DNA from: Escherichia phage skuden
DNA length: 64,000 nt
Direction: 5' to 3' (one strand)
Sequence record: MN850585.1
The notes beneath the pieces are model-generated. The model saw only the letters and a list, made by a program, of their open reading frames with translations. It did no database searches and was not told the origin of the DNA. Below are positions 1 through 64,000 of this stretch, piece by piece. Within the stretch, counting starts at the first letter, position 1, and the number at the start of each line of letters is the position of its first letter. The position numbers and the translations under genes were made by a program.

Positions 1-30
1 TGTAGAAGACAACATTGTCAAATAATTCAT
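1..30 (-). CDS. 5' end of a minus-strand gene that runs off the window edge (partial)
   Basis: Open frame on minus strand from an ATG near position 30 to the window start; no product assignable. Confidence 0.25.
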   Translation of the reverse strand, partial: MNYLTMLSST

Positions 31-252
31 GACCGTCTTCTTCAGACCAAGTTCCAGTGACTATAGCTAATTTGTCAAGCAATTCATTAGGCAACGCTAC
101 ACCATCTTCTACGGAATCACTTAGAACGTTGTCACCTATGTACAATGTGAAGACCGTATGAAATGTTGAGTATCTTACGTGATTCTTTTCGCAAGAGCCA
201 CACTCTGAGGCGTAATCTTTAATCCACTCTAACTGTTTTTTGTTCAACTTAA

Positions 253-453
253 TCATAATTTCACCTTAGTTGGTAATGCACTGAATGCTATAGCTAACCC
301 TAAAAATGGTTTGAAGCATGACCATAAATCCATCTGACCATGATATGCGAAACTCCATTGCGGGTCTGAAAAACCCCATACCATAACACTAACTCCAAAA
401 AAGAAGATTAGAATGTGAAGTATGTATATCAACGTTTTTGATATTTTAAACAT
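253..453 (-). CDS. hypothetical small membrane protein
   Basis: ORF track 66 aa, hydrophobic segments; no recognisable motif. Confidence 0.35.
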   Translation of the reverse strand: MFKISKTLIYILHILIFFFGVSVMVWGFSDPQWSFAYHGQMDLWSCFKPFLGLAIAFSALPTKVKL

Positions 454-607
454 TTTAACTTATCTCTCAACTCACAATAAGAGAGTCCTAAAAAGAACCC
501 CAGTAAGACAGAACCTATGAACAGGCCAATGATGCTCTCTGCCATATCTAACATCCAATAAAAAAGGTGATGTAAGCCTATCAAGACTCACACCACCTTG
601 TCAAGTT

Positions 608-1480
608 TTACATAGAAACCCTGTCACGAATCTCAGCAATTTTTGCATCATTCATTCGGGATTCACCTTTAATCTTAGTCCATCCCAGATATCCGCACAC
701 TCTGTTAATCACAGAGATGTCATGTGAATGGCAAACCTCACATTCTTCAACATCAGCCTTTGGTCTGTTACCACAATGTTCACAGATTGCTAAGTCAAAG
801 TTAAGTCCCTGATAGAAACCTTTCAACATCCCTCTTGTGATACAACTTTTAAGTGCTGTTAAGTTTTCTGGGTTAGCTACCCTTACATACTGGATTCTAC
901 CACCTCTACAGATATGGAAGAATGGTTCTTCTAAGTCCTGCTTCTCAAATGGTGAGATGTCTGCTGCAACATTCATATGGAAACTGTTTGTAAAATATTC
1001 CTTATCAGAAACACCTTTGATAACACCAAACATTTCTCTGAACTGTTTTAGCTGAGTTCCACAAAGTGATTCTGCTGGAGTACCATAGACGGCATATAAG
1101 AAGCCATCTTCATTTTTAAACTCTTCAGTTTTCATGTTGATGTATGCCAGAACATCATATGCAAAACTATAACTTCCAACTTCATGAAGTCGTTTACCTT
1201 CAGCAAGAACAGATAGCTCATCAAGCGCAGTAACCCCAAAAGAAGCTGTGAAGGACTTCACAATATCCCAACCAACCCTGTCAGTAGGCTTCTTAGTTCC
1301 TTTGTACAGACCACCTTGTGTAAATGCAAGAGGGTTAGAACTTGCTGGCATATTGGCAATCATTTCATAGCGTTTCTTGTGGAAACTACGAATCATCTCT
1401 AGGTACTTATCAAGCTCTTTCCAGAAATCTAAACCATTCTCTTTAGAATACTGGTAAATCATTGGTAAGTTCAAAGACAC
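608..1480 (-). CDS. nrdD: anaerobic ribonucleoside-triphosphate reductase, C-terminal exon (true exon start likely near 1500)
   Basis: C-terminal glycyl-radical region RVCGYLG and Cys cluster CEHCG...CEVCHS; frame stays open a few codons upstream of the first Met. Confidence 0.85.
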   Translation of the reverse strand: MSLNLPMIYQYSKENGLDFWKELDKYLEMIRSFHKKRYEMIANMPASSNPLAFTQGGLYKGTKKPTDRVGWDIVKSFTASFGVTALDELSVLAEGKRLHEVGSYSFAYDVLAYINMKTEEFKNEDGFLYAVYGTPAESLCGTQLKQFREMFGVIKGVSDKEYFTNSFHMNVAADISPFEKQDLEEPFFHICRGGRIQYVRVANPENLTALKSCITRGMLKGFYQGLNFDLAICEHCGNRPKADVEECEVCHSHDISVINRVCGYLGWTKIKGESRMNDAKIAEIRDRVSM

Positions 1481-1499
1481 AGCACCAATGTTAGCACGA

Positions 1500-2294
1500 C
1501 CTACATAAAACTCTTCACCATCTTCGTTATGGTATGGTGATAAAAATGCTCTACACTTGTTGTTCAGGCAAGTTCGCTACGCTTACCCCGCTTTATCCAA
1601 GCTGCTTACTGTCACCAGTAAGTCCAGACTATATCTTCTACTTATTTCTAAGTAGCGTACCATTTCGAGTCGCTTGACCCTACACCGCTACATTCATCAC
1701 GGTTAGTCGTTCGGCATTTAGATGTATTCAAATTCATGTTCAAAGTTATTATGCTCTTTTACACCCTTCAATATTGAAGAGATAGTCTTGCGATTATATC
1801 CGAGTATATTGGATAACTCTCGTATTGACTTGGCAGCAATAACTTCTTTTGTCACTTTGTGTGTAGCCTTCACAGCATATGAACGCTTACAAAACTTGTA
1901 GCAACCGTTCTCATAACCTTCTTTAACATTCTCAGAATGAGTTCCCCATTCTAAGTTAGAAGCATGGTTGTTCAGTTTGTTATCATCTTTGTGTTTTACA
2001 ATTGGAAGATTGTTTGGGTTAGGTACATATTTCTCAGCAACTAACCTATGGACATACATGTCACGATTCTTCTTACCGTAAAACTTTACTTTCATATACC
2101 CAGTGTTGGATTTCCACTGTGTAAGCTCTACACCATTTTCTCTAAAGACTCTTCCGTCTTCAGTAACATGATAATTTGGCATGTAATACTCCTATGTTAT
2201 ATAGTTTCTTACATCTTACATCATTTAGCACAGGATTGTCTACATCTGTAGAGTTTCCCTGTTTAGGCACGTTTTAGATGAGCTATAGAGCCTG
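1500..2294 (-). mobile_element. group I intron interrupting nrdD, carrying an HNH homing endonuclease ORF (boundaries approximate)
   Basis: nrdD split into two ORFs about 800 nt apart; minus strand has AAGATATAGTCT near 1627-1638 (11/12 to group I S element as recalled), an R-like GTCAAGCGACTCGAAA near 1660-1680, and P/Q-like CAGGGAAA / AATCCTGTGC near 2215-2260. Confidence 0.6.
1718..2182 (-). CDS. HNH homing endonuclease (intron-encoded)
   Basis: HNH motif region HKDDNKLNNHASNLEWGTHSEN; C-terminal helix-turn-helix-like tail IRELSNILGYNRKTISSIL. Confidence 0.75.
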   Translation of the reverse strand: MPNYHVTEDGRVFRENGVELTQWKSNTGYMKVKFYGKKNRDMYVHRLVAEKYVPNPNNLPIVKHKDDNKLNNHASNLEWGTHSENVKEGYENGCYKFCKRSYAVKATHKVTKEVIAAKSIRELSNILGYNRKTISSILKGVKEHNNFEHEFEYI

Positions 2295-3494
2295 TTAACC
2301 CATCGGGGAAATTACCTTGCCAGAACGCTCAAAAGCCTCTGCTACAGCACCATGACCAGATACACTTAAGAAGTCTGGGTACATAGCTTTAGAGCAACAC
2401 TCAATAGCTTTACTGTACAGGTGACCTTGACAGATGTTCTCATTATGTCTCTTCTGGTCATAAATATAAACCAGTTTAGGGAATACAACAGGTTTCTTGC
2501 TCTTACCTTGTCCATTCATACGAACATCTAGGAGAGTACTTGCAATCATGTATTGCAGTCGGTTATCTTCATTAGACATATCTGAGTCAAGCAACCCGAA
2601 TGTCAAAGTTGTGAATGCAAAATCACCACGGCTACAAGGTACAGTGTTTAGCTTCATTTCTAGTGACTGGAAGCCTTGAGTTAATTCAATCTGTAGCTGC
2701 TCCATGACATAGTTATGGTAATATTCTTTAGGAATACCATAAGATGCAGCTTTCTCAGCATGATAACGTAGAGACTTCTTAGCATACGGTACAAGTACCT
2801 TATCAATCTCTGCTAAAGTAAATCCACCAAATTGCTGTGCAGTTGCTGAAAGAACTACATCACCAATAACCTGCAAGGCTGACAGCACAGACTTCGGTTC
2901 ACAGTATTCGATGCCAGACATTTCAAAGCCACCTTTCAGTACTTTACCAATGTCAAACAGGCAACAGTTTATACCACCAAAAATCAGGTCTCTTAAATCA
3001 TGGATGTAGATAAACCCTTTTTCAATGGCTTCAAGTTCCTCTGGTGTTAAATGGTACTGTTTAAAGATTTCTTTAGTCAGATAACCACGAATAATTGAAC
3101 CTTTTGTAGAAATTAAACTACTGTCAAAGTTAGCATTCTCTCTGTCACCTAAGAAGAGTGTGTCTCTGGTCTTTTGATAAAGTTCATCCCAATTTTGAGC
3201 AACTTCTTTACGGTAATTTCTATATGTTGAGTAAGACTCATAAATCTCGTGATTGACTTCTGCCAAAGCACCTTCAACAATACTGTGAATATCATTTACT
3301 GAAATGAGTAAATTATTCTGCTTAGTGGATTTCACCAGAATCCTCATAAATGCTGACTCAAGAGCTTGGGTAACATCTGGTGGAAGTTCTTTATACCCAA
3401 CCCTATTAGCTGACTTTGTGACTGCTGCTAAAACTTTTTTGATATCAGGTTCTTCGAGTGAGCCATTCTTTTTAATAATCTGTACTTTGTTCAT
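2295..3494 (-). CDS. nrdD: anaerobic ribonucleoside-triphosphate reductase, N-terminal exon (ORF ends in intron-encoded stop)
   Basis: 399 aa; PKLVYIYD...AMYPDFLSV...SPMG resembles T4 NrdD around the intron region as recalled. Confidence 0.85.
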   Translation of the reverse strand: MNKVQIIKKNGSLEEPDIKKVLAAVTKSANRVGYKELPPDVTQALESAFMRILVKSTKQNNLLISVNDIHSIVEGALAEVNHEIYESYSTYRNYRKEVAQNWDELYQKTRDTLFLGDRENANFDSSLISTKGSIIRGYLTKEIFKQYHLTPEELEAIEKGFIYIHDLRDLIFGGINCCLFDIGKVLKGGFEMSGIEYCEPKSVLSALQVIGDVVLSATAQQFGGFTLAEIDKVLVPYAKKSLRYHAEKAASYGIPKEYYHNYVMEQLQIELTQGFQSLEMKLNTVPCSRGDFAFTTLTFGLLDSDMSNEDNRLQYMIASTLLDVRMNGQGKSKKPVVFPKLVYIYDQKRHNENICQGHLYSKAIECCSKAMYPDFLSVSGHGAVAEAFERSGKVISPMG

Positions 3495-3511
3495 TATTTC
3501 CCCTTTACATG

Positions 3512-3534
3512 CTAAAAAGGTCTCCGAAGAGACC
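3512..3534 (-). terminator. rho-independent terminator, UUCG tetraloop hairpin on minus-strand RNA
   Basis: Plus strand aaaaaGGTCTCcgaaGAGACC; minus RNA reads GGUCUC-UUCG-GAGACC then U-run; sits between the 68-aa ORF and the nrdD start. Confidence 0.5.
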
Positions 3535-3542
3535 CTTTCATT

Positions 3543-3749
3543 TTAAATCTTTTTAGAAAACTTCGAAAAGAGTTCTCTTAGTTTTTCAGTGATACCTAAC
3601 TGTATCTCTAATATTTCGAAGATAACCCATAGTAACATGGCTCCAAACAATGAACCTTGTTCAAAGTCAGTAAATAGGTTAACAATAAGCATACCAATCA
3701 CAATAGCTGGTGCATCAACAACCAAACCTTCCCAAATGCGTTTAAGCAT
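3543..3749 (-). CDS. hypothetical small membrane protein
   Basis: 68 aa with a hydrophobic stretch AIVIGMLIVNLF. Confidence 0.4.
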   Translation of the reverse strand: MLKRIWEGLVVDAPAIVIGMLIVNLFTDFEQGSLFGAMLLWVIFEILEIQLGITEKLRELFSKFSKKI

Positions 3750-3984
3750 TATTCACCTCTGCCATAAAATTCTGTAGCGTCCCAACAGGTTTTAGGTTTT
3801 GTCCATCAGTTTTCATGATGAATGGCATCTGACGAACTGGCATCTGTGCAATATCCATCAGGTCTGATAGTTCATAGTCCTGCCCTAACATTCTCACAAC
3901 ATGGTCAATACCACGAACTTTTGCGAAATTCTTTGCAGTCTCACACTGAGGGCATCCAGTTTTGGAGTAAATTACATAAGTCAT
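3742..3984 (-). CDS. glutaredoxin/NrdH-like redoxin
   Basis: 80 aa with CPQC active-site motif (YSKTGCPQCETAK), immediately beside nrdB/nrdA. Confidence 0.7.
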   Translation of the reverse strand: MTYVIYSKTGCPQCETAKNFAKVRGIDHVVRMLGQDYELSDLMDIAQMPVRQMPFIMKTDGQNLKPVGTLQNFMAEVNNA

Positions 3985-5117
3985 TAAGGAACCTCTAAAA
4001 ATCCACTATTCAAATCATCTACAACAGTATTCAATAGGTACGCACCGTTCTGTTGCTCCTGATTAGCATTCTGCTCTTTATCAATTTCCATCTTCTTAAT
4101 CATGTACTTCAAAGGTGGTTCTTTAGGAGCTACAAAATCTCTGGGAATGCCAAACATATCATACAGTGGGGCAGCATTATAATAAACCCACTCATGAAGA
4201 AGCTTTGTATTTAAGCCAACTACAGCACGTCCTTCGGAGAAGATATAATACGACCATTTCTCTTCACTTTCAACTACTTCATCTAAGATTACTTTAATCT
4301 CTGGAAGAATTTGTTGAAAAGCTTTCTGCCACTCATCATCCCTTAAAGTTTCTTTTAAAACTTCAATATCAATTTTAGTGTGAAGGATTTCATCAAGCAT
4401 AATCTTCTGCACAGCTTGAGCAATACCCTGAAATTTATCTTGAGCATCAAGTGCAAAAGTACATGCAAATGATGCCATAAAAGATATACCTTCAAGTGCA
4501 GTCACTGCAAACAGTCCTTTCAGAATCACTTTATGGAAGTGTAAAGGGTCTTTGTCCAGAAGTGAGTCACGCACATAACTCAGCCGATAGTTTATACCTT
4601 CATCCAGTAATTCTTCAAGAACACGATTCACAGTTTTTAATCGGTCTTGCACAGCAACATTCTGGTTAATCTCATCTAAGATTGTTTCAGGGTTTTTAAT
4701 ACATTGTCTTACAATCTCTGAGTAAGTAAGAGCATGTAGGTTTTCAATCTCAGACTGCTTCATAATTGCAGTTGCATAGATGTCGTCAGAGATAAAGGGT
4801 GCAAAGGCAAATGCCAAACTCTTAGCAACTTGAGTGTCTGCTTCCCATTGCCACTTAAGAATCTCAAGCATTACACCTGACATTGATGCTGGGACACTCT
4901 CAAAATCAAGACGTGATTGTTCAAAAGGGAACTCATCTTCTGACCAATCTTGTGCTTTTTGTTGCTTATATAGTTCAAAGATTTTTGGGTAGTGTTTATT
5001 AAGTGAGTCAAAAGTTTTTCTCTCACCACCTAAAAAGATTGGGTGCTGATTAATCATAGCGTGATTTCTCCTTTCTTTATCATTTCTAAGGCTTGTTTTC
5101 TGTCTAAAACTTCCCAA
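3984..5117 (-). CDS. nrdB: ribonucleotide reductase small subunit (class Ia beta)
   Basis: 377 aa ferritin-like protein adjacent to nrdA; true start may be the internal MINQHPIF Met. Confidence 0.85.
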   Translation of the reverse strand: MGSFRQKTSLRNDKERRNHAMINQHPIFLGGERKTFDSLNKHYPKIFELYKQQKAQDWSEDEFPFEQSRLDFESVPASMSGVMLEILKWQWEADTQVAKSLAFAFAPFISDDIYATAIMKQSEIENLHALTYSEIVRQCIKNPETILDEINQNVAVQDRLKTVNRVLEELLDEGINYRLSYVRDSLLDKDPLHFHKVILKGLFAVTALEGISFMASFACTFALDAQDKFQGIAQAVQKIMLDEILHTKIDIEVLKETLRDDEWQKAFQQILPEIKVILDEVVESEEKWSYYIFSEGRAVVGLNTKLLHEWVYYNAAPLYDMFGIPRDFVAPKEPPLKYMIKKMEIDKEQNANQEQQNGAYLLNTVVDDLNSGFLEVP

Positions 5118-5395
5118 TTTTCTTTGTTAAACATCTCATAAGGTCTTGCATAGATTTTACCATCTGCTGTGGAAATGTAAGAGGCTCCAGTGACCCATAA
5201 GTCATCATTCTGCTTTATCATGATACCTGTGCTACTCACGTAGTACAATGTTTTGCGTGGTTTGTAGAGCAAGTATATTGGTCGCTCATGTTTTTCTATT
5301 AAGTCTTTCATAGTCTCTCCAAAGTTATTTTTAGAGGGTCTTTTACGACCCTCATAGTTGTTAAAACTAAACACCACAACCCTCGCAATAAGCAT
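5054..5395 (-). CDS. hypothetical protein (start probably internal, at MKDLIEK)
   Basis: ORF track 113 aa between nrdA and nrdB; no motif recognised. Confidence 0.4.
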   Translation of the reverse strand: MLIARVVVFSFNNYEGRKRPSKNNFGETMKDLIEKHERPIYLLYKPRKTLYYVSSTGIMIKQNDDLWVTGASYISTADGKIYARPYEMFNKENWEVLDRKQALEMIKKGEITL

Positions 5396-7601
5396 CTTGC
5401 AGTGCAGATTTACCTACACCAATGCGACTGTTAAGGTAGTACATGGTTTTCATACCTACCGAGTTGGCATAAATCATGTACTTCAGAGCTTGAGCCAATG
5501 ATACCTTCTTAGACTTTGCATAGTCAACATAGAAGTCTGAAGAGATAGCTTGACCAGTGAACTTTTGAACAATTGCATAACAATCAATCATATCAAAGGT
5601 GTCAATATCCCAAGCAATTTCATAGACATACTTCAACTCTTCATAATCTGGAACAATAAACAGTACGTTACCAGTTGCAGACTTTTTAGTTAAAATAAAG
5701 TCACGAATTGGGTACAAGCCGTTTGTCGTATTAGTTGCTAGTGAGGAACTCTCATTAGGCATGTAAGCTTCTAATACAGAGTTTCGGATTCCACCATTCT
5801 CTTTGATACGTTGTGCTAAGTCATCCCAATCATATCGTAGTTTTGCATCATGCTTTTCATCAATCTTCTTATTGGCTGTCTTTGTAGGAACCCAGCCTTC
5901 AGGATACTTAGTGAACTTCATGTACTCTGGAACACCACGCTCTTTAGCAAGTCTCAGAGAGGCTTCATGCAGATAGTAAGAGTGCATCTCTGCAAGTTCA
6001 TGAAGCTTCGTCTTACCTGCTCGTGAAGAGTAGTTCACGTAGTTCTTCGCAAGGTAATGAGCCACATTTGTAAGGCCAATCCCAACAGAACGACGCTTCT
6101 GAACATGGTTACGCATCGACGGATACGGATAATCCATAAGGTCAATAACGGAGTCAACCATTGCAAGAGCATAATAAGCAACGTCAGCGTATTCATCTTC
6201 TGAAATTCTCCCTGCAACCAAACTAGCTAGGAAGCAAAGAGCCACCTCACCATCCTCTTTCACAGCATCGTCTCTGTAAAGGTCTGTCTCTTTCTCAAAA
6301 CCATACACTGGCAACACAATTTCCATACAAAGATTTGACATCTTCAAAGGCTCTTTAAATGGTGTATGTGTGTTTGCATTGTTAGTGAAGAATGGATACA
6401 CACGTCCTGTAGCATAACGCTGTTGAATAAACAGCTTAGCAATTTCACGAGCCTTAACTCGTCTGTGCTTAACTCCTGAGTGTACTGCGTGACCAACTGC
6501 CATAGCAAACTCATCAGCAGATGCTGTGTAGAACATGTCATAGAGTTTTGGTGCATCTTTGTACGAGAATAGCAACCAATCTGTATCATACTGAACACAC
6601 TGCCAGAAATAATCGTTTGTGCCGAATGAGTAGTCCATCTCATTAATACGTTTAGAAGGAACCGTTGTAGGGTGCTTCAAACGCAGTAAGTCTTCAATCT
6701 GCGGGTCTAGAGCGGTGTAGAAGTTATTAGCTGAACCACCACGGCTCTTCTGTTTGTTTGCCTCTACAGATGAACGTACAAGCTTGTAATAAGGTAGTTT
6801 ACCCATGTGCTCAATAGTGTTTTGACGGATACCATCACCAATAGTACGTGTCTCCATCAGCATACCAATACCAGCTTGCTTTGTGGTCATATCATAAGCA
6901 ACCTTTGCAGCAATACCGAGAGACTCAGCAGTATCATTTGCCTTAATCAAACAGCATGACGCATAACCTGATTTAGTTGCTCTTAAACCATTTAAATAAG
7001 GCGTAGGAGCGTTAATCTTCAGGTCGGATAGGTAAGTGTACAGCTTGATAACATCTTGCAGTCTACGGTGCTTTGGTTGCTTCTCAAAGGCTTTCATAGC
7101 CATACCCATAAACATAAATTGTGGTGACTCAAAAAGTCTTCCAGTTTTAATATCACGGAGACCATACTTGTCTCTGAACTGTTTCAAGACTGCATAGCCG
7201 TAAGAGATATCTTTTGAGTGTACGATGTAACCTTGCAGATATTCAAGCTCTTCCTGTGAATAGTCCATCTTCTCCCAAAGTCCTGCTCTCTCCATATTTT
7301 TAACGAAGGTAACCAGTGTAGGAACTTTAGTAAAGCCTCCAAAGGCTTCTTTGTAGATAATCCCCAGAAGTAGCCGTCCAGCCATATCTGAGTACTCTTG
7401 AGTTTGTTTATCAACACAAACATCAATCATGGCTTGGTGCATCTCTTTTGTGGTGCATCCTTCATAAACACGTTTCATAGCTTCCATAGTGACTTCTGAC
7501 CAGATAATTCCACGTTTATCTGCCCATGATGCCCACTTATTCAGTCTTTCTGGGTCAAAGCTTACTACTGTACCGTTTGATTTTTTAATTGTCTTAATCA
7601 T
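5367..7601 (-). CDS. nrdA: ribonucleotide reductase large subunit (class Ia alpha)
   Basis: 744 aa; N-terminal ATP-cone-like start IKKSNGTVVSFDPERLNKW; C-terminal CxxC tail; size and neighbourhood typical. Confidence 0.9.
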   Translation of the reverse strand: MIKTIKKSNGTVVSFDPERLNKWASWADKRGIIWSEVTMEAMKRVYEGCTTKEMHQAMIDVCVDKQTQEYSDMAGRLLLGIIYKEAFGGFTKVPTLVTFVKNMERAGLWEKMDYSQEELEYLQGYIVHSKDISYGYAVLKQFRDKYGLRDIKTGRLFESPQFMFMGMAMKAFEKQPKHRRLQDVIKLYTYLSDLKINAPTPYLNGLRATKSGYASCCLIKANDTAESLGIAAKVAYDMTTKQAGIGMLMETRTIGDGIRQNTIEHMGKLPYYKLVRSSVEANKQKSRGGSANNFYTALDPQIEDLLRLKHPTTVPSKRINEMDYSFGTNDYFWQCVQYDTDWLLFSYKDAPKLYDMFYTASADEFAMAVGHAVHSGVKHRRVKAREIAKLFIQQRYATGRVYPFFTNNANTHTPFKEPLKMSNLCMEIVLPVYGFEKETDLYRDDAVKEDGEVALCFLASLVAGRISEDEYADVAYYALAMVDSVIDLMDYPYPSMRNHVQKRRSVGIGLTNVAHYLAKNYVNYSSRAGKTKLHELAEMHSYYLHEASLRLAKERGVPEYMKFTKYPEGWVPTKTANKKIDEKHDAKLRYDWDDLAQRIKENGGIRNSVLEAYMPNESSSLATNTTNGLYPIRDFILTKKSATGNVLFIVPDYEELKYVYEIAWDIDTFDMIDCYAIVQKFTGQAISSDFYVDYAKSKKVSLAQALKYMIYANSVGMKTMYYLNSRIGVGKSALQDAYCEGCGV

Positions 7602-7616
7602 TTTTGAATCCTACAG

Positions 7617-7641
7617 ATAAAAAGAGCCTCCGAAGAGGCTC
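7617..7641 (-). terminator. rho-independent terminator, UUCG tetraloop hairpin on minus-strand RNA
   Basis: Plus strand ataaaaaGAGCCTCcgaaGAGGCTC; minus RNA GAGCCUC-UUCG-GAGGCUC then U-run; just upstream of nrdA. Confidence 0.55.
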
Positions 7642-7647
7642 CGTAGT

Positions 7648-7980
7648 TTAAATCTTGAAAATTTGCTCATTCTGCCACATATCGTAAAACTTATCACTTA
7701 CCTTTGTGACTGAAGATGTGTGCATACAATTGACGAACCATGATATATTATTGCTCATAATAATTTCAAGCTGTTTTGTGACATCAACATTCATGTCTTC
7801 AACAACATAATTACCTCGTATCTTGCAAACAACTCTTCCAAACAAGATTGCACTTCTCCCTCTTCGGTCATCACAGTACATAACTGTGTCTCCGTGCTTA
7901 ACGTCTTGTCCGATGCTGTCAACACCTAGCTTAACACCTGAGATAATGTCATCATAAGATAGCTTTTTTGCTTTAGACAC
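7648..7980 (-). CDS. hypothetical protein
   Basis: ORF track 110 aa. Confidence 0.45.
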   Translation of the reverse strand: MSKAKKLSYDDIISGVKLGVDSIGQDVKHGDTVMYCDDRRGRSAILFGRVVCKIRGNYVVEDMNVDVTKQLEIIMSNNISWFVNCMHTSSVTKVSDKFYDMWQNEQIFKI

Positions 7981-8305
7981 GGTATTTCTCCAAGTTTCTT
8001 TTTAGATACAACCAACCATAGTCAGTCCTTTCTACACCCATAAAGAGTGGAGCCATCACAACTTTACCGAAAGTATTCCTGTGTTGGCAGATTTCAAAGG
8101 AATACTCTTTCTCAATGTCAATCCCGTATTTGTACAGGACTGCTTTTAAAACTTGTTCATTGTTCAGAAGTGTATCTGGAGTCTCACCATATTTTTCTAG
8201 TAACGGGTCATTCATAAACACCGTCATAGAAATATTGTAGTTTGAGAAGTGGCTCTTCTGAGCCACACCCTCTTTATTAATGTTCTGTGAATCCATTATA
8301 ACCAA
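7973..8305 (-). CDS. hypothetical protein
   Basis: ORF track 110 aa. Confidence 0.45.
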   Translation of the reverse strand: MVIMDSQNINKEGVAQKSHFSNYNISMTVFMNDPLLEKYGETPDTLLNNEQVLKAVLYKYGIDIEKEYSFEICQHRNTFGKVVMAPLFMGVERTDYGWLYLKRNLEKYRV

Positions 8306-9032
8306 CCCCTTTTAACCAGCACTTCAGGTTATTAGCATCATAATTCAGTTTCGGGTATGAGGTTACATGGAACTGCTCACCATCATAGTAGACAATATCT
8401 GCAATCCATAGTCCATTCTCTTTACAGAAGTCTTTATCTGCTTTAGAGGTAATTGGATTAACTTCTACAAAACCATCTACACCCAAATCCTTTAAGCTAC
8501 CTACAATACCTTTGCAGATAACGCATGTCTCAGATACTACCACAAAAAGTTCTTGGCTTTCAAGCTCTACAATGTATTCACCAAGCTGTACTTTAGGGAG
8601 ATTTGATTGCTTCATAATCTTCCCATCGGCTGCACGGACAATCGCATACCACTCTTTACCATCAACCACTGACATTCTGATGATACACTCTTGACCAGTA
8701 CGCTTCTCAACATCTGCAAGACGTTTTAAAGCTTCTTCATAGTCATCTGTGTACTTCAGGTCATTATTATGGCAAACAGCTTTCATAGCACCGTTATGGT
8801 CATGTTGTGACAGATAAATCAAACCGTCAAGAACATATTGCAAATCTGCCTGAGCATCCAGTGTCTCAATGGGGTCTTTCTCTTCAATTGCTTTTACAAG
8901 TTCTTTTGCTTCTTCAAGCATACACAGAGATTGAGATTTTAAAGATTCCCAATACTCATCACTGTAAGGTTGCTTTTGAGTGTTTCCACAACGAAGGTTC
9001 CAGTTTTTTACTGATTCTCTTGAGTTAAACAT
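8277..9032 (-). CDS. hypothetical protein, possible MazG-like N-terminal domain
   Basis: 251 aa; acidic helical stretch EEAKELVKAIEEKDPIETLDAQADLQYVLDGL loosely resembles MazG-type pyrophosphohydrolases. Confidence 0.3.
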   Translation of the reverse strand: MFNSRESVKNWNLRCGNTQKQPYSDEYWESLKSQSLCMLEEAKELVKAIEEKDPIETLDAQADLQYVLDGLIYLSQHDHNGAMKAVCHNNDLKYTDDYEEALKRLADVEKRTGQECIIRMSVVDGKEWYAIVRAADGKIMKQSNLPKVQLGEYIVELESQELFVVVSETCVICKGIVGSLKDLGVDGFVEVNPITSKADKDFCKENGLWIADIVYYDGEQFHVTSYPKLNYDANNLKCWLKGVGYNGFTEH

Positions 9033-9271
9033 TCGGACTCCTTAAAATATTTGTTAACCTTTAGCTCTCGTGTTTCAATATATTCTAGATGCTCACGTAG
9101 CTCTTGACGTTTAAGCATTAGGTGCTGCATTTGAGATTCAACAGCTTCAACTTCTTTAATTATTGACTCTTTAGCATTTGCAAGAATGCGCTCAAGTTCT
9201 TCAATCTTGCTGTCAACTTTTGCTACATGGCTCACAGCTTTACTTTTGTTAAACATTTTATTCTCTCTCAA
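9008..9271 (-). CDS. hypothetical coiled-coil protein
   Basis: 87 aa, heptad-like charged sequence. Confidence 0.4.
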   Translation of the reverse strand: MRENKMFNKSKAVSHVAKVDSKIEELERILANAKESIIKEVEAVESQMQHLMLKRQELREHLEYIETRELKVNKYFKESECLTQENQ

Positions 9272-9277
9272 TAGTTA

Positions 9278-9775
9278 TCAAGCACGATTTTCTTTCATTA
9301 CCTTATGGATTCTTTTTTCAGCATCTTCATAAGTTTCTTTAGTGATAAACTTAATTGCTGCAATATTGGCATTGTAGAAGAGTCTGAGCTTCGAGTCAAT
9401 CCTTTTTGTCATTACATCGAACTTATGTTGAAGGTTTGCTTCACCATAAACTAGGCCACCTTTTGTGTAGTAGGTTTGGATAATGTAAAAGTCAAAAGAT
9501 TCCTTTCCAAAGCTTTCAATATCTTTTTTAATATACTCAGAAGAAGTCTCATAAGTCATCCAATCACTTTCCTTAGTGACTATCTTCTTCCGAGTCTTAC
9601 CAGCAACTTTTCTTTTGGTCACACTGTTAAGCTGTTTCTTTCCGATATAATATTGTCCAGTCTTCTTACAGTGTACTAAATAGACGAAGCCGAAATGTTT
9701 AGTGGGGTCAACTTCCCCACATAAAGATACCCAATGACCATAGGTAGGGCAATTACCAAAACCTTTAATCTTCAT
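9278..9775 (-). CDS. putative GIY-YIG family endonuclease
   Basis: GFVYLVHCKKTGQYYIGKK matches the GIY...YIG pattern; 165 aa. Confidence 0.45.
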   Translation of the reverse strand: MKIKGFGNCPTYGHWVSLCGEVDPTKHFGFVYLVHCKKTGQYYIGKKQLNSVTKRKVAGKTRKKIVTKESDWMTYETSSEYIKKDIESFGKESFDFYIIQTYYTKGGLVYGEANLQHKFDVMTKRIDSKLRLFYNANIAAIKFITKETYEDAEKRIHKVMKENRA

Positions 9776-10805
9776 TCATACACGGCTCCCAATTATATTT
9801 CTTAAAAGAGAAATTATCTTTTAGATTTCTCTCTTGATATGCTATCCAGAAATGCTGCTCCATTAACTCTAATGGCGTTTTGGTAACAGTCTGTCCATCC
9901 CATGATACATAGGTATAAGACTCTTTTTTAGCATAGAGTTCATAGATAGCATCAAGACACTCTTTGTAGGTCTCTTTACCCTCTAAAGCATTCATCACAG
10001 CTACTTTACCAGCACCTTTAAGGCCGAAGTAGTTATCTGCATTATCTCCAGCAACAGCCTGATAACACAAGAATTTAAAACCTACGCCAACTGTTTTTGC
10101 AGCTTTTGGTTTTGATTTGATAGGGCAATCCCAGATATCACCAACATTATTGTCAGCAATAAAAATTAGTGGTGACTTTTCATAAGTCATATCAATACAA
10201 TAAGTACCTTCAGCTTGTCGAAGGTCTTTGTCAATACTCATAAGAGCAGCTTTCTTACCCATCTTTTCAGCTTTAGCAATTACGATTGAATCGGCTTCGA
10301 ATCCTCCCTTTAAGAGTTTGAACTCTGGCCTTGACAGGAGGTATTCACGACAAGCGACTAAGTGTGTTGGTGTGACAGCATCTTTACGGTTACCTTGATA
10401 TTGGTGTTCAAGACCTTTAATGTCTTTATGTTTATGCACACCTTTCTCTGTTAAATAACCTACCCAAGTTCTTTCTTTACCCACAATCTTAAGCCATTCC
10501 TGAAGAACCTGTTGAGTAGCCATGATAGCTTCTTTTTCACTCTTAGCTTCTTTCCAAGTCTGTCTTTCCCATTCATCTTCATCAAATGTCAGGCCAAGTT
10601 CTTCCACAAGGATTCTCTGGTCTGCTAACCATCTTGCAGCATCTTTCGCATTATCAAATGGTTCAGATTCCTCTGCTGTGAGTTTATTGACATATTTATA
10701 TTTTGCTTTCTCAACTACACAAGCACCTTTATAGGCAATACTGTCAGAGTCGATAAAAACATGTGTAACTGAATCGGGAAGTTTTGTTAATGTGTACTTC
10801 TCCAT
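9765..10805 (-). CDS. 5'-3' exonuclease / flap endonuclease (T7 gp6-like)
   Basis: 346 aa; FIDSDS and SIDKD acidic motifs and a C-terminal region resembling T7 gene 6 exonuclease as recalled. Confidence 0.65.
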   Translation of the reverse strand: MEKYTLTKLPDSVTHVFIDSDSIAYKGACVVEKAKYKYVNKLTAEESEPFDNAKDAARWLADQRILVEELGLTFDEDEWERQTWKEAKSEKEAIMATQQVLQEWLKIVGKERTWVGYLTEKGVHKHKDIKGLEHQYQGNRKDAVTPTHLVACREYLLSRPEFKLLKGGFEADSIVIAKAEKMGKKAALMSIDKDLRQAEGTYCIDMTYEKSPLIFIADNNVGDIWDCPIKSKPKAAKTVGVGFKFLCYQAVAGDNADNYFGLKGAGKVAVMNALEGKETYKECLDAIYELYAKKESYTYVSWDGQTVTKTPLELMEQHFWIAYQERNLKDNFSFKKYNWEPCMNED

Positions 10806-10820
10806 TATGGCTCTCCATAT

Positions 10821-10850
10821 GAAAAAGCCCCATACTAAGTACAGGGCTTT
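10821..10850 (-). terminator. possible hairpin terminator after the SSB-like gene
   Basis: aaagccc...gggcttt inverted repeat with A-run on plus (U-run on minus RNA); long loop, weak. Confidence 0.3.
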
Positions 10851-10867
10851 AAGGTAACTTTTAGAGA

Positions 10868-11725
10868 TTAGTCTTCTGTATCGAAGTCTTCATCTTCTTC
10901 GTCATCTGGGTCTGGCAAATCTTCATCATCACCATCATCAGAATCATTAGAAGACTTATGGTCTGTTGCGTCTTCTTCGGTGATTTCACCGTTATCTTCA
11001 ACACCATCAAGACCAAGCATAGCCAGTTCATCTTCATCCAGTTCAGGTTCACCATTAGCACCGTTACCACCAGTGTAAGGTACAAGAGTATCAATGATAA
11101 ACTGTTCCTGAATAGGTTTTGTCAGAACATTGTTCTCAAAAGTGTAGAAGTGAGTAGAAAGAATCACACTACCAAAAGAACCGTTACCAACTGCAATATC
11201 TGGATGAATTACGTCATAGTTCTTGTCATCTTCATGTTTATCAGATGCTTGAGCTTTGATTTTCTTCATCGGCTGCTTAACAGCTACACGCTTACCATTT
11301 ACTTCTTCAATCAGCATTACAGGGAATGACTGTTTAGCTGTCCATACAGCACCATCTTTATAAGCTGCTGCACGACTTACTTTCAAGATGTAGTAAGTGT
11401 CTGCTTCAAATGGTGGTTTGCAACCAAACTTCTCTTCGAAGTCATCTGCATCAACTGCTTCAGTAGTAACTTTATCCCAGCCTTCTGGATTTTTCTTAGA
11501 CTTAGTAAACTCTTTAAACAGTTTGTTACCGTCTTCTGCCAGAATTGATACGCTGTAGTTACAGTCTTTGCCTGGGAATTTCTTATCAATAGATTTACCT
11601 TTTCCCGGACGTGGTGAAGTGTTCAGGTAATAAAACCAGACATCTTTCAGCAGGTAACGAAGAGTTTGACGTTCAGTACCGTTGTACTTCTCTACCGGAG
11701 CTTTCATTTTAACAACTTTAGACAT
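10868..11725 (-). CDS. putative single-stranded DNA-binding protein (T7 gp2.5-like)
   Basis: 285 aa with strongly acidic C-terminal tail DDEDLPDPDDEEDEDFDTED; position in replication module. Confidence 0.5.
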   Translation of the reverse strand: MSKVVKMKAPVEKYNGTERQTLRYLLKDVWFYYLNTSPRPGKGKSIDKKFPGKDCNYSVSILAEDGNKLFKEFTKSKKNPEGWDKVTTEAVDADDFEEKFGCKPPFEADTYYILKVSRAAAYKDGAVWTAKQSFPVMLIEEVNGKRVAVKQPMKKIKAQASDKHEDDKNYDVIHPDIAVGNGSFGSVILSTHFYTFENNVLTKPIQEQFIIDTLVPYTGGNGANGEPELDEDELAMLGLDGVEDNGEITEEDATDHKSSNDSDDGDDEDLPDPDDEEDEDFDTED

Positions 11726-11797
11726 TATTTAAACCTCTATCTCAATTTATGAAGAGTACCAATTCTAATTTGTTGATACTCTATTGTCAAATACTAA

Positions 11798-11946
11798 TTA
11801 CTGGAAGTTGTGCTTATCTTTAGAAGCTGCTTTACGTGCAGTTTTTCCAGTTCTTACACGTTTCTCTTCATAGTATTTTGCTGGTTTTCCAGCAGTGGCT
11901 TTTAAGGAATCCCCAAAAACTTTTTCAAATGCTTTAGAGTGTTTCA
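11798..11946 (-). CDS. small basic protein (49 aa), absent from the ORF track
   Basis: Hand translation MKHSKAFEKVFGDSLKATAGKPAKYYEEKRVRTGKTARKAASKDKHNFQ; Lys/Arg-rich. Confidence 0.35.
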
Positions 11947-12196
11947 TGATATTCTCCGATATACTTGATATTCAAACACATTTTCTTTAATTATAAACAG
12001 CCAACTAATATTATGCTGAGGCAGCGCAATGATGACTGTAATCATGCTCTGGTGGAAATCTTCTTTTATCTCAACTTCTCCATCGCATTTCATGAGGAGC
12101 ATTCTATAGAACCTATCAATCTTTGTCAAACACTCTTCCTGAAATTTATTTAAACTTTTTTCTTCAAAGAAGGGTGTGAACCCCTCTCTTTCATAG

Positions 12197-14191
12197 CTAC
12201 CACTCAGTTTCGAACGGGCAGTCATCTGCATCCTCACTTAATACAGGTGGAATCGTTGAGCTTTGACGCTGCTCTTCAGTATAGACTTCACCAGTCTCAC
12301 GGTCAAACACTTCATCCTCATAATGCGGTAAAGAGTCATCGTAATGGTCTTCAGCTTCACCAATACCAAACTGTTGGCGAATATTTTCTGCTGCACCATC
12401 AATGTCAACTCCACAACCAGATGCTTTGATGAGGCGTCCTGTATCTGGATTGTACCAAGTATGCCCAGCAATACCTGTTGACTTACCATGACGACGACAT
12501 TTAGTTAACTTGATTTTTGTCAAGTTTTTCTTAACAGGGTCTGGGTCAACTTTGTTACGCATTAACAGAATGTTGTTCATAGAAATCTGGAAATACGCAC
12601 CAGAACCTTTAATATCCTCTTCAGAGATATCTCCACCTTCAGAGTTAGCCTTCTGACCACCTGCACTTTTACGAACGTGACAGACGTTTACCTGTGCATA
12701 CTGGTAGCGTTTGCAACGGCGCAATAGCTCAGACAAAACTTCCTCTTCATCCGTATCTGAACGTGACAGAGCCAACGTAATAGGGTCAAGAATAATAATC
12801 TTACAGTCCAAGCTGTTAACAAGATAGTCAACAAATTCCAGCAAGTTATCTTGGTCAATTGCCCCTTGATGGTCTACGATGTGGATACGACGACCTTTAG
12901 ATAGCTCTGCGTGTGCTTCCTTCAATTCATCCCAATCACGTTCGTCATAAGGAATCTCAGAAATCTGCTTGCTCAGGTGGATTGCACAAAGCATCTCCAT
13001 CAACTCTTCATAGGTATCTTCTACAGGAATTACACCAATATTGTAATCGGTATCTTTCCAAGCAGTATAAATCATTTCACGAGTGTATGCAGATTTACCC
13101 ACTGAAGATGGTGCTGCCAGAGTTGTAATCTCACCTAAACCGTAACCACCATAAGTCAGCCTGTTCAAATCTCCGAAAGATTCTGGGAAAGGAATCAATG
13201 GAATCTGACCACGATTCTTCATTGCCTCAAAACCATCTGCGAAGTTCTTGATACCAGCAGGGCAGTAACGGGGTGCATTGTAGATACGCTGCTTAAATCC
13301 TTCCAGAACTGTATCTTTTTCTTTATAGAACTTTGTCCACCATTCGTTAAGGTCTTTTACACCCTCTGGATACTGGAATAAACGAACCTTCTCAATAGGT
13401 AGAATACCAGCAGCCTCTTTGGTAGCTTTAGCACCTGCTTCATCGTTATCAAAGCACAAGTAAATCTCATCAAATGATGTGATGTACTGATAGTTGTCTT
13501 TGATAGACTTAATGTTTGCACCTGATGGAACAGATACGTGACAGTAATTCTTACGGCGAGACTTATCCTTAATCGCAAGAGAAGTCATATAGATTGCTGT
13601 CGCACATTCCATCTCACCTTCCCAGATGAATAGACGGTTACCACCTTCTGGAGCAATCCATGAACCGAACATTGCCAGTTCACCTTTAATGTCTCCAACA
13701 CCACCTGAGAAGTCTTTTAGCTTACCTCGTAGGTGCTCTTTTGGATGGTCTTCTGGGTAACGATGACGTACACGGTAACCGACGTGCTCTAGCTTACCAT
13801 CTTCATTACGTTTGTAAGTTGGATAGAAATGCGCATCAATTTCACCATCACTGTCAATGTCAACCTTAATACCCAAACGCTCAAGAACTTTTGCAGGAAT
13901 CTTCCTGTCTTTCAAGTCCATTGCTTCTAGGTTTTCTTTTACATCGTCTAAATCCATTCCACGGAAAGTACGGTTTTTATTGTCTGAACCAGTAGAATAA
14001 GTGCTCACGATTTGTCCTTTATCAAAATCCCACTCTGGGAAACCTTTATTACAGCTAAAGCAAGTCATCGAATAAGAATCATCGTCATGATGGTAGATTG
14101 AACCAGCATCTGATGAACCACAACGCGGACATGCACAATGACCAATAAACTGACCAGCCTCTTTCAATTTACGACCTTTAGACATTAGCAC
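12197..14191 (-). CDS. DNA primase-helicase (T7 gp4-like)
   Basis: N-terminal zinc ribbon HCACPRCGSS...CFSCN; Walker A-like GEITTLAAPSSVGKS in C-terminal half; 664 aa. Confidence 0.85.
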   Translation of the reverse strand: MLMSKGRKLKEAGQFIGHCACPRCGSSDAGSIYHHDDDSYSMTCFSCNKGFPEWDFDKGQIVSTYSTGSDNKNRTFRGMDLDDVKENLEAMDLKDRKIPAKVLERLGIKVDIDSDGEIDAHFYPTYKRNEDGKLEHVGYRVRHRYPEDHPKEHLRGKLKDFSGGVGDIKGELAMFGSWIAPEGGNRLFIWEGEMECATAIYMTSLAIKDKSRRKNYCHVSVPSGANIKSIKDNYQYITSFDEIYLCFDNDEAGAKATKEAAGILPIEKVRLFQYPEGVKDLNEWWTKFYKEKDTVLEGFKQRIYNAPRYCPAGIKNFADGFEAMKNRGQIPLIPFPESFGDLNRLTYGGYGLGEITTLAAPSSVGKSAYTREMIYTAWKDTDYNIGVIPVEDTYEELMEMLCAIHLSKQISEIPYDERDWDELKEAHAELSKGRRIHIVDHQGAIDQDNLLEFVDYLVNSLDCKIIILDPITLALSRSDTDEEEVLSELLRRCKRYQYAQVNVCHVRKSAGGQKANSEGGDISEEDIKGSGAYFQISMNNILLMRNKVDPDPVKKNLTKIKLTKCRRHGKSTGIAGHTWYNPDTGRLIKASGCGVDIDGAAENIRQQFGIGEAEDHYDDSLPHYEDEVFDRETGEVYTEEQRQSSTIPPVLSEDADDCPFETEW

Positions 14192-14378
14192 CTCTTCGTT
14201 GTAGTTCTGCCTTCAATCCATTTTCAATCTTGTCCAGTTCATGAATTTCATCTGCAATCTCTTTCCTTCGTGATTCAACTCTCTTAAGACGTTCAATCAT
14301 TACCTCATTGGAAAGAGATGAGAGTTCCACTAAACGGTGGTCAATAACTTTAAAATTGTCTTTTACTCTCATCTTCAT
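14178..14378 (-). CDS. hypothetical coiled-coil protein
   Basis: ORF track 66 aa. Confidence 0.4.
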   Translation of the reverse strand: MKMRVKDNFKVIDHRLVELSSLSNEVMIERLKRVESRRKEIADEIHELDKIENGLKAELQRRGANV

Positions 14379-14386
14379 TCTCTCTT

Positions 14387-15130
14387 TTAAATATTCAGGA
14401 TAGCTCTTAGTTTGCTCTCAAGGTCTTCAAGAGTACCATTATTATGAATAATGTCACGCTCATATTTTGTGGAAATGCCATTTTCTGAAACATGTGATGA
14501 AACTTTGTCCACATTGTCTCTTTTTACTTCAATAGTTTGGTGTGCAAATCTACTCAGCCACTCAGCTTCAGAGTCAAATCTTAAATCACTGATTAAAACA
14601 ACACCTTCTTGATTTCTAAGTGAGCAAACATCAAAGAAATTTACCATTCGTTTTTCGAGGTCTTTAGACCAGAACTTGTCACCCATAACTTTACGGATAA
14701 CTTCAGTGCCCCAAATCTGTTGAATTTGCCTTGATGAGAATCTATACTTTTTGCTAAATCCCAGACGTGTTAATAGAGTCGGTTTAGCAACCTTCTTAAG
14801 CTCCATGATTAATCGTCCGGTTAACTCTGACATAAGCTTAAAATCCATATGGTAACGTTCGCCTTTGAAGGTGAACTCCATAGCTTCAGTAACTTTGAAC
14901 ATTAGCTCAGGATATGATAAGTCAAATACCTGTGGAGTCTCTTTAGTTTCACCATACAGGTCATTCCAAGTCAGGTCAAATATCTTTGATGCAGATAGCT
15001 TAAGGTTGTCTGCATAAGCCATTACAGCAACATTATAGCCATATTCATCCTCTAAGATGTTCTTCACAATAGAACATGAGGTGTCTTTTCCAGAACGTGC
15101 CTTTCCAGTAAATGCGATAATATTACTCAT
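14387..15130 (-). CDS. deoxynucleoside monophosphate kinase
   Basis: P-loop IIAFTGKARSGKDT at N-terminus; 247 aa, similar in size and start to phage dNMP kinases. Confidence 0.7.
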   Translation of the reverse strand: MSNIIAFTGKARSGKDTSCSIVKNILEDEYGYNVAVMAYADNLKLSASKIFDLTWNDLYGETKETPQVFDLSYPELMFKVTEAMEFTFKGERYHMDFKLMSELTGRLIMELKKVAKPTLLTRLGFSKKYRFSSRQIQQIWGTEVIRKVMGDKFWSKDLEKRMVNFFDVCSLRNQEGVVLISDLRFDSEAEWLSRFAHQTIEVKRDNVDKVSSHVSENGISTKYERDIIHNNGTLEDLESKLRAILNI

Positions 15131-15191
15131 TTTATCTCCCTTAATTACTAAAAAGCCCCCAACTAAGGAGGCTTGTAAGATTTATAAAGAC

Positions 15192-15992
15192 TTAGTGCAG
15201 TTGCTCAGCAGACTCTTTTTCAGCCATAGCTGAGAGTTGCTTCACAAAATCATCACCGAAGTTAATGCGAAGTTTCTCTTCAATGATTGAAGCACCAATA
15301 TTCACCAAAACATCATTGATTGCTTGCATACTGACACCGCCAGTCATCTCCTCAATGAACTCAATACTCATACCCATCATCTGTGAAAGTTGGATTAGTG
15401 CAACGATATTCATCATCGTAGAGATAGCTGGAATCATCAGTGCAACTTTCACCTGAAGTGGTTCTATATCAGCTACAGAGTCATTTTCAACAGCTTCTTC
15501 CAAAGAATCTTTAGTTTGCTGGATAATTTCTTGGATTCGTGGGTTTAGTTCTTCTACCCCCCAATCAAGTTTTTCATATCGTGACAGCTTCTCTTCCATT
15601 CGCTTCTCAAGAGCAGCCATAACAGCACTTGTTGATGAAATTATCATGGAAATTAACTCATTATTACCTAATGACAGTAACAAGTCCTTTTCTTCAGAGT
15701 TAAGGGAGATATAGTCATTTTTCTGCATCTCCTTAAAAATGAACTCTGCAAGAGCATCAACACCTACGACTATAGATGCCAAAGCAAGTGTAGTGTCTGT
15801 CAGCATCATGTTGACCTGTTCTGCAAAAGCACCGTTATCAGACTTGTCTTTAGGCAGGTTATAGATTGCAGGCATAAACTGTTCTGTGTAGTTGTTACCA
15901 CGAAGAATCATAGCCATGCTTTCTACGGCATTGATTAAAAATGCTTCGTCAATACCTTTTTCTTCAAGCATCTTTTCTACATCGATATTCAT
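15192..15992 (-). CDS. hypothetical protein
   Basis: ORF track 266 aa. Confidence 0.45.
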   Translation of the reverse strand: MNIDVEKMLEEKGIDEAFLINAVESMAMILRGNNYTEQFMPAIYNLPKDKSDNGAFAEQVNMMLTDTTLALASIVVGVDALAEFIFKEMQKNDYISLNSEEKDLLLSLGNNELISMIISSTSAVMAALEKRMEEKLSRYEKLDWGVEELNPRIQEIIQQTKDSLEEAVENDSVADIEPLQVKVALMIPAISTMMNIVALIQLSQMMGMSIEFIEEMTGGVSMQAINDVLVNIGASIIEEKLRINFGDDFVKQLSAMAEKESAEQLH

Positions 15993-15993
15993 A

Positions 15994-16416
15994 TTATTTC
16001 TCTCTCAGTTGGTTAAGTTTCTTTCTAGAACATTTTAAGTTTTCGGATGAAGAAAAGTCAAGTGTCTTTTCAGAACGTGGATAATAGTGCCTATCCCAAG
16101 AAGTTTCAACATCGTTAATCAGTGACGCTAGATTACACAGGTCTGTACCACTTTGCAACCTCTTTTTAAGAGAATCTAGTAAAGCAACTGTGTCTTTAGC
16201 TTTACGTCTAGCTGTAGCAACATCTTTCATATGCTCAAATACAGAGCATTTCAAGTCATCTTCATAGTTTTCAGACAACTCTATTTCATGTTGTATATCA
16301 ACCATTCTCCTGTGATGGTGAGCATATTCCCGTTGAGCAGCAATGTCAAGTTCTTCCAACTTCTGCAAAGCTCTAACAAAGTCAGCTATGTCTGGGTGAA
16401 CAAACATTTTCTGCAT
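15994..16416 (-). CDS. hypothetical protein
   Basis: ORF track 140 aa. Confidence 0.45.
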   Translation of the reverse strand: MQKMFVHPDIADFVRALQKLEELDIAAQREYAHHHRRMVDIQHEIELSENYEDDLKCSVFEHMKDVATARRKAKDTVALLDSLKKRLQSGTDLCNLASLINDVETSWDRHYYPRSEKTLDFSSSENLKCSRKKLNQLREK

Positions 16417-16590
16417 GTAAGCCTCTTTTAAGTAACTATTAAGTTTTAATCTTTTATCTTAACGTATTCTATACGTTATACTTTAAAGCTTTTTAAAAGC
16501 TATTAAATAATCTTTTAAGAGTTTTAAAGTATCTGTATAGTTAAACTGTTAAGTAACCTTTTAAGTAAAAACCCACTTCGCAAAGATTAA

Positions 16591-16614
16591 CACCTTGTCA
16601 AGTACATTGTCAAC
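16591..16614 (+). promoter_or_regulatory. conserved motif CACCTTGTCAAGT plus second TTGTCAAC half-site, copy 2 of 3
   Basis: Exact 13-mer also at 594 and 57100; divergent intergenic region upstream of the DNA polymerase gene, followed by TTTTTATAAT. Confidence 0.5.
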
Positions 16615-16673
16615 TTGCTTTTTATAATTTTTTGCAGTAATGTATGAGGTTAATGATTTTAGAGGGAGTAAAA

Positions 16674-19373
16674 ATGGAAAACGTAGATTTTAAAAACTTA
16701 CATTTGGTTGGTGATACAGAAACTGATGGTTTACTCCTTGAGTTCACTAAAGTTCACGTAATGGCTTTCGCAGACTATAAATCTGACGATGAAGAGCCGC
16801 CTGTATGGGTCTTTACAGATGAGCCTATCCTCGGTCACAAGTATACTAAGTATATTAAGGGTGGCTTACGTGAAGGTATTGAGTTTGCGTTAAAGGCAAA
16901 ACGTCTTTGCATCCATAACGGTCTCGGTTATGACTGGTGGGTTTTCAATCACATTGCACCGGATTTATGGAACTTTGATAATCCAAAATGTAAACCGTGG
17001 AGTAATTTCTTTCAGGATTCTCTTATCCAGTCTCGTGTTCAGTGGATGGATAGACCAACTCCAAAGGGCTATAAAGGTGCTCATGGTTTGGCTGCATGGG
17101 GTGCTCGTGTTGGTGTTCGTAAGCCAGAGATTGAGCATTGGGGTGTGTGGAATGCAGAAATCTTCACTCGTGTTGTAGAAGATATCCGTATTAACGCCAA
17201 AACTAAACGGGCACTTGATAACGAGTATCTCAAGCTTAAGAAGTGTGGCATAGACACTTATGAAACCTACATGCGAGCTAAAGAGACATCTTTCTGGATG
17301 AGCCAGCAAGCTATCAATGGTTGGAAAGCTGATAAAGAGCTTATGGAGTTCCATGTAAAGGAACTTGACAAGTTGACTAATGAGCTTGCTTCAGAGGTTG
17401 AACCACATCTACCTCCAACTATTAAGACCAAAGGTAAAGTCACTGGAGAAGAGTTTGCAAAAGCTTGGAATGAGTATGTTGAAACATTTGGTCATGCAGA
17501 TGGACTGAAGAGAATTACCAAGTACCCTAAGACAAAGTACCGTCAGCAGGTACGTAATGGTGAGATGCAGACATATGAAATCAAACCATTTGGTAAGCCA
17601 ACTACAAAGATTTTTAACATTGAAAAGAGAAATTGCTATACACCAACCAACTCTGTAACTGGTGAAGAGTACAAGGAAGGTTTTGTAGCAATGAAGGATG
17701 CTCGTGCAATTTGCAATGAGTTGAATGCAAAGATTGGTAAGAAGTGCAAAGACTGGAAGCCAGTAAAAACAGTTAAAACTGTGAAGTACTATAACAGTCA
17801 TGTTGTTAACCACTTTGAGCTTGAGTCAAGTCGCTACACAGGTTTGATTGATGCACCATATACACCAATTGAGTTCGAAGTTTCTCGTATGACTCAGGTA
17901 GCAGTTGTTAAAGACTACTTGAAATCAGTTGGTTGGGTTCCAGATGACTGGAACTACAAGAAAGACTCAGATGGTCGTCCTGTTAAGGTTTGTCGTTTCA
18001 AAGACAACAAAAAGATGATTACAAAGCATCCTAAGTGGCAGGAAATGGTTGAGCGGTGTGGTTTGAGTTATGTTGAACATGAAGGTGTACAGTACATCGA
18101 GCATAACTGGTCTGTGAAGAAATACACAGATTTGCTTGAGCCTTGCTTAATCCGTACTTCACCAAAACTTACTGAATCATCTTATGATACGATTGAAGGT
18201 GAGCTTGGACAGAAGATTGCGAAGTACTATACTTTGATGCACCGACGTAGAACTATTGAGAACTCAAAGGATGACGAGAAAGGTTGGCTGAACCAGATTC
18301 GTCCTGATGGTCGCCTTAGTGCTGGTGCAATGGTGTTTGGTACTTCAACTGGACGTATGACACAATATGGTATTGTAAACGTACCATCTGGTGCTGCTGT
18401 ATATGGAGCACCTATGAGGGAGGTGTGGACTTGTGAAGATGGTACAGATATCATCTCCGTAGACCAAAACTCAGCCCAGTTAGTTCTTCTTTGTAACTTT
18501 ATGGGTGATGAAGACTTCACTAAAGCGGTAACTGAGGGTAAAGAGTCAGTAGAGTTCACTAAGCAAGATGATGGTAGATACTACTGTAAGCATCTTGACA
18601 AGTATCTTAACCCAGAAACTGACAAGTATCTGCGTTATGATGCTGAGAATGACCTCTATGAAGTCTACACAGGGACTGATGCGCATACACTGAACAGTAT
18701 TTACTTTGGTCTTAACAAAGAAGAGGATATTATTCTTTGTCGGGAGACGCAGGATGAGGAACTTCTTCACGAGATTACAAAGGGTCGTAAAAAGGCTAAG
18801 AATGGCATCTACGCCCTGTTATTTGGAGCCGGAGACGAGAAGTTTGCAAAAACTATCAAAGCATCATCTACGGAAGAGGGTGCATTAACTAAACAAACTT
18901 ACTTTGTACGTCTACCTAAGATTAAAAAGCTGCTTGATAGACTAGAGGAAGACTTCAAAGCAACTAAGAAAGCACTTGAAGAGGTTTTTGGAAAAACTTC
19001 TGCAATTGCCAAAGGTGGTTATATCAAAGTTGCTGGGGCGTGGTTATGGTGTAAATCTCCACATAAGTTATTGAATTACACACTTATGGGCAGTGAGGCT
19101 CAAGTTCAGAATGAAGGTATTAACTTGGCAAACAGGGAACTCACAGAGCGTAAGCTTACAGTACTAAATGGTAGGAAGCCTGCTATTGGTGCTAGGTGGG
19201 TCTGTAGTTACCACGATGAGGTCTCTTTAGAGGTTCCAACCAAAGATGTACCTGATGTTAAGGAGATTATTGATAGAATGTATGGTCAAGCATCAAAAAA
19301 TCTTGGATTAAAGAGTAAGACGCTTGTTACAGGCACTGGTAAGGTAGGTAAGACATGGTACGCCGTACACTAA
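16674..19373 (+). CDS. DNA polymerase, family A
   Basis: Exo I DTETDGL; motif A-like VDQNSAQLVLL; motif B KKAKNGIYALLFGAG; motif C YHDEVSLEV; start set at ATG 16674 with RBS AGAGGGAG. Confidence 0.9.
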   Translation: MENVDFKNLHLVGDTETDGLLLEFTKVHVMAFADYKSDDEEPPVWVFTDEPILGHKYTKYIKGGLREGIEFALKAKRLCIHNGLGYDWWVFNHIAPDLWNFDNPKCKPWSNFFQDSLIQSRVQWMDRPTPKGYKGAHGLAAWGARVGVRKPEIEHWGVWNAEIFTRVVEDIRINAKTKRALDNEYLKLKKCGIDTYETYMRAKETSFWMSQQAINGWKADKELMEFHVKELDKLTNELASEVEPHLPPTIKTKGKVTGEEFAKAWNEYVETFGHADGLKRITKYPKTKYRQQVRNGEMQTYEIKPFGKPTTKIFNIEKRNCYTPTNSVTGEEYKEGFVAMKDARAICNELNAKIGKKCKDWKPVKTVKTVKYYNSHVVNHFELESSRYTGLIDAPYTPIEFEVSRMTQVAVVKDYLKSVGWVPDDWNYKKDSDGRPVKVCRFKDNKKMITKHPKWQEMVERCGLSYVEHEGVQYIEHNWSVKKYTDLLEPCLIRTSPKLTESSYDTIEGELGQKIAKYYTLMHRRRTIENSKDDEKGWLNQIRPDGRLSAGAMVFGTSTGRMTQYGIVNVPSGAAVYGAPMREVWTCEDGTDIISVDQNSAQLVLLCNFMGDEDFTKAVTEGKESVEFTKQDDGRYYCKHLDKYLNPETDKYLRYDAENDLYEVYTGTDAHTLNSIYFGLNKEEDIILCRETQDEELLHEITKGRKKAKNGIYALLFGAGDEKFAKTIKASSTEEGALTKQTYFVRLPKIKKLLDRLEEDFKATKKALEEVFGKTSAIAKGGYIKVAGAWLWCKSPHKLLNYTLMGSEAQVQNEGINLANRELTERKLTVLNGRKPAIGARWVCSYHDEVSLEVPTKDVPDVKEIIDRMYGQASKNLGLKSKTLVTGTGKVGKTWYAVH

Positions 19374-19858
19374 CACTTCAAGATTACAAGGATAATTTTA
19401 TTTACGACCCCGACAAAGGGGTCTTCTACAACAAGTATGACAGGAATAGACAAGCTAAAGCTGGGCAGATTGCAGGAGGTGCTGATGCTTACGGTTACAA
19501 AGTACTTAAATTCAAAGATGTCGTAATAAAAATTCATCACCTCGTTTGGTGGTTCGAACATGGTTACAAACCCACTAAGATGATAGACCACATTGATGGT
19601 AACAGGAGTAATAATCACATTTCTAATCTTAGGGAGACTGATAAATACGGAAATGCTCAAAATAGAGTAAAGCAGACAACTAACAAATCAGGTTACAAGG
19701 GTGTACATTACTTTAAAGACTGCAATAAGTGGAGGGCAGCTATAACATGCAGAGGTAAAAGGACATCACTTGGTTTATTTGACACACCTGAAGAAGCCCA
19801 TAAAGCTTACTGTGAAGCTGCTATTAAACTCCACGGAGAGTTTGCAAAACTGAGTTGA
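19355..19858 (+). CDS. HNH endonuclease with AP2-like DNA-binding domain
   Basis: HLVWWFEHGY...HIDGNRSNNHISNL HNH motif; GYKGVHYF...WRAAI AP2-like segment; overlaps polymerase 3' end by 19 nt. Confidence 0.7.
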   Translation: MVRRTLTLQDYKDNFIYDPDKGVFYNKYDRNRQAKAGQIAGGADAYGYKVLKFKDVVIKIHHLVWWFEHGYKPTKMIDHIDGNRSNNHISNLRETDKYGNAQNRVKQTTNKSGYKGVHYFKDCNKWRAAITCRGKRTSLGLFDTPEEAHKAYCEAAIKLHGEFAKLS

Positions 19859-19909
19859 CAAGGTGCTCAGGGAAGAGTACCTTATACTATATCTTGTATA
19901 GGAGGGCTT

Positions 19910-20119
19910 ATGAGCCACCGTGGAAGAACCCATGCAGCGATGATGAAAGGTGCTTCAAAGGAAACTATCAAGAACCGTAAGCAGAAGTTGTTTGAGAGAA
20001 TGAACAGGTTAATTGACAATTCATCTCTTTCAGGTTCTGAGAAGGTTTTCTTGAAAGATAATCTAAAAAGCATTGCACAAGAACTTATTGACATTGAGTA
20101 TTGGAGACATCAAAAATGA
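19910..20119 (+). CDS. hypothetical protein
   Basis: ORF track 69 aa. Confidence 0.4.
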   Translation: MSHRGRTHAAMMKGASKETIKNRKQKLFERMNRLIDNSSLSGSEKVFLKDNLKSIAQELIDIEYWRHQK

Positions 20120-20328
20120 CACTTGCAGACGTTATTCAGCAACTTCACGACAATTGCTATACTCCAGAGTTGATTCAGGAGATGTCCATTGTAGTGATGC
20201 CTAGTAAGTTCGTAAAAGGTTTTAATAGTGACTCTTTAAGGACTGCACACATCCTTATTGTTGACGGTAAGATTGCAAGAGACCGCACAGGAGTCCTTAA
20301 GGGCGAACGTATTAGTATTGACATCTGA
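20116..20328 (+). CDS. hypothetical protein (start taken at MTLADV)
   Basis: ORF track frame, ATG at 20116. Confidence 0.4.
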   Translation: MTLADVIQQLHDNCYTPELIQEMSIVVMPSKFVKGFNSDSLRTAHILIVDGKIARDRTGVLKGERISIDI

Positions 20329-20333
20329 GTATT

Positions 20334-20342
20334 GGGGGGGGG
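20334..20342 (+). repeat. G9 homopolymer tract 9 nt upstream of a start codon
   Basis: attGGGGGGGGGacaccaaaATG. Confidence 0.9.
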
Positions 20343-20350
20343 ACACCAAA

Positions 20351-20506
20351 ATGAAACGCAAAGTAAAATTATTTAGTTTGTATGGAAGAGTCGGTAAAGG
20401 TTTTGACTGGCAACTGCTACGTTCAGATGTTAAAAGCAACGAGTTAGCACAGCTTATTATAAACTATCGACGAACATACAGAGAAGTAGAACATCGTGAA
20501 CAGTAA
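20351..20506 (+). CDS. hypothetical small basic protein
   Basis: ATG at 20351 in frame with ORF 20258..20506; MKRKVKLFSLYGRVGKG. Confidence 0.4.
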   Translation: MKRKVKLFSLYGRVGKGFDWQLLRSDVKSNELAQLIINYRRTYREVEHREQ

Positions 20507-20519
20507 TAGGAGAAGTATT

Positions 20520-20756
20520 ATGTGGAAAGCAGTAATTGCGCTTGGTGTTATTTTTCTATCTGGCTGCAACCCTTCTTATGAAGATAAAAATGCTTCTTAC
20601 AGCCTCCCACCAGAGATGCAAGATTGCAGAGTATACAAGTTACATGGTGATGCTATAAGTAGGGATATTGTTGTTGTCAGATGTCCAAACTCTCAAACAA
20701 CAACATCTTATAGCTATGGCAAAAATGGTCAATCACATACCACGGTTATTGAGTGA
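20520..20756 (+). CDS. putative lipoprotein
   Basis: Signal peptide plus lipobox MWKAVIALGVIFLSGC; RBS TAGGAGAAG upstream of ATG 20520. Confidence 0.55.
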   Translation: MWKAVIALGVIFLSGCNPSYEDKNASYSLPPEMQDCRVYKLHGDAISRDIVVVRCPNSQTTTSYSYGKNGQSHTTVIE

Positions 20757-20766
20757 GGTTTTCACG

Positions 20767-20973
20767 ATGGAAGTATTAGTAAACTATACCTATCGTTATG
20801 ATGTTGTTCACTCCACTACAACCGTAGCTCAACGTAATCCAATCGTCCCACGAGAAGGCGAGTTGGTTCGCATTGATGGTTGGACTTACACTGTGGAAAG
20901 CATCATTCATAAGTTTGATGTTGCTGGCGATGTTCAAGTTATCGACGTAGAGATTGGTGGTAAGAGAAAATGA
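20767..20973 (+). CDS. hypothetical protein
   Basis: Internal ATG (MEVLVNYTYRY) in frame of ORF 20668..20973 with RBS GAGG upstream. Confidence 0.4.
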   Translation: MEVLVNYTYRYDVVHSTTTVAQRNPIVPREGELVRIDGWTYTVESIIHKFDVAGDVQVIDVEIGGKRK

Positions 20974-21161
20974 ACAAAGAAGACAAGCACAAAAATGCTG
21001 TACGAACTCCTGATGGGAAGATTCAATCATTCACCCTGACAGTTGGTGGAAAGCCATTCCGTTGCCACTGCGGAGCAAATTGTTTTCATAAACCGGATAA
21101 AAATGACTTAGAGCTTTACGCATGTAATGCTTGCAATACTTGGTATCACTCAGAGGAATAA
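20970..21161 (+). CDS. small zinc-ribbon protein
   Basis: CHCGANCFH...CNACN Cys/His cluster, 63 aa. Confidence 0.4.
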   Translation: MNKEDKHKNAVRTPDGKIQSFTLTVGGKPFRCHCGANCFHKPDKNDLELYACNACNTWYHSEE

Positions 21162-21162
21162 A

Positions 21163-22263
21163 ATGACAATTCTGTACAAACAAAATAAAGATGGTTCCTT
21201 CAACGTCTGGTCATGCGTTGCTGTAGGTGACAAAGTTATTACAACCTACGGTAAAGAAAATGGCAAGATGATGTTTGAAGAGTATACAGCAGAACCTAAA
21301 AACATCGGTAAAAAGAATGAGCGTAACGCTGAACAGCAAGCTCTCTTTGAAGTCGCTGCTAAGTATAAAAAGCAAGTTGACCGCAAGGGTTACGCTTACA
21401 CAAAAGAGTCTGCACAGAATACTGAGAAGGTAGGTGTACAGCTTGCTCATGATGCTGCAAAGGTTAGTCATGCAAAGTATCTGAAGTTCCCTGCTGATGC
21501 TCAACCAAAACTTGATGGTGTACGTTGTAGAATTTCAAGAGATGATGATTCAGTTAGTTTCACGGCTTATTCTCGTGAGAATACTGTTTACAACGTTCCA
21601 GCAGAACTAATCCCAGATTTGCTTTTGTTGCTTAAATTGCACCCACAAGTCGAAGATTTTGATGGTGAGATTTATGCTCACGGTTGGGACTTAGAAGATA
21701 TTGTCTCTATGATTAAGAATGCTGACAATCCAGACCGTCACCTTCTTAAATTCTACTGGTATGATATCTGTGACAATTCAAAATCTTGGCCTGAGCGTCG
21801 TGAAGTTATTGATAACTCACCCATTGTTGAGATTGGGGATACCTGTAGAGTGGTTCCTGTACAGACTATCCGTGTAAATTCTTGGGAAGAGTTTGATGAA
21901 GCTCATGATAAGTGGGTTGAAGCTAAGTTTGAAGGTGCAATGTACCGTTCAATCTCTGAAGACTCCTTCTATGAGTGTTGTCACCGTTCATACTTCTTGA
22001 TTAAGCACAAGAAGATGCACACTGAAGAGTTTAAAGTGACTGGTGTAAAGACTGATAAACGTGGTCATGGCAAGTTCGTTGTAGAGACTCTTCCTAACGT
22101 CTTTGTAGATGTCTCATGGAAGACTACTCATGAGAAGAAACAGTATCTTGCTGAGCATCCTGAAGAGTTTATCGGGAAGCCTTTAACGGTACAGTTCCAG
22201 AAGATGACTCGTAAGGGTTCTTTACAGTTCCCTGTCGGGCTAGTTATTAGGGATTATGAGTAA
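21163..22263 (+). CDS. ATP-dependent DNA ligase
   Basis: Adenylation motif I KLDG (QPKLDGVRC); about 366 aa as in T7-type ligases; start ATG 21163 with RBS GAGGAA. Confidence 0.8.
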   Translation: MTILYKQNKDGSFNVWSCVAVGDKVITTYGKENGKMMFEEYTAEPKNIGKKNERNAEQQALFEVAAKYKKQVDRKGYAYTKESAQNTEKVGVQLAHDAAKVSHAKYLKFPADAQPKLDGVRCRISRDDDSVSFTAYSRENTVYNVPAELIPDLLLLLKLHPQVEDFDGEIYAHGWDLEDIVSMIKNADNPDRHLLKFYWYDICDNSKSWPERREVIDNSPIVEIGDTCRVVPVQTIRVNSWEEFDEAHDKWVEAKFEGAMYRSISEDSFYECCHRSYFLIKHKKMHTEEFKVTGVKTDKRGHGKFVVETLPNVFVDVSWKTTHEKKQYLAEHPEEFIGKPLTVQFQKMTRKGSLQFPVGLVIRDYE

Positions 22264-22420
22264 ACTATGTTAAGTACAATCATTCTGTTTGCATTAGTTG
22301 TCTTTGTGTTGTCTTACATCACAAGTAAACTTTTGAACACATCCTTTGCAATGGGTGTTTTGTTCACAATCTTTTGTTTTGTAACACATATAGCTGTCAG
22401 GACTTTTATATAAAAAGTTG

Positions 22421-22448
22421 TTGACATAGAAAATTTGGTGAGTATACT
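22421..22448 (+). promoter_or_regulatory. sigma70-like promoter
   Basis: TTGACA - 16 nt - TATACT. Confidence 0.5.
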
Positions 22449-22623
22449 GAGCAGCATAAACCAACGGGTACTCACCAGCATCACTTAAGAGTCTTCTAAG
22501 AGGGTTTTTAAGTCATGTATTGCACGGTAAGGTGATGTGAAGTCTGGTCTGGCATGGTGTAGTCTGGTATGGAAGGATGGCAGTAGCCTTATAAAAAATC
22601 TGCCAAATAAGCTATAAAATCTG

Positions 22624-22652
22624 TTGACAAGTCAGGTGTTATAGCTTATTTT
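22624..22652 (+). promoter_or_regulatory. sigma70-like promoter
   Basis: TTGACA - 17 nt - TATTTT, upstream of ORF 22697. Confidence 0.45.
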
Positions 22653-22696
22653 TATACTCAATGTAATACAAAATTTAATATAGCTTTGAGGTCATT

Positions 22697-23080
22697 ATGA
22701 AAAAGATTTTATTAGCTGCTGCAATGGTTATGGCAATGAATTTACCAGTCAATGCAACAGAACTTCCAAATGTGGACTTATCAGGTGTTCCAGAAGATAC
22801 TTGCCAGATTGTAAAAGGTGTTGCTCTAGCTAATGGTGAGCTACTTAAACCAATCTCTGAAGAATCTTTGACAGAGATGACTGATAAGGTGACTGACTAC
22901 CAGTATCGTGTTCTTGCAGAGTATTTCCTGCAATCTGCAAATATTAAAGAGAAGCACCATGATGATATTGATGTACAGGCGATGCTCAACCACCGTATCC
23001 AGTTTAAAGAAGATTTGATGCAAAAAGCCATGTATGGTGTTGAGTATTTCTTAGAAAACAGAAGCTGCACAGGTATTTGA
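22697..23080 (+). CDS. secreted/periplasmic protein of unknown function
   Basis: N-terminal signal peptide MKKILLAAAMVMAMNLPVNA-TE. Confidence 0.5.
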   Translation: MKKILLAAAMVMAMNLPVNATELPNVDLSGVPEDTCQIVKGVALANGELLKPISEESLTEMTDKVTDYQYRVLAEYFLQSANIKEKHHDDIDVQAMLNHRIQFKEDLMQKAMYGVEYFLENRSCTGI

Positions 23081-23081
23081 T

Positions 23082-23294
23082 ATGGCTCTTAAAAAGTTAC
23101 ATCCCAGAAGCGGTTATGGTAAGATAATTGACGATACAGATGGCTTTACAGTCTTTACAGTTATCTGTCAAGATGATTCACAGATTGAAAAGGCTCTTGA
23201 TGATTATCTTAACGATGAACGTGAAAAGGTTAGGGCTACAAACATAGATTCATTGATTGATACTTCACGCAAACGGAAGAAGAAAGATGAATGA
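23082..23294 (+). CDS. hypothetical protein
   Basis: ORF track 70 aa. Confidence 0.4.
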   Translation: MALKKLHPRSGYGKIIDDTDGFTVFTVICQDDSQIEKALDDYLNDEREKVRATNIDSLIDTSRKRKKKDE

Positions 23295-23586
23295 AGCTTT
23301 TGACCCTTATTCCCCACAAGATGATTGGGAGGCTGATAGAGAGGCTGAAATGGAGAGTTATATTTGTCCAATGGATGTAGACGAAATGAGAGACTTCGTT
23401 GCACATCGTTTTAAGAGAGAGATTAAATCCAGAGGTCTTTCTCAAGAGCAAGTTGCTAAAATTTGTGGTATCTCTCAGGCTCGTGTATCCAACATAATCC
23501 ACCTCACTGGTAATGTTTCCCTTGAGTATATGTTGGAAGTATGTGAAAAATTTGGTGTTAATTTCAATTTAAGGTTGGCAGATTAA
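23287..23586 (+). CDS. putative helix-turn-helix DNA-binding protein
   Basis: LSQEQVAKICGISQARVSNI resembles XRE-type HTH; start taken at MNEAFDPY. Confidence 0.45.
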   Translation: MNEAFDPYSPQDDWEADREAEMESYICPMDVDEMRDFVAHRFKREIKSRGLSQEQVAKICGISQARVSNIIHLTGNVSLEYMLEVCEKFGVNFNLRLAD

Positions 23587-23587
23587 T

Positions 23588-23947
23588 ATGAAACGCGAAA
23601 ACATTATCCACTCTGAAAACTTCGCATTAGGCTTTTATGGCGTACCAACTCACCTTGAAAAGTATTATGGTGTGAAGATTCTCTCCAATCTCATTATGGC
23701 TTACAAAGATGGTAAGATTAAGCACACTGAGAAGAAACGTGTCATGGGCTATATGGCTGTAGGCTCAGCAATCTCAAACATTAAGCTGGAAACAACTAGC
23801 AGTCAGGTTGTGAAAGACCACTTCATCAAAGAGCTTTACCAGAATCTTGATGGTGTAGATGTTCAGGCTGTTTGGTTGGATGTTGATGGCCATAACTACA
23901 CAAGTTTCGTTTTCAAAAATGATGACATTAAGTGTCTGTTCCCATAA
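23588..23947 (+). CDS. hypothetical protein
   Basis: ORF track 119 aa. Confidence 0.45.
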   Translation: MKRENIIHSENFALGFYGVPTHLEKYYGVKILSNLIMAYKDGKIKHTEKKRVMGYMAVGSAISNIKLETTSSQVVKDHFIKELYQNLDGVDVQAVWLDVDGHNYTSFVFKNDDIKCLFP

Positions 23948-23960
23948 TAGGTGATTAACT

Positions 23961-24476
23961 ATGATTGATATCTACTTACAAGATGCTCATGCAGACTTCC
24001 TTAAAGAAATGCTTAAAAAATTTATGGCTTCACAGTATGAGAATGAAGCATCTTTTAAAATAGTTACATGTGGCGATGAAGCTGGTTTTGTTGAGATTGA
24101 GCATGAAGGTACTGGAAAGACTGTTTGTAAGCTACCTGATAGTATGTTCTCTAAAACGTTCTTAACAAAGACTAGTATAAATGTTAAACTTGTACCACAG
24201 ATTGAAACATATTCTGGTACAGATTACCCTAAAGGTTTCAAGTCACTAATGAAGTACTTCTTAGATGACTTTGTGAGTAATCTTCTGAGGGAGGTAAAAG
24301 AAAGTCGTACAGTGTTGACTGTAGAGAACATGGGAGGGACTATCAAGGTCACTTCTGACTGTTTTGTTATGAGCCTCTTCGACTTCGTTCCTAAGAACTT
24401 TGATGGTATTCTGGATGAAGAAGATGACTGTGTAGACTTTATATTGGTTCTTGAGCCAGTTTTTGAGGTTAAGTAA
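23961..24476 (+). CDS. hypothetical protein
   Basis: ORF track 171 aa. Confidence 0.45.
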   Translation: MIDIYLQDAHADFLKEMLKKFMASQYENEASFKIVTCGDEAGFVEIEHEGTGKTVCKLPDSMFSKTFLTKTSINVKLVPQIETYSGTDYPKGFKSLMKYFLDDFVSNLLREVKESRTVLTVENMGGTIKVTSDCFVMSLFDFVPKNFDGILDEEDDCVDFILVLEPVFEVK

Positions 24477-24737
24477 ATGAAAATTGAACACTGCTATGAG
24501 TCTGACGGAACACCTATCCGTTGTCCACATTGTGGGTGTACAGACTTACAAGGCGAGGTAAGTGAAATAGTCAATGGTCATATTGCTGAAGAGAGTACAA
24601 GGTGTATAGGGTGTAATGAAATCATTGCTTTCTGGGCTTATGGTTCATACCAACCCTCTCCACATTTTATCTACCATCGTAGTAAAGTTGTGAAGAGTGT
24701 CATCAACTGGTTCATTAAGAAAGGGTTTACAAAATGA
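24477..24737 (+). CDS. small zinc-finger protein
   Basis: CPHCGC...CIGCN Cys pairs, 86 aa. Confidence 0.4.
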   Translation: MKIEHCYESDGTPIRCPHCGCTDLQGEVSEIVNGHIAEESTRCIGCNEIIAFWAYGSYQPSPHFIYHRSKVVKSVINWFIKKGFTK

Positions 24738-25279
24738 TTAAACTAATATTTGCAAGTGGTGAAAACGGTGAATTTGGTACACCGACTGGTATGCCGTGGC
24801 CTCGACATAAACAGGACATGCAAGAGTTTAAGAGACTCACTAAAAATAACTTAGTAGTCATGGGTAATGAGACTTTTAAGACTCTGGGTAGTAAACCTTT
24901 ACCAGAACGTGCAAACCTCATCTTAACAAATTCTGTACCATACTTAGGCATAGACTTTGGCAAAGATGATGTAATGTATGCTAAAGCCAGTAAAGAGTCA
25001 TTTGGAGCATTTTTGAAGTATCTTGATAGCTCTATTGATGAAGATGTCTTTGTAATTGGTGGTGCAGGTATCCTTGTCAATGCTTTACCGTATGCTAGTG
25101 TGGTGTTCCATACTGTTTTCCATAAAGTTACTGAAGAGGCCACTGTGCATTTACCTTTTGAAAACTTCTTTGAGAAGCTGTATGATAACCGTGTGTTTAC
25201 AAAGGTACAGTCAAAACCATCAGAGGATGGTAAAGCAACTTTTGAAATTTATGTTCCACAAGTAAAAGGACACTTTTGA
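24734..25279 (+). CDS. dihydrofolate reductase
   Basis: MIKLIFASGENGEFGTPTGMPW start typical of DHFR; 181 aa; directly upstream of thymidylate synthase. Confidence 0.8.
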   Translation: MIKLIFASGENGEFGTPTGMPWPRHKQDMQEFKRLTKNNLVVMGNETFKTLGSKPLPERANLILTNSVPYLGIDFGKDDVMYAKASKESFGAFLKYLDSSIDEDVFVIGGAGILVNALPYASVVFHTVFHKVTEEATVHLPFENFFEKLYDNRVFTKVQSKPSEDGKATFEIYVPQVKGHF

Positions 25280-25280
25280 T

Positions 25281-26180
25281 ATGTCACAAGCAGATACAAG
25301 TTACAAAAATATCTTGAACCATGTTTTATCCGTTGGTGAACTGCGTACTACACGAACTGGAGATGTTATCTCTGCATTTGCTCCACCAAAGTTTCGTTTT
25401 GACATGCGTACTGGTTTCCCACTCTTAACATCTAAACAGGTGTTTACACGGCAAGTTATTGGGGAAGCTTTATGGTTCCTGAACGGCGAGAATAAGCTGG
25501 GTGAACTTCGTTACCGTACTTGGGGTGAAAATGACGGAGAACGCTGGACTATCTGGTCAGATGATTTTAAACGTTGGTTAAGCTCTAATTATTCTTCTGA
25601 ACAAGATTGGTTAGAAGATGCAGGTGGAAGAATCTACGGGGTTCAGTGGAGAAACTTTGAAGGTCATAACGGTTGTGTTGTAGACCAGCTAGAGACCTTA
25701 GTAACGAAGATGAAGGGTGATATCACAGACCGTTACATGCTTGTGAATGCTTGGAATGCAGCAGATATTGCAGCAAACTCAATGGCTCTAGCACCTTGTC
25801 ATGTTCTGTTTCAGATTTATATCACTAATGAGGGTGAAGTTGACTTACAATGGTATCAGCGTTCTGTAGACACCTTTTTAGGACTTCCGTTTAACATTGC
25901 ATCCTATGGTTTTATTCTGGAAGTTCTTTGCAAGATGACTGGATACACTCCACGGTACTTGATAGGTGTCTTTGGAGATACTCAGATTTATCAGAATCAT
26001 ATGAAGCAGGTTTATGAACTGATGAACAATGAAGAGTTCCATGCACCAACTTTTGAGATTGGTCTACAACTTAATACTTTAAGTGACCTGAAACATCTTA
26101 CTGCAAGTGACTTTATCGGTGGAATTAGTAACTACCAACATGCAGGAAAGATTGAAGCACCTTTGTCAGTAGGTAAGTAG
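25281..26180 (+). CDS. thymidylate synthase
   Basis: 299 aa; LRTTRTGDV, FLGLPFNIASY and active-site region LAPCHVLFQ typical of ThyA. Confidence 0.9.
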   Translation: MSQADTSYKNILNHVLSVGELRTTRTGDVISAFAPPKFRFDMRTGFPLLTSKQVFTRQVIGEALWFLNGENKLGELRYRTWGENDGERWTIWSDDFKRWLSSNYSSEQDWLEDAGGRIYGVQWRNFEGHNGCVVDQLETLVTKMKGDITDRYMLVNAWNAADIAANSMALAPCHVLFQIYITNEGEVDLQWYQRSVDTFLGLPFNIASYGFILEVLCKMTGYTPRYLIGVFGDTQIYQNHMKQVYELMNNEEFHAPTFEIGLQLNTLSDLKHLTASDFIGGISNYQHAGKIEAPLSVGK

Positions 26181-26188
26181 AAACAAAA

Positions 26189-26222
26189 AAGGCTCCCGTA
26201 AAAAGGAGCCTTAAAATTTTAT
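26189..26222. terminator. bidirectional hairpin terminator between convergent genes
   Basis: aaaaaaGGCTCCcgtaaaaaGGAGCCttaaaattttatttt. Confidence 0.6.
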
Positions 26223-26590
26223 TTTTCAGTATTCTTTGTGTTCTTTTCAGTAATAGCTTGGAGGGCTGATACTGATTGAGCCAGATTGTTAACACTATCA
26301 GAGAATTTATCAAGAGTCTTAGTAAGTTTTGCGTTCTCTCCCTTAACATTCTCTAACTGAACTTTCTGGTTCTCCATCCCTAGCTGAATCAGTCTCATGT
26401 CAGACTGTAAATCACGAATAGCTGAATAGTTACTTTTGGAATAATTATCTAGCTGCTGTAACTTTGTTGTGACAGACACTTCTTGCTTACCACTTGAAAC
26501 TTGCATGGTGGTATACATCCCAATAACACTAAAAATACCAACAACAATTGCACCAATATTGTTTTTAAAAGCTTCCTCTAGCCACTTCAT
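26219..26590 (-). CDS. membrane-anchored coiled-coil protein (spanin-like candidate)
   Basis: N-terminal TM segment IGAIVVGIFSVIGMYTT then coiled coil; 123 aa. Confidence 0.35.
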   Translation of the reverse strand: MKWLEEAFKNNIGAIVVGIFSVIGMYTTMQVSSGKQEVSVTTKLQQLDNYSKSNYSAIRDLQSDMRLIQLGMENQKVQLENVKGENAKLTKTLDKFSDSVNNLAQSVSALQAITEKNTKNTEK

Positions 26591-26785
26591 TTATTTCTCC
26601 CCCTTAAAAGCTTTTTCTAAGTTGTCTACGAACTCATCATCGATAGGCGTGTCTGTTTTACTCGCAAGATATCTTGCAAGCCTAAAGAACACTTTCTCAA
26701 TCATGTATTCACTCAGAAGGGATAAAATGAGTTTCCAGAAGAAGCTACCTAGATTTTTTAGAAGAATTGCTAGGATTGTAGGCAT
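26591..26785 (-). CDS. small membrane protein (holin candidate)
   Basis: 64 aa, hydrophobic N-terminus, charged C-terminus. Confidence 0.3.
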   Translation of the reverse strand: MPTILAILLKNLGSFFWKLILSLLSEYMIEKVFFRLARYLASKTDTPIDDEFVDNLEKAFKGEK

Positions 26786-26864
26786 TTAATCACCTCATCA
26801 GCCAAGATGGTGAGAATACCCATAAAGAATATTAACACCATCTTAACAATCAGTCAACAAGGGA

Positions 26865-29210
26865 TTAAGCAGTTCTCACCCAAGCCATTAACTTGTAGAA
26901 CTGGTTAGTAACACTAAATGCTGAACCAGAACCTGTACCACCAGTGTTACCACTAACTGTATGGCTGTGAGCACCAATACCAACACTGTGAGCATGGTTA
27001 CCAGCAGAAGCGGCAGTACCACTTACAGAGTGGGTGTGAGCACCGTTAGCATCGGTGTAACCCGGTCCTACACCAATACTACCACCACCACCACCAGAGT
27101 AGTGTGTAGAGTTCTGACCAATCCACGAAATGGAATGGTTGTGGTTACCAGCAGATGAAGTAGAGCCACTTACAGAGTGAGCGTGAGCACCAGTCGTGTT
27201 AGTGTTTTTTGTTCCGTAGTCAAAAGATGAAGTGGTAGCAGAAAAACTGTGAGTGTGTGAAGGCAAGTTCCCAACAGCTAACGTCACAGAGTCTGAACCA
27301 CCAGTTGTAGCAACATCTGAACCATTTGCTGCTGCAATTCTGATAGTTCTACCAACACCATTGTTGAGGTACGTCCAAGTTAGACCAGGCAGTGCTGTAT
27401 TAGGGTTAACATTACTGTTAAACCACGTTACAATACCTACTGGATAGATTTTATTAAGGTCTGTAGAGTCACTTACTGCCTGTGCAATCTTCTGGTCAGT
27501 TTCAGTTTTAGTGTATGCACCAATATCTGAAGGGGTTGGTTTAAATGCCGTTGAATACAACTGTGCCTCTCCAACATATTCTCCATCTGACCCATAAGCA
27601 TATGTGAAGACATCAAGACCTTTAGACCCATATGTAAAAGCAATACCTCTGGCATGAGCAATGCCAGCAGAGTGTGCTACATGGATGGCTAAATCTTTCA
27701 GACCCTGCTCAATATCGTTATTTCTTACAAACCCTGAATAATCTTTATTGAATGACGCTGTGTCCTCCAACCTATTAGTTGTCCTTACCATTAAAGATTG
27801 GTTTAGCAGTTTTGTTTTTAAGAAATATCTAGCATCTAAGTTAGACCAATCAGAAGGCTGCACTTGACCAGTGATTTTGACAGTTTTATTCAACAAGAAA
27901 TCATCTTTCATATAAATCGTAGTTGCGGTTCTGTCGTTATGGATAACAAATCTTTCTGGGTTGGATGGTTCCCCATTCCCAATGTACCACCTTCTAACAC
28001 CATCAGCATTATGACCAGCAAAGTATAGCTCTCTGTCTTGTGTAGTATTCTTTAGCTGTAACAATGAGCCATTCTGATTAATAATCTGTGCAATCCTAAA
28101 AGTGTTTACATCACTTAACTTAGCAAGATTGCTCAAAGTTCCTGCTGAGATGTATCTAGAGTCAATGTTAGTCCAATCTGAAGGTTGAACTTGACCAGTG
28201 ATTTTCACAGTCTTAGTAGTGGTAATCACATTTGACAAAGAGATAGTTGTACTCGTGGTGTAGTTATGTAGGTTGACTACAGAATCAGAGTCATCAGTCC
28301 CTAAGTAGAACTTGTTTGTCCCATCAGCCTTCTGCCCCAGCAAGTACAGTCCAGTTGCAGCAGTGGCATTCTTAACGACTAGCACAGCGTTATCTCTGGT
28401 GATATTGAACTCTCCTACAAAATTGTTAATACCCCTGAAGGTGTTATTGCCAACTAGCTGCGCAAATCTCTGATTAGCTGCTGTCTGAGTAAAGTATCTA
28501 GCATCTAAGTTAGAGAAGTCAGAAGGTTGAACCTGTCCAGTAATAGCGAGAGCCTTATTAACAGACACAATTGCACCTAGAGTGATTCTTGAACCTCTGC
28601 TGTTTTCGAGATGAACATCAAGACTTCCTCGAGTTAGATTCCCAACAGCCCAAGTTTTATCATTATTGGCATTTCGACCTACAATAGCGGAGTATGCCTC
28701 ACTTGCACCCGCAGGGGTCTTCAGTGTCAACTGCTCACCATTTGCTACGACACTCTGTTTAGCTTGGAATGAGTTTGTAACAGCAAGTCTTGCATATCTT
28801 GCATCATTCTCTTCATTAGTTCTCATCCCAAGTTCATTAGGACTTGGCTTATTAAGAGTATGATAAACAGTTGCAGACCTTGAAGCATCTGCAATAGTTA
28901 GTTTAAGACCATTTGCATTGATTTTAAAAGCCTTTAAAACATCCCCCATAGTAATCTCAGAAGAACCTGTAGGGTCAAATACTGCCTTACCACCATAAAG
29001 TAACTTGACAATTCCTAAGTCACCCGTCATAGTGCTACCAGCAATCTGGACAAATCTTTCTAGTTTAAAAGACGCTAAGAAGTCTTGATAGGTCATTCGA
29101 CGGTCTTCATCACCCAGCATTTCAGGTCTCTTTTTAACCCTGATATGAAGGAGGTCGTCTGAACGAATTGTATCAATTGAGTTTAATTCACTCAACTTGT
29201 AATCTGCCAT
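26865..29210 (-). CDS. tail fibre protein (long)
   Basis: 781 aa; three internal repeats KITGQVQPSD(W/F)(S/T)N(L/I)D(A/S)RY; C-terminal Gly/Ser-rich region with six H-x-H motifs. Confidence 0.75.
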   Translation of the reverse strand: MADYKLSELNSIDTIRSDDLLHIRVKKRPEMLGDEDRRMTYQDFLASFKLERFVQIAGSTMTGDLGIVKLLYGGKAVFDPTGSSEITMGDVLKAFKINANGLKLTIADASRSATVYHTLNKPSPNELGMRTNEENDARYARLAVTNSFQAKQSVVANGEQLTLKTPAGASEAYSAIVGRNANNDKTWAVGNLTRGSLDVHLENSRGSRITLGAIVSVNKALAITGQVQPSDFSNLDARYFTQTAANQRFAQLVGNNTFRGINNFVGEFNITRDNAVLVVKNATAATGLYLLGQKADGTNKFYLGTDDSDSVVNLHNYTTSTTISLSNVITTTKTVKITGQVQPSDWTNIDSRYISAGTLSNLAKLSDVNTFRIAQIINQNGSLLQLKNTTQDRELYFAGHNADGVRRWYIGNGEPSNPERFVIHNDRTATTIYMKDDFLLNKTVKITGQVQPSDWSNLDARYFLKTKLLNQSLMVRTTNRLEDTASFNKDYSGFVRNNDIEQGLKDLAIHVAHSAGIAHARGIAFTYGSKGLDVFTYAYGSDGEYVGEAQLYSTAFKPTPSDIGAYTKTETDQKIAQAVSDSTDLNKIYPVGIVTWFNSNVNPNTALPGLTWTYLNNGVGRTIRIAAANGSDVATTGGSDSVTLAVGNLPSHTHSFSATTSSFDYGTKNTNTTGAHAHSVSGSTSSAGNHNHSISWIGQNSTHYSGGGGGSIGVGPGYTDANGAHTHSVSGTAASAGNHAHSVGIGAHSHTVSGNTGGTGSGSAFSVTNQFYKLMAWVRTA
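27790..28590 (-). repeat. three tandem repeats of about 300 bp inside the long tail fibre gene
   Basis: Repeated protein segments around the ITGQVQPSD motif; repeated nucleotide blocks containing cagaaggttgaac-tgaccagtgatttt. Confidence 0.6.
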
Positions 29211-29256
29211 TATAAATTTTCCTCTTAAAAGGGGCTATACAGCCCCTGTAAAGAAA

Positions 29257-30405
29257 TTAAGCTGTTCTCTGCCATACATACAATACGAAGGATGGCTGTT
29301 CAACGCTAAATGCTTGACCAGAACCAGTTGTGCCAGTTGTGCCAGAGTGCGAATGCTCACCTGCTCCGGTTACTGTTACTGTTGCTGAGTGGTTGTGGGA
29401 ACCAATTGCAACAGAATGGCTGTGAGCACCAATCCCAACTGTGTGATTATGCGCACCAATTGCTACAGAGTGAGTGTGGTTGTTAGCTGTTGTCAGCGTA
29501 GCTCTTGGGTCATAGCTTGCCCCCTCAACTGATAAACCTCTCCAACCACCATCAGCATAACCACGATTAATGAATGTTGTTTGTGTTAAACCAGCAGCAC
29601 TGGTTGTTCTGTTACCATAGTCATAAGTAGATACAGTCTTTGTTCCATAGTCAAACGTTGTAGTCCCTTTAGTACCGTAGTCAAAAGCACTGATAGAGGC
29701 CGTTGCACCGTGTGTGTGACCACCACCAGTGACGTATACTGAGTGAGTGTGTGCAGGAATATTGTTAACTGTCAGTGCAGTAGTCTGCGAACCAAACGTT
29801 GAACCAACTGGCCTAGAAGCACTATCATAACCTACAAGTGCTCTTCCTTTTGAAACTAACTCCCAAGTACCCCCACAAATTAAATATGTAGAAGGGTTTG
29901 CAGGATTCATAGAGAGATGGATAGTACCTACTGGATAAGAAGCCTGAACAGCCTTGTACAAGTTATTTACTGCTCTTGCTGTAGCATACTTATCTGCATC
30001 CTCATTATAAAGGTTAGATGTCACCCAGTTCTGAACATTACTTAACCCAACCTGTGCCTTAGTGGTGTTGTGTGGGTTGCTCTTATCATCAATATGTTGT
30101 TGAATAAGATTATTAACCTCTTCTGAAGACATAATCTGTAGATTTGCTCTTGCCTCAGCTACATTAACAATGTCTGATAAGTTATTTTCAGCAACTAACT
30201 GGAGAGCATTAATAACGTTATCTAAACCAATTTGTGTCTTAGTAACACCATGAGGGTTATTTCTTAGGCTTGAGTGTGGAGCAAGTAATTGCTCAAGAGT
30301 ACATCTCTTATCCTCGATACCCTGTTTAAGATGGAAGATATCACTAAGGTCAATTGGTAAGGCTGCTTGAGGCAAGGCACTAATTTGAATTTCACCTACT
30401 GCCAT
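29257..30405 (-). CDS. tail fibre protein (second fibre)
   Basis: 382 aa; C-terminal H-x-H repeats and FDYGTK repeats; C-terminus QAFSVEQPSFVLYVWQRTA parallels SAFSVTNQFYKLMAWVRTA of the long fibre. Confidence 0.7.
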   Translation of the reverse strand: MAVGEIQISALPQAALPIDLSDIFHLKQGIEDKRCTLEQLLAPHSSLRNNPHGVTKTQIGLDNVINALQLVAENNLSDIVNVAEARANLQIMSSEEVNNLIQQHIDDKSNPHNTTKAQVGLSNVQNWVTSNLYNEDADKYATARAVNNLYKAVQASYPVGTIHLSMNPANPSTYLICGGTWELVSKGRALVGYDSASRPVGSTFGSQTTALTVNNIPAHTHSVYVTGGGHTHGATASISAFDYGTKGTTTFDYGTKTVSTYDYGNRTTSAAGLTQTTFINRGYADGGWRGLSVEGASYDPRATLTTANNHTHSVAIGAHNHTVGIGAHSHSVAIGSHNHSATVTVTGAGEHSHSGTTGTTGSGQAFSVEQPSFVLYVWQRTA

Positions 30406-30407
30406 TA

Positions 30408-38405
<7,998 letters not shown>

Positions 38406-38406
<1 letters not shown>

Positions 38407-38645
38407 TACATTTTTCCTGCTCTTCTAAGTTCGTTGTAAGCAATTTCCTCTTTATACGACCTCTGAATCTCAAGAAATTGTCTCAATGATAATAAATCAG
38501 AGAATGTCATAGCAAAGAGTTGGTCAAGTGTTTCTTTACACCCTTCCATACCATAAATAGCAAGCACAAATTTCATCTCGTCTGCTTCTTCATAGGTTGC
38601 CTCTACAGCAGCATCAGTTAGTGGTGTCTGTAGAGTGTTACCCAT
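38406..38645 (-). CDS. tail assembly chaperone, -1 frame extension ORF (GT-type)
   Basis: ORF in the -1 frame relative to the upstream chaperone; reachable from the slippery site with no intervening stop. Confidence 0.6.
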
Positions 38646-38647
38646 GT

Positions 38648-39046
38648 TTACTGAGAAGTTAGGCTTTTGAAAATGCTTGCTTCGAAAAAACTTCCGAAGT
38701 TTGCCTCCAGCGCAAATGCTAAGTAATCAATAAACTCACCGTAGTTTGCTTGGAAGTACGTATCAATATTAAGTGGGAAGTCATCAACAGTTGCCCCTTG
38801 AAATAACAGGGTAGCCATTTCTTCAAGGTTAATTTCTTCAATTCTGTCAAAACAAGCTTCAACAAGTTCTTTAAATGGAACCATTGGAGCTTCTTTCTTA
38901 CCCTTGTCAGTCAGACTTGACAGCATCTGTGCAAAGGTTGGAACAACAATTTTACCCAACTTCATAGACATCTTAATACCATCTCTTGCCCCAAGCAGAA
39001 CGATATTTACTTTCTTACCATTAATTACTCTAGATTCTGTTTTCAT
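38648..39046 (-). CDS. tail assembly chaperone (G-type)
   Basis: 132 aa between tail tube and tape measure; contains slippery heptamer. Confidence 0.6.
   Translation of the reverse strand: MKTESRVINGKKVNIVLLGARDGIKMSMKLGKIVVPTFAQMLSSLTDKGKKEAPMVPFKELVEACFDRIEEINLEEMATLLFQGATVDDFPLNIDTYFQANYGEFIDYLAFALEANFGSFFEASIFKSLTSQ
38684..38690 (-). other. candidate -1 programmed ribosomal frameshift site U UUU UUC
   Basis: Minus-strand heptamer T TTT TTC with in-frame codons UUU UUC, 13 codons before the chaperone stop. Confidence 0.6.
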
Positions 39047-39072
39047 TGTGATTCCTTAATACTTTTAAAAGA

Positions 39073-39107
39073 AACAAAAAAGGGGAAGACCTTTTAAAGT
39101 CTCCCCC
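39073..39107 (-). terminator. rho-independent terminator after the tail tube gene
   Basis: Plus aaacaaaaaaGGGGAAGACcttttaaaGTCTCCCCC; minus RNA hairpin followed by U-run. Confidence 0.5.
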
Positions 39108-39119
39108 TTATAGGATTTA

Positions 39120-39566
39120 TTAAACACTTGACGCTGGAATTGTAGAAGTGTAGTCTAGCTTCTCACAACCAAAAATCCAAGTTTTAGAGTTCTGGTCACG
39201 ACCAAGTTCAATCTGCGGTAATTCCTGCAACCAAGCATTAATACCAGTTGCCAGAACAGAGCCTGATGGGTCGTAGATTACGAAGTTAGAAGAGATATCT
39301 TCTTCAAGTTCCATATTGTCTTGTTTAGCTTGAATTGCAGAAAGCATCTGGTTAGAGAGAGAAGTCTGCATTAACTCAATCTCAATAGTACCTGTCTTGT
39401 CTGCATTTCTTGTCAGAGCAACTTGACCACCTGCACCAACAACTGGTGTCACAAGTGGTGATGTTCTCTGTAGACGCAAGAATGAATCTGGGGCAAAGCC
39501 TTCAATGGCAATACCATTCCAGCTACATACAACGTCTTTAGGGGAATATTGCTGATACATAGCCAT
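39120..39566 (-). CDS. tail tube protein
   Basis: 148 aa immediately downstream of the sheath gene. Confidence 0.55.
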   Translation of the reverse strand: MAMYQQYSPKDVVCSWNGIAIEGFAPDSFLRLQRTSPLVTPVVGAGGQVALTRNADKTGTIEIELMQTSLSNQMLSAIQAKQDNMELEEDISSNFVIYDPSGSVLATGINAWLQELPQIELGRDQNSKTWIFGCEKLDYTSTIPASSV

Positions 39567-39581
39567 TCCAATTTACCTCTA

Positions 39582-40934
39582 TTATTCGTAAGCCACTGTA
39601 CCTTTCAAGTCAACATCCAAGATAGCCCCTGCTAAGATACCTGCGAAGGTAACGTCTTTCAGGATACGTGCTTTCTTGTCTGCTAAAGCAACTTGAGAGG
39701 CTTTAGGAACATTAACTGTGTAAGATGACAGGAAGTTTCTGTTGACTGCTCTTTGCAGAGAGGTTTCAATGACTTGACGAATACGAGTAATACCAGTATC
39801 ATCATAAGTAATCTTACCACCCTTCTGGTTAATTAGCAAGTCTCTCAGAGAAGTTTTCAGGTCTGATTCTAACCAGTCAACACCACGGATGATATCAATC
39901 CATTCCCCACCAGAAGTAATCCCTCTACGAACCACTGGAACACCACCATCAAGGTCAATAAAGTTACAGTGACGTGCATCTAAAGCAGACTTCTGAATAC
40001 TTGTCAGAGGTCTCTGATTAGATGGTTGTAGAGAAGCTGCTACACCAGTTAGCTGAGCATTACCCCAAGCAATCGAACCTGCGTCATATGGAGCACCATA
40101 AGCAATGTATGCCATCTCTGGATAATCTTCTGCTGCTGTGTGATGCCACAAGCAAACTGTACGAGTGTACATATTCTTAGCAAGCTGTGCTGGAACATCA
40201 TTTGCACTGGCTAATTCTGTGCCTTGCAGTGCTGCTACATCTGAGTTAGCCGTAAAGAAGATTTTCTTGCGAGCCTGAATCTCAGAAGCCATTGCTAAGA
40301 CAAACTGTTGAGTTCTGTCTTCTGCTGCAATGAAATACCAGTCAGTAGAATAAGCTTCGATAGCTGCCAGAGCAGTTGATGCTGTATCGGCAGTTGTACT
40401 TGCAATGTATACAGTCTGTGCTGTGGTTGTTACTTTCACAAAGTCATTATCACCAGCTTTGGTAATAATCATTGTGGCAGAGCCATTGCTACCAGTTACA
40501 TTCACAGAAACCTTATCTTTGATTGTTGGGTCAGCTTCAATCTGTGTTTTAAACTGTTGCAACACTACCTCAGCAGTGTCTGAGTCTTGTGCTGTGTACT
40601 GGTATGGTTGAGAAATTCCACCGCCAGCAGCTACAGTAATTGAGTAGTCTGTACTTTCGGTAACGGCATCAGGAATTGATACAGTGTACTGCATAGCACG
40701 TCTACCAATATAAAGCTGAGTTACTTTAGGAGTCTGACTCCAAAGTTGTTTAGCAGCCTTATATGCAGCAGAGTTTTCATCGAAATCTTCAGCAACTTCA
40801 GTTAAGGAAGTGTAACCACGGACTCTTTCTTCAAAGTTATCTGTTGAAGCTAAGAATAGTGGCAAACCAAAACCTTCTCTTGTAGTTCCTGCGGTGTTCA
40901 ATGTAATATCTACATTAACAATTGGATTCCACAT
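39582..40934 (-). CDS. tail sheath protein
   Basis: 450 aa, position upstream of tube and chaperones; contractile-tail gene order. Confidence 0.55.
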   Translation of the reverse strand: MWNPIVNVDITLNTAGTTREGFGLPLFLASTDNFEERVRGYTSLTEVAEDFDENSAAYKAAKQLWSQTPKVTQLYIGRRAMQYTVSIPDAVTESTDYSITVAAGGGISQPYQYTAQDSDTAEVVLQQFKTQIEADPTIKDKVSVNVTGSNGSATMIITKAGDNDFVKVTTTAQTVYIASTTADTASTALAAIEAYSTDWYFIAAEDRTQQFVLAMASEIQARKKIFFTANSDVAALQGTELASANDVPAQLAKNMYTRTVCLWHHTAAEDYPEMAYIAYGAPYDAGSIAWGNAQLTGVAASLQPSNQRPLTSIQKSALDARHCNFIDLDGGVPVVRRGITSGGEWIDIIRGVDWLESDLKTSLRDLLINQKGGKITYDDTGITRIRQVIETSLQRAVNRNFLSSYTVNVPKASQVALADKKARILKDVTFAGILAGAILDVDLKGTVAYE

Positions 40935-41534
40935 TTATTTTACCCCTTTGGAGTCTACATCTAGATGGATAGTATATTCTGGTGGCTCTTGTCCTTCTTC
41001 ATAAACTAACTCACCATCAACAATGACACGCTCAATAATACTTCCACGTTCATCTTTCAGGACTGAGTTTTTTACAAGAGTTACAACAAGAGGTGCAGAA
41101 TTTTCGAAATCTGTATTGAGATAAGTGTAATCATTTGGGATTGCTCCAGTGTCCAGTACTGTAGCTCCTGTTTCTTCAAGAATTAAATCTCTGACTGAAC
41201 TCATCTCTAATCGTTGTTTAAGCTCAAGCATAATACTGTGAGCACCTTTACCATTCACCGTAATTAGTACAGGAATCTGAAAAGCAATTCTGTAGCAAAC
41301 TACATCATCCTCAACAAACTTATCAAGAACCCAACCATAAGGTGTTGCAGCATCTTGACAATATACGGTAATAAATGGCTGGTCAGGTTTTAAACCTTTG
41401 TCATTTGAGTTATCAGAAGGGTAAGCTCTAATTACGTTTGGTCTATTATTTTTATCACGAGCTAGTCTGTGACCAATAACATCCACTAAGGTTCTAACTA
41501 GACCTTTTTCAAGTTCTGCTGTTTCTAACTGCAT
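40935..41534 (-). CDS. tail completion / head-tail joining protein
   Basis: 199 aa, synteny. Confidence 0.3.
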   Translation of the reverse strand: MQLETAELEKGLVRTLVDVIGHRLARDKNNRPNVIRAYPSDNSNDKGLKPDQPFITVYCQDAATPYGWVLDKFVEDDVVCYRIAFQIPVLITVNGKGAHSIMLELKQRLEMSSVRDLILEETGATVLDTGAIPNDYTYLNTDFENSAPLVVTLVKNSVLKDERGSIIERVIVDGELVYEEGQEPPEYTIHLDVDSKGVK

Positions 41535-41910
41535 TCATTTTATCCCTTCTAATAATGATATATTCATAATGGGACGTATGGGCTAATTGCTGTGACCAAT
41601 CCATAGTCATAAATACTTCATACTCATGACCATCAATCATAACAATGTCAGACTCATTCCACTCTACATCATCTGAAGTTCTAAGCTTATATGTGGTATA
41701 CAGGATTCTTGTATCAGTAAGTCTAATACCTTCCGGTAAAGCAATCTGTGTACCGTTCTTTACAGAACCTTTGATATATGGCTGGATATTACCTTTACAG
41801 TTAACCTCTACAATATCTTGTGAAGCTACCCAATCACCATCATCGTTATAATAACCGTCTTCAGAGACTTTACGCTTTACTACAAAGCTGTGTCTGTTTA
41901 AGAGTCTCAT
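41509..41910 (-). CDS. head-tail connector protein
   Basis: 133 aa, synteny. Confidence 0.3.
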   Translation of the reverse strand: MRLLNRHSFVVKRKVSEDGYYNDDGDWVASQDIVEVNCKGNIQPYIKGSVKNGTQIALPEGIRLTDTRILYTTYKLRTSDDVEWNESDIVMIDGHEYEVFMTMDWSQQLAHTSHYEYIIIRRDKMNAVRNSRT

Positions 41911-42389
41911 TTCTTAATACCCTTCTTAGTAGAAATTTTATAAGCAAGGTTATCCCTTAAGTCACCTGTCTCAACAAGAGGTGCGTTAAAGCCTTTTTTC
42001 TTGACTGTGGAAGGTGCGTTAGGAGGGAGGATAGCAGAATTACCAAAACCTCTTTTAATTGCCTTTTGAGCATTCTTTGCAAATGCTTCTAAGGTATTTG
42101 AAGGGTCTGTGTTGAGACTGCTAAGTTGCTTATATAGATTCTTCTTAGTCTGCTCTAACAAGGTCTGTTTGTTTAGCATCATAGTGATTTCAAACAACCT
42201 ACGATATACTTTACCAGAAGCTGAAGGAACCCCAATAACTTCTTGTAAATACATTAAAGCAGGATAAGAAAAACCAGAGCTATGTTGACCTTGTTCTTGA
42301 AAATACCCAACTTGAGCATTAGCCGTTTGCAAGTTCTTCATAGCCCCGACTAATTTTGCTCTAGCGGGGTGAATAACCCTTTTAACCAT
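41907..42389 (-). CDS. head-tail connector protein
   Basis: 160 aa, synteny. Confidence 0.3.
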   Translation of the reverse strand: MVKRVIHPARAKLVGAMKNLQTANAQVGYFQEQGQHSSGFSYPALMYLQEVIGVPSASGKVYRRLFEITMMLNKQTLLEQTKKNLYKQLSSLNTDPSNTLEAFAKNAQKAIKRGFGNSAILPPNAPSTVKKKGFNAPLVETGDLRDNLAYKISTKKGIKK

Positions 42390-42838
42390 TATTCATCTCG
42401 CTCGATAATAAATACGCCATTAACACGGTTGCAGTAATCTCTGCCTTCGTATCTGGCAGCATCACCATATTCTGTGTATTTCTTGACAGAGCAAGGATTC
42501 TGACGACGCATGTCAATATCACACTGATTAATACCACCTGCATAGGGTAGTCCTGAAACAGAGCTTTTAACAAGGTCGTCATAAACAGCTTTCAGAGATT
42601 TGAATCTGGAAGAGTTACGTAAATAAACACCACCAACCTTCTCATCTCCCATCTTGGCTACTTGAAAGAGTAAATATTTAAGAGCTTTGATGGCTGCTTT
42701 CTTTTCATCCTTTCCAGATTCTAGATAGAACCACTCTAGCACAGACTGTTCAATAAGAATTTCATCATTATTGGTGTCTGTGCAGAGGATTCTTACTCTA
42801 TCAAGAGGGTTATTGGCTGGGTCGCCTGTATAACACAT
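42389..42838 (-). CDS. head completion protein
   Basis: 149 aa, synteny. Confidence 0.3.
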   Translation of the reverse strand: MCYTGDPANNPLDRVRILCTDTNNDEILIEQSVLEWFYLESGKDEKKAAIKALKYLLFQVAKMGDEKVGGVYLRNSSRFKSLKAVYDDLVKSSVSGLPYAGGINQCDIDMRRQNPCSVKKYTEYGDAARYEGRDYCNRVNGVFIIERDE

Positions 42839-42859
42839 TCATAACCCTCCTTAAGAATA

Positions 42860-43966
42860 TCATTCGCTTTTAGCGTCAGCGCGAACATCTACCAGCAACT
42901 GAGGACGAGTACAGTATGGCAGCATGTAAGAGTGAGCTTCGAAGTCAATACCTTCGTCACGGTCTTTTTCGTATTCGAATACGTACAGTTCCTGACCAAG
43001 TGTATTTGCGTAACCCATCTTAGGACATGGACCATATGCAACTTCGAAGATGTTGTTAGCTTCACCCAGCATAGCTACGTTAGGGAAAGCATGACCAACA
43101 CCAACAGTGTCTGCTACGCTGTCAATGCTAACCAGAGTGTGAACCTTACCACGCTTGTCTTTGAACTTACCGTTGTACTGGACAAACTTAACACCACCGT
43201 AGTAGAAAGTATTCATATGAGCCTGAACGCCGTCAGCACCACCAGTTCTCAGAGAACCAGTAATCTGTTGCCAAGCCAGTGGAGTTTGCTGTGCAAGATA
43301 AGCGTCACGAATCTTAGGATGCTTAACCAGTTTGCTGAAGAATACACGGTCAACAACTACGTGAATCTCTTCACCGTTGATTACAGTGCCAGTCTTAGCT
43401 TCATCTTCCATGTGCATACGCAGTTCTTCAATAGAAGCGTCGATATCAGCATTAGGATTGTCAAGGTCGAAGTAAATAGTCTTCTTCTCAACGTCGAACT
43501 GCTTGTACAGGTCAGCGTACAGAGTACCACGAGCATCAACAACTTTACCCTTCAGAGCTTGCATAAACAGGAACTCACGAGTAATATCGAACTTGGTACG
43601 AATCTTCATCAGCTTCTTAGCACGTACTACAGCTTCAGTAGTCAGTTCGTTTGCAGTGCCTGGCTGACGTACACCCTGAATTTCATCAGGAGTGATGCTT
43701 TCAACTTCTTTGAAGTACATCATTGGGAAGCTGATTTGACGAACACGCTCAGGTGCGCTAGTCTCTGCTTTACGGCTATCACGGTCTACCGCATCAAGCA
43801 AGCTAACATCCCAATCAGTCAAGTCCATAAGGAAAGTAGTTTGGGTGATTGGTGCTGAACGGAACAGACCTAAGTTGGAAATATACCCATAAGTATTTGG
43901 GATAGACTGGACTTCACCAGTCAGGTCAGCAAGGAAAAATCTGCTTTTTTCAGAATTAGTCAACAT
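42860..43966 (-). CDS. major capsid protein (lambda gpE-like)
   Basis: 368 aa with GC-rich third-position codon usage typical of highly expressed genes; follows protease and a small decoration-like gene. Confidence 0.65.
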   Translation of the reverse strand: MLTNSEKSRFFLADLTGEVQSIPNTYGYISNLGLFRSAPITQTTFLMDLTDWDVSLLDAVDRDSRKAETSAPERVRQISFPMMYFKEVESITPDEIQGVRQPGTANELTTEAVVRAKKLMKIRTKFDITREFLFMQALKGKVVDARGTLYADLYKQFDVEKKTIYFDLDNPNADIDASIEELRMHMEDEAKTGTVINGEEIHVVVDRVFFSKLVKHPKIRDAYLAQQTPLAWQQITGSLRTGGADGVQAHMNTFYYGGVKFVQYNGKFKDKRGKVHTLVSIDSVADTVGVGHAFPNVAMLGEANNIFEVAYGPCPKMGYANTLGQELYVFEYEKDRDEGIDFEAHSYMLPYCTRPQLLVDVRADAKSE

Positions 43967-43999
43967 TGTAAAATTCTCCAGAATGTCTTATTATTGTTA

Positions 44000-44377
44000 T
44001 TACAGGCCAGTTGGTACGAAATCAATACCTTTAGCAGCCAGAGCTTTCTTGACTTCAGTAGCATCAACGCTTGATTCAAGAGTTAGCAGGTCTTTCAGTT
44101 CTGCATCACGGTGGATACCTACTACTTTCAACTGACCATGATAAGACAGTTGCAGGTCTGCGTAGAAATTAACGATACATACAGAGTCTGCTTGGGCTTC
44201 TTCTCCAGCTTGTACCTTAGTACCATCTGCTTTCAGAACTTCACCTACACGATACTCTGTAGATGCCTGTGGAGTGTACTCTTTACGAGAGTGGCCTGTT
44301 GGGGTAATCTGTTCCCAAAGAATGATATCATTCAGAGGTTCTCTGTTACCTAACTTAGTAAAACCTTGATATGCCAT
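44000..44377 (-). CDS. head decoration protein (lambda gpD-like position)
   Basis: 125 aa between protease/scaffold and capsid gene. Confidence 0.4.
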   Translation of the reverse strand: MAYQGFTKLGNREPLNDIILWEQITPTGHSRKEYTPQASTEYRVGEVLKADGTKVQAGEEAQADSVCIVNFYADLQLSYHGQLKVVGIHRDAELKDLLTLESSVDATEVKKALAAKGIDFVPTGL

Positions 44378-44388
44378 TATTTTGTTCC

Positions 44389-45735
44389 TTATTTGATAAG
44401 AGATTTTAGAGCATTCTGGAGAGCCAGTTTGCGTTGTTCAGCGGTGTCTTCGGAAGCATTCTTAGCTGGTTCTTTTTCTTCTTCAACCAAATCAGCTTCG
44501 CCGTCATTACCCATTTCTTCCATAGCATTAGAATGTTCAAGAACAGCACCAGCAGTTTCTTTCAGCTTGGTAATTTCTGATTCTTTTTCTTCCATTGCAG
44601 AAGCATGGGACGCGATAGTTTCATTAAGTTTCTGGTTAGCACCTTCCATAGCATTCATAAACAGAACACTCAGAGGGTTGTCAAGACCAGCACCTAAAAT
44701 AGTCGTTGCAGCTTCTTTTGCATCAAATCCAAAAGCTTCAGCAGAAGCAGAAATCTTATTAGTCAAATCTGACAAAGCAGCTTCCTGTTCTTTAGCTTTC
44801 ATTTGAGCAACCTGAAGACGCAAAGCTTCTAGTTCTTGCTTTTCTTGTTCAGTCATTTCTTCACCTGAATTGTTAACGTTTAAACTTACAGGAGCCTCTT
44901 CAGAACCTTGTAAGTAATTTAAGAAATCATCTTGAGACATGATTGAGTTAATTAAACCAAGTTCAAGAGCTTCCTGAGCAGAATAAACATTCGCCTCAGT
45001 ATTCTTTACAGCTTCTTCAGAGAGTTTACGAGATTCAGCTACAAAACCTGTAAAGGTTGCGTAGGTATCATTAATTCTCTTTTGAAGTCTTTCTTTGCTT
45101 TCTTCTGAGAGTGCTTGGAATGGTGAACCCATACCTTTAAACTCACCAGCTTTGATGACGTTAATTGTTACGCCATTCTTTTCAAATGCTTTAGTTAATT
45201 CCTGATGAACCATAATTACACCAATAGAACCAACATCTGCATCTGGTGATGCAATAATTTCTTCAGCAGAAGATGCAAGAGCGTATGCAGCGGAACAAGC
45301 GAACTCATCTACATAAGCAATAATTTTCTTTTGGCCTCTTGAAGCCATAATGTGACGTGCTAATTCAAAGCAACCTGAAGCTTCACCACCACCAGAATCG
45401 ATATGCAGAACAATAGTCTTGATTGACTCATCTGCTAAAGCTTCGTCAAAGCCTCTGCGCAAACCTTCATAAGAGCTTAATCCACCTGTACACATTGCAT
45501 CAATGAATGTCATACGATGGGTTAAACCACCCATAATAGGGATAATAGCAATGTCATCTTTTACTTTTAAAAGACTTCTTGCTTCACCTTTGGGTTTATC
45601 AAAGTTTACTGCTGCTTGGACATCACCCAGCAATCTGTTATTCACATAAGTTGCTGCTGAGTGAGCTAATGATTCAGTGGCTAGTAAAGGTTGGTTGAAT
45701 AATCTATCAGCAAGTCTGAAGATATTCGAACTCAT
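44389..45735 (-). CDS. prohead protease (S49/ClpP-like) fused to a scaffold-like coiled-coil domain
   Basis: IVLHIDSGGGEASG...YVDEFACSAAYALAS resembles S49 peptidase core; C-terminal half is E/K/A-rich coiled coil. Confidence 0.75.
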   Translation of the reverse strand: MSSNIFRLADRLFNQPLLATESLAHSAATYVNNRLLGDVQAAVNFDKPKGEARSLLKVKDDIAIIPIMGGLTHRMTFIDAMCTGGLSSYEGLRRGFDEALADESIKTIVLHIDSGGGEASGCFELARHIMASRGQKKIIAYVDEFACSAAYALASSAEEIIASPDADVGSIGVIMVHQELTKAFEKNGVTINVIKAGEFKGMGSPFQALSEESKERLQKRINDTYATFTGFVAESRKLSEEAVKNTEANVYSAQEALELGLINSIMSQDDFLNYLQGSEEAPVSLNVNNSGEEMTEQEKQELEALRLQVAQMKAKEQEAALSDLTNKISASAEAFGFDAKEAATTILGAGLDNPLSVLFMNAMEGANQKLNETIASHASAMEEKESEITKLKETAGAVLEHSNAMEEMGNDGEADLVEEEKEPAKNASEDTAEQRKLALQNALKSLIK

Positions 45736-45746
45736 TTTTACTCACC

Positions 45747-46079
45747 CTATTTGTTTAAATCTACAGAGACTGAAGAGATAACATAGATACCTTCTTCAGC
45801 AAAGAATTGAGGTTTGCTAAGAGCACCAGTTGCCACGCATTTATCGTTAGCATCCCACAAGCTATAGTGTGAGACCGTTGCAGAAGCTGGAACAGTAATA
45901 TTAACTGTATCTTCTGAGGCAATTAAGCCATTATCCGGTTCAGAAAAATAAATAGCCACTGGCTGAGTAACCTTATTTGCTGTAGGGTCTGCCGTTGGGT
46001 CTACATTGTGTAAAATAATAGTCGTTGGGGTTAGCGTGGCGAGGATTTTATTCTTACCATCAATAGTTAATGTTCCCAT
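45747..46079 (-). CDS. hypothetical protein
   Basis: ORF track 110 aa. Confidence 0.4.
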   Translation of the reverse strand: MGTLTIDGKNKILATLTPTTIILHNVDPTADPTANKVTQPVAIYFSEPDNGLIASEDTVNITVPASATVSHYSLWDANDKCVATGALSKPQFFAEEGIYVISSVSVDLNK

Positions 46080-46579
46080 TAATTAAACCTTACTTTTTGT
46101 TTAAGGACTGTTGAATGGTTACCAGATTCATCTACCACATTTACAATCATATCATATACTTTGCCTTTGACAAGTACTTTGTAATCATTTTGTGAAAAAA
46201 TGTATTCAAGTCTGTTTGTTTCTTTATTAACTGTCATTGGAGATTGAAATGCAGTGTCGAGGGTAATGAAAGCGGCTTCAATGCTATTAACATTGATACG
46301 TTTATTCTCGCAGTTATATAACTTTACACCCAAAAGGCATGAACTGTCAAATGGAATTTTAACAATTTCACTACAATTTCCTGAAATAAACGGTTTTCCA
46401 CTCATTGGTGCATCAAGTAACCTGCAAATAGTGAAAACGTCAGAGGTTCCACCATCACTTACATAACCTGAAAGGCTGACCCTTGAGCCAGCCTCTACAG
46501 ATAATTTGTCAGTGATAATAAGAACACCTCTATACGAATGCACTCGTGTAGCATTTGAAATAGAGATAACTTCAGCCAT
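46079..46579 (-). CDS. hypothetical protein
   Basis: ORF track 166 aa. Confidence 0.4.
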   Translation of the reverse strand: MAEVISISNATRVHSYRGVLIITDKLSVEAGSRVSLSGYVSDGGTSDVFTICRLLDAPMSGKPFISGNCSEIVKIPFDSSCLLGVKLYNCENKRINVNSIEAAFITLDTAFQSPMTVNKETNRLEYIFSQNDYKVLVKGKVYDMIVNVVDESGNHSTVLKQKVRFN

Positions 46580-54854: not shown

Positions 54855-54861
54855 ATTAATT

Positions 54862-54938
54862 TGGTCTCTGTTGGAGGACTTGAACCTCCGGCCTTACCGC
54901 CCCAAACGGAACGCTCTACCAAGCTGAGCTAAACAGAG
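54862..54938 (-). tRNA. tRNA-Pro (anticodon UGG)
   Basis: Acceptor CTCTGTT/AACAGAG, D-arm GCTC/GAGC, anticodon loop TTTGGGG, T-arm GGAGGTTCAAGTCCTCC. Confidence 0.7.
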
Positions 54939-55103
54939 ATAAACTTTTCAAACTCTATGTAACCACTTTAACATTATTTTTTAGTGATTGTCAAGAACTT
55001 TTTTAAAATATTTTTCAGTATCTTAGAAAAGCTCTCGTTTCGTTTCTATGTAGAACATATTAAAGGGTATCAAACACATTGTCAATACCCTTTTTAAAAC
55101 TTT

Positions 55104-56519
55104 TTACCAGATATAGCGGTCAATCATTACTGCTTTGAGCATTACGCTGATTGGGTCAAACTTCTCACCACCAAGCAGAGCTTTTAAAGTGGCTGGAGAG
55201 AAACCAGATACCATTGCTACACCGTTATCCTTAACAGACACTTCGCAAGTACCATTACGGTTTGCTAAGTACCAGAATACCAGTTGTGGCATTTCGTATC
55301 CAGCTTTCTTGTACTTACTCTGAATTGCTTCAAAGTTTGTACGACCGTTAGCTCCATCAACCTGATTGAACTCCATATCGGAGAAGATGATAAGCTTACT
55401 TGGCATATCTTTCTGAGTCAAGTTGTTTCTTTTACCTGTCTCAAGAATACGGTCAAAAGCTGCTTGTAAGTTAGTTGAACCATATTCAACATGACGCATC
55501 ACCTGACGATGACGGTTTCGTAAATCACCACTCAGTTCGATGAAGTGAGGGTTTGTTGAGTAAACCATTAACTCATTCTTAAAGCAACCAGTATTGCGTT
55601 CTGCTACATACAAGGCAAGTGATACACCAATATCCAGAGCAGTAATGGAGCCAAAATTCACCCAAGACATTGAACTTGATACATCAGACATACACAAGAT
55701 GTTTTCACCTTCTGCCATCCAGTTTGGTAGTGCTTTCCACTGCTCATTAGCAACATCTGCATTACCATACTTGACAGATTTAATCACATCGTATGGGTAA
55801 ACAGCACCAGCGTTAATCTTAGTCTCACCTTTTGATAAGGACTCGATGTAAGCTTTGTAACGCTCTCCATCTTTACGGTTAAACAGTTTTTGGTAACGTG
55901 CAGCAGCAAGTGAAGGAATCTTACTGTAGTCAATCTTACCAAACTCATTAGCAGAGATTTTTTGCTCAACTGTATCAGATAGTGCAGACAACAGTGTGCG
56001 GTACTCTTTCTCACTCAAGTTGGCAAACTTGCAGAAACGTTTTACAAACTGCTTATGACGTGGTTTGACTCGTGGTAACCACTTAGCCGCCAAACCTGCT
56101 GTTGCAGGGTCTAGTAATGCTGCTTCTAAATGTTTGAAGGCATCTGTCTCGAAACGAGTACCTACGAAGATTTTGAAGTCATCAAAACGACCAAGTTCTG
56201 CAATCTTATCCATAATGCGAAGAACCTGCGTAGACTCTAAAACTTTGTCTTCAATTGCTTGAAGCAAAACAGTTCTAAAGGCTTTACGCTCACCCATACC
56301 TTCTCGTACATCTCGCATATGAAGCAAAATACGAACTGCAACATCAACATCCTCACGCAAAGCTTTGTAGAACAGGTCTGGTAAGATTTCTACGTTGCTA
56401 CGGCTTGAACCAGCAGCTTTGTAAAAGTCTACAAGAGCAGACATTGATGAAGTATGGTTTACAGCACCATTTTCAGTTCGACCTGCATGAAGGTGCGCAT
56501 GTTTAAATAATTCGCTCAT
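55104..56519 (-). CDS. von Willebrand factor A (vWA) domain protein with MIDAS motif
   Basis: 471 aa; MIDAS DxSxS at CMSDVSSSMS, then GSTNLQ and LIIFSDMEF; helical N-terminal 270 aa of unknown fold. Confidence 0.6.
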   Translation of the reverse strand: MSELFKHAHLHAGRTENGAVNHTSSMSALVDFYKAAGSSRSNVEILPDLFYKALREDVDVAVRILLHMRDVREGMGERKAFRTVLLQAIEDKVLESTQVLRIMDKIAELGRFDDFKIFVGTRFETDAFKHLEAALLDPATAGLAAKWLPRVKPRHKQFVKRFCKFANLSEKEYRTLLSALSDTVEQKISANEFGKIDYSKIPSLAAARYQKLFNRKDGERYKAYIESLSKGETKINAGAVYPYDVIKSVKYGNADVANEQWKALPNWMAEGENILCMSDVSSSMSWVNFGSITALDIGVSLALYVAERNTGCFKNELMVYSTNPHFIELSGDLRNRHRQVMRHVEYGSTNLQAAFDRILETGKRNNLTQKDMPSKLIIFSDMEFNQVDGANGRTNFEAIQSKYKKAGYEMPQLVFWYLANRNGTCEVSVKDNGVAMVSGFSPATLKALLGGEKFDPISVMLKAVMIDRYIW

Positions 56520-56600
56520 ATTTTACTCTCTTCTCTCATTTGTTTGTTGATGTGACAGACTTTAGAGCAACTTTGTAGAGTCTGTCAACACCTTTTAAAA

Positions 56601-56972
56601 TTATTTTTTGAGAGTCGCTACAGCAGAGAACGTTGGTTTGTTATCTGTCTGTTGTTGACCACCATTATCAGGAGTCTTCTTAGTGTCTGCTGCAAGTGCT
56701 TTCATCTCACCTGCTGAGTGGGTAAAGATAGTTTTACCGACATCAATCATACTCTTGATGGTTACGTCATCTGTGTTTAACCCGAACTCTGCAAGCTTAG
56801 CCGCGTCCCTTGTAACAATCGCCTCAAACAGCTTTGCAGCGAACTCAGCAGAATTATCAATGGTCAGTTGAGCTTTTACGAGTGAACTTTTGTTACGAGA
56901 GCCTTTTGGTCTTCCAGATGGGTTTCCAGACTGGCCTTTTTTAAACTGGCCTTTGTTTGTTCTGTTTTTCAT
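56601..56972 (-). CDS. small basic protein with GNPxGRPKG motif
   Basis: 123 aa; N-terminus KGQSGNPSGRPKGSRNK; upstream of and co-oriented with the vWA gene. Confidence 0.5.
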   Translation of the reverse strand: MKNRTNKGQFKKGQSGNPSGRPKGSRNKSSLVKAQLTIDNSAEFAAKLFEAIVTRDAAKLAEFGLNTDDVTIKSMIDVGKTIFTHSAGEMKALAADTKKTPDNGGQQQTDNKPTFSAVATLKK

Positions 56973-57099
56973 TGGTATGCCTCTTATAAGACCTCTTAAA
57001 AGGCTTTTAAGATAAAAGATAGATATCCAGAAAGATATCTGTTTAAATAGCCTTTTTAGAGGAACCTTTTAAGTTATCTTCTAAGTATTTATAAGCCTA

Positions 57100-57123
57100 C
57101 ACCTTGTCAAGTCCTTTGTCAAC
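57100..57123 (+). promoter_or_regulatory. conserved motif CACCTTGTCAAGT plus TTGTCAAC half-site, copy 3 of 3
   Basis: Same architecture as 16591-16614; divergent intergenic region upstream of the plus-strand block starting at 57201. Confidence 0.5.
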
Positions 57124-57200
57124 AACTTTTTTAACTTGCAATAGTTCTTGACTTGTTGTATGGATTACTGTACCATCTTACTTAAAGCTGTAGGTCTGCC

Positions 57201-57383
57201 TTGTTCTACAAAGGAGACTTAATGAGAAAATCAAATAAACCGAAGAAAGGTAAGAATACCAATCACTGTAAGGAATCAAAAAGGGTAGAATTAATCTACT
57301 ATTCATCCTCTGAAATTGGTCTGTACCTGTTCTTTCAAAATTACAGAAGACAAGAGGATTATCTATGTGTAGTTCCCAATTAG
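57201..57383 (+). CDS. hypothetical small basic protein
   Basis: ORF track 60 aa. Confidence 0.35.
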   Translation: MFYKGDLMRKSNKPKKGKNTNHCKESKRVELIYYSSSEIGLYLFFQNYRRQEDYLCVVPN

Positions 57384-57598
57384 AAATCGCAGATATTATA
57401 GATTTATATCAAACTGCAAAGAGTCATGGCTATATAACCTCAATTGGAAAGAATAGTCACTATGATGCTTTGACTGGAATGTATTTCAGGGCAATGGCTC
57501 AATCTAGTGAACAACACTTAGTGGTTTCTTCCAGTGAGTTTACTTCGTTTCTCTATTGCAGCAAAATTATAAATCGCAGGAGAACTGAAAAATGTTAA
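57365..57598 (+). CDS. hypothetical protein
   Basis: ORF track 77 aa. Confidence 0.4.
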   Translation: MCSSQLEIADIIDLYQTAKSHGYITSIGKNSHYDALTGMYFRAMAQSSEQHLVVSSSEFTSFLYCSKIINRRRTEKC

Positions 57599-58182
57599 CA
57601 GTAAGTTTTAATTACAATAGTGACGGCTCTGTATCAATTAACTCACCATATGCAAATGACCTACTTAAAGAGCTAGTCAATCAGTGTGAGAGGGGTCTTC
57701 ACTATGTTCAAAATTCTTTTAAACAGAAGACTATTGCTAATAACTTGATGCGTGTAACAGTGACGGCATCTAATCCAAATTATGACTTTGATAGTGAAAG
57801 TCCGTACTCATTAGTTGCGCTTGGAGAGTCCAGCCAATTCAAACTTGTTTGCCACGACTCAGAAACATTCCTTAAGGTATTTTCCAACCTTATCCATAAT
57901 AATAAGTACAGCTACGTTGATGGTAGTGTAAACTTCTATCCAGCAAACTATACATGTTTGTTGACTGATAATATGAGAAAAAGTAAGCAAGAGCCTACAG
58001 AAATCTCATTTGATGTGAACTCTAGTCCAGACGCAGAAACAAGTAAGAACTTTGATATGAGTTATGCGTTGTCACTCAGTAAGAAATCCGAGTTCATTGA
58101 TTATGTCAATGGATTTGGTTTTAAGTTTGATGAGAGTATGAATCTTAAAAAACTTAAGAACCTACTTAAGACCAAAGCTTAA
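57592..58182 (+). CDS. hypothetical protein
   Basis: ORF track 196 aa. Confidence 0.45.
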   Translation: MLTVSFNYNSDGSVSINSPYANDLLKELVNQCERGLHYVQNSFKQKTIANNLMRVTVTASNPNYDFDSESPYSLVALGESSQFKLVCHDSETFLKVFSNLIHNNKYSYVDGSVNFYPANYTCLLTDNMRKSKQEPTEISFDVNSSPDAETSKNFDMSYALSLSKKSEFIDYVNGFGFKFDESMNLKKLKNLLKTKA

Positions 58183-58229
58183 GTGTGAATAGGGGCTGAT
58201 GCCCCTTTAACTATTTATAAGGATATTTA

Positions 58230-58601
58230 ATGAAAGCTAAGAGTGCAAAAGACTTTTATTGCTTCCTACAATCCTATATCAATTCCGTGCAAAATGGTGA
58301 AAGGTACAGCCTTAATGATGTTATCCCAACACCTTTGACATGGAGACTCAGTAAATGGCCTGAAGAAGATATTACACCAACAAGCAAACAACACACCTAC
58401 AAACCTGAAATCAATATTCCAGACTCTGAGAACCTATTATATCCAATGTTCCATATTGTTGGTCTTGGGAGATTCCTTATGGATATTCAGTATGTAATTG
58501 GTAAAGGTTATAAGGTTAAAGGCATTGTTGTTGGTGATGTATCTCCACACCACAAAGGTTATTTTAGACTAAACGCACATTTAGAGGCTAAAAAGAAATG
58601 A
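58230..58601 (+). CDS. hypothetical protein, paralogous to the N-terminal domain of the next gene
   Basis: Shared pattern K-(A/T)-x-DF...GERY/GKRY...W-(P)-E-(E/A)-DI...FMDLQY/LMDIQY. Confidence 0.5.
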   Translation: MKAKSAKDFYCFLQSYINSVQNGERYSLNDVIPTPLTWRLSKWPEEDITPTSKQHTYKPEINIPDSENLLYPMFHIVGLGRFLMDIQYVIGKGYKVKGIVVGDVSPHHKGYFRLNAHLEAKKK

Positions 58602-59731
58602 TTAAAGCAAAGACTTACCCAGACTTTAAAGAGTTTGTGAAGGGCTTCATTGCAAACGTAAAAGCTGGTAAGAGATATGATTTTAGAGCATATCAAGAGG
58701 CTATTTTACCGCTTACCTATAGTTCGTATTGGCCTGAAGCTGATATTGCAGAAGTTGAGGAGTTTGACTACAAACCAGACTACAAAGTTCCATTTAGTGA
58801 TGAGTTGCTTTACAGCATTGGTGCTCAAATGAGAACTTCTGACTTCTTCATGGACTTACAATATGCAATTATCAATGGTAAAGATGTTGATACAATTTAT
58901 TGTGAATGGCTGGCAAGAGTTAAACCATTCTCAATGTTGAATGCTAAGTTGAAGGATGCTATCAAGCCGCCAGCAATCACTCAGCAGCCAACCAATCAAA
59001 CAGTAAATGAAGGTGGTACGCTTACCCTAAGTGTTGTTGCAACGAATGCCACTGGATATCAATGGAAAAAGGATGGTGAGGATATCACTAGCGCCACATC
59101 TGCAACCTACACAAAACAGTCTGTATTACCTTCTGATGCAGGTTCATACACTTGTGTTGTATCTGGAGAGGCTGGGACAAGTGTTACCTCAGATGCGGCA
59201 ACAGTTACTGTTAATGCACTGCCTGTGATTACACAGCAGCCTTCTGGTCAGACCGTCAATGAGGGTGGAAACATCAACTTGGAAGTGACTGCAACAGGTG
59301 CAACAGGTTACCAATGGAAGAAAGATGGCTCTGACATTCCTTCAGCTACAAATGCTACCTATAGCAAGTCTGGTGCGCTGCCAGCAGATGCAGGTTCATA
59401 CACTTGCGTTGTAACAGGTGCGGGTGGTGCAGTGACATCTAATGCTGCTGTAGTAACTGTGAACGCACTTCCAGTAATCACTCAACAGCCAACCAATCAA
59501 GAAATCACTGAAGGTGAGACCTTAACGCTGAATGTTGCGGCAACAGGTGCGACAGGTTACCAGTGGAAGAAAGGTGAGGAAGACATCCTCGATGCAACTA
59601 CTGCAACTTACACCAAAGAAGGTGCAACTGCTGCTGATGCAGGAAGCTATACATGTGTAGTTACTGGCGCAGGTGGCTCTGTAACATCTAATGCAGCAAC
59701 AGTTACTGTTAACCCAGCAGGGGAGGCATAA
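58598..59731 (+). CDS. protein with three tandem Ig-like domains
   Basis: Three repeats of about 81 aa: ITQQP(T/S)xQ(T/E)...ATGYQWKK...DAGSYTCVV(T/S)G...VTVN. Confidence 0.65.
   Translation: MIKAKTYPDFKEFVKGFIANVKAGKRYDFRAYQEAILPLTYSSYWPEADIAEVEEFDYKPDYKVPFSDELLYSIGAQMRTSDFFMDLQYAIINGKDVDTIYCEWLARVKPFSMLNAKLKDAIKPPAITQQPTNQTVNEGGTLTLSVVATNATGYQWKKDGEDITSATSATYTKQSVLPSDAGSYTCVVSGEAGTSVTSDAATVTVNALPVITQQPSGQTVNEGGNINLEVTATGATGYQWKKDGSDIPSATNATYSKSGALPADAGSYTCVVTGAGGAVTSNAAVVTVNALPVITQQPTNQEITEGETLTLNVAATGATGYQWKKGEEDILDATTATYTKEGATAADAGSYTCVVTGAGGSVTSNAATVTVNPAGEA
58965..59725 (+). repeat. three tandem repeats of about 243 bp encoding the Ig-like domains
   Basis: Repeated blocks ggttaccaatggaag...gcaggttcatacacttg(c/t)gttgta. 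Confidence 0.7.
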
Positions 59732-60195
59732 TGCAACTCTCAAGAAAAGGTTTAGAAGCTATTAAGTTCTTTGAAGGTCTTAAACTAGAGGCTTACGAAG
59801 ATTCTGCTGGAATCCCTACAATTGGGTATGGGACAATCCGTATTGCTGGTAAACCTGTTAAGATGGGTATGAAGATTACCGCTGAACAAGCTGAACAGTA
59901 TCTTCTCGCAGATGTTGAAAAGTTCGTTGCAGCAGTGAACAAATCCATCAAGGTTCCAACTTCCCAGAATGAGTTTGACGCACTTGTAAGTGAAACATAC
60001 AACATTGGCATCACAGCTATGCAAGACTCTACATTTATCAAGCGCCACAACGATGGTAATAAGGTCGGTTGTGCAGAAGCTATGCAGTGGTGGAACAAGG
60101 TTACAGTCAAAGGTAAGAAGGTCACTTCAAACGGCCTGAAAAACAGACGTAGAATGGAAGCTGACATTTATCTTGACAGTGTATATCCAAAGTAA
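59731..60195 (+). CDS. endolysin, T4 lysozyme-like (GH24) muramidase
   Basis: LEAYEDSAGIPTIGYGT matches the GH24 catalytic region (Glu, Asp, then TIGYG); 154 aa. Confidence 0.8.
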   Translation: MQLSRKGLEAIKFFEGLKLEAYEDSAGIPTIGYGTIRIAGKPVKMGMKITAEQAEQYLLADVEKFVAAVNKSIKVPTSQNEFDALVSETYNIGITAMQDSTFIKRHNDGNKVGCAEAMQWWNKVTVKGKKVTSNGLKNRRRMEADIYLDSVYPK

Positions 60196-60203
60196 TATCT
60201 TCA

Positions 60204-60232
60204 TAGGCTCCTTCGGGAGCCTTTTTATTTTT
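60204..60232 (+). terminator. rho-independent terminator after the endolysin gene
   Basis: AGGCTCC-TTCG-GGAGCCT followed by TTTTTATTTTT. Confidence 0.75.
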
Positions 60233-60246
60233 CTAAGGAGAAAACT

Positions 60247-60645
60247 ATGAGACTTTGGGCTAGTGACTTTGGAACTTTTAAGTACACTCGTAATGGCTCG
60301 CTTGTACGCATTGTCGGGAACAATGTGGTTTCAAGAGGTGACAAGGTATATACACGGTTTACTGTAGAGCTTGTTGAGCTGTCACCTATTGAGTCTGTGA
60401 ACAATGGCCTGTTCAAGTTTGAGACTTACAATGTCAACGAACATGGACAATTCAACCCTCTTGGTGAAAGTGGACTTGATATTATTTCAGAGCACCCATT
60501 GACAAAAGAGCAACTCGCAAGTTATTATAAAACTGTTCTGGAAAGGCAGTTAGCAACACATGAACAAGAAGCTAACTATCATTTACAACATTGCGAAGCT
60601 TTAAGAGCAAAAATCGAACAAGCAGAGAGAGGTTTTTATGAATAA
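60247..60645 (+). CDS. hypothetical protein
   Basis: ORF track 132 aa. Confidence 0.45.
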   Translation: MRLWASDFGTFKYTRNGSLVRIVGNNVVSRGDKVYTRFTVELVELSPIESVNNGLFKFETYNVNEHGQFNPLGESGLDIISEHPLTKEQLASYYKTVLERQLATHEQEANYHLQHCEALRAKIEQAERGFYE

Positions 60646-61033
60646 TATCAGTCAGATTAAAGTTAAAGTTGATGTTAGTCGTTACAGTGGAGATGAAGAA
60701 TTAGACCTGCGAGATGCGATTCTCTATGAGAAGAATGGTAATCTGCATTTACATTTTGAAGGCACAAACACATATCTACACAGATGTCGAGATGATGTAG
60801 ATGGTTGTCCTGTTTTTGCTTGGTATAATTTAGAGTTTCCTCTTTATGCAATCCACTATCCAGATGGTGGAGAAGACTGGACAACTCAATCAATCTTTGA
60901 TGAGCTTAATGGTGTTCCAGTTGAGCAAGAAGAGCAAGAACCTGTTGAACTCACCTTCACTTTTATCAAAGAAGAGAAAGTAGGTGACTTGTCAGTAACT
61001 GAAGCAATTCAAGTCTCACAGGTTATTCGTTAA
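60638..61033 (+). CDS. hypothetical protein
   Basis: ORF track 131 aa, start overlaps upstream stop. Confidence 0.45.
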   Translation: MNNISQIKVKVDVSRYSGDEELDLRDAILYEKNGNLHLHFEGTNTYLHRCRDDVDGCPVFAWYNLEFPLYAIHYPDGGEDWTTQSIFDELNGVPVEQEEQEPVELTFTFIKEEKVGDLSVTEAIQVSQVIR

Positions 61034-61326
61034 TGAGTAAAGTACAGGTTGTTTTCCCTATTTGTGACTTCTCACTAGAGCGTGAACTTGACCTGTACGA
61101 AGAAATTACTGACGAAATTATCTGGTCTGTTGTAGAAGAGGCTATCAAGAAGCTGTATGGTGGCCTCTTAAACCCATCAAGTAAGAAGTTAAGCACTAAA
61201 CAAGTAGCTGACACATATACTTCTTATGATGCCTACAACAAACCTTTTGAAAATACCTGCTTTGACCTTATGGTAGGTAATAACAAAGTCAACTATTTCT
61301 TCGTCAGAGAGTTTAACGATGAGTAA
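61033..61326 (+). CDS. hypothetical protein
   Basis: ORF track 97 aa. Confidence 0.45.
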   Translation: MSKVQVVFPICDFSLERELDLYEEITDEIIWSVVEEAIKKLYGGLLNPSSKKLSTKQVADTYTSYDAYNKPFENTCFDLMVGNNKVNYFFVREFNDE

Positions 61327-61663
61327 GCTCCATGTCACAGTATACAAAAACTTCTCAGATATCAAAGAGTCTTTAACAAATAAGCTTGACTTACAACGTA
61401 AAAGACTCTTTTTAATGTACGACATAGACAACTACAACCATCCTAAAGAGTTTAACTACAAAGATGGTACAAAGGTTGTCGAATTTGAAGATTCTGTGAC
61501 GGTGTATGTCAAGCATGACTTACCAGCAAAGTACATAGGGATGTTAGAGTATTACATATTCAAACATACAGGTATGCGTGGTGAAGCTGTCAAGATATCT
61601 TCTATAGAAGTTTTTGAGAAACCTAACACACAACTTAAAAAGTATTTAATGAGGAAACTGTAA
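61319..61663 (+). CDS. hypothetical protein
   Basis: ORF track 114 aa. Confidence 0.45.
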   Translation: MSKLHVTVYKNFSDIKESLTNKLDLQRKRLFLMYDIDNYNHPKEFNYKDGTKVVEFEDSVTVYVKHDLPAKYIGMLEYYIFKHTGMRGEAVKISSIEVFEKPNTQLKKYLMRKL

Positions 61664-62244
61664 TGTCCGAAGAGCAACAGGATATCATTCCACAAGTAAC
61701 ACTTGTACAACACTTTGGAAATATTGAAGGGTGTGTTGCACTTTTTCAACCAAGCATCAACTCTCCTGCAAAAGTTTGCAAGCTGACTATGAATGTTAAC
61801 AACATCAGTGTTTGCCTTGTTGATGAAGTTCAGTACTTCAAGTTTAATGACAGAGAGGTTGATGCTGCACTATTGAAGTACCGAGCAAACCTAGAAAAAG
61901 ACATCGACCACAAAGAACTTGTAACACTGTTTGGTGACCTTCACAAACTTCTTGAAAAAGTTATGAAGCGCACATATTACATGAACAATGGTTCAATCAT
62001 CACCACTTTGATTTCACCATGTATTTCAGAGCCAATTTTAACTGATGACGGTGGATACTACGTGGTAGCATCAGCAGATTCTGATTGGTGGATGAAGAAC
62101 ACAGCACTTAAAACAGTGATTGAGGCTATCCGTGAACACATTCCTTCATTCAGCCCGTGGAAAGGTAAAAATGATGATTTTATCGCACTATTGAGTGAAG
62201 AGAGTAACAAGCGCAGTGCATTACTGCCTAAAAAATACTCTTGA
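61663..62244 (+). CDS. hypothetical protein
   Basis: ORF track 193 aa. Confidence 0.45.
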   Translation: MSEEQQDIIPQVTLVQHFGNIEGCVALFQPSINSPAKVCKLTMNVNNISVCLVDEVQYFKFNDREVDAALLKYRANLEKDIDHKELVTLFGDLHKLLEKVMKRTYYMNNGSIITTLISPCISEPILTDDGGYYVVASADSDWWMKNTALKTVIEAIREHIPSFSPWKGKNDDFIALLSEESNKRSALLPKKYS

Positions 62245-62327
62245 CCGAGTATACAAAACTGATTATGATGGGAGCTATCGAGAGGTAGTTCCCTTTTTAG
62301 TTTCTAGATAAGAGACATGGTAAAAGA

Positions 62328-62546
62328 ATGAAAAAGTTAACTACAGTTGAAGATTACTACAAACTTTCCCTGTTAGAACAGTATCGTAGAAGCCAGAATA
62401 TCAGAAAATGCTATGGTAAACACGCTGAAGGTGACTTTTACCGTTGCTACGATGCAGATTTAAAAGGCGTAACACCTAGAGGGAAAGTCCTGCAAAGACT
62501 TGTTGACCTTGAATGGAACAAACGATTGAGAGGGGTTGGAAAATGA
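62328..62546 (+). CDS. hypothetical protein
   Basis: ORF track 72 aa. Confidence 0.4.
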   Translation: MKKLTTVEDYYKLSLLEQYRRSQNIRKCYGKHAEGDFYRCYDADLKGVTPRGKVLQRLVDLEWNKRLRGVGK

Positions 62547-63046
62547 TTTACGAAGAAAGATACAAAATAGATTACCAGAAGACTGGTCATCATGTCTCCC
62601 TAAGAGTAACCAAACCAAATGGAGATACCGGTATCATAGCACATTTTGGTGGTGATTACTGGTACGGTACAGGATGCTTTGAAGGTTACAATCAAGAATA
62701 CTTGAAAGCTTTCTACAGAGACTTTACAAATGACTACAATAGGGTTGTTGATGAAAAGAATAAGTGCATTAAGCATGAACACCGTGCCAGAGGCTGCCTA
62801 AGTATTGCTATGGTACTGGCGTTCTTCTTAGCAATGTTACTGACAGTATCAGCAATTAGCTGCATAGCTCAAGACTTGACCATTACACAGATTACTGCAA
62901 AGGTACATGATGTTTGGTACTTGTATGCTGTTCCTTTAGCTGGTATCATCATCTCACTAATGAGGTTCAGAGTTCATAAGAAACGACTTAAGGACTCTGA
63001 GGTTAAACTTGAAGAGGTAAGTAAAGAATGCAACCTACAATTATAG
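62513..63046 (+). CDS. hypothetical membrane protein
   Basis: TM segments LSIAMVLAFFLAMLLTVSAISCIA and YLYAVPLAGIIISL. Confidence 0.45.
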   Translation: MEQTIERGWKMIYEERYKIDYQKTGHHVSLRVTKPNGDTGIIAHFGGDYWYGTGCFEGYNQEYLKAFYRDFTNDYNRVVDEKNKCIKHEHRARGCLSIAMVLAFFLAMLLTVSAISCIAQDLTITQITAKVHDVWYLYAVPLAGIIISLMRFRVHKKRLKDSEVKLEEVSKECNLQL

Positions 63047-63122
63047 CTGTATGTGTTCGTTTTGCAATCGCTGAAATGATTAACAAGGCAATCTTAAAAG
63101 ATGCCTATGGAGAGACTAAGTA

Positions 63123-63347
63123 ATGATTAAGACACCTGTACCAATTTTTGGATTTCCTTCTATAGAAGAGTTTAAAGTTTATCTTGACAAAAACTTCTAC
63201 AACGAGCAGCCTGTTACTTTGCTGAAGAGTGACTTATCAGAGCTTCTTGATATGGTTATTAAGGCAACTCCTGAGAAGGAACCTGAACAGAAAGCTGAGA
63301 AGAAGACTAGTAAGAAATCCGATAAGAAGACTGAAAAGTCTGAGTAA
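63123..63347 (+). CDS. hypothetical protein with Lys/Glu-rich tail
   Basis: 74 aa; C-terminal PEKEPEQKAEKKTSKKSDKKTEKSE. Confidence 0.4.
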   Translation: MIKTPVPIFGFPSIEEFKVYLDKNFYNEQPVTLLKSDLSELLDMVIKATPEKEPEQKAEKKTSKKSDKKTEKSE

Positions 63348-63398
63348 TAACTTAGGGGTTACTTGATAGCCCCTTTGTAGAGCTTAGAAGGTAGCGAA

Positions 63399-63863
63399 AT
63401 GAAAATTAAAGAAGTCGTTCAAAAAGCAATGCTTGACAACTCAACTAAAGATGAAATGTACAAAGAGATTTGTGATAAGTTGAATTGTTCAAGACATGCT
63501 GCTAAGGCTCTTGTACATTGCTTTATCTGGGAATGCTCAGAAGCTTATATGCAATATGTAGCTTTTGAAAGTTCTCACTTACTAGGTGATGTAGAAGTTG
63601 GTGAGAAACTAAAAGAACCTGAGATGAAAACAGTTCCTAAAGTTGGTAATGTATACCCTCTTAAAGATTTCAAGACTGGAAAGATTGTTGCAAAAGGTGT
63701 AGTAGAATCTGTCTACCATGATGGTAAATACTTACTTAAAATATTTGAGTATGACAGCCACTATAAGCACTTATGTGGGATTACATTCTTAGTAACAGAA
63801 GAAGACCTTATTAAGAACAACAGCAACAAGTTTGCAGTACCAGCCTACCAAGTTTTACGATAA
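63399..63863 (+). CDS. hypothetical protein
   Basis: ORF track 154 aa. Confidence 0.45.
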   Translation: MKIKEVVQKAMLDNSTKDEMYKEICDKLNCSRHAAKALVHCFIWECSEAYMQYVAFESSHLLGDVEVGEKLKEPEMKTVPKVGNVYPLKDFKTGKIVAKGVVESVYHDGKYLLKIFEYDSHYKHLCGITFLVTEEDLIKNNSNKFAVPAYQVLR

Positions 63864-64000
63864 TGGTGTGATAGCTATGGAAAAAGATAACTTAAAAGAA
63901 GTTGAAGGTAACTACCTAGTACTTGATTGGAATGATATTCGGGAAGCACTATCCGAAGAAAGCCTTGACCTGCTAGAGCAACTTATCTTCTCAGTACGCC

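Follow-up and report, generated by a model that had tools for sequence, protein, structure and literature searches.

The minus-strand gene at positions 55104-56519 of a 64,000-nucleotide stretch of the Escherichia phage skuden genome (sequence record MN850585.1; hereafter the window) encodes, as judged from its predicted structure, a Ro60-type ring protein of 471 residues in which helical repeats are closed by a vWA/MIDAS domain. The tRNA array directly downstream of this gene holds four RNA units, A to D, which are likely to be the partners of the protein in a ribonucleoprotein (RNP) of RNA surveillance or repair and counter-defence. Ro60-Y RNA particles are RNPs that have been studied for a long time while their function has remained elusive, and their phage versions have been examined only lately. 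Ro60/TROVE proteins hold Y RNA on the outer surface of the ring and single-stranded RNA in its central hole.

The window comes from a Felixounavirus; the region is 97-98% identical to that of many Felix O1-like phages, and the element is kept in 252 phage records. A check of the open reading frames confirmed the limits of the Ro-like gene and of the 123-residue DUF5681 gene upstream of it (56601-56972, minus strand). As the initial annotation had stated, the Ro-like gene lies directly upstream, on the same strand, of a tRNA cluster; this comprises 25 tRNA genes (50108-54938, minus strand), with units A-D embedded, and the long spacers and 'tRNA-like fragments' reported in it are genuine. The array is followed by the large terminase gene (TerL, Terminase_6N/6C; 48062-49678, minus strand), part of the packaging module that includes the DUF5681 gene, and then by a Mu-type portal gene (46579-48054). 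Two tandem promoter-like sites, TTGACA-17-TAATAT and TTGACA-18-TAAAGT (54965-55085, minus strand), share an A/T-rich upstream repeat and, as predicted from sequence, would drive the array of tRNAs and Y-like RNAs; the strong promoter-like sites in the array region stand at 55085, 54994 and 53590.

A predicted Ro60-type ring protein

The three motifs first picked out in the 471-residue protein, CMSDVSSSMS (residues 276-285), GSTNLQ (347-352) and LIIFSDMEF (376-384), are all present, and none of the 52 aligned homologues, the most distant at 40% identity, departs from the MIDAS residues D279, S281, S283, T349 and D381. The protein therefore carries the DxSxS...T...D pattern of the Ro60/TROVE vWA domain. 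Its N-terminal part of about 270 residues, described as helical from the sequence, is all-helical in a confident AlphaFold model (pLDDT 89.8), where HEAT-like helical repeats form a toroid closed by the C-terminal vWA domain, as in Ro60/TROVE proteins. A Foldseek search with this model gave Ro60/TROVE structures as all of the top 12 PDB matches, over the full length. The paired comparison values were 21.2 and 393 for Xenopus Ro60 (1yvp), 15.3 and 352 for the Ro60 of phage phiLo, 10.7 and 266 for Rsr, and at most 9.8 and at most 186 for generic vWA domains. As the Ro60 proteins stand above the generic vWA domains, the N-terminal helical half is of TROVE type, and we class the protein as a divergent member of the Ro60 fold. 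Structure prediction of this domain had been proposed in the initial annotation.

Of the families that the initial annotation had named for profile searches, DUF2828 was found and TROVE was not. Pfam assigns residues 172-264 to DUF2828 (102.2 bits) and residues 274-455 to DUF7788 (148.9 bits), both above the curated cut-off; these were the only families returned in a scan at E <= 1, in which TROVE (PF05731) was not matched. The protein also matches phrog_850 (E 5e-184), and both PHROG 850 and RefSeq label it "RNA-binding protein". A search of PDB sequences with the single sequence found nothing, and with a profile gave no significant match, Ro60 appearing at E 0.58 over the vWA part only; it is thus via structure prediction that the Ro60 fold is demonstrated. 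Homologues occur in 709 phage records, covering Ounavirinae and phages of Vibrio, Klebsiella, Cronobacter, Aeromonas, Campylobacter, Listeria, Staphylococcus, Enterococcus and Bacillus, as well as cluster L mycobacteriophages, where they are annotated "Ro-like RNA binding protein". The assignment as a Ro60-type protein is in itself already known from databases and a preprint.

Candidate Y-like RNAs in the tRNA-array spacers

A 5' motif, CAGAAGACCNNTTACAGCAA, occurs four times on the minus strand of the array spacers, compared to 0.11 copies expected by chance, and each copy has a matching NNGGTCTGG located 45-125 nt downstream. The four units so delimited have a common base fold, i.e. an outer 4-bp helix, an AGA/G internal loop and a 7-bp helix AGACCNN/NNGGUCU, and the outer helix covaries among the window copies (UGAC/GUCA, UUAC/GUAA, GAGC/GCUC). 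The stretch UUACAGCAA is mostly unpaired in the folds of units A-D. The docking module of the window units consists of the covarying 7-bp helix, a 2-nt linker, the invariant box ACAGCAA and the 3' strand followed by G.

Units A, B and C are short Y-like RNAs on the minus strand. Unit A (54694-54772, between tRNA-Glu and tRNA-Met) has the outer 4-bp helix, the AGA/G internal loop, the 7-bp helix AGACCAA/UUGGUCU, the linker UU and the ACAGCAA box; unit B (54536-54605, between tRNA-Met and tRNA-Asn) has the helix AGACCGU/ACGGUCU and the same box; and unit C (54131-54210, downstream of tRNA-Asp) has the helix AGACCAA/UUGGUCU, the outer helix GAGC/GCUC and AUACAGCAA. Unit D (53987-54123, minus strand; 133.7 bits), located 1.0-1.1 kb downstream of the Ro-like gene and with a folding z-score of -2.97, is a YrlA-like tRNA mimic. 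Besides the terminal helix with its ACAGCAA box and a V-like hairpin, it contains a canonical T arm (GAAGG-UUCGAUU-CCUUC), a closed 7-bp acceptor-like hairpin (ACUCGGC-AGAU-GUCGAGU) and a D arm (GUGU-AAUGGUA-GCAC) with GG in the loop, so that it has the YrlA layout of a terminal stem enclosing V, T, acceptor-like and D arms near a Ro60 gene. The box in all units reads (U)UACAGCAA, which departs from the GNCGAAN0-1G of YrlA.

An Rfam E-value scan of 49500-58000 gave no Y RNA and no YrlA, and the Rfam YrlA model, run at E <= 10 on the 311 nt from 53950 to 54260, did not match unit D or reach its gathering score of 69 bits. The search for Y-RNA-like elements with a covariance model, proposed in the initial annotation, was made with a model built here (R1, described below), which also scores units in the tRNA spacers that Rfam misses.

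The same module beside Ro-like genes of other phages

Orthologous units are present in Suspvirus and Mooglevirus, and the module, in the form of a 7-bp helix, a linker of 1-3 nt, ACAGCAA, the 3' strand and G, lies beside the Ro-like gene in unrelated phages as well. Phages of Proteobacteria, Firmicutes, Actinobacteria, Campylobacter and Fusobacterium carry it next to genes of the DUF2828 type. Klebsiella phage FBKp34 has three to four units, one of them YrlA-like, Cronobacter phage S13 one YrlA-like unit, Campylobacter phage CP81 two units, Listeria phage List-36 three and Fusobacterium phage Fnu1 one. Mycobacteriophage LeBron has three, the middle one of which matches Rfam YrlA at 39.8 bits, compared to the gathering score of 69. 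Copies are weak or variant in Vibrio phage V09 and Aeromonas phage Ah1, and in Serratia phage BF a search within 4 kb of the Ro-like gene gave none.

Ten YrlA-like units from Ounavirinae, FBKp34, S13 and LeBron were aligned, and their RNAalifold consensus comprises the terminal helix, T arm, acceptor hairpin and D arm. Compensatory change is seen in 16 of the 23 pairs, with covariation of both the acceptor hairpin and the terminal helix; 96.1% of cells are paired, versus 42-47% with slid partners, and none of 500 shuffles reached the observed values. Across six lineages, 21 units show no variation in CAGCAA or in the 3' G, and their seven helix pairs all covary, with changes on both sides. As these 21 units were chosen by a descriptor that requires complementarity, their 99% pairing is partly circular, and it is the covariation and the site statistics that serve as evidence. 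The first descriptor also demanded G-C at the second pair and missed the Firmicutes units because theirs is A-U; the covariance model recovered them.

R1 was built from the ten YrlA-like units, and its matches beyond this training set are all on the strand of the Ro-like gene. In Bacillus phage FADO two units (65.6 and 56.4 bits) are interleaved between tRNAs exactly as in the window, in a Staphylococcus phage three tandem units directly follow the stop codon, and further matches occur in Enterococcus, Aeromonas and Fusobacterium phages. Control loci devoid of a Ro-like gene, including marine relatives that retain the tRNA array, gave no full-length R1 match; partial T-arm/D-arm matches at tRNA junctions do occur. 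Two other explanations of the repeats were rejected, namely pac or terminase DNA sites and artefacts of tRNA junctions. Strand specificity and RNA-level covariation speak against both, as does the presence of the module beside Ro-like genes that have no terminase or tRNA nearby.

The same strand preference was seen in 65 diverse metagenomic viral loci that encode homologues at 40-47% identity. At E <= 0.05 all 38 R1 matches fell on the strand of the gene, and a strict descriptor gave 35 matches on that strand (31 loci) as opposed to none on the other and 2.3 in shuffles, with about half of the 65 loci lacking a match. All of these matches are outside the gene, 28 of the 35 at a distance of 1 kb or less. 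Many metagenomic loci have a single unit about 30 nt past the stop codon, in the manner of a 3'-UTR element, and this bears on the possibility that the ACAGCAA-box hairpins are bound by the protein but act in cis, in autoregulation of the Ro-like mRNA or in the processing or stability of tRNA precursors, rather than as free Y-like RNAs. The position of the window units within 7-15 nt of tRNA ends would suit such a role, as would Vibrio phage V09, where the Ro-like gene has its start codon and ribosome-binding site enclosed within the element of box and helix. However, the gene's own 5' leader in the window has no box, and there are four copies, one of which bears a complete tRNA-like body that matches the trans-acting YrlA and would be superfluous for a cis operator. 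We consider a purely cis-acting role unlikely.

With free, Y-like RNAs as the preferred reading, we lean towards the broader view that DUF2828-type phage Ro60 proteins, found in over 700 phage genomes and in thousands of sequences from metagenomes, own an uncatalogued class of partner RNAs, defined by the covarying helix and ACAGCAA and usually found within tRNA arrays. Its members would come in three interconvertible forms: a hairpin alone, a tRNA in circular permutation (YrlA-like), and an otherwise complete tRNA with a box-bearing hairpin inserted. Rfam scans of five other phage loci found no family that covers the units, and searches of the literature on DUF2828, DUF5681, YrlA and Ro-like proteins brought up no account of the motif, although the supplement of Chen et al. 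2014 may list the LeBron RNA.

Protection against Ppl and the possible role of the RNAs

An orthologue of the window protein, gp130 of phage Bas63 (JohannRWettstein; 98% identical), already has a phenotype, namely protection against Ppl. Its gene also lies upstream of tRNA genes; deletion of gp130 in Bas63 leads to small plaques on a Ppl-carrying host, and gp130 alone, expressed from a plasmid or inserted in T7, rescues T7 on Ppl hosts (10.1101/2024.10.10.617714). In MG1655 gene 130 is dispensable (fitness about +0.9 to +1.1), and knock-outs of 'genes' 137 and 138, in the spacer of units C and D, carry no fitness cost in laboratory hosts (10.1101/2024.10.10.617714). These are the spurious reading frames bas63_0137 and bas63_0138, which cover two of the four spacer elements. 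The authors of the preprint speculated that "some tRNA genes are possibly Y RNAs" (10.1101/2024.10.10.617714) but named no RNA, whereas the candidates described here are four unannotated spacer elements and not annotated tRNAs.

Since gp130 alone restores T7 on Ppl hosts, the anti-Ppl activity needs none of the phage RNAs; either the effect is independent of RNA or host RNAs replace those of the phage. The rescue by gp130 alone, together with the dispensability of units C and D in laboratory hosts, would also fit an account in which the Ro-like protein by itself is the anti-defence factor, binding or blocking Ppl or a host RNA, and the units have nothing to do with it, being for instance processing signals of the array or the remains of duplicated tRNAs. 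Tandem duplication of a tRNA can indeed yield a permuted tRNA, and partial matches to the T and D arms are seen at tRNA junctions. Against it, phages of five bacterial phyla, unrelated to one another, have the helix and ACAGCAA next to the gene and always on its strand, frequently at 30-420 nt from the stop codon; the module is present without a nearby tRNA in LeBron, Staphylococcus and Fusobacterium phages and missing from relatives that have the tRNA array but no Ro-like gene; and the acceptor hairpin and terminal helix covary. This account is, in our judgement, quite improbable, and we retain the protein and the candidate RNAs as probable parts of one system.

The DUF5681 protein upstream

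The 123-residue protein belongs to DUF5681 as its only Pfam family and contains the KGQSGNPSGRPKGSRNK motif to which the initial annotation drew attention. GNPxGRPKGSRNK is invariant in the protein, which has an AT-hook-like GNPSGRPKGSRNK motif; the GRPKGSRNK part closely resembles the core of the HMGA AT-hook, a likeness that registers as a weak profile match (E 0.29). The model, of moderate confidence (pLDDT 70.8), has two long helices after a basic N-terminus that is disordered. No match was found among terminase-small Pfam families, PDB sequences or solved TerS folds.

Close relatives are limited to Ounavirinae-like phages, while distant DUF5681 genes lie directly upstream of TerL and overlap its start. 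In marine relatives, as in the window, a tRNA array intervenes: one of them has, in order, a DUF5681-like gene, eight tRNAs, TerL (Terminase_6N) and a Mu-type portal, with no Ro-like gene, and the same TerL and portal families follow the tRNA array in the window. The Bas63 counterpart, gene 129, is essential, its fitness values in MG1655 (-3.1 to -3.5) being on a par with those of the portal and capsid genes (10.1101/2024.10.10.617714). Like small terminases, the DUF5681 protein is small and essential, is encoded by a gene that heads the packaging module, ahead of TerL, and has a basic N-terminus followed by long helices; unlike them, its gene in the window is 6.9 kb from TerL, with the Ro-like gene and the tRNA array between. 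We therefore favour, with some reserve, its identification as the small terminase hitherto missing from the annotation of Felix O1-like phages, a call that, given the lack of a fold match and the moderate model, rests on context and essentiality. In a Staphylococcus phage the Ro-like gene is situated between annotated TerS and TerL genes, which suggests that the TerS-TerL gap is a favoured insertion site.

The initial annotation had also joined the 123- and 471-residue proteins in a two-gene unit. The two genes are neighbours in one orientation and occur as a pair across Ounavirinae, as would be expected of a functional module. Yet DUF5681 genes overlap TerL in other phages and occur with tRNAs, TerL and portal in the absence of a Ro-like gene, Ro-like genes of other lineages have no DUF5681 neighbour, and genes 129 and 130 of Bas63 are opposite in essentiality. 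Moreover, the two genes of the window are separated by a promoter-like site with a perfect TTGACA, recognised by its consensus match as sigma-70-like (TTGACA-18-TAAAGT; 56559-56588, minus strand, between the DUF5681 stop and the Ro-like start) and overlapped by an inverted repeat, TGACAGACT-N17-AGTCTGTCA. A functional two-gene module is thus very improbable. The Ro60/Y RNA part of the first reading is supported, through the fold, the MIDAS motif and the covarying spacer RNAs, and the two-gene part is not.

Relation to known Ro60 and Y RNA systems

Known Y RNAs present to Ro60 a terminal stem and an adjacent conserved single-stranded box (GGUCCGA, GNCGAA or CGAA), and a second module recruits an effector, e.g. 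PNPase; in bacterial YrlA the arms follow the order V-T-acceptor-D (Chen et al. 2014, PMC4201824; Rfam RF02553). The window system resembles bacterial Rsr with YrlA and YrlB (PMC4201824) in its vWA ring protein with RNAs encoded beside the gene, in having one long RNA with V, T, acceptor-stem-loop and D arms within a terminal stem alongside shorter RNAs consisting of the docking module only, and in the short conserved single-stranded box adjoining the 5' strand of the stem. It differs in that the protein, unlike Rsr, has no Pfam TROVE match, that the box is ACAGCAA and not GNCGAAN0-1G, and that the phage RNAs are embedded in a tRNA array, with the Rfam YrlA model giving unit D no score. The Ro60 of Thermus phage phiLo, which is accompanied by Yrl1 and Yrl2 (PMC12135203; PDB 9KOP, 9L5Y), is a recognised TROVE protein with CGAA-motif RNAs and shares about 15% sequence identity with the window protein; unlike the window, the phiLo system has neither a tRNA-like module nor a tRNA array.

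Proposed working of the particle

In the arrangement that we propose, units A-D would be transcribed from the tRNA array's own promoters and excised by host tRNA-processing enzymes. As the units lie 7-15 nt from tRNA ends and downstream of promoter-like sites, RNase P and 3'-end processing would release them. Each RNA would then offer a docking module, made up of a 7-bp helix of free sequence, a 2-nt linker, a single-stranded ACAGCAA at the 5' side of an internal loop and a G after the 3' strand. Because the phage units share the architecture of known Y RNAs with a different box, we infer that the Ro-like ring binds the helix and ACAGCAA.

Unit D, like YrlA, may be viewed as containing a tRNA in circular permutation, with a body made up of T arm, closed acceptor stem and D arm. 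Through this body the ring could be linked to enzymes that recognise tRNA or to nucleases; alternatively, the body could serve as a decoy for tRNA-directed nucleases. The resulting RNP may serve RNA surveillance or repair and counter-defence in infection. In other lineages genes for RtcB, RNA ligases, polynucleotide kinase and the CCA-adding enzyme are found near the Ro-like gene, which points to RNA repair or surveillance.

Biological significance

The family of Y-like RNAs with an ACAGCAA box, and its link across phyla to DUF2828-type Ro proteins, appear to be uncatalogued in Rfam 15 and in the literature searched. For annotation, the findings correct hundreds of genomes of Felix O1-like phages, which are therapeutic candidates, where spurious reading frames and 'tRNA-OTHER' calls have been placed over the RNAs; the absent small-terminase assignment in these genomes may also be filled, on balance, by the DUF5681 protein. 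Conserved candidate RNAs with a defined docking box make the ligand of the Ro-like protein directly testable. They also raise the questions of whether the tRNA mimic recruits tRNA-targeting enzymes or decoys them, and why the system accompanies phage tRNA arrays and RNA-repair genes. If the proposal is true, one RNP would connect the tRNA arrays of phages, their RNA-repair genes and an anti-defence activity directed at Ppl.

Other structured features of the tRNA array

Within the tRNA array of the window, a multibranched structured element of 150 nt (53841-53990, minus strand) lies with unit D, the YrlA-like tRNA mimic, on one side and tRNA-Lys on the other; its fold, at -48.3 kcal/mol and z -6.26, has a closing stem of 24 bp. 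The element is kept in Bas63, SUSP1, Sf13, HP1, Moogle and ESh22, which make up two clades only; some of the changes between them are compensatory. The Bas63 counterpart is overlain by a spurious ORF, bas63_0138. An RNase III site and a further non-coding RNA are both possible readings of the element.

A degenerate tRNA-like sequence is also present on the minus strand at 53044-53140. Its acceptor-type stem has 9 bp, a T arm is present, the 3'-terminal GCCA is encoded and the oversized 'anticodon' loop contains CCA; the sequence was called by neither ARAGORN nor Rfam. The adjoining sequence at 53141-53281 folds better than its shuffles (z -2.3). The tRNA-Met at 54609-54685 (minus strand), which has the Y-like units A and B on either side, was called by ARAGORN, has an unusual D arm and is the sole one of the 25 tRNAs missing from the matches to the Rfam tRNA model at E <= 1. 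A long hairpin (52694-52793, minus strand) is found in the 255-nt spacer that follows tRNA-Ser; its Rfam match, MIR473, is at chance level (32.7 bits, where the gathering score is 52), and just upstream of this hairpin is another, terminator-like one.

Sequences preceding the Ro-like gene

Upstream of the Ro-like gene in the window, the inverted repeat TGACAGACT-N17-AGTCTGTCA (56559-56594, minus strand) overlaps the promoter-like site, and may act as an operator or, at the RNA level, as a 5'-terminal hairpin of the transcript. The Ro-like gene of Vibrio phage V09 has its ribosome-binding site and start codon enclosed by a short helix, GACAUU/AAUGUC, together with a UUACAGCAA box (L013, 5961-6011), which suggests that autoregulation of this gene is possible in KVP40-like phages. 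Listeria phage List-36 has a match to the ROOL RNA (RF03087; L017, 4426-4977) approximately 1 kb upstream of its Ro-like gene, scoring 91.5 bits at E 3e-17, slightly below the gathering threshold (99.1), with tRNA genes on both sides and RtcB and an RNA ligase downstream.

tRNAs with inserted hairpins

Over-long 'tRNAs' of 113-121 nt occur in Cronobacter phage S13 (L014, 7896-8016 and 8026-8138) and Klebsiella phage FBKp34 (L012, 8003-8116), and are complete tRNAs into which a hairpin has been inserted, with UAUUCAGCA or UUACAGCA after it. In S13 the insert takes the place of the anticodon loop, and in FBKp34 it separates the D arm from the anticodon arm. Compared to the YrlA-like layout these are circular permutations, in which the docking helix is closed and the acceptor open.

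The Ro-like module between the terminase genes

Staphylococcus phage S-CoN_Ph7, too, carries its Ro-like gene, three Y-like units and HNH endonucleases (L023, 3349-8497) in the interval from an annotated small terminase to the large terminase. Two marine metagenomic phage loci (L025, 4028-8380; L026, 2763-6520) share the gene order of the window, viz. a DUF5681-like gene, eight tRNAs, a Terminase_6N TerL and a Mu-type portal, and have neither a Ro-like gene nor Y-like units. From this, the older arrangement appears to be TerS-tRNA-TerL, with the Ro-like module inserted into it.

What the first reader, a model, noticed from the sequence alone, without database searches (positions are those of the whole stretch)
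58230..59731. Paralogous gene pair, the second fused to three tandem Ig-like domains
ORF 58230-58601 and the N-terminal 120 aa of ORF 58598-59731 share a conserved pattern; the second continues into three near-identical repeats of about 81 aa with Ig-like hallmarks (YQWKKDG, DAGSYTCVV). Phage Ig-like domains are usually decorative or adhesion modules on virions, but this protein sits beside the endolysin rather than in the structural module, so its role is unclear.
Basis: seen in the sequence. Interest (0 to 1): 0.5.

Follow-up and report, generated by a model that had tools for sequence, protein, structure and literature searches.

The report
Felix-O1-type capsid decoration protein plus paralog
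The larger gene is a phage head-decoration protein already solved by cryo-EM, which plugs into capsid hexamers and displays three Ig-like domains; only the small upstream copy of its capsid anchor remains unexplained.

Summary
The window comes from a Felix-O1-like myophage (Felixounavirus; 97% DNA identity to phage finno).

**Larger gene.** ORF 58598-59731 is the "Hex-Dec"/gp20 protein already solved on the capsids of Bas63 (PDB 9NCF chain S, E 8e-279) and Sf14 (9C2D). [quoted passage not shown] One to four Ig-like domains project outward; this phage has three. The variable Ig count, the position beside the endolysin and the wrong "tail protein" label are all published.

**Small gene.** ORF 58230-58601 is an Ig-less copy of the CapBD (37% identity, E 1e-16; predicted fold matches only 9NCF_S and 9C2D_S). 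Neither cryo-EM paper mentions it.
- It is conserved and start/stop-coupled to Hex-Dec in four lineages.
- It is under purifying selection (dN/dS 0.13) and transcribed late.
- It lacks both published capsid-anchoring arginines.
- It was not found in the Felix O1 virion proteome.
- It is dispensable: it has decayed in one subclade and is near neutral in Bas63 knockouts.

Its function is unknown. My best guess is a transient or sub-stoichiometric hexamer binder. Overall the finding is ordinary and already explained, with one small open question.

The parts
58230..58601 (+). Small paralog, 123 aa: a stand-alone, Ig-less copy of the Hex-Dec capsid-binding domain. Equivalent to Felix O1 ORF37, Sf14 gp21 and bas63_0125. 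PHROG 4463, 'unknown function'.
   Evidence: homology; AF2 model pLDDT 73.5; Foldseek hits only 9ncf_S/9c2d_S, TM 0.65; dN/dS 0.13; anchor Arg79 to Gly in 51/52 sequences, Arg107 to Gln/His in 50/52; distribution.
58598..59731 (+). Hex-Dec / gp20-type Hoc-like capsid decoration protein, 377 aa. Its start overlaps the stop of the small paralog (ATGA), and its stop overlaps the endolysin start (TAATG).
   Evidence: 9ncf_S E 7.8e-279; 9c2d_S E 5.7e-170; papers read; junctions.
58598..58957 (+). Capsid-binding domain (CapBD), aa 1-120. It contains Arg79 and Arg107, the residues reported to salt-bridge to Asp221 of the major capsid protein in Sf14.
   Evidence: alignment; Sf14 paper: the N-terminal 118 aa form the CapBD; Arg79/Arg107; Arg79 in 100% and Arg107 in 98% of 49 distinct Hex-Dec sequences.
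58976..59227 (+). Ig-like domain 1 (I-set type), aa 127-210.
59228..59476 (+). Ig-like domain 2, aa 211-293. This unit is absent from, or recombined in, the two-Ig relatives.
59477..59725 (+). Ig-like domain 3, aa 294-376, the terminal unit. It is the closest match to the single unit of the one-Ig relatives (85-87% identity).
59731..60195 (+). Endolysin (phage lysozyme, PF00959), the third gene of the coupled unit.
   Evidence: E 2.5e-40; phrog_7.
58192..58205 (+). G+C-rich hairpin GGGGC-TGAT-GCCCC followed by TTT, upstream of the small paralog. The same sequence is listed as a terminator in the Felix O1 genome paper.
   Evidence: sequence; Felix O1 Table 2 lists 'ggggctgatgcccctttaactatttat'. 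The consensus scan did not flag it because the T run is short.
60205..60222 (+). Terminator-like hairpin AGGCTCCTTCGGGAGCCT followed by TTTTATTTTT, closing the three-gene unit.
42860..43966 (-). Major capsid protein gene (368 aa), the binding partner of Hex-Dec. It lies 14.6 kb away on the other strand.
   Evidence: the translation begins with the Felix O1 gp58 N-terminal sequence printed.

Best explanation
**Shown or directly transferred from near-identical solved homologs.** ORF 58598-59731 is the Hoc-like hexamer decoration protein of a Felixounavirus (Bas63 'Hex-Dec', Sf14 gp20).
- Its N-terminal domain of about 120 aa binds as a monomer in the centre of the 60 edge (pentamer-proximal) hexamers of the T=9 capsid.
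- In Sf14 the binding is anchored by Arg79 and Arg107 to Asp221 of the major capsid protein.
- Three I-set Ig-like domains project outward as a flexible fibre.
- By analogy with T4 Hoc, these probably mediate weak adhesion to surfaces or mucus, or virion aggregation. This step is an inference made by the published authors and has not been shown.
- The number of Ig units (1-4 in the genus) changes by in-register unequal recombination between the roughly 67%-identical repeats. This is my inference from hybrid units in relatives.

**Small paralog, what is shown.** ORF 58230-58601 arose by duplication of the capsid-binding domain.
- The duplication predates the split of Felixounavirus, Mooglevirus, Suspvirus and a fourth metagenomic lineage.
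- The gene is a working late gene, translationally coupled to Hex-Dec and under purifying selection.
- It is non-essential.
- It was not detected in the purified virions analysed.
- Its capsid-facing anchor residues have been replaced.

**Small paralog, inferred mechanism (about 35% likely).** It still recognises the centre of a capsid-protein hexamer, but in a different state or site from Hex-Dec. Candidates are procapsid hexamers or the 20 three-fold hexamers. It would act transiently or at low occupancy during head assembly, for example by gating or tuning where Hex-Dec binds, rather than as a stable decoration.
For: **Hex-Dec identity**
- PDB sequence search: 9ncf_S E 7.8e-279 and 9c2d_S E 5.7e-170, full-length alignments with Arg79 and Arg107 conserved.
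- Pfam shows three Ig-type stretches. AF2 gives pLDDT of about 95 for the Ig units. Foldseek matches tandem I-set arrays.
- Capsid location and copy distribution come from PMC12609058 and PMC11821841.
- Felix O1 virion MS found gp36 at 44% coverage.
- Synteny CapBD gene-endolysin holds in every relative examined.
- Ig counts by protein length: 210 aa = 1, 294 = 2, 372-377 = 3, 460 = 4.
- Hybrid units: the second Felix O1 unit is 80% identical to window Ig2 and 85% to Ig3; the first REP5 unit is 82% to Ig1 and 84% to Ig2.

**Small paralog**
- Homology. The fold matches only the two solved CapBDs in the PDB (TM 0.65, probability 1.0) and only Ounavirinae proteins in BFVD.
- Present and immediately upstream of Hex-Dec in 232 of 252 matching phage records and in loci from four lineages, with overlapping stop/start codons.
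- dN/dS is 0.13, against 0.036 for the CapBD and 0.12 for Ig1.
- 44 alignment columns are conserved within each family but differ between them. Arg79 is Gly in 51/52 and Arg107 is Gln/His in 50/52 distinct small-paralog sequences.
- Felix O1 ORF36 and ORF37 both peak late, at 60 min, alongside morphogenesis genes. gp37 is absent from the virion proteome although proteins of 10-14 kDa were detected.
- Bas63 knockout scores for gene 125 are +0.16 to +0.52 on S17-1 and noisy on MG1655, where essential genes score -2 to -4.
- Natural decay in the Z31/fBSPA4/REP5/REP8/P54 subclade.
Against: **Hex-Dec.** There is no physical evidence for this particular phage; everything is transferred from homologs whose CapBD is 88-98% identical. 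No adhesion function of the Ig fibre has been demonstrated in any Ounavirinae member. In Bas63 the gene is dispensable on laboratory hosts, with only a mild effect on S17-1.

**Proposed role of the small paralog.**
- No experiment addresses it.
- Both cryo-EM studies report no density on the three-fold hexamers.
- The two published anchor arginines are gone, so it may not bind capsid at all.
- The virion MS evidence is negative only. The Felix O1 study required at least 25% coverage, and 20 copies per virion could have been missed.
- Its loss in one subclade that keeps an intact two-Ig Hex-Dec shows Hex-Dec does not need it.
Confidence: 0.8

Rival explanations
1. The small paralog is a true second hexamer decoration protein that stays on the virion. 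It would sit either on the 20 three-fold hexamers that Hex-Dec does not occupy, or compete with Hex-Dec on the edge hexamers to thin out the Ig fibres.
For: It has the same fold as the CapBD. It is expressed late with Hex-Dec and coupled to it. Its capsid-facing segments are conserved within the family but differ from Hex-Dec. That fits the Sf14 observation that Asp221 is positioned differently in three-fold hexamers. A monomer on a strict three-fold axis would be weakened by icosahedral averaging.
Against: Bas63 and Sf14 report no density on the other hexamers. gp37 is not among the Felix O1 virion proteins although smaller proteins were detected. By the authors' text it is not among the VpaE1 virion proteins either. 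ModelAngelo built Hex-Dec unambiguously at the edge sites.
Confidence: 0.15
2. The small paralog has acquired a new function away from the capsid. Examples would be binding the Hex-Dec CapBD itself, a host factor, or a defence sensor as a decoy. Only the fold would be inherited.
For: It has lost both anchor arginines and shows 44 conserved-but-different columns. A long stem branch follows the duplication. It is absent from virion proteomes and dispensable on laboratory hosts, as accessory host-interaction genes often are.
Against: It has no hit to any defence or anti-defence family (PADLOC, NCBIfam, Pfam). The PhageMaP text does not flag it as a defence trigger or counter. Its strict adjacency and coupling to Hex-Dec in every lineage argue for a linked function.
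Confidence: 0.25
3. The small ORF is a functionless leftover of a tandem duplication, drifting towards loss.
For: It has decayed to a remnant of about 190 bp in one Felixounavirus subclade. Bas63 knockouts are near neutral.
Against: dN/dS is 0.13 over 45 pairwise comparisons across genera with saturated dS. The full-length ORF is intact in 232 records and in a fourth divergent lineage. Its C-terminal half is almost invariant.
Confidence: 0.05
4. A programmed -1 ribosomal frameshift at T_AAA_AAG (58589-58595) fuses the small paralog to Hex-Dec, giving a CapBD-CapBD-Ig3 protein of about 500 aa.
For: The codons AAA AAG lie just before the stop, and the -1 frame is the Hex-Dec frame. Ig-like domains in phages are sometimes appended by frameshifting (general knowledge, Fraser et al. 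2006).
Against: The first base of the heptamer does not fit the X_XXY_YYZ pattern. No downstream structure is predicted (z-score -0.70). Mooglevirus has GCT AAG AAA TGA, and Suspvirus has a +1 frame relation with an 8-nt overlap, so no signal is conserved. Felix O1 MS reports gp36 at its own mass of 31.6 kDa.
Confidence: 0.03
5. The protein is a tail protein, as most database records and PHROG 3995 say.
For: The annotation 'tail protein' or 'putative tail protein' appears in most GenBank records and in phrog_3995. It traces back to 'Gp36 (major tail protein)' in the Felix O1 genome paper.
Against: Two independent cryo-EM structures place it on capsid hexamers. The Bas63 authors state explicitly that the annotation is wrong.
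Confidence: 0.01

Closest known systems
Bas63 Hex-Dec (bas63_0124; PDB 9NCF chain S) and Sf14 gp20 (PDB 9C2D/9C3A chain S)
   Same: Same family. The alignment is near-identical over residues 1-317 (Bas63). N-terminal CapBD with Arg79 and Arg107, C-terminal I-set Ig repeats, and the same gene neighbourhood (small paralog, Hex-Dec, endolysin).
   Different: This phage has three Ig units, Bas63 has four and Sf14 has three more diverged ones. The window's small paralog is only 83% identical to bas63_0125 although the Hex-Dec sequences are nearly identical over the aligned region, which suggests local mosaicism.
[quoted passage not shown]
   Same: It works the same way: a monomer at the hexamer centre, with a small capsid-binding domain plus a string of Ig-like domains. 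It is dispensable, and the number of Ig domains varies among relatives.
   Different: The domain order is reversed, with the CapBD C-terminal in Hoc. According to the Bas63 paper, the CapBD is topologically distinct and larger here, with pseudo-C2 symmetry. PHROG 'Hoc-like' hits cover only the Ig region, residues 121-290. Hoc occupies all T4 hexamers, whereas Hex-Dec occupies only the edge hexamers. No CapBD-only paralog is known to me for Hoc.
T5 pb10 decoration protein
   Same: [quoted passage not shown]
   Different: It has one Ig domain. Only the Ig part matches by sequence (5lxk_A and 8zvi_a, residues 216-289). The pb10 anchor domain did not appear among the fold matches of the small-paralog model.
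Kolesnikvirus (phiEa21-4 / Pistou) 'conserved structural protein' and metagenomic single-copy CapBD proteins
   Same: A homologous CapBD at the same genomic position next to the lysozyme. Arg79 is retained in Kolesnikvirus and in P0097.
   Different: The display module is swapped: Big_2 in Kolesnikvirus (E 8.5e-21), a Big-like domain in P0098, and only a K/S/E-rich tail in P0099. None of these has the small paralog.

Membership tests
Ounavirinae Hex-Dec / gp20 decoration protein (ORF 58598-59731) | N-terminal capsid-binding domain homologous to the solved chains 9NCF_S and 9C2D_S | tested here: met
   phmmer E 7.8e-279 and 5.7e-170, aligned from residue 1.
Ounavirinae Hex-Dec / gp20 decoration protein (ORF 58598-59731) | Capsid-anchoring Arg79 and Arg107 (Sf14 gp20 numbering) | tested here: met
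   Both are present in the window protein. They are conserved in 100% and 98% of 49 distinct family sequences.
Ounavirinae Hex-Dec / gp20 decoration protein (ORF 58598-59731) | C-terminal tandem Ig-like domains | tested here: met
   Pfam Ig_3, I-set and Ig_2 with three stretches each. AF2 pLDDT of about 95. Foldseek matches Robo, titin and LRIG1 Ig arrays.
Ounavirinae Hex-Dec / gp20 decoration protein (ORF 58598-59731) | Gene lies immediately upstream of the endolysin and outside the structural module | tested here: met
   The major capsid gene is 14.6 kb away.
Ounavirinae Hex-Dec / gp20 decoration protein (ORF 58598-59731) | Physically bound at the centres of edge hexamers of the T=9 capsid | not testable with these tools
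   Shown for Bas63 and Sf14 by cryo-EM. Inferred here from sequence identity.
Hex-Dec family, applied to the small paralog (ORF 58230-58601) | CapBD fold | tested here: met
   BLASTP E 1e-16. PDB sequence hits at 1e-11. AF2 model with Foldseek TM 0.65, probability 1.0, to 9ncf_S and 9c2d_S only.
Hex-Dec family, applied to the small paralog (ORF 58230-58601) | Anchoring Arg79 and Arg107 | tested here: not met
   Gly in 51/52 and Gln/His in 50/52 distinct sequences.
Hex-Dec family, applied to the small paralog (ORF 58230-58601) | Ig-like display domains | tested here: not met
   The protein ends at residue 123. It has no Pfam hit, and all 51 clusters are 104-124 aa or shorter fragments.
Hex-Dec family, applied to the small paralog (ORF 58230-58601) | Present in purified virions or on the capsid | not testable with these tools
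   Literature only. It is not among the Felix O1 virion proteins, and no unassigned hexamer density was seen in Bas63 or Sf14. This is negative evidence, not proof.
T4 Hoc family | Homologous C-terminal Hoc capsid-binding domain | tested here: not met
   Hoc-like PHROG hits cover only the Ig region 121-290. No Hoc chain appears among the CapBD fold matches. The Bas63 paper reports reversed domain order and a distinct topology. It is an analogue, not a member.
Programmed -1 frameshift site | X_XXY_YYZ heptamer, a downstream stimulatory structure, and conservation in relatives | tested here: not met
   T_AAA_AAG fits only partly. The fold z-score is -0.70. The motif is absent in Mooglevirus, and the frame relation differs in Suspvirus.

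The most novel reading that the evidence does not exclude
The 123-aa protein and Hex-Dec are a pair of paralogous hexamer-centre binders that have divided the quasi-equivalent capsomers, or the maturation states, of a T=9 head between them. Hex-Dec takes the 60 bent edge hexamers of the mature capsid. The Ig-less paralog, with remodelled capsid-facing loops, recognises the flat three-fold hexamers or the skewed procapsid hexamers and controls where or when the Ig fibre is installed. This would be a previously undescribed way of patterning a phage capsid surface.
Probability: 0.15. Interest if true: 0.5.

Novelty: already known. Interest (0 to 1): 0.22.

Why it matters
The main object matters little as a discovery. 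Structure, location, variable Ig number and misannotation were all published in 2025 for near-identical proteins.

It has practical value for annotation. 'Tail protein' should read 'Hoc-like capsid decoration protein'. The 123-aa neighbour, which UniRef also calls 'tail protein' and PHROGs calls 'unknown function', should be labelled as a paralog of the Hex-Dec capsid-binding domain.

The open point is modest but testable: why four lineages keep, under purifying selection, an Ig-less copy of a capsid anchor that has lost the known anchoring residues and was not detected in the virion proteomes examined. An answer could show how decoration proteins tell quasi-equivalent hexamers apart. It is also relevant to using this anchor for phage display, as is done with T4 Hoc and T5 pb10.

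Tried and rejected
- **Tail protein reading.** Rejected because the cryo-EM papers contradict it.
- **DNA-level tandem repeat.** Tandem Repeats Finder finds no array with a period of about 250 nt. The units are 66-68% identical at the DNA level.
- **-1 frameshift fusion at T_AAA_AAG.** Rejected: no downstream structure and no conservation in relatives.
- **Pseudogene or decaying duplicate.** Rejected by dN/dS of 0.13.
- **Charge difference between the paralogs as a clue.** Net charge and pI vary between genera with no consistent contrast.
- **Defence or anti-defence role.** No PADLOC, NCBIfam or Pfam hit, and no mention in the PhageMaP text.
- **Remote relatives of the anchor domain.** A profile search of 1.84 billion representatives gave only 12 hits. 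Foldseek against PDB and BFVD gave only Ounavirinae proteins. The fold therefore appears confined to this subfamily and offers no functional lead.
- **Virion MS data for the small paralog in Sf14.** The supplements held contain nothing on it.
- **SUSP1 CRISPRi-ART fitness data.** The gene names I tried returned nothing.
- **AF2 model of full-length Hex-Dec.** It models the Ig units well but the CapBD poorly (pLDDT 30-55), as the Sf14 authors also noted. I could not compare interface geometry because no coordinates were available to my scripts.
- **Word-indexed homolog search with the CapBD.** It returned mainly 210-aa forms, so it does not give an unbiased distribution of Ig copy number.
Full report
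**1. The observation**

Both ORFs are present exactly where stated: 58230-58601 (123 aa) and 58598-59731 (377 aa), on the + strand. The stop of the first overlaps the start of the second (ATGA). The stop of the second overlaps the start of a phage lysozyme (TAATG; PF00959, E 2.5e-40).

- The two proteins align at 37% identity over 101 residues, E 1e-16.
- Each hits the other's PHROG family, at 7e-15 and 1e-16.
- The second protein carries three Ig-type units: Pfam Ig_3 E 1.4e-33, I-set 3.8e-26 and Ig_2 3.9e-26, three stretches each.
- The units are 83-84 aa long and 67-74% identical in protein and 66-68% in DNA. 'Near-identical' is therefore overstated, and Tandem Repeats Finder does not report them.
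- An AlphaFold2 model gives pLDDT of about 95 for all three units. Foldseek matches tandem I-set arrays of LRIG1, Robo1/2 and titin at E 1e-19 to 6e-21.

**2. What the large protein is**

The window belongs to a Felix-O1-like myophage. There are 249 phage records with matching DNA, the best being Escherichia phage finno at 97.4%.

A sequence search of the PDB finds the protein itself in two solved structures: 9NCF chain S ('Immunoglobulin-like domain protein', E 7.8e-279) and 9C2D/9C3A chain S ('Tail protein', E 5.7e-170). These are the icosahedral capsid reconstructions of phage Bas63 (PMC12609058) and Shigella phage Sf14 (PMC11821841). The papers report the following.

- The protein is called Hex-Dec in Bas63 and gp20 in Sf14. 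It is a monomeric, Hoc-like decoration protein.
- Its N-terminal domain of about 118 aa (the CapBD) sits in the centre of hexamers at the facet edges of the T=9 head. That is one copy per asymmetric unit, so 60 copies.
- No density is seen on the 20 three-fold hexamers.
- In Sf14 the domain is anchored by Arg79 and Arg107 to Asp221 of the major capsid protein. Both arginines are present in the window protein.
- The Ig domains are flexible and unresolved.
- The number of Ig domains varies from one to four within the genus.
- The gene lies more than 10 kb outside the structural module.
- The common 'tail protein' annotation is wrong.

That annotation goes back to the Felix O1 genome paper. There, Gp36 was detected in virions at 44% coverage and called 'major tail protein' (PMC3185647).

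In this window the major capsid gene is at 42860-43966 on the minus strand, 14.6 kb away. The position of the gene beside the endolysin is conserved in every relative I looked at:
- Felix O1, Sf14, JH2, EC6, BPS17W1, Moogle, SUSP2, EcSzw_1, KMM4 and Bas63;
- Erwinia phage Pistou;
- two metagenomic lineages.

Its location is therefore a subfamily trait, not an anomaly.

**3. Copy number of the Ig units**

Protein lengths fall into four steps:

| Length | Ig units | Examples |
|---|---|---|
| 210 aa | 1 | JH2, EC6, EcSzw_1 |
| 294 aa | 2 | Felix O1, Moogle, SUSP2 |
| 372-377 aa | 3 | this window, BPS17W1, Sf14 |
| 460 aa | 4 | Bas63 |

Units in relatives are often hybrids of the window's units.
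- The second Felix O1 unit is 80% identical to window Ig2 and 85% to Ig3.
- The first REP5 unit is 82% identical to Ig1 and 84% to Ig2.
- The single unit of one-Ig phages is closest to Ig3 (85-87%) and 73-77% to Ig1.

I infer that copy number changes by in-register unequal recombination between repeats.

The anchor domain is combined with other display modules in more distant relatives:
- a Big_2 domain in Kolesnikvirus (E 8.5e-21);
- a Big-like domain in P0098;
- only a lysine/serine/glutamate-rich tail in P0099.

**4. The small paralog: the only part not already described**

Neither cryo-EM paper mentions it. 'Paralog' occurs zero times in both, and gp19 and gp21 are not discussed in the Sf14 text. 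A search for further literature found nothing. It corresponds to Felix O1 ORF37, Sf14 gp21, VpaE1 ORF40c and bas63_0125. My results are as follows.

(a) **Fold.** The AF2 model (pLDDT 73.5, pTM 0.72) matches only 9ncf_S and 9c2d_S in the PDB (TM 0.65, probability 1.0). In BFVD it matches only Ounavirinae proteins.

(b) **Distribution.**
- It is found in 232 of 252 matching phage records, always immediately upstream of Hex-Dec.
- It forms 51 clusters at 90% identity, all at least 67% identical to the query.
- The stop/start overlap is kept in Felixounavirus, Mooglevirus and Suspvirus.
- The same adjacent arrangement occurs in a fourth, divergent lineage on an 87-kb metagenomic contig, where P0093 and P0094 sit side by side.
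- It is absent from Kolesnikvirus and from the more distant single-copy lineages.
- A neighbour-joining tree puts all small paralogs in one clade on a long stem. I ran no bootstrap.

(c) **Selection.** dN/dS is 0.13, against 0.036 for the Hex-Dec CapBD and 0.12 for Ig1.

(d) **Divergence pattern.** I compared 52 distinct small-paralog sequences with 49 distinct Hex-Dec CapBD sequences.
- 35 columns are conserved and identical.
- 44 columns are conserved within each family but differ between them.
- Arg79 is Gly in 51/52 small-paralog sequences.
- Arg107 is Gln or His in 50/52.

(e) **Expression.** In Felix O1 RT-PCR, ORF36 and ORF37 both peak at 60 min alongside morphogenesis genes. A hairpin listed as a terminator in that paper lies just upstream (58192-58205). 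A strong terminator-like hairpin follows the endolysin (60205-60222).

(f) **Not seen in virions.** gp37 is not among the Felix O1 virion proteins, although proteins of 10-14 kDa were detected. The VpaE1 text implies the same.

(g) **Dispensable.**
- In the Z31/fBSPA4/REP5/REP8/P54 subclade the gene is a remnant of about 190 bp. In Z31 the start codon is lost and about 215 bp are deleted. Hex-Dec remains intact with two Ig units in four of the five phages.
- In the Bas63 PhageMaP knockout screen, gene 125 scores +0.16, +0.52 and +0.26 on S17-1.
- On MG1655 it scores -1.34, +1.08 and -0.75 with large variances. Essential genes there score -2 to -4.
- Hex-Dec (gene 124) is also dispensable. It is slightly more needed on S17-1, and the authors speculate about an adherence role.

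**5. How it most likely works**

*Hex-Dec.* The mechanism transfers from the solved homologs with high confidence. The N-terminal plug sits in the centre of the edge hexamers, and the Ig fibre points outward. The adhesion or aggregation role is by analogy with T4 Hoc and is unproven.

*Small paralog.* The data show a functional, late, coupled and non-essential protein. It has the anchor fold but a re-engineered capsid-facing surface, and it has not been detected in the virions analysed.

- My preferred reading (about 35%) is a transient or low-occupancy hexamer-centre binder during head assembly. It would act on procapsid hexamers or the three-fold hexamers and influence Hex-Dec placement.
- Rivals: a function away from the capsid (about 25%); a stable second decoration protein missed so far (about 15%); a decaying duplicate (about 5%, contradicted by dN/dS).
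- A -1 frameshift fusion at T_AAA_AAG (about 3%) has little support. There is no downstream structure (z-score -0.70), and the motif and frame relation are not conserved.

**6. Comparison with known systems and verdict**

- The large protein is a member of the Hex-Dec/gp20 family. All sequence-testable defining features are met.
- It works like T4 Hoc and T5 pb10 but is not homologous to them in the anchor domain. Hoc-like PHROG hits cover only the Ig region, and the Bas63 paper reports a distinct topology and reversed domain order.
- The anchor fold is extremely restricted. Only 12 of 1.84 billion representative proteins reach E 1e-3 against a profile of both paralogs.
- The small paralog meets the fold criterion of the family but fails the anchor-residue and Ig-domain criteria. 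It should be described as a CapBD paralog, not as a decoration protein.

The finding is correct as an observation and already explained for its main component. The residual novelty is the undescribed Ig-less paralog, a modest and testable question. Interest 0.22; novelty: already known.

Noticed in passing
window 58589-58595: The last codons of the small paralog read GCT AAA AAG AAA TGA. T_AAA_AAG resembles the dnaX -1 slippery site, and the -1 frame is the Hex-Dec frame. No stimulatory structure is predicted, and the motif is not conserved in Mooglevirus or Suspvirus.
   Followed up: yes
L002 2806-3570 (Shigella phage Z31); L004-L007: A Felixounavirus subclade (Z31, fBSPA4, REP5, REP8, P54) carries only a decayed remnant of about 190 bp of the small paralog. 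In Z31 Hex-Dec is also broken, into a 134-aa CapBD-only ORF plus a 55-aa Ig fragment. The other four phages keep an intact two-Ig protein.
   Followed up: partly
L015 2941-3555 (Erwinia phage Pistou); L018 5001-5462; proteins P0095-P0099: The same capsid anchor is fused to different display modules in distant relatives: Big_2 in Kolesnikvirus, a Big-like domain, or only a K/S/E-rich disordered tail. It is always next to the lysozyme and never accompanied by the small paralog.
   Followed up: partly
window 56601-56972 (- strand), DUF5681 protein: Its Bas63 ortholog (gene 129) is among the more strongly required genes in the PhageMaP screen: -3.1 to -3.5 on MG1655 and -0.9 to -1.5 on S17-1. Its function is unknown. 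The neighbouring DUF2828 'RNA-binding protein' (window 55104-56519, - strand) is dispensable (+0.6 to +1.1).
   Followed up: no
window 50108-54938 (- strand): An array of 25 tRNA genes lies directly beside the DUF2828 (annotated 'RNA-binding protein') gene, as in Felix O1.
   Followed up: no
window 57592-58182 (+ strand), 196 aa, phrog_4034 'unknown function': This conserved gene sits immediately upstream of the pair in all lineages. Bas63 gene 126 shows mildly negative knockout scores (-0.3 to -1.3). The protein at the same position in L018 has a faint Phage_Inh_N Pfam hit.
   Followed up: no
model m8c2358642cdb against mc67a3d38b6de: AlphaFold2 models the CapBD poorly when it is given as part of Hex-Dec (pLDDT 30-55, wrongly all-helical). 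It recovers the solved fold from the small-paralog alignment (pLDDT 73.5). This echoes the Sf14 authors' remark that the AF model of the CapBD does not match the density.
   Followed up: partly
GenBank records GU169904.1 (hit H89) and PV390658.1 (L007): 'Staphylococcus phage SA1' (147 kb) contains this Felix-O1-like region at about 97% protein identity, which suggests a mixed or contaminated assembly. Phage vB_EcoM_P54 is filed under Tequatrovirus in its record although this locus is Felixounavirus-like.
   Followed up: no
window 58230-58601 against 58598-58957, compared with Bas63 (L021): Hex-Dec is nearly identical to that of Bas63 over residues 1-317, but the adjacent small paralog is only 83% identical. 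This suggests a recombination breakpoint between the two genes.
   Followed up: no

What the first reader, a model, noticed from the sequence alone, without database searches (positions are those of the whole stretch)
60247..63863. Block of nine tightly packed, partly overlapping small ORFs of unknown function downstream of the endolysin
Genes overlap by 1-34 nt (ATGA-type junctions), which suggests translational coupling. None has a recognisable motif except a membrane protein (62513-63046) and a Lys/Glu-rich tail protein (63123-63347). Such blocks in virulent phages often encode host-takeover or anti-defence proteins.
Basis: inference. Interest (0 to 1): 0.35.

Follow-up and report, generated by a model that had tools for sequence, protein, structure and literature searches.

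The report
Conserved Felix O1-type small-gene block
The nine small overlapping genes are real, expressed and conserved genes of Felix O1-like phages (Felix O1 ORF34 to ORF25); they are already annotated in hundreds of genomes, and no search here assigned any of them a function.

Summary
The window is a Felixounavirus genome, about 96% identical to Felix O1 and finno. The nine + strand ORFs are Felix O1 ORF34-ORF25 and Bas63 gp122-gp113.

They are genes, not chance ORFs:
- They cover 94% of the region (shuffles at most 26%).
- dN/dS is 0.02-0.35.
- Lengths and junctions are the same in three genera.
- Each matches its own PHROG of unknown function.
- Felix O1 RT-PCR lists transcripts for eight of the nine orthologues.

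Corrections to the gene map:
- The membrane gene most likely starts at 62543, giving a 4-nt ATGA overlap rather than 34 nt.
- A conserved 31-codon gene (63028-63123) was missed.
- A further gene starts at 63877.
- A block gene present in many relatives (phrog_5380) is absent here.

No Pfam, NCBIfam, PADLOC, PDB-sequence or Foldseek search gave a function. The families are confined to Ounavirinae.

What this analysis adds:
- The block appears to be two units, each preceded by a conserved sigma-70-like promoter that abuts an intrinsic terminator.
- O4-O5 extend to Erwinia phages.
- O1, O2, O5 and O9 carry old alleles swapped by recombination.

Published Bas63 knockouts make O7 and O8 conditionally essential on one host. 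The anti-defence or host-takeover reading is plausible but untested. This is an ordinary, already known block.

The parts
59731..60195 (+). Endolysin (context; not part of the block). No N-terminal hydrophobic segment. Overlaps the upstream Hoc-like capsid decoration gene by 1 nt.
   Evidence: Pfam Phage_lysozyme, E 2.5e-40; no hydrophobic window; orthologue of Felix O1 ORF35 and bas63_0123.
60173..60201 (+). Sigma-70-like promoter candidate P1 (TTGACA-N17-TATCTT), ending 3 nt before the terminator hairpin.
   Evidence: TTGAC is invariant in 34 loci, but it lies in the endolysin codons Leu-Asp. The -10 is TATCTT, TAGATT or TATATT at constant spacing. Function is inferred.
60205..60222 (+). Intrinsic terminator (AGGCTCC-TTCG-GGAGCCT plus T-run); corresponds to Felix O1 t35.
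   Evidence: identical hairpin in 34 of 36 loci; a t35 entry is in Table 2 of PMC3185647.
60247..60645 (+). O1, 132 aa, pI 5.7 (Felix O1 ORF34, bas63_0122, phrog_4266). Two old allele classes occur within the genus.
60638..61033 (+). O2, 131 aa, acidic (net -16) (ORF33, bas63_0121, phrog_4348). The N-terminal half is exchanged between lineages and the C-terminal half is conserved. The 'D-Ala-D-Ala carboxypeptidase' label in some records is unsupported.
61033..61326 (+). O3, 97 aa, acidic (ORF32, bas63_0120, phrog_4385).
61319..61663 (+). O4, 114 aa, basic (ORF31, bas63_0119, phrog_4040). Distant homologue gp097 in Erwinia phage M7.
   Evidence: hhalign probability 94%, E 9e-8.
61663..62244 (+). 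O5, 193 aa (ORF30, bas63_0118, phrog_4109). Alpha/beta protein with no fold match in the PDB. Distant homologue gp098 in Erwinia phage M7. Sub-threshold DUF5092 similarity.
62241..62269 (+). Sigma-70-like promoter candidate P2 (TTGACC-N17-TATGAT), directly abutting the terminator hairpin.
   Evidence: The -35 and -10 are kept in 30 of 31 loci (19 distinct sequences) while the spacer varies. The one exception has TTGCAG with a consensus TATAAT. Function is inferred.
62270..62293 (+). Intrinsic terminator (GGGAGCTATC-GAGA-GGTAGTTCCC plus T-run); Felix O1 t29.
   Evidence: PMC3185647 Table 2; Suspvirus keeps the stem after losing one base from each arm.
62328..62546 (+). O6, 72 aa, basic (net +8) (ORF28, bas63_0117, phrog_4459).
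62543..63046 (+). O7, 167 aa inner-membrane protein (ORF27, bas63_0116, phrog_4343). It has a conserved N-terminal domain of about 85 aa (motif HFGGxxWxGTGCFEGYxxEYLKAFYRDFxxDYN), two transmembrane helices and a charged C-terminal tail. Predicted topology is N-in/C-in.
   Evidence: conditional essentiality of Bas63 g116.
63028..63123 (+). Probably an amphipathic helix.
   Evidence: Synonymous changes between genera leave the peptide conserved.
63123..63347 (+). O8, 74 aa (ORF26, bas63_0114, phrog_4457). A conserved 50-aa N-terminal domain is followed by a Lys/Glu-rich tail of variable length.
   Evidence: conditional essentiality of Bas63 g114.
63354..63374 (+). Conserved GGGG...CCCC hairpin with a weak T-run between O8 and O9. 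Possibly a weak terminator or an RNA-stability element.
   Evidence: The stem is kept in three genera while the loop differs.
63399..63863 (+). O9, 154 aa (ORF25, bas63_0113, phrog_4713). A nearly invariant 55-aa N-terminal helical domain is joined to an exchangeable C-terminal domain. HTH similarity is weak and below threshold.
63877..64000 (+). Start of the next gene of the same unit (Felix O1 ORF24 homologue, phrog_4330), cut off by the window end.

Best explanation
The region is the conserved, lineage-specific, non-virion gene block of Felix O1-like phages (subfamily Ounavirinae). It holds ten complete small genes plus the start of an eleventh, from nine or more unrelated protein families found nowhere else.

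Shown:
- The genes are real, under purifying selection and syntenic in three genera.
- Their Felix O1 orthologues are transcribed.

Inferred organisation: two transcription units.
- Unit 1 is O1-O5.
- Unit 2 is O6-O7-O7b-O8, probably reading on into O9 and the ORF24 homologue.
- Each unit starts at a host-type sigma-70 promoter placed directly in front of an intrinsic terminator.
- Transcripts from upstream therefore stop there, and new ones start at the same spot. At the second site the expected start lies inside the 5' arm of the hairpin, so the promoter's own transcripts cannot form it.
- Within a unit the 1-, 4- and 8-nt stop/start overlaps probably couple translation, so the products are made together.

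Inferred function: these are cytoplasmic and inner-membrane accessory proteins acting on the infected cell in mid-infection. They are not lysis or virion proteins.
- O3-O5 form the oldest part, kept even in Erwinia phages, and probably serve a general phage need.
- O7 (membrane-anchored, with a conserved cytoplasmic domain), the micro-protein O7b and O8 act at or near the inner membrane. They matter only on some hosts.
- O9 may be a small DNA-binding regulator with an exchangeable second domain.
For: Genes are real:
- 94% ORF coverage against at most 26% in shuffles.
- dN/dS 0.02-0.35.
- Each ORF matches its own PHROG at E below 1e-43, and O7b at 2.7e-23.
- Same order, lengths and junctions in Felixounavirus, Suspvirus and Mooglevirus.
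- O1-O7 are intact in 28-29 of 29 IMG/VR loci.

Lineage-specific:
- 18, 27 and 36 protein clusters among 5.8 billion proteins for O5, O7 and O9.
- 11 hits among 1.84 billion cluster representatives for O9.
- All 29 IMG/VR loci lie on contigs of 51-94 kb, most of them the 81-94 kb expected of an Ounavirinae genome.
- No paralogy between the nine families.

Expression and location:
- RT-PCR in Felix O1 puts ORFs 25, 26, 28, 32, 33 and 34 at 25 min, ORF31 at 5 min and ORF30 at 60 min.
- None of them is in the Felix O1 virion proteome.

Promoter and terminator modules:
-.
- They are the only two of 33 terminator-like hairpins in the window with such a promoter 0-3 nt upstream.

Other points:
- Deep core: O4 matches M7 gp097 (hhalign 94%) and O5 matches gp098.
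- Host-dependent need: Bas63 g114 and g116 are more essential on S17-1 (gene mapping).
- O7 topology and conserved domain.
Against: No biochemical function is assigned to any of the proteins.
- Both AlphaFold models are of modest confidence (pLDDT 67-68), and Foldseek found nothing useful.
- The promoters are inferred from conservation only. The -35 of site 1 lies in coding sequence, and a transcript started there could still contain most of the hairpin.
- The Felix O1 authors found no promoter for this arm.
- RT-PCR timings differ between genes that I place in one operon (ORF31 at 5 min, ORF30 at 60 min). Either the operon model or that data set is imprecise.
- PhageMaP scores for gp113, gp115 and gp117-122 are only in figures that I could not read.
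- The HTH reading of O9 rests on sub-threshold hits.
Confidence: 0.55

Rival explanations
1. The block is an anti-defence or host-takeover island. Each small protein would neutralise a host immune system or shut off a host process early in infection.
For: - The proteins are small, and some are acidic (O2 net -16, O3 net -7).
- They are non-virion.
- The promoters are of host type.
- O1, O2, O5 and O9 have mosaic alleles, and O9 is replaced in some genomes.
- O7 and O8 are conditionally essential.
Against: - Most genes peak at 25 min, not 5 min.
- None is named as a counter in the 12-system PhageMaP screen, which did find g77, g79, g80, g84, g85 and g130.
- O1-O7 are near-universal with dN/dS below 0.2.
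- The divergent alleles have saturated dS, so they are old variants that were swapped, not fast-evolving ones.
- There is no similarity to any solved structure, including anti-defence proteins in the 2026 PDB copy.
Confidence: 0.2
2. The second half of the block is lysis-related. O7 would be the missing holin or an antiholin of Felix O1-like phages, with O7b as a partner peptide.
For: - The endolysin has no signal or SAR segment, so it needs a holin.
- No holin is established for this genus (the Bas63 stretches examined, carry no holin annotation).
- O7 has two transmembrane helices and a highly charged C-terminal tail, and lies on the same strand 2.3 kb after the endolysin.
- The PhageMaP authors speculate on a lysis role for gp116.
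Against: - A strong terminator and five genes separate O7 from the endolysin.
- The best-conserved part of O7 is the 85-aa cytoplasmic domain, not the transmembrane helices.
- g116 is dispensable on three of four hosts.
- More typical holin candidates exist elsewhere, for example 3543-3749 (-), 68 aa with two transmembrane helices. Whichard et al. named gp79, gp116, gp118, gp119 and gp131, not gp27.
- The spanins lie in another arm of the genome.
Confidence: 0.08
3. The first operon (at least O3-O5) encodes core phage functions, such as replication, transcription or assembly helpers, that are essential on every host. It would not be host-directed at all.
For: - O4-O5 are kept even in Kolesnikvirus at about 20-30% identity.
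- dN/dS is very low, 0.02-0.09 within the genus.
- They are present in 28 of 29 loci.
- PhageMaP reports 'varying essentiality' for small genes in this part of the Bas63 genome.
Against: - There is no similarity to any replication, transcription or morphogenesis family.
- They are not in the virion proteome.
- Per-gene PhageMaP scores could not be read.
- In one IMG/VR genome the O4 and O5 matches cover only 81% and 51% of the query (L037). I did not check whether that genome is complete or viable.
Confidence: 0.15

Closest known systems
Felix O1 ORF34-ORF25 (gp34-gp25; NC_005282, about 14,490-18,639, complement) and Bas63 bas63_0122-bas63_0113 (MZ501086)
   Same: These are the same genes: 83-100% amino-acid identity, with the same order, lengths, overlaps and terminators.
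   Different: The window lacks the phrog_5380 gene (Felix O1 ORF29) between O5 and O6, as Bas63 does. Its alleles of O1, O2 and O5 are of the Felix O1/finno type, not the Bas63 type.
Clusters of small non-essential early and middle genes in phage T4, each with its own promoter (my own knowledge of T4 genome organisation)
   Same: Both are runs of small, tightly packed, often overlapping ORFs. They are non-virion, mostly dispensable in the laboratory, needed on particular hosts, and transcribed by host RNA polymerase.
   Different: There is no sequence relationship. T4 redirects RNA polymerase with its own factors, whereas no such factor is known for Felix O1. The promoter here sits in front of, and abuts, a terminator instead of following it.
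Class II holins (two transmembrane helices, N-in/C-in, charged C-terminus)
   Same: O7 has two transmembrane helices, predicted N-in/C-in topology and a basic then acidic C-terminal tail.
   Different: O7 carries an 85-aa conserved cytoplasmic domain, is not adjacent to the endolysin, and is dispensable on most hosts in Bas63.
N-terminal domain of DivIVA/GpsB
   Same: The resemblance is at motif level: FEGYxxEYLKAFYRDFxxDYN against [20 protein letters not shown]. In the model a loop is followed by a long helix.
   Different: It is not significant. The PDB profile search gave E 0.023, rising to 0.1 with a deeper alignment. hhalign gave probability 0.8%. There is no Pfam DivIVA hit.
Pfam DUF5092 (PF17010)
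   Same: 13 of 14 members of the O5 family hit it over about 85 residues, best E 5.8e-5.
   Different: All scores are below the curated cut-off (20.7 against 27 bits). The family itself has no known function, and no paper in the library mentions it.

Membership tests
Felix O1 gp25-gp34 orthologue set (PHROGs 4266, 4348, 4385, 4040, 4109, 4459, 4343, 6279, 4457, 4713) | Full-length profile match of each protein to its PHROG | tested here: met
   E from 1.6e-78 to 4.5e-43 for the nine, and 2.7e-23 for the 31-aa ORF.
Felix O1 gp25-gp34 orthologue set | Same gene order and position, after the Hoc-like gene and the endolysin | tested here: met
Holin (class II) | Small membrane protein with two transmembrane helices and a charged C-terminus | tested here: inconclusive
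   O7 has the helices and the tail, but it is 167 aa with a large conserved cytoplasmic domain.
Holin (class II) | Forms lethal membrane holes that release the endolysin and set lysis timing | not testable with these tools
   Needs expression and lysis-timing experiments. Bas63 g116 is dispensable on three of four hosts.
Holin (class II) | Encoded in a lysis cassette with the endolysin or spanins | tested here: not met
   A terminator and five genes lie between O7 and the endolysin. The spanins are in another arm.
DivIVA/GpsB domain | Significant profile match to the DivIVA domain or to GpsB structures | tested here: not met
   E 0.023-0.1 against PDB sequences; hhalign probability 0.8%; no Pfam DivIVA hit in 18 members.
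D-alanyl-D-alanine carboxypeptidase (label on O2 orthologues in GenBank) | Match to a peptidase M15/VanY or S11/S13 family | tested here: not met
   No Pfam, NCBIfam or PDB-sequence hit for O2.
Helix-turn-helix DNA-binding proteins (O9 N-terminal domain) | Profile match above threshold to an HTH family | tested here: inconclusive
   HTH_23 E 0.28 for the window protein and 0.0054 for the distant relative P0089. Sigma70_r4_2 E 0.078 in 2 of 21 members. All are below the cut-offs.
Known anti-phage defence or anti-defence proteins | Similarity to a described family or solved structure | tested here: not met
   PADLOC gave only a weak KwaA hit in the transmembrane region (E 0.014). PDB profile searches gave nothing significant. 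No dedicated anti-defence library was available.
Known anti-phage defence or anti-defence proteins | Loss of the gene lowers plating on a host that carries a defence system | not testable with these tools
   The published Bas63 screen names other genes as counters. Its text names none of gp113-gp122 among counters or triggers, and the per-gene scores are only in figures I could not read.
Translationally coupled operon | Stop and start codons overlap or abut, and the geometry is conserved | tested here: met
   Overlaps of 8/1/8/1 and 4/19/1 nt, with the same geometry in phiSUSP1. Moogle and Silverhawkium keep the 8-nt and 4-nt overlaps; at the 1-nt junctions they abut or, in one case, overlap by 4 nt.
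Translationally coupled operon | Translation of the downstream gene depends on translation of the upstream gene | not testable with these tools
   Needs reporter fusions with upstream stop mutations.
Sigma-70 promoter | -35 and -10 hexamers at 16-18 nt spacing, conserved while the flanks vary | tested here: met
   At site 2, TTGAC and TATGAT are kept in 30 of 31 loci with a variable spacer. At site 1, a TAnnTT -10 stands at constant spacing.
Sigma-70 promoter | A transcript 5' end maps about 7 nt downstream of the -10 | not testable with these tools
   No transcript-mapping data were found for this genus.
Intrinsic terminator | G+C-rich hairpin followed by a T-run, with the structure conserved | tested here: met
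   Felix O1 Table 2 lists t29 and t35.

The most novel reading that the evidence does not exclude
The O6-O7-O7b-O8 unit would be a previously undescribed inner-membrane module. It would combine a membrane-anchored protein with a strictly conserved cytoplasmic domain, a 31-aa partner peptide and a small protein with a charged tail, and would adapt infection to particular host envelopes or counter a membrane-linked host barrier (hence the requirement on E. coli S17-1). In the same reading, the promoter-in-front-of-terminator arrangement would be a general insulation device of this phage subfamily.
Probability: 0.15. Interest if true: 0.5.

Novelty: already known. Interest (0 to 1): 0.2.

Why it matters
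Felix O1-like phages are used for Salmonella typing, biocontrol and therapy, yet about a third of their genes, including this block, have no known role.

The practical results here are small:
- A corrected gene map: the O7 start, the 31-aa gene, and the absent phrog_5380 gene.
- Removal of a misleading 'carboxypeptidase' label.
- A testable transcription model with two conserved host-type promoters.
- A ranking of which genes are old core (O3-O5), host-dependent (O7, O8) or exchangeable (O1, O2 N-terminal half, O5, O9 C-terminal half).

These points tell an experimenter where to start. Nothing here changes current understanding of phage biology.

Tried and rejected
1. Profile searches. Pfam, NCBIfam, PADLOC and PHROGs scans of all nine proteins gave only PHROGs of unknown function.

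2. PDB sequence searches. Profile searches with six- to twenty-one-sequence alignments of every family gave nothing significant.

3. Structure prediction of O7. The AlphaFold2 model was poor (pLDDT 67, pTM 0.37). Foldseek returned only generic helical hairpins such as PI3K p85 coiled coils, which I rejected.

4. Structure prediction of O5. The AlphaFold2 model had pTM 0.62. Nothing in the PDB matched (best E 0.18, TM below 0.25). In BFVD only its own family and Erwinia phage M7 gp098 matched.

5. DivIVA/GpsB lead for O7. Rejected as unsupported.

6. O7 as holin. Judged unlikely (see rivals). O7b as a lipoprotein or o-spanin was rejected: the peptide has only 8 residues before its Cys, and there is no basic n-region.

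7. O9 representative search. A 1267-aa Calx-beta repeat protein matched the C-terminal half ten times. I rejected it as a repeat artefact.

8. Positive selection as the cause of the divergent O1, O2, O5 and O9 alleles. Rejected, because dS is saturated and dN/dS is below 0.5.

9. Internal duplication. All-against-all hhalign between the nine families showed no relationship.

10. Rfam. No RNA family matched in 56-64 kb.

11. Literature.
- No supplementary tables of the PhageMaP paper were available.
- Two other phage gene-essentiality preprints, a knockout study (HIDEN-SEQ) and a transposon-mutagenesis study, do not cover this genus.
- The DruSM1 knockout study concerns an unrelated phage.

12. 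The 'D-Ala-D-Ala carboxypeptidase' annotation of O2 orthologues. Unsupported.

Full report
**Identity of the window.** DNA at 60200-63900 matches 239 phage records, and 208 of them cover at least 80% of it. The best are Escherichia phage finno (96.0%) and Salmonella phage Felix O1 (95.7%), both genus Felixounavirus, subfamily Ounavirinae. The annotated relatives give the mapping:
- The nine ORFs are Felix O1 ORF34, 33, 32, 31, 30, 28, 27, 26 and 25.
- In Bas63 (MZ501086) they are bas63_0122 to bas63_0113.
- Upstream lie the endolysin (59731-60195; Pfam Phage_lysozyme, E 2.5e-40) and the Hoc-like capsid decoration protein (58598-59731; PMC12609058).

**Check of the observation.**
- All nine ORFs are present as described.
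- + strand ORFs of at least 70 aa cover 94% of 60247-63863. In 1000 shuffles the mean was 3.8% and the maximum 26%.
- Junctions: 8 nt (ATGAATAA), 1 nt (TAATG), 8 nt (ATGAGTAA), 1 nt, then an 83-nt gap.
Relatives annotate the start that corresponds to 62543, the PHROG profile starts at residue 11 of the long form, and only that start has a Shine-Dalgarno sequence (GAGGGG). The real overlap is probably the 4-nt ATGA.
It overlaps O7 by 19 nt and O8 by 1 nt, matches phrog_6279 (E 2.7e-23) and is annotated in Bas63, phiSUSP1 and Silverhawkium. Its peptide is conserved between genera through synonymous changes.
- Another gene starts at 63877 and runs off the window (Felix O1 ORF24 homologue).
- The 83-nt gap corresponds to a slot that holds a 181-241-aa gene (phrog_5380, Felix O1 ORF29) in Felix O1, finno, phiSUSP1, Moogle and Silverhawkium. 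The slot is empty here and in Bas63. That gene gave a match in 18 of 29 IMG/VR loci.
- Tight packing is not peculiar to this block. In Bas63, 47% of same-strand junctions overlap in the replication arm and 69% in the arm that holds the block.

**Are they genes?**
- Against finno, Felix O1, Bas63, phiSUSP1, Moogle and Silverhawkium, every ORF aligns over its full length. Identity is 83-100% within the genus and 48-79% between genera.
- Nei-Gojobori dN/dS is 0.02-0.35.
- In 29 IMG/VR loci, O1-O7 are intact in 28-29. O7b and O8 are always present, with the O8 tail varying in length. O9 gave no match in two loci, a 13%-coverage match in a third, and a divergent allele (48% identity) in a fourth.
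- The Felix O1 genome paper reports RT-PCR products for ORFs 25, 26, 28, 32, 33 and 34 (maximal at 25 min, as for the endolysin ORF35), ORF31 (5 min) and ORF30 (60 min). ORF27 is not listed (PMC3185647).
- None of gp25-gp34 appears among the virion proteins found by mass spectrometry in that paper.

**Search for function.**
- Pfam, NCBIfam and PADLOC gave nothing above threshold, and PHROGs gave only families of unknown function.
- The 'D-alanyl-D-alanine carboxypeptidase' label on O2 orthologues in several GenBank records has no support.
- Profile searches of all nine families against PDB sequences gave no significant match.
- Searches of 5.8 billion proteins found 18 (O5), 27 (O7) and 36 (O9) clusters, all close relatives.
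- A full HMMER search of 1.84 billion representatives with the O9 profile found 11 proteins.
- An IMG/VR scan with the O5 profile found 29 loci, all on contigs of 51-94 kb and most of them at the 81-94 kb expected of an Ounavirinae genome.
- All-against-all profile comparison shows the nine families are unrelated to one another.

**Individual proteins.**
- *O7.* It has a strictly conserved N-terminal region (HFGGxxWxGTGCFEGYxxEYLKAFYRDFxxDYN), two hydrophobic helices and a basic then acidic tail. The charge distribution predicts N-in/C-in. The AlphaFold model is weak (pLDDT 67, pTM 0.37): three strands, a disordered conserved loop and two long helices. Foldseek returned only generic coiled coils. 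A motif-level likeness to the GpsB/DivIVA N-terminal domain did not hold up: E 0.023 rising to 0.1, hhalign probability 0.8%, and no Pfam DivIVA hit.
- *O5.* It gives a moderately confident alpha/beta model (pTM 0.62) with no PDB neighbour. In BFVD it matches its own family and gp098 of Erwinia phage M7 (19% identity, TM 0.58, E 3e-7). tblastn confirms this (E 6e-7). The gene before gp098, gp097, matches O4 (hhalign 94%, E 9e-8). The gene before that has exactly the length of O3 but no significant similarity. O4-O5 are thus the oldest part of the block, and no endolysin match was found in the 39-kb stretch of M7 examined. O5 members also hit DUF5092 below threshold (13 of 14). That family has no known function.
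- *O9.* A nearly invariant 55-aa N-terminal domain is joined to a C-terminal domain that comes in several types. Weak HTH_23 and sigma-70 region 4 hits, also seen in two distant relatives, suggest a helix-turn-helix but do not establish it.
- *O8.* It has a conserved 50-aa domain and a Lys/Glu-rich tail of variable length.
- *O2 and O3* are acidic, and *O4 and O6* are basic.

**Transcription signals.**
- Two strong intrinsic terminators lie in the block: after the endolysin (60205-60222) and after O5 (62270-62293). They correspond to the t35 and t29 entries of the Felix O1 paper's terminator table.
- Each is immediately preceded by a sigma-70-like promoter: TTGACA-N17-TATCTT (60173-60201, 3 nt before the stem) and TTGACC-N17-TATGAT (62241-62269, abutting the stem).
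- Of 33 terminator-like hairpins in the whole window, only these two have such an element 0-3 nt upstream.
- At the second site, 31 loci (19 distinct sequences, three genera) keep TTGAC and TATGAT in 30 cases while the 3' half of the spacer varies freely. The single exception has TTGCAG with a consensus TATAAT. This is the footprint expected of a working promoter.
- A start about 7 nt after the -10 would lie inside the 5' arm of the hairpin. Transcripts made there could not form the terminator, while transcripts from upstream would stop.
- At the first site the -35 lies in the endolysin codons Leu-Asp, and the -10 varies (TATCTT, TAGATT, TATATT) at fixed spacing. A transcript started there could still contain most of the stem, so this site is less certain.
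- A third conserved hairpin (63354-63374) with a weak T-run separates O8 from O9.
- I therefore read the block as two units, O1-O5 and O6-O8 (with O9 and the next gene), transcribed by host RNA polymerase. This is inference. The Felix O1 authors found no promoter in this arm, and their RT-PCR timings within 'my' first operon disagree with one another.

**Published functional data.**
- PhageMaP, a genome-wide knockout screen of Bas63 (bioRxiv 10.1101/2024.10.10.617714), numbers genes as the locus tags do. The named anchors fit the annotation: g124 is the Ig-domain protein, g84/g85 are rIIA/rIIB and g79/g80 are the NAD-synthesis enzymes; on that numbering g123 is the endolysin and g130 the gene just upstream of the tRNA cluster.
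- It reports g114 (O8) and g116 (O7) as more essential on E. coli S17-1 than on three other strains.
- It describes the 66-80 kb region as small genes of varying essentiality.
- None of g113-g122 is named among the counters or triggers found with 12 defence systems. The endolysin g123 is reported as a trigger of retron Ec67.
- Per-gene scores are only in figures and supplements that I could not read.

**Population pattern.**
- Within Felixounavirus, O3, O4, O6, O7b and O8 are nearly invariant.
- O1 (about 81% against 97%), the N-terminal half of O2 (overall 64-75% against 90% or more), O5 (83% against 97%) and the C-terminal half of O9 fall into distinct allele classes.
- The divergent alleles have saturated synonymous divergence and dN/dS below 0.5. 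They are old variants exchanged by recombination, with one breakpoint inside O2, and not products of recent positive selection.

**Explanation and rivals.**
- My best-supported reading (confidence 0.55) is that the block is a lineage-specific set of non-virion accessory genes, expressed from host-type promoters in two insulated, translationally compact units, and acting on the infected cell in mid-infection. It has an old core (O3-O5), a host-dependent inner-membrane group (O7, O7b, O8) and a possible small regulator (O9).
- A dedicated anti-defence or early host-takeover island (0.2) fits the small size, acidity and mosaicism. It fits poorly with the timing, the near-universal presence, the strong purifying selection and the silence of the Bas63 defence screen.
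- A lysis role for O7 (0.08) is weakened by several points. A terminator and five genes separate it from the endolysin. Its conserved part is the cytoplasmic domain. It is dispensable on most hosts. More typical small two-helix membrane ORFs lie elsewhere in the window (for example 3543-3749 on the - strand).
- An essential core function for O3-O5 (0.15) cannot be excluded without the knockout scores.

**Verdict.** The finding is real but ordinary. These are the already annotated conserved hypothetical genes of a well-known phage genus, and no search here gave them a function. The modest additions are the corrected gene map, the two conserved promoter-terminator modules, the extension of O4-O5 to Kolesnikvirus, and the pattern of conserved and exchangeable genes. 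Interest is 0.2.

Noticed in passing
Its 96 nt are identical in finno, Felix O1 and Bas63. The peptide is conserved across genera through synonymous changes.
   Followed up: yes
window 62245-62327: This gap is an empty slot. Felix O1, finno, phiSUSP1, Moogle and Silverhawkium carry a 181-241-aa gene here (phrog_5380, Felix O1 ORF29). The window and Bas63 lack it. The gene therefore shows presence/absence polymorphism within the genus.
   Followed up: partly
window 60173-60222 and 62241-62293 (+): At both sites a sigma-70-like promoter sits 0-3 nt in front of an intrinsic terminator hairpin. These are the only two such cases among 33 terminator-like hairpins in the window. The hexamers are conserved across three genera while the spacer varies.
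   Followed up: yes
window 63877-64000 (+): Start of a further gene of the same unit (Felix O1 ORF24 homologue, phrog_4330), cut off by the window end. In relatives it is followed by about 1.6 kb without annotated genes; finno annotates two short repeat regions there.
   Followed up: partly
window 59731-60195 (+): The Bas63 orthologue of this endolysin (g123) is reported in the PhageMaP preprint as a trigger of the retron Ec67 defence system. It was toxic only in cells that carry the retron.
   Followed up: no
window 58598-59731 (+): The Hoc-like capsid decoration protein (Hex-Dec in the Bas63 cryo-EM paper) has 377 aa here. Felix O1 and phiSUSP1 have 294 aa and Bas63 has 460 aa, so the number of Ig-like repeats varies between close relatives.
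   Followed up: partly
window 60638-61033 (+) and GenBank records such as MN850619 (finno_12): Orthologues of O2 are labelled 'D-alanyl-D-alanine carboxypeptidase' in many records. No Pfam, NCBIfam or PDB-sequence match supports this. It looks like a propagated annotation error.
   Followed up: yes
GU169904.1 (hit H19): The record named Staphylococcus phage SA1 (147 kb) holds a stretch 94% identical to this Felix O1-type block. The record is probably chimeric or contaminated.
   Followed up: no
window 50108-54938 (-): A cluster of 25 tRNA genes lies on the - strand, as expected for Felix O1-like phages.
   Followed up: no
window 3543-3749 (-), 253-584 (-), 22267-22413 (+): These are small ORFs with one or two hydrophobic helices. 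The 68-aa two-helix ORF at 3543-3749 looks more like a typical holin than O7 does. The holin of this genus has not been established.
   Followed up: no
L037 (IMG/VR UViG_2706796256), about 4001-4580: In this relative the O4 and O5 matches cover only 81% and 51% of the query. This suggests a disruption or rearrangement of the otherwise universal O4-O5 pair.
   Followed up: no
L008 5807-6103 (Silverhawkium gp105): Mooglevirus Silverhawkium has an extra 98-aa gene (phrog_9967) inserted between O8 and O9. This is a second variable slot in the block.
   Followed up: no
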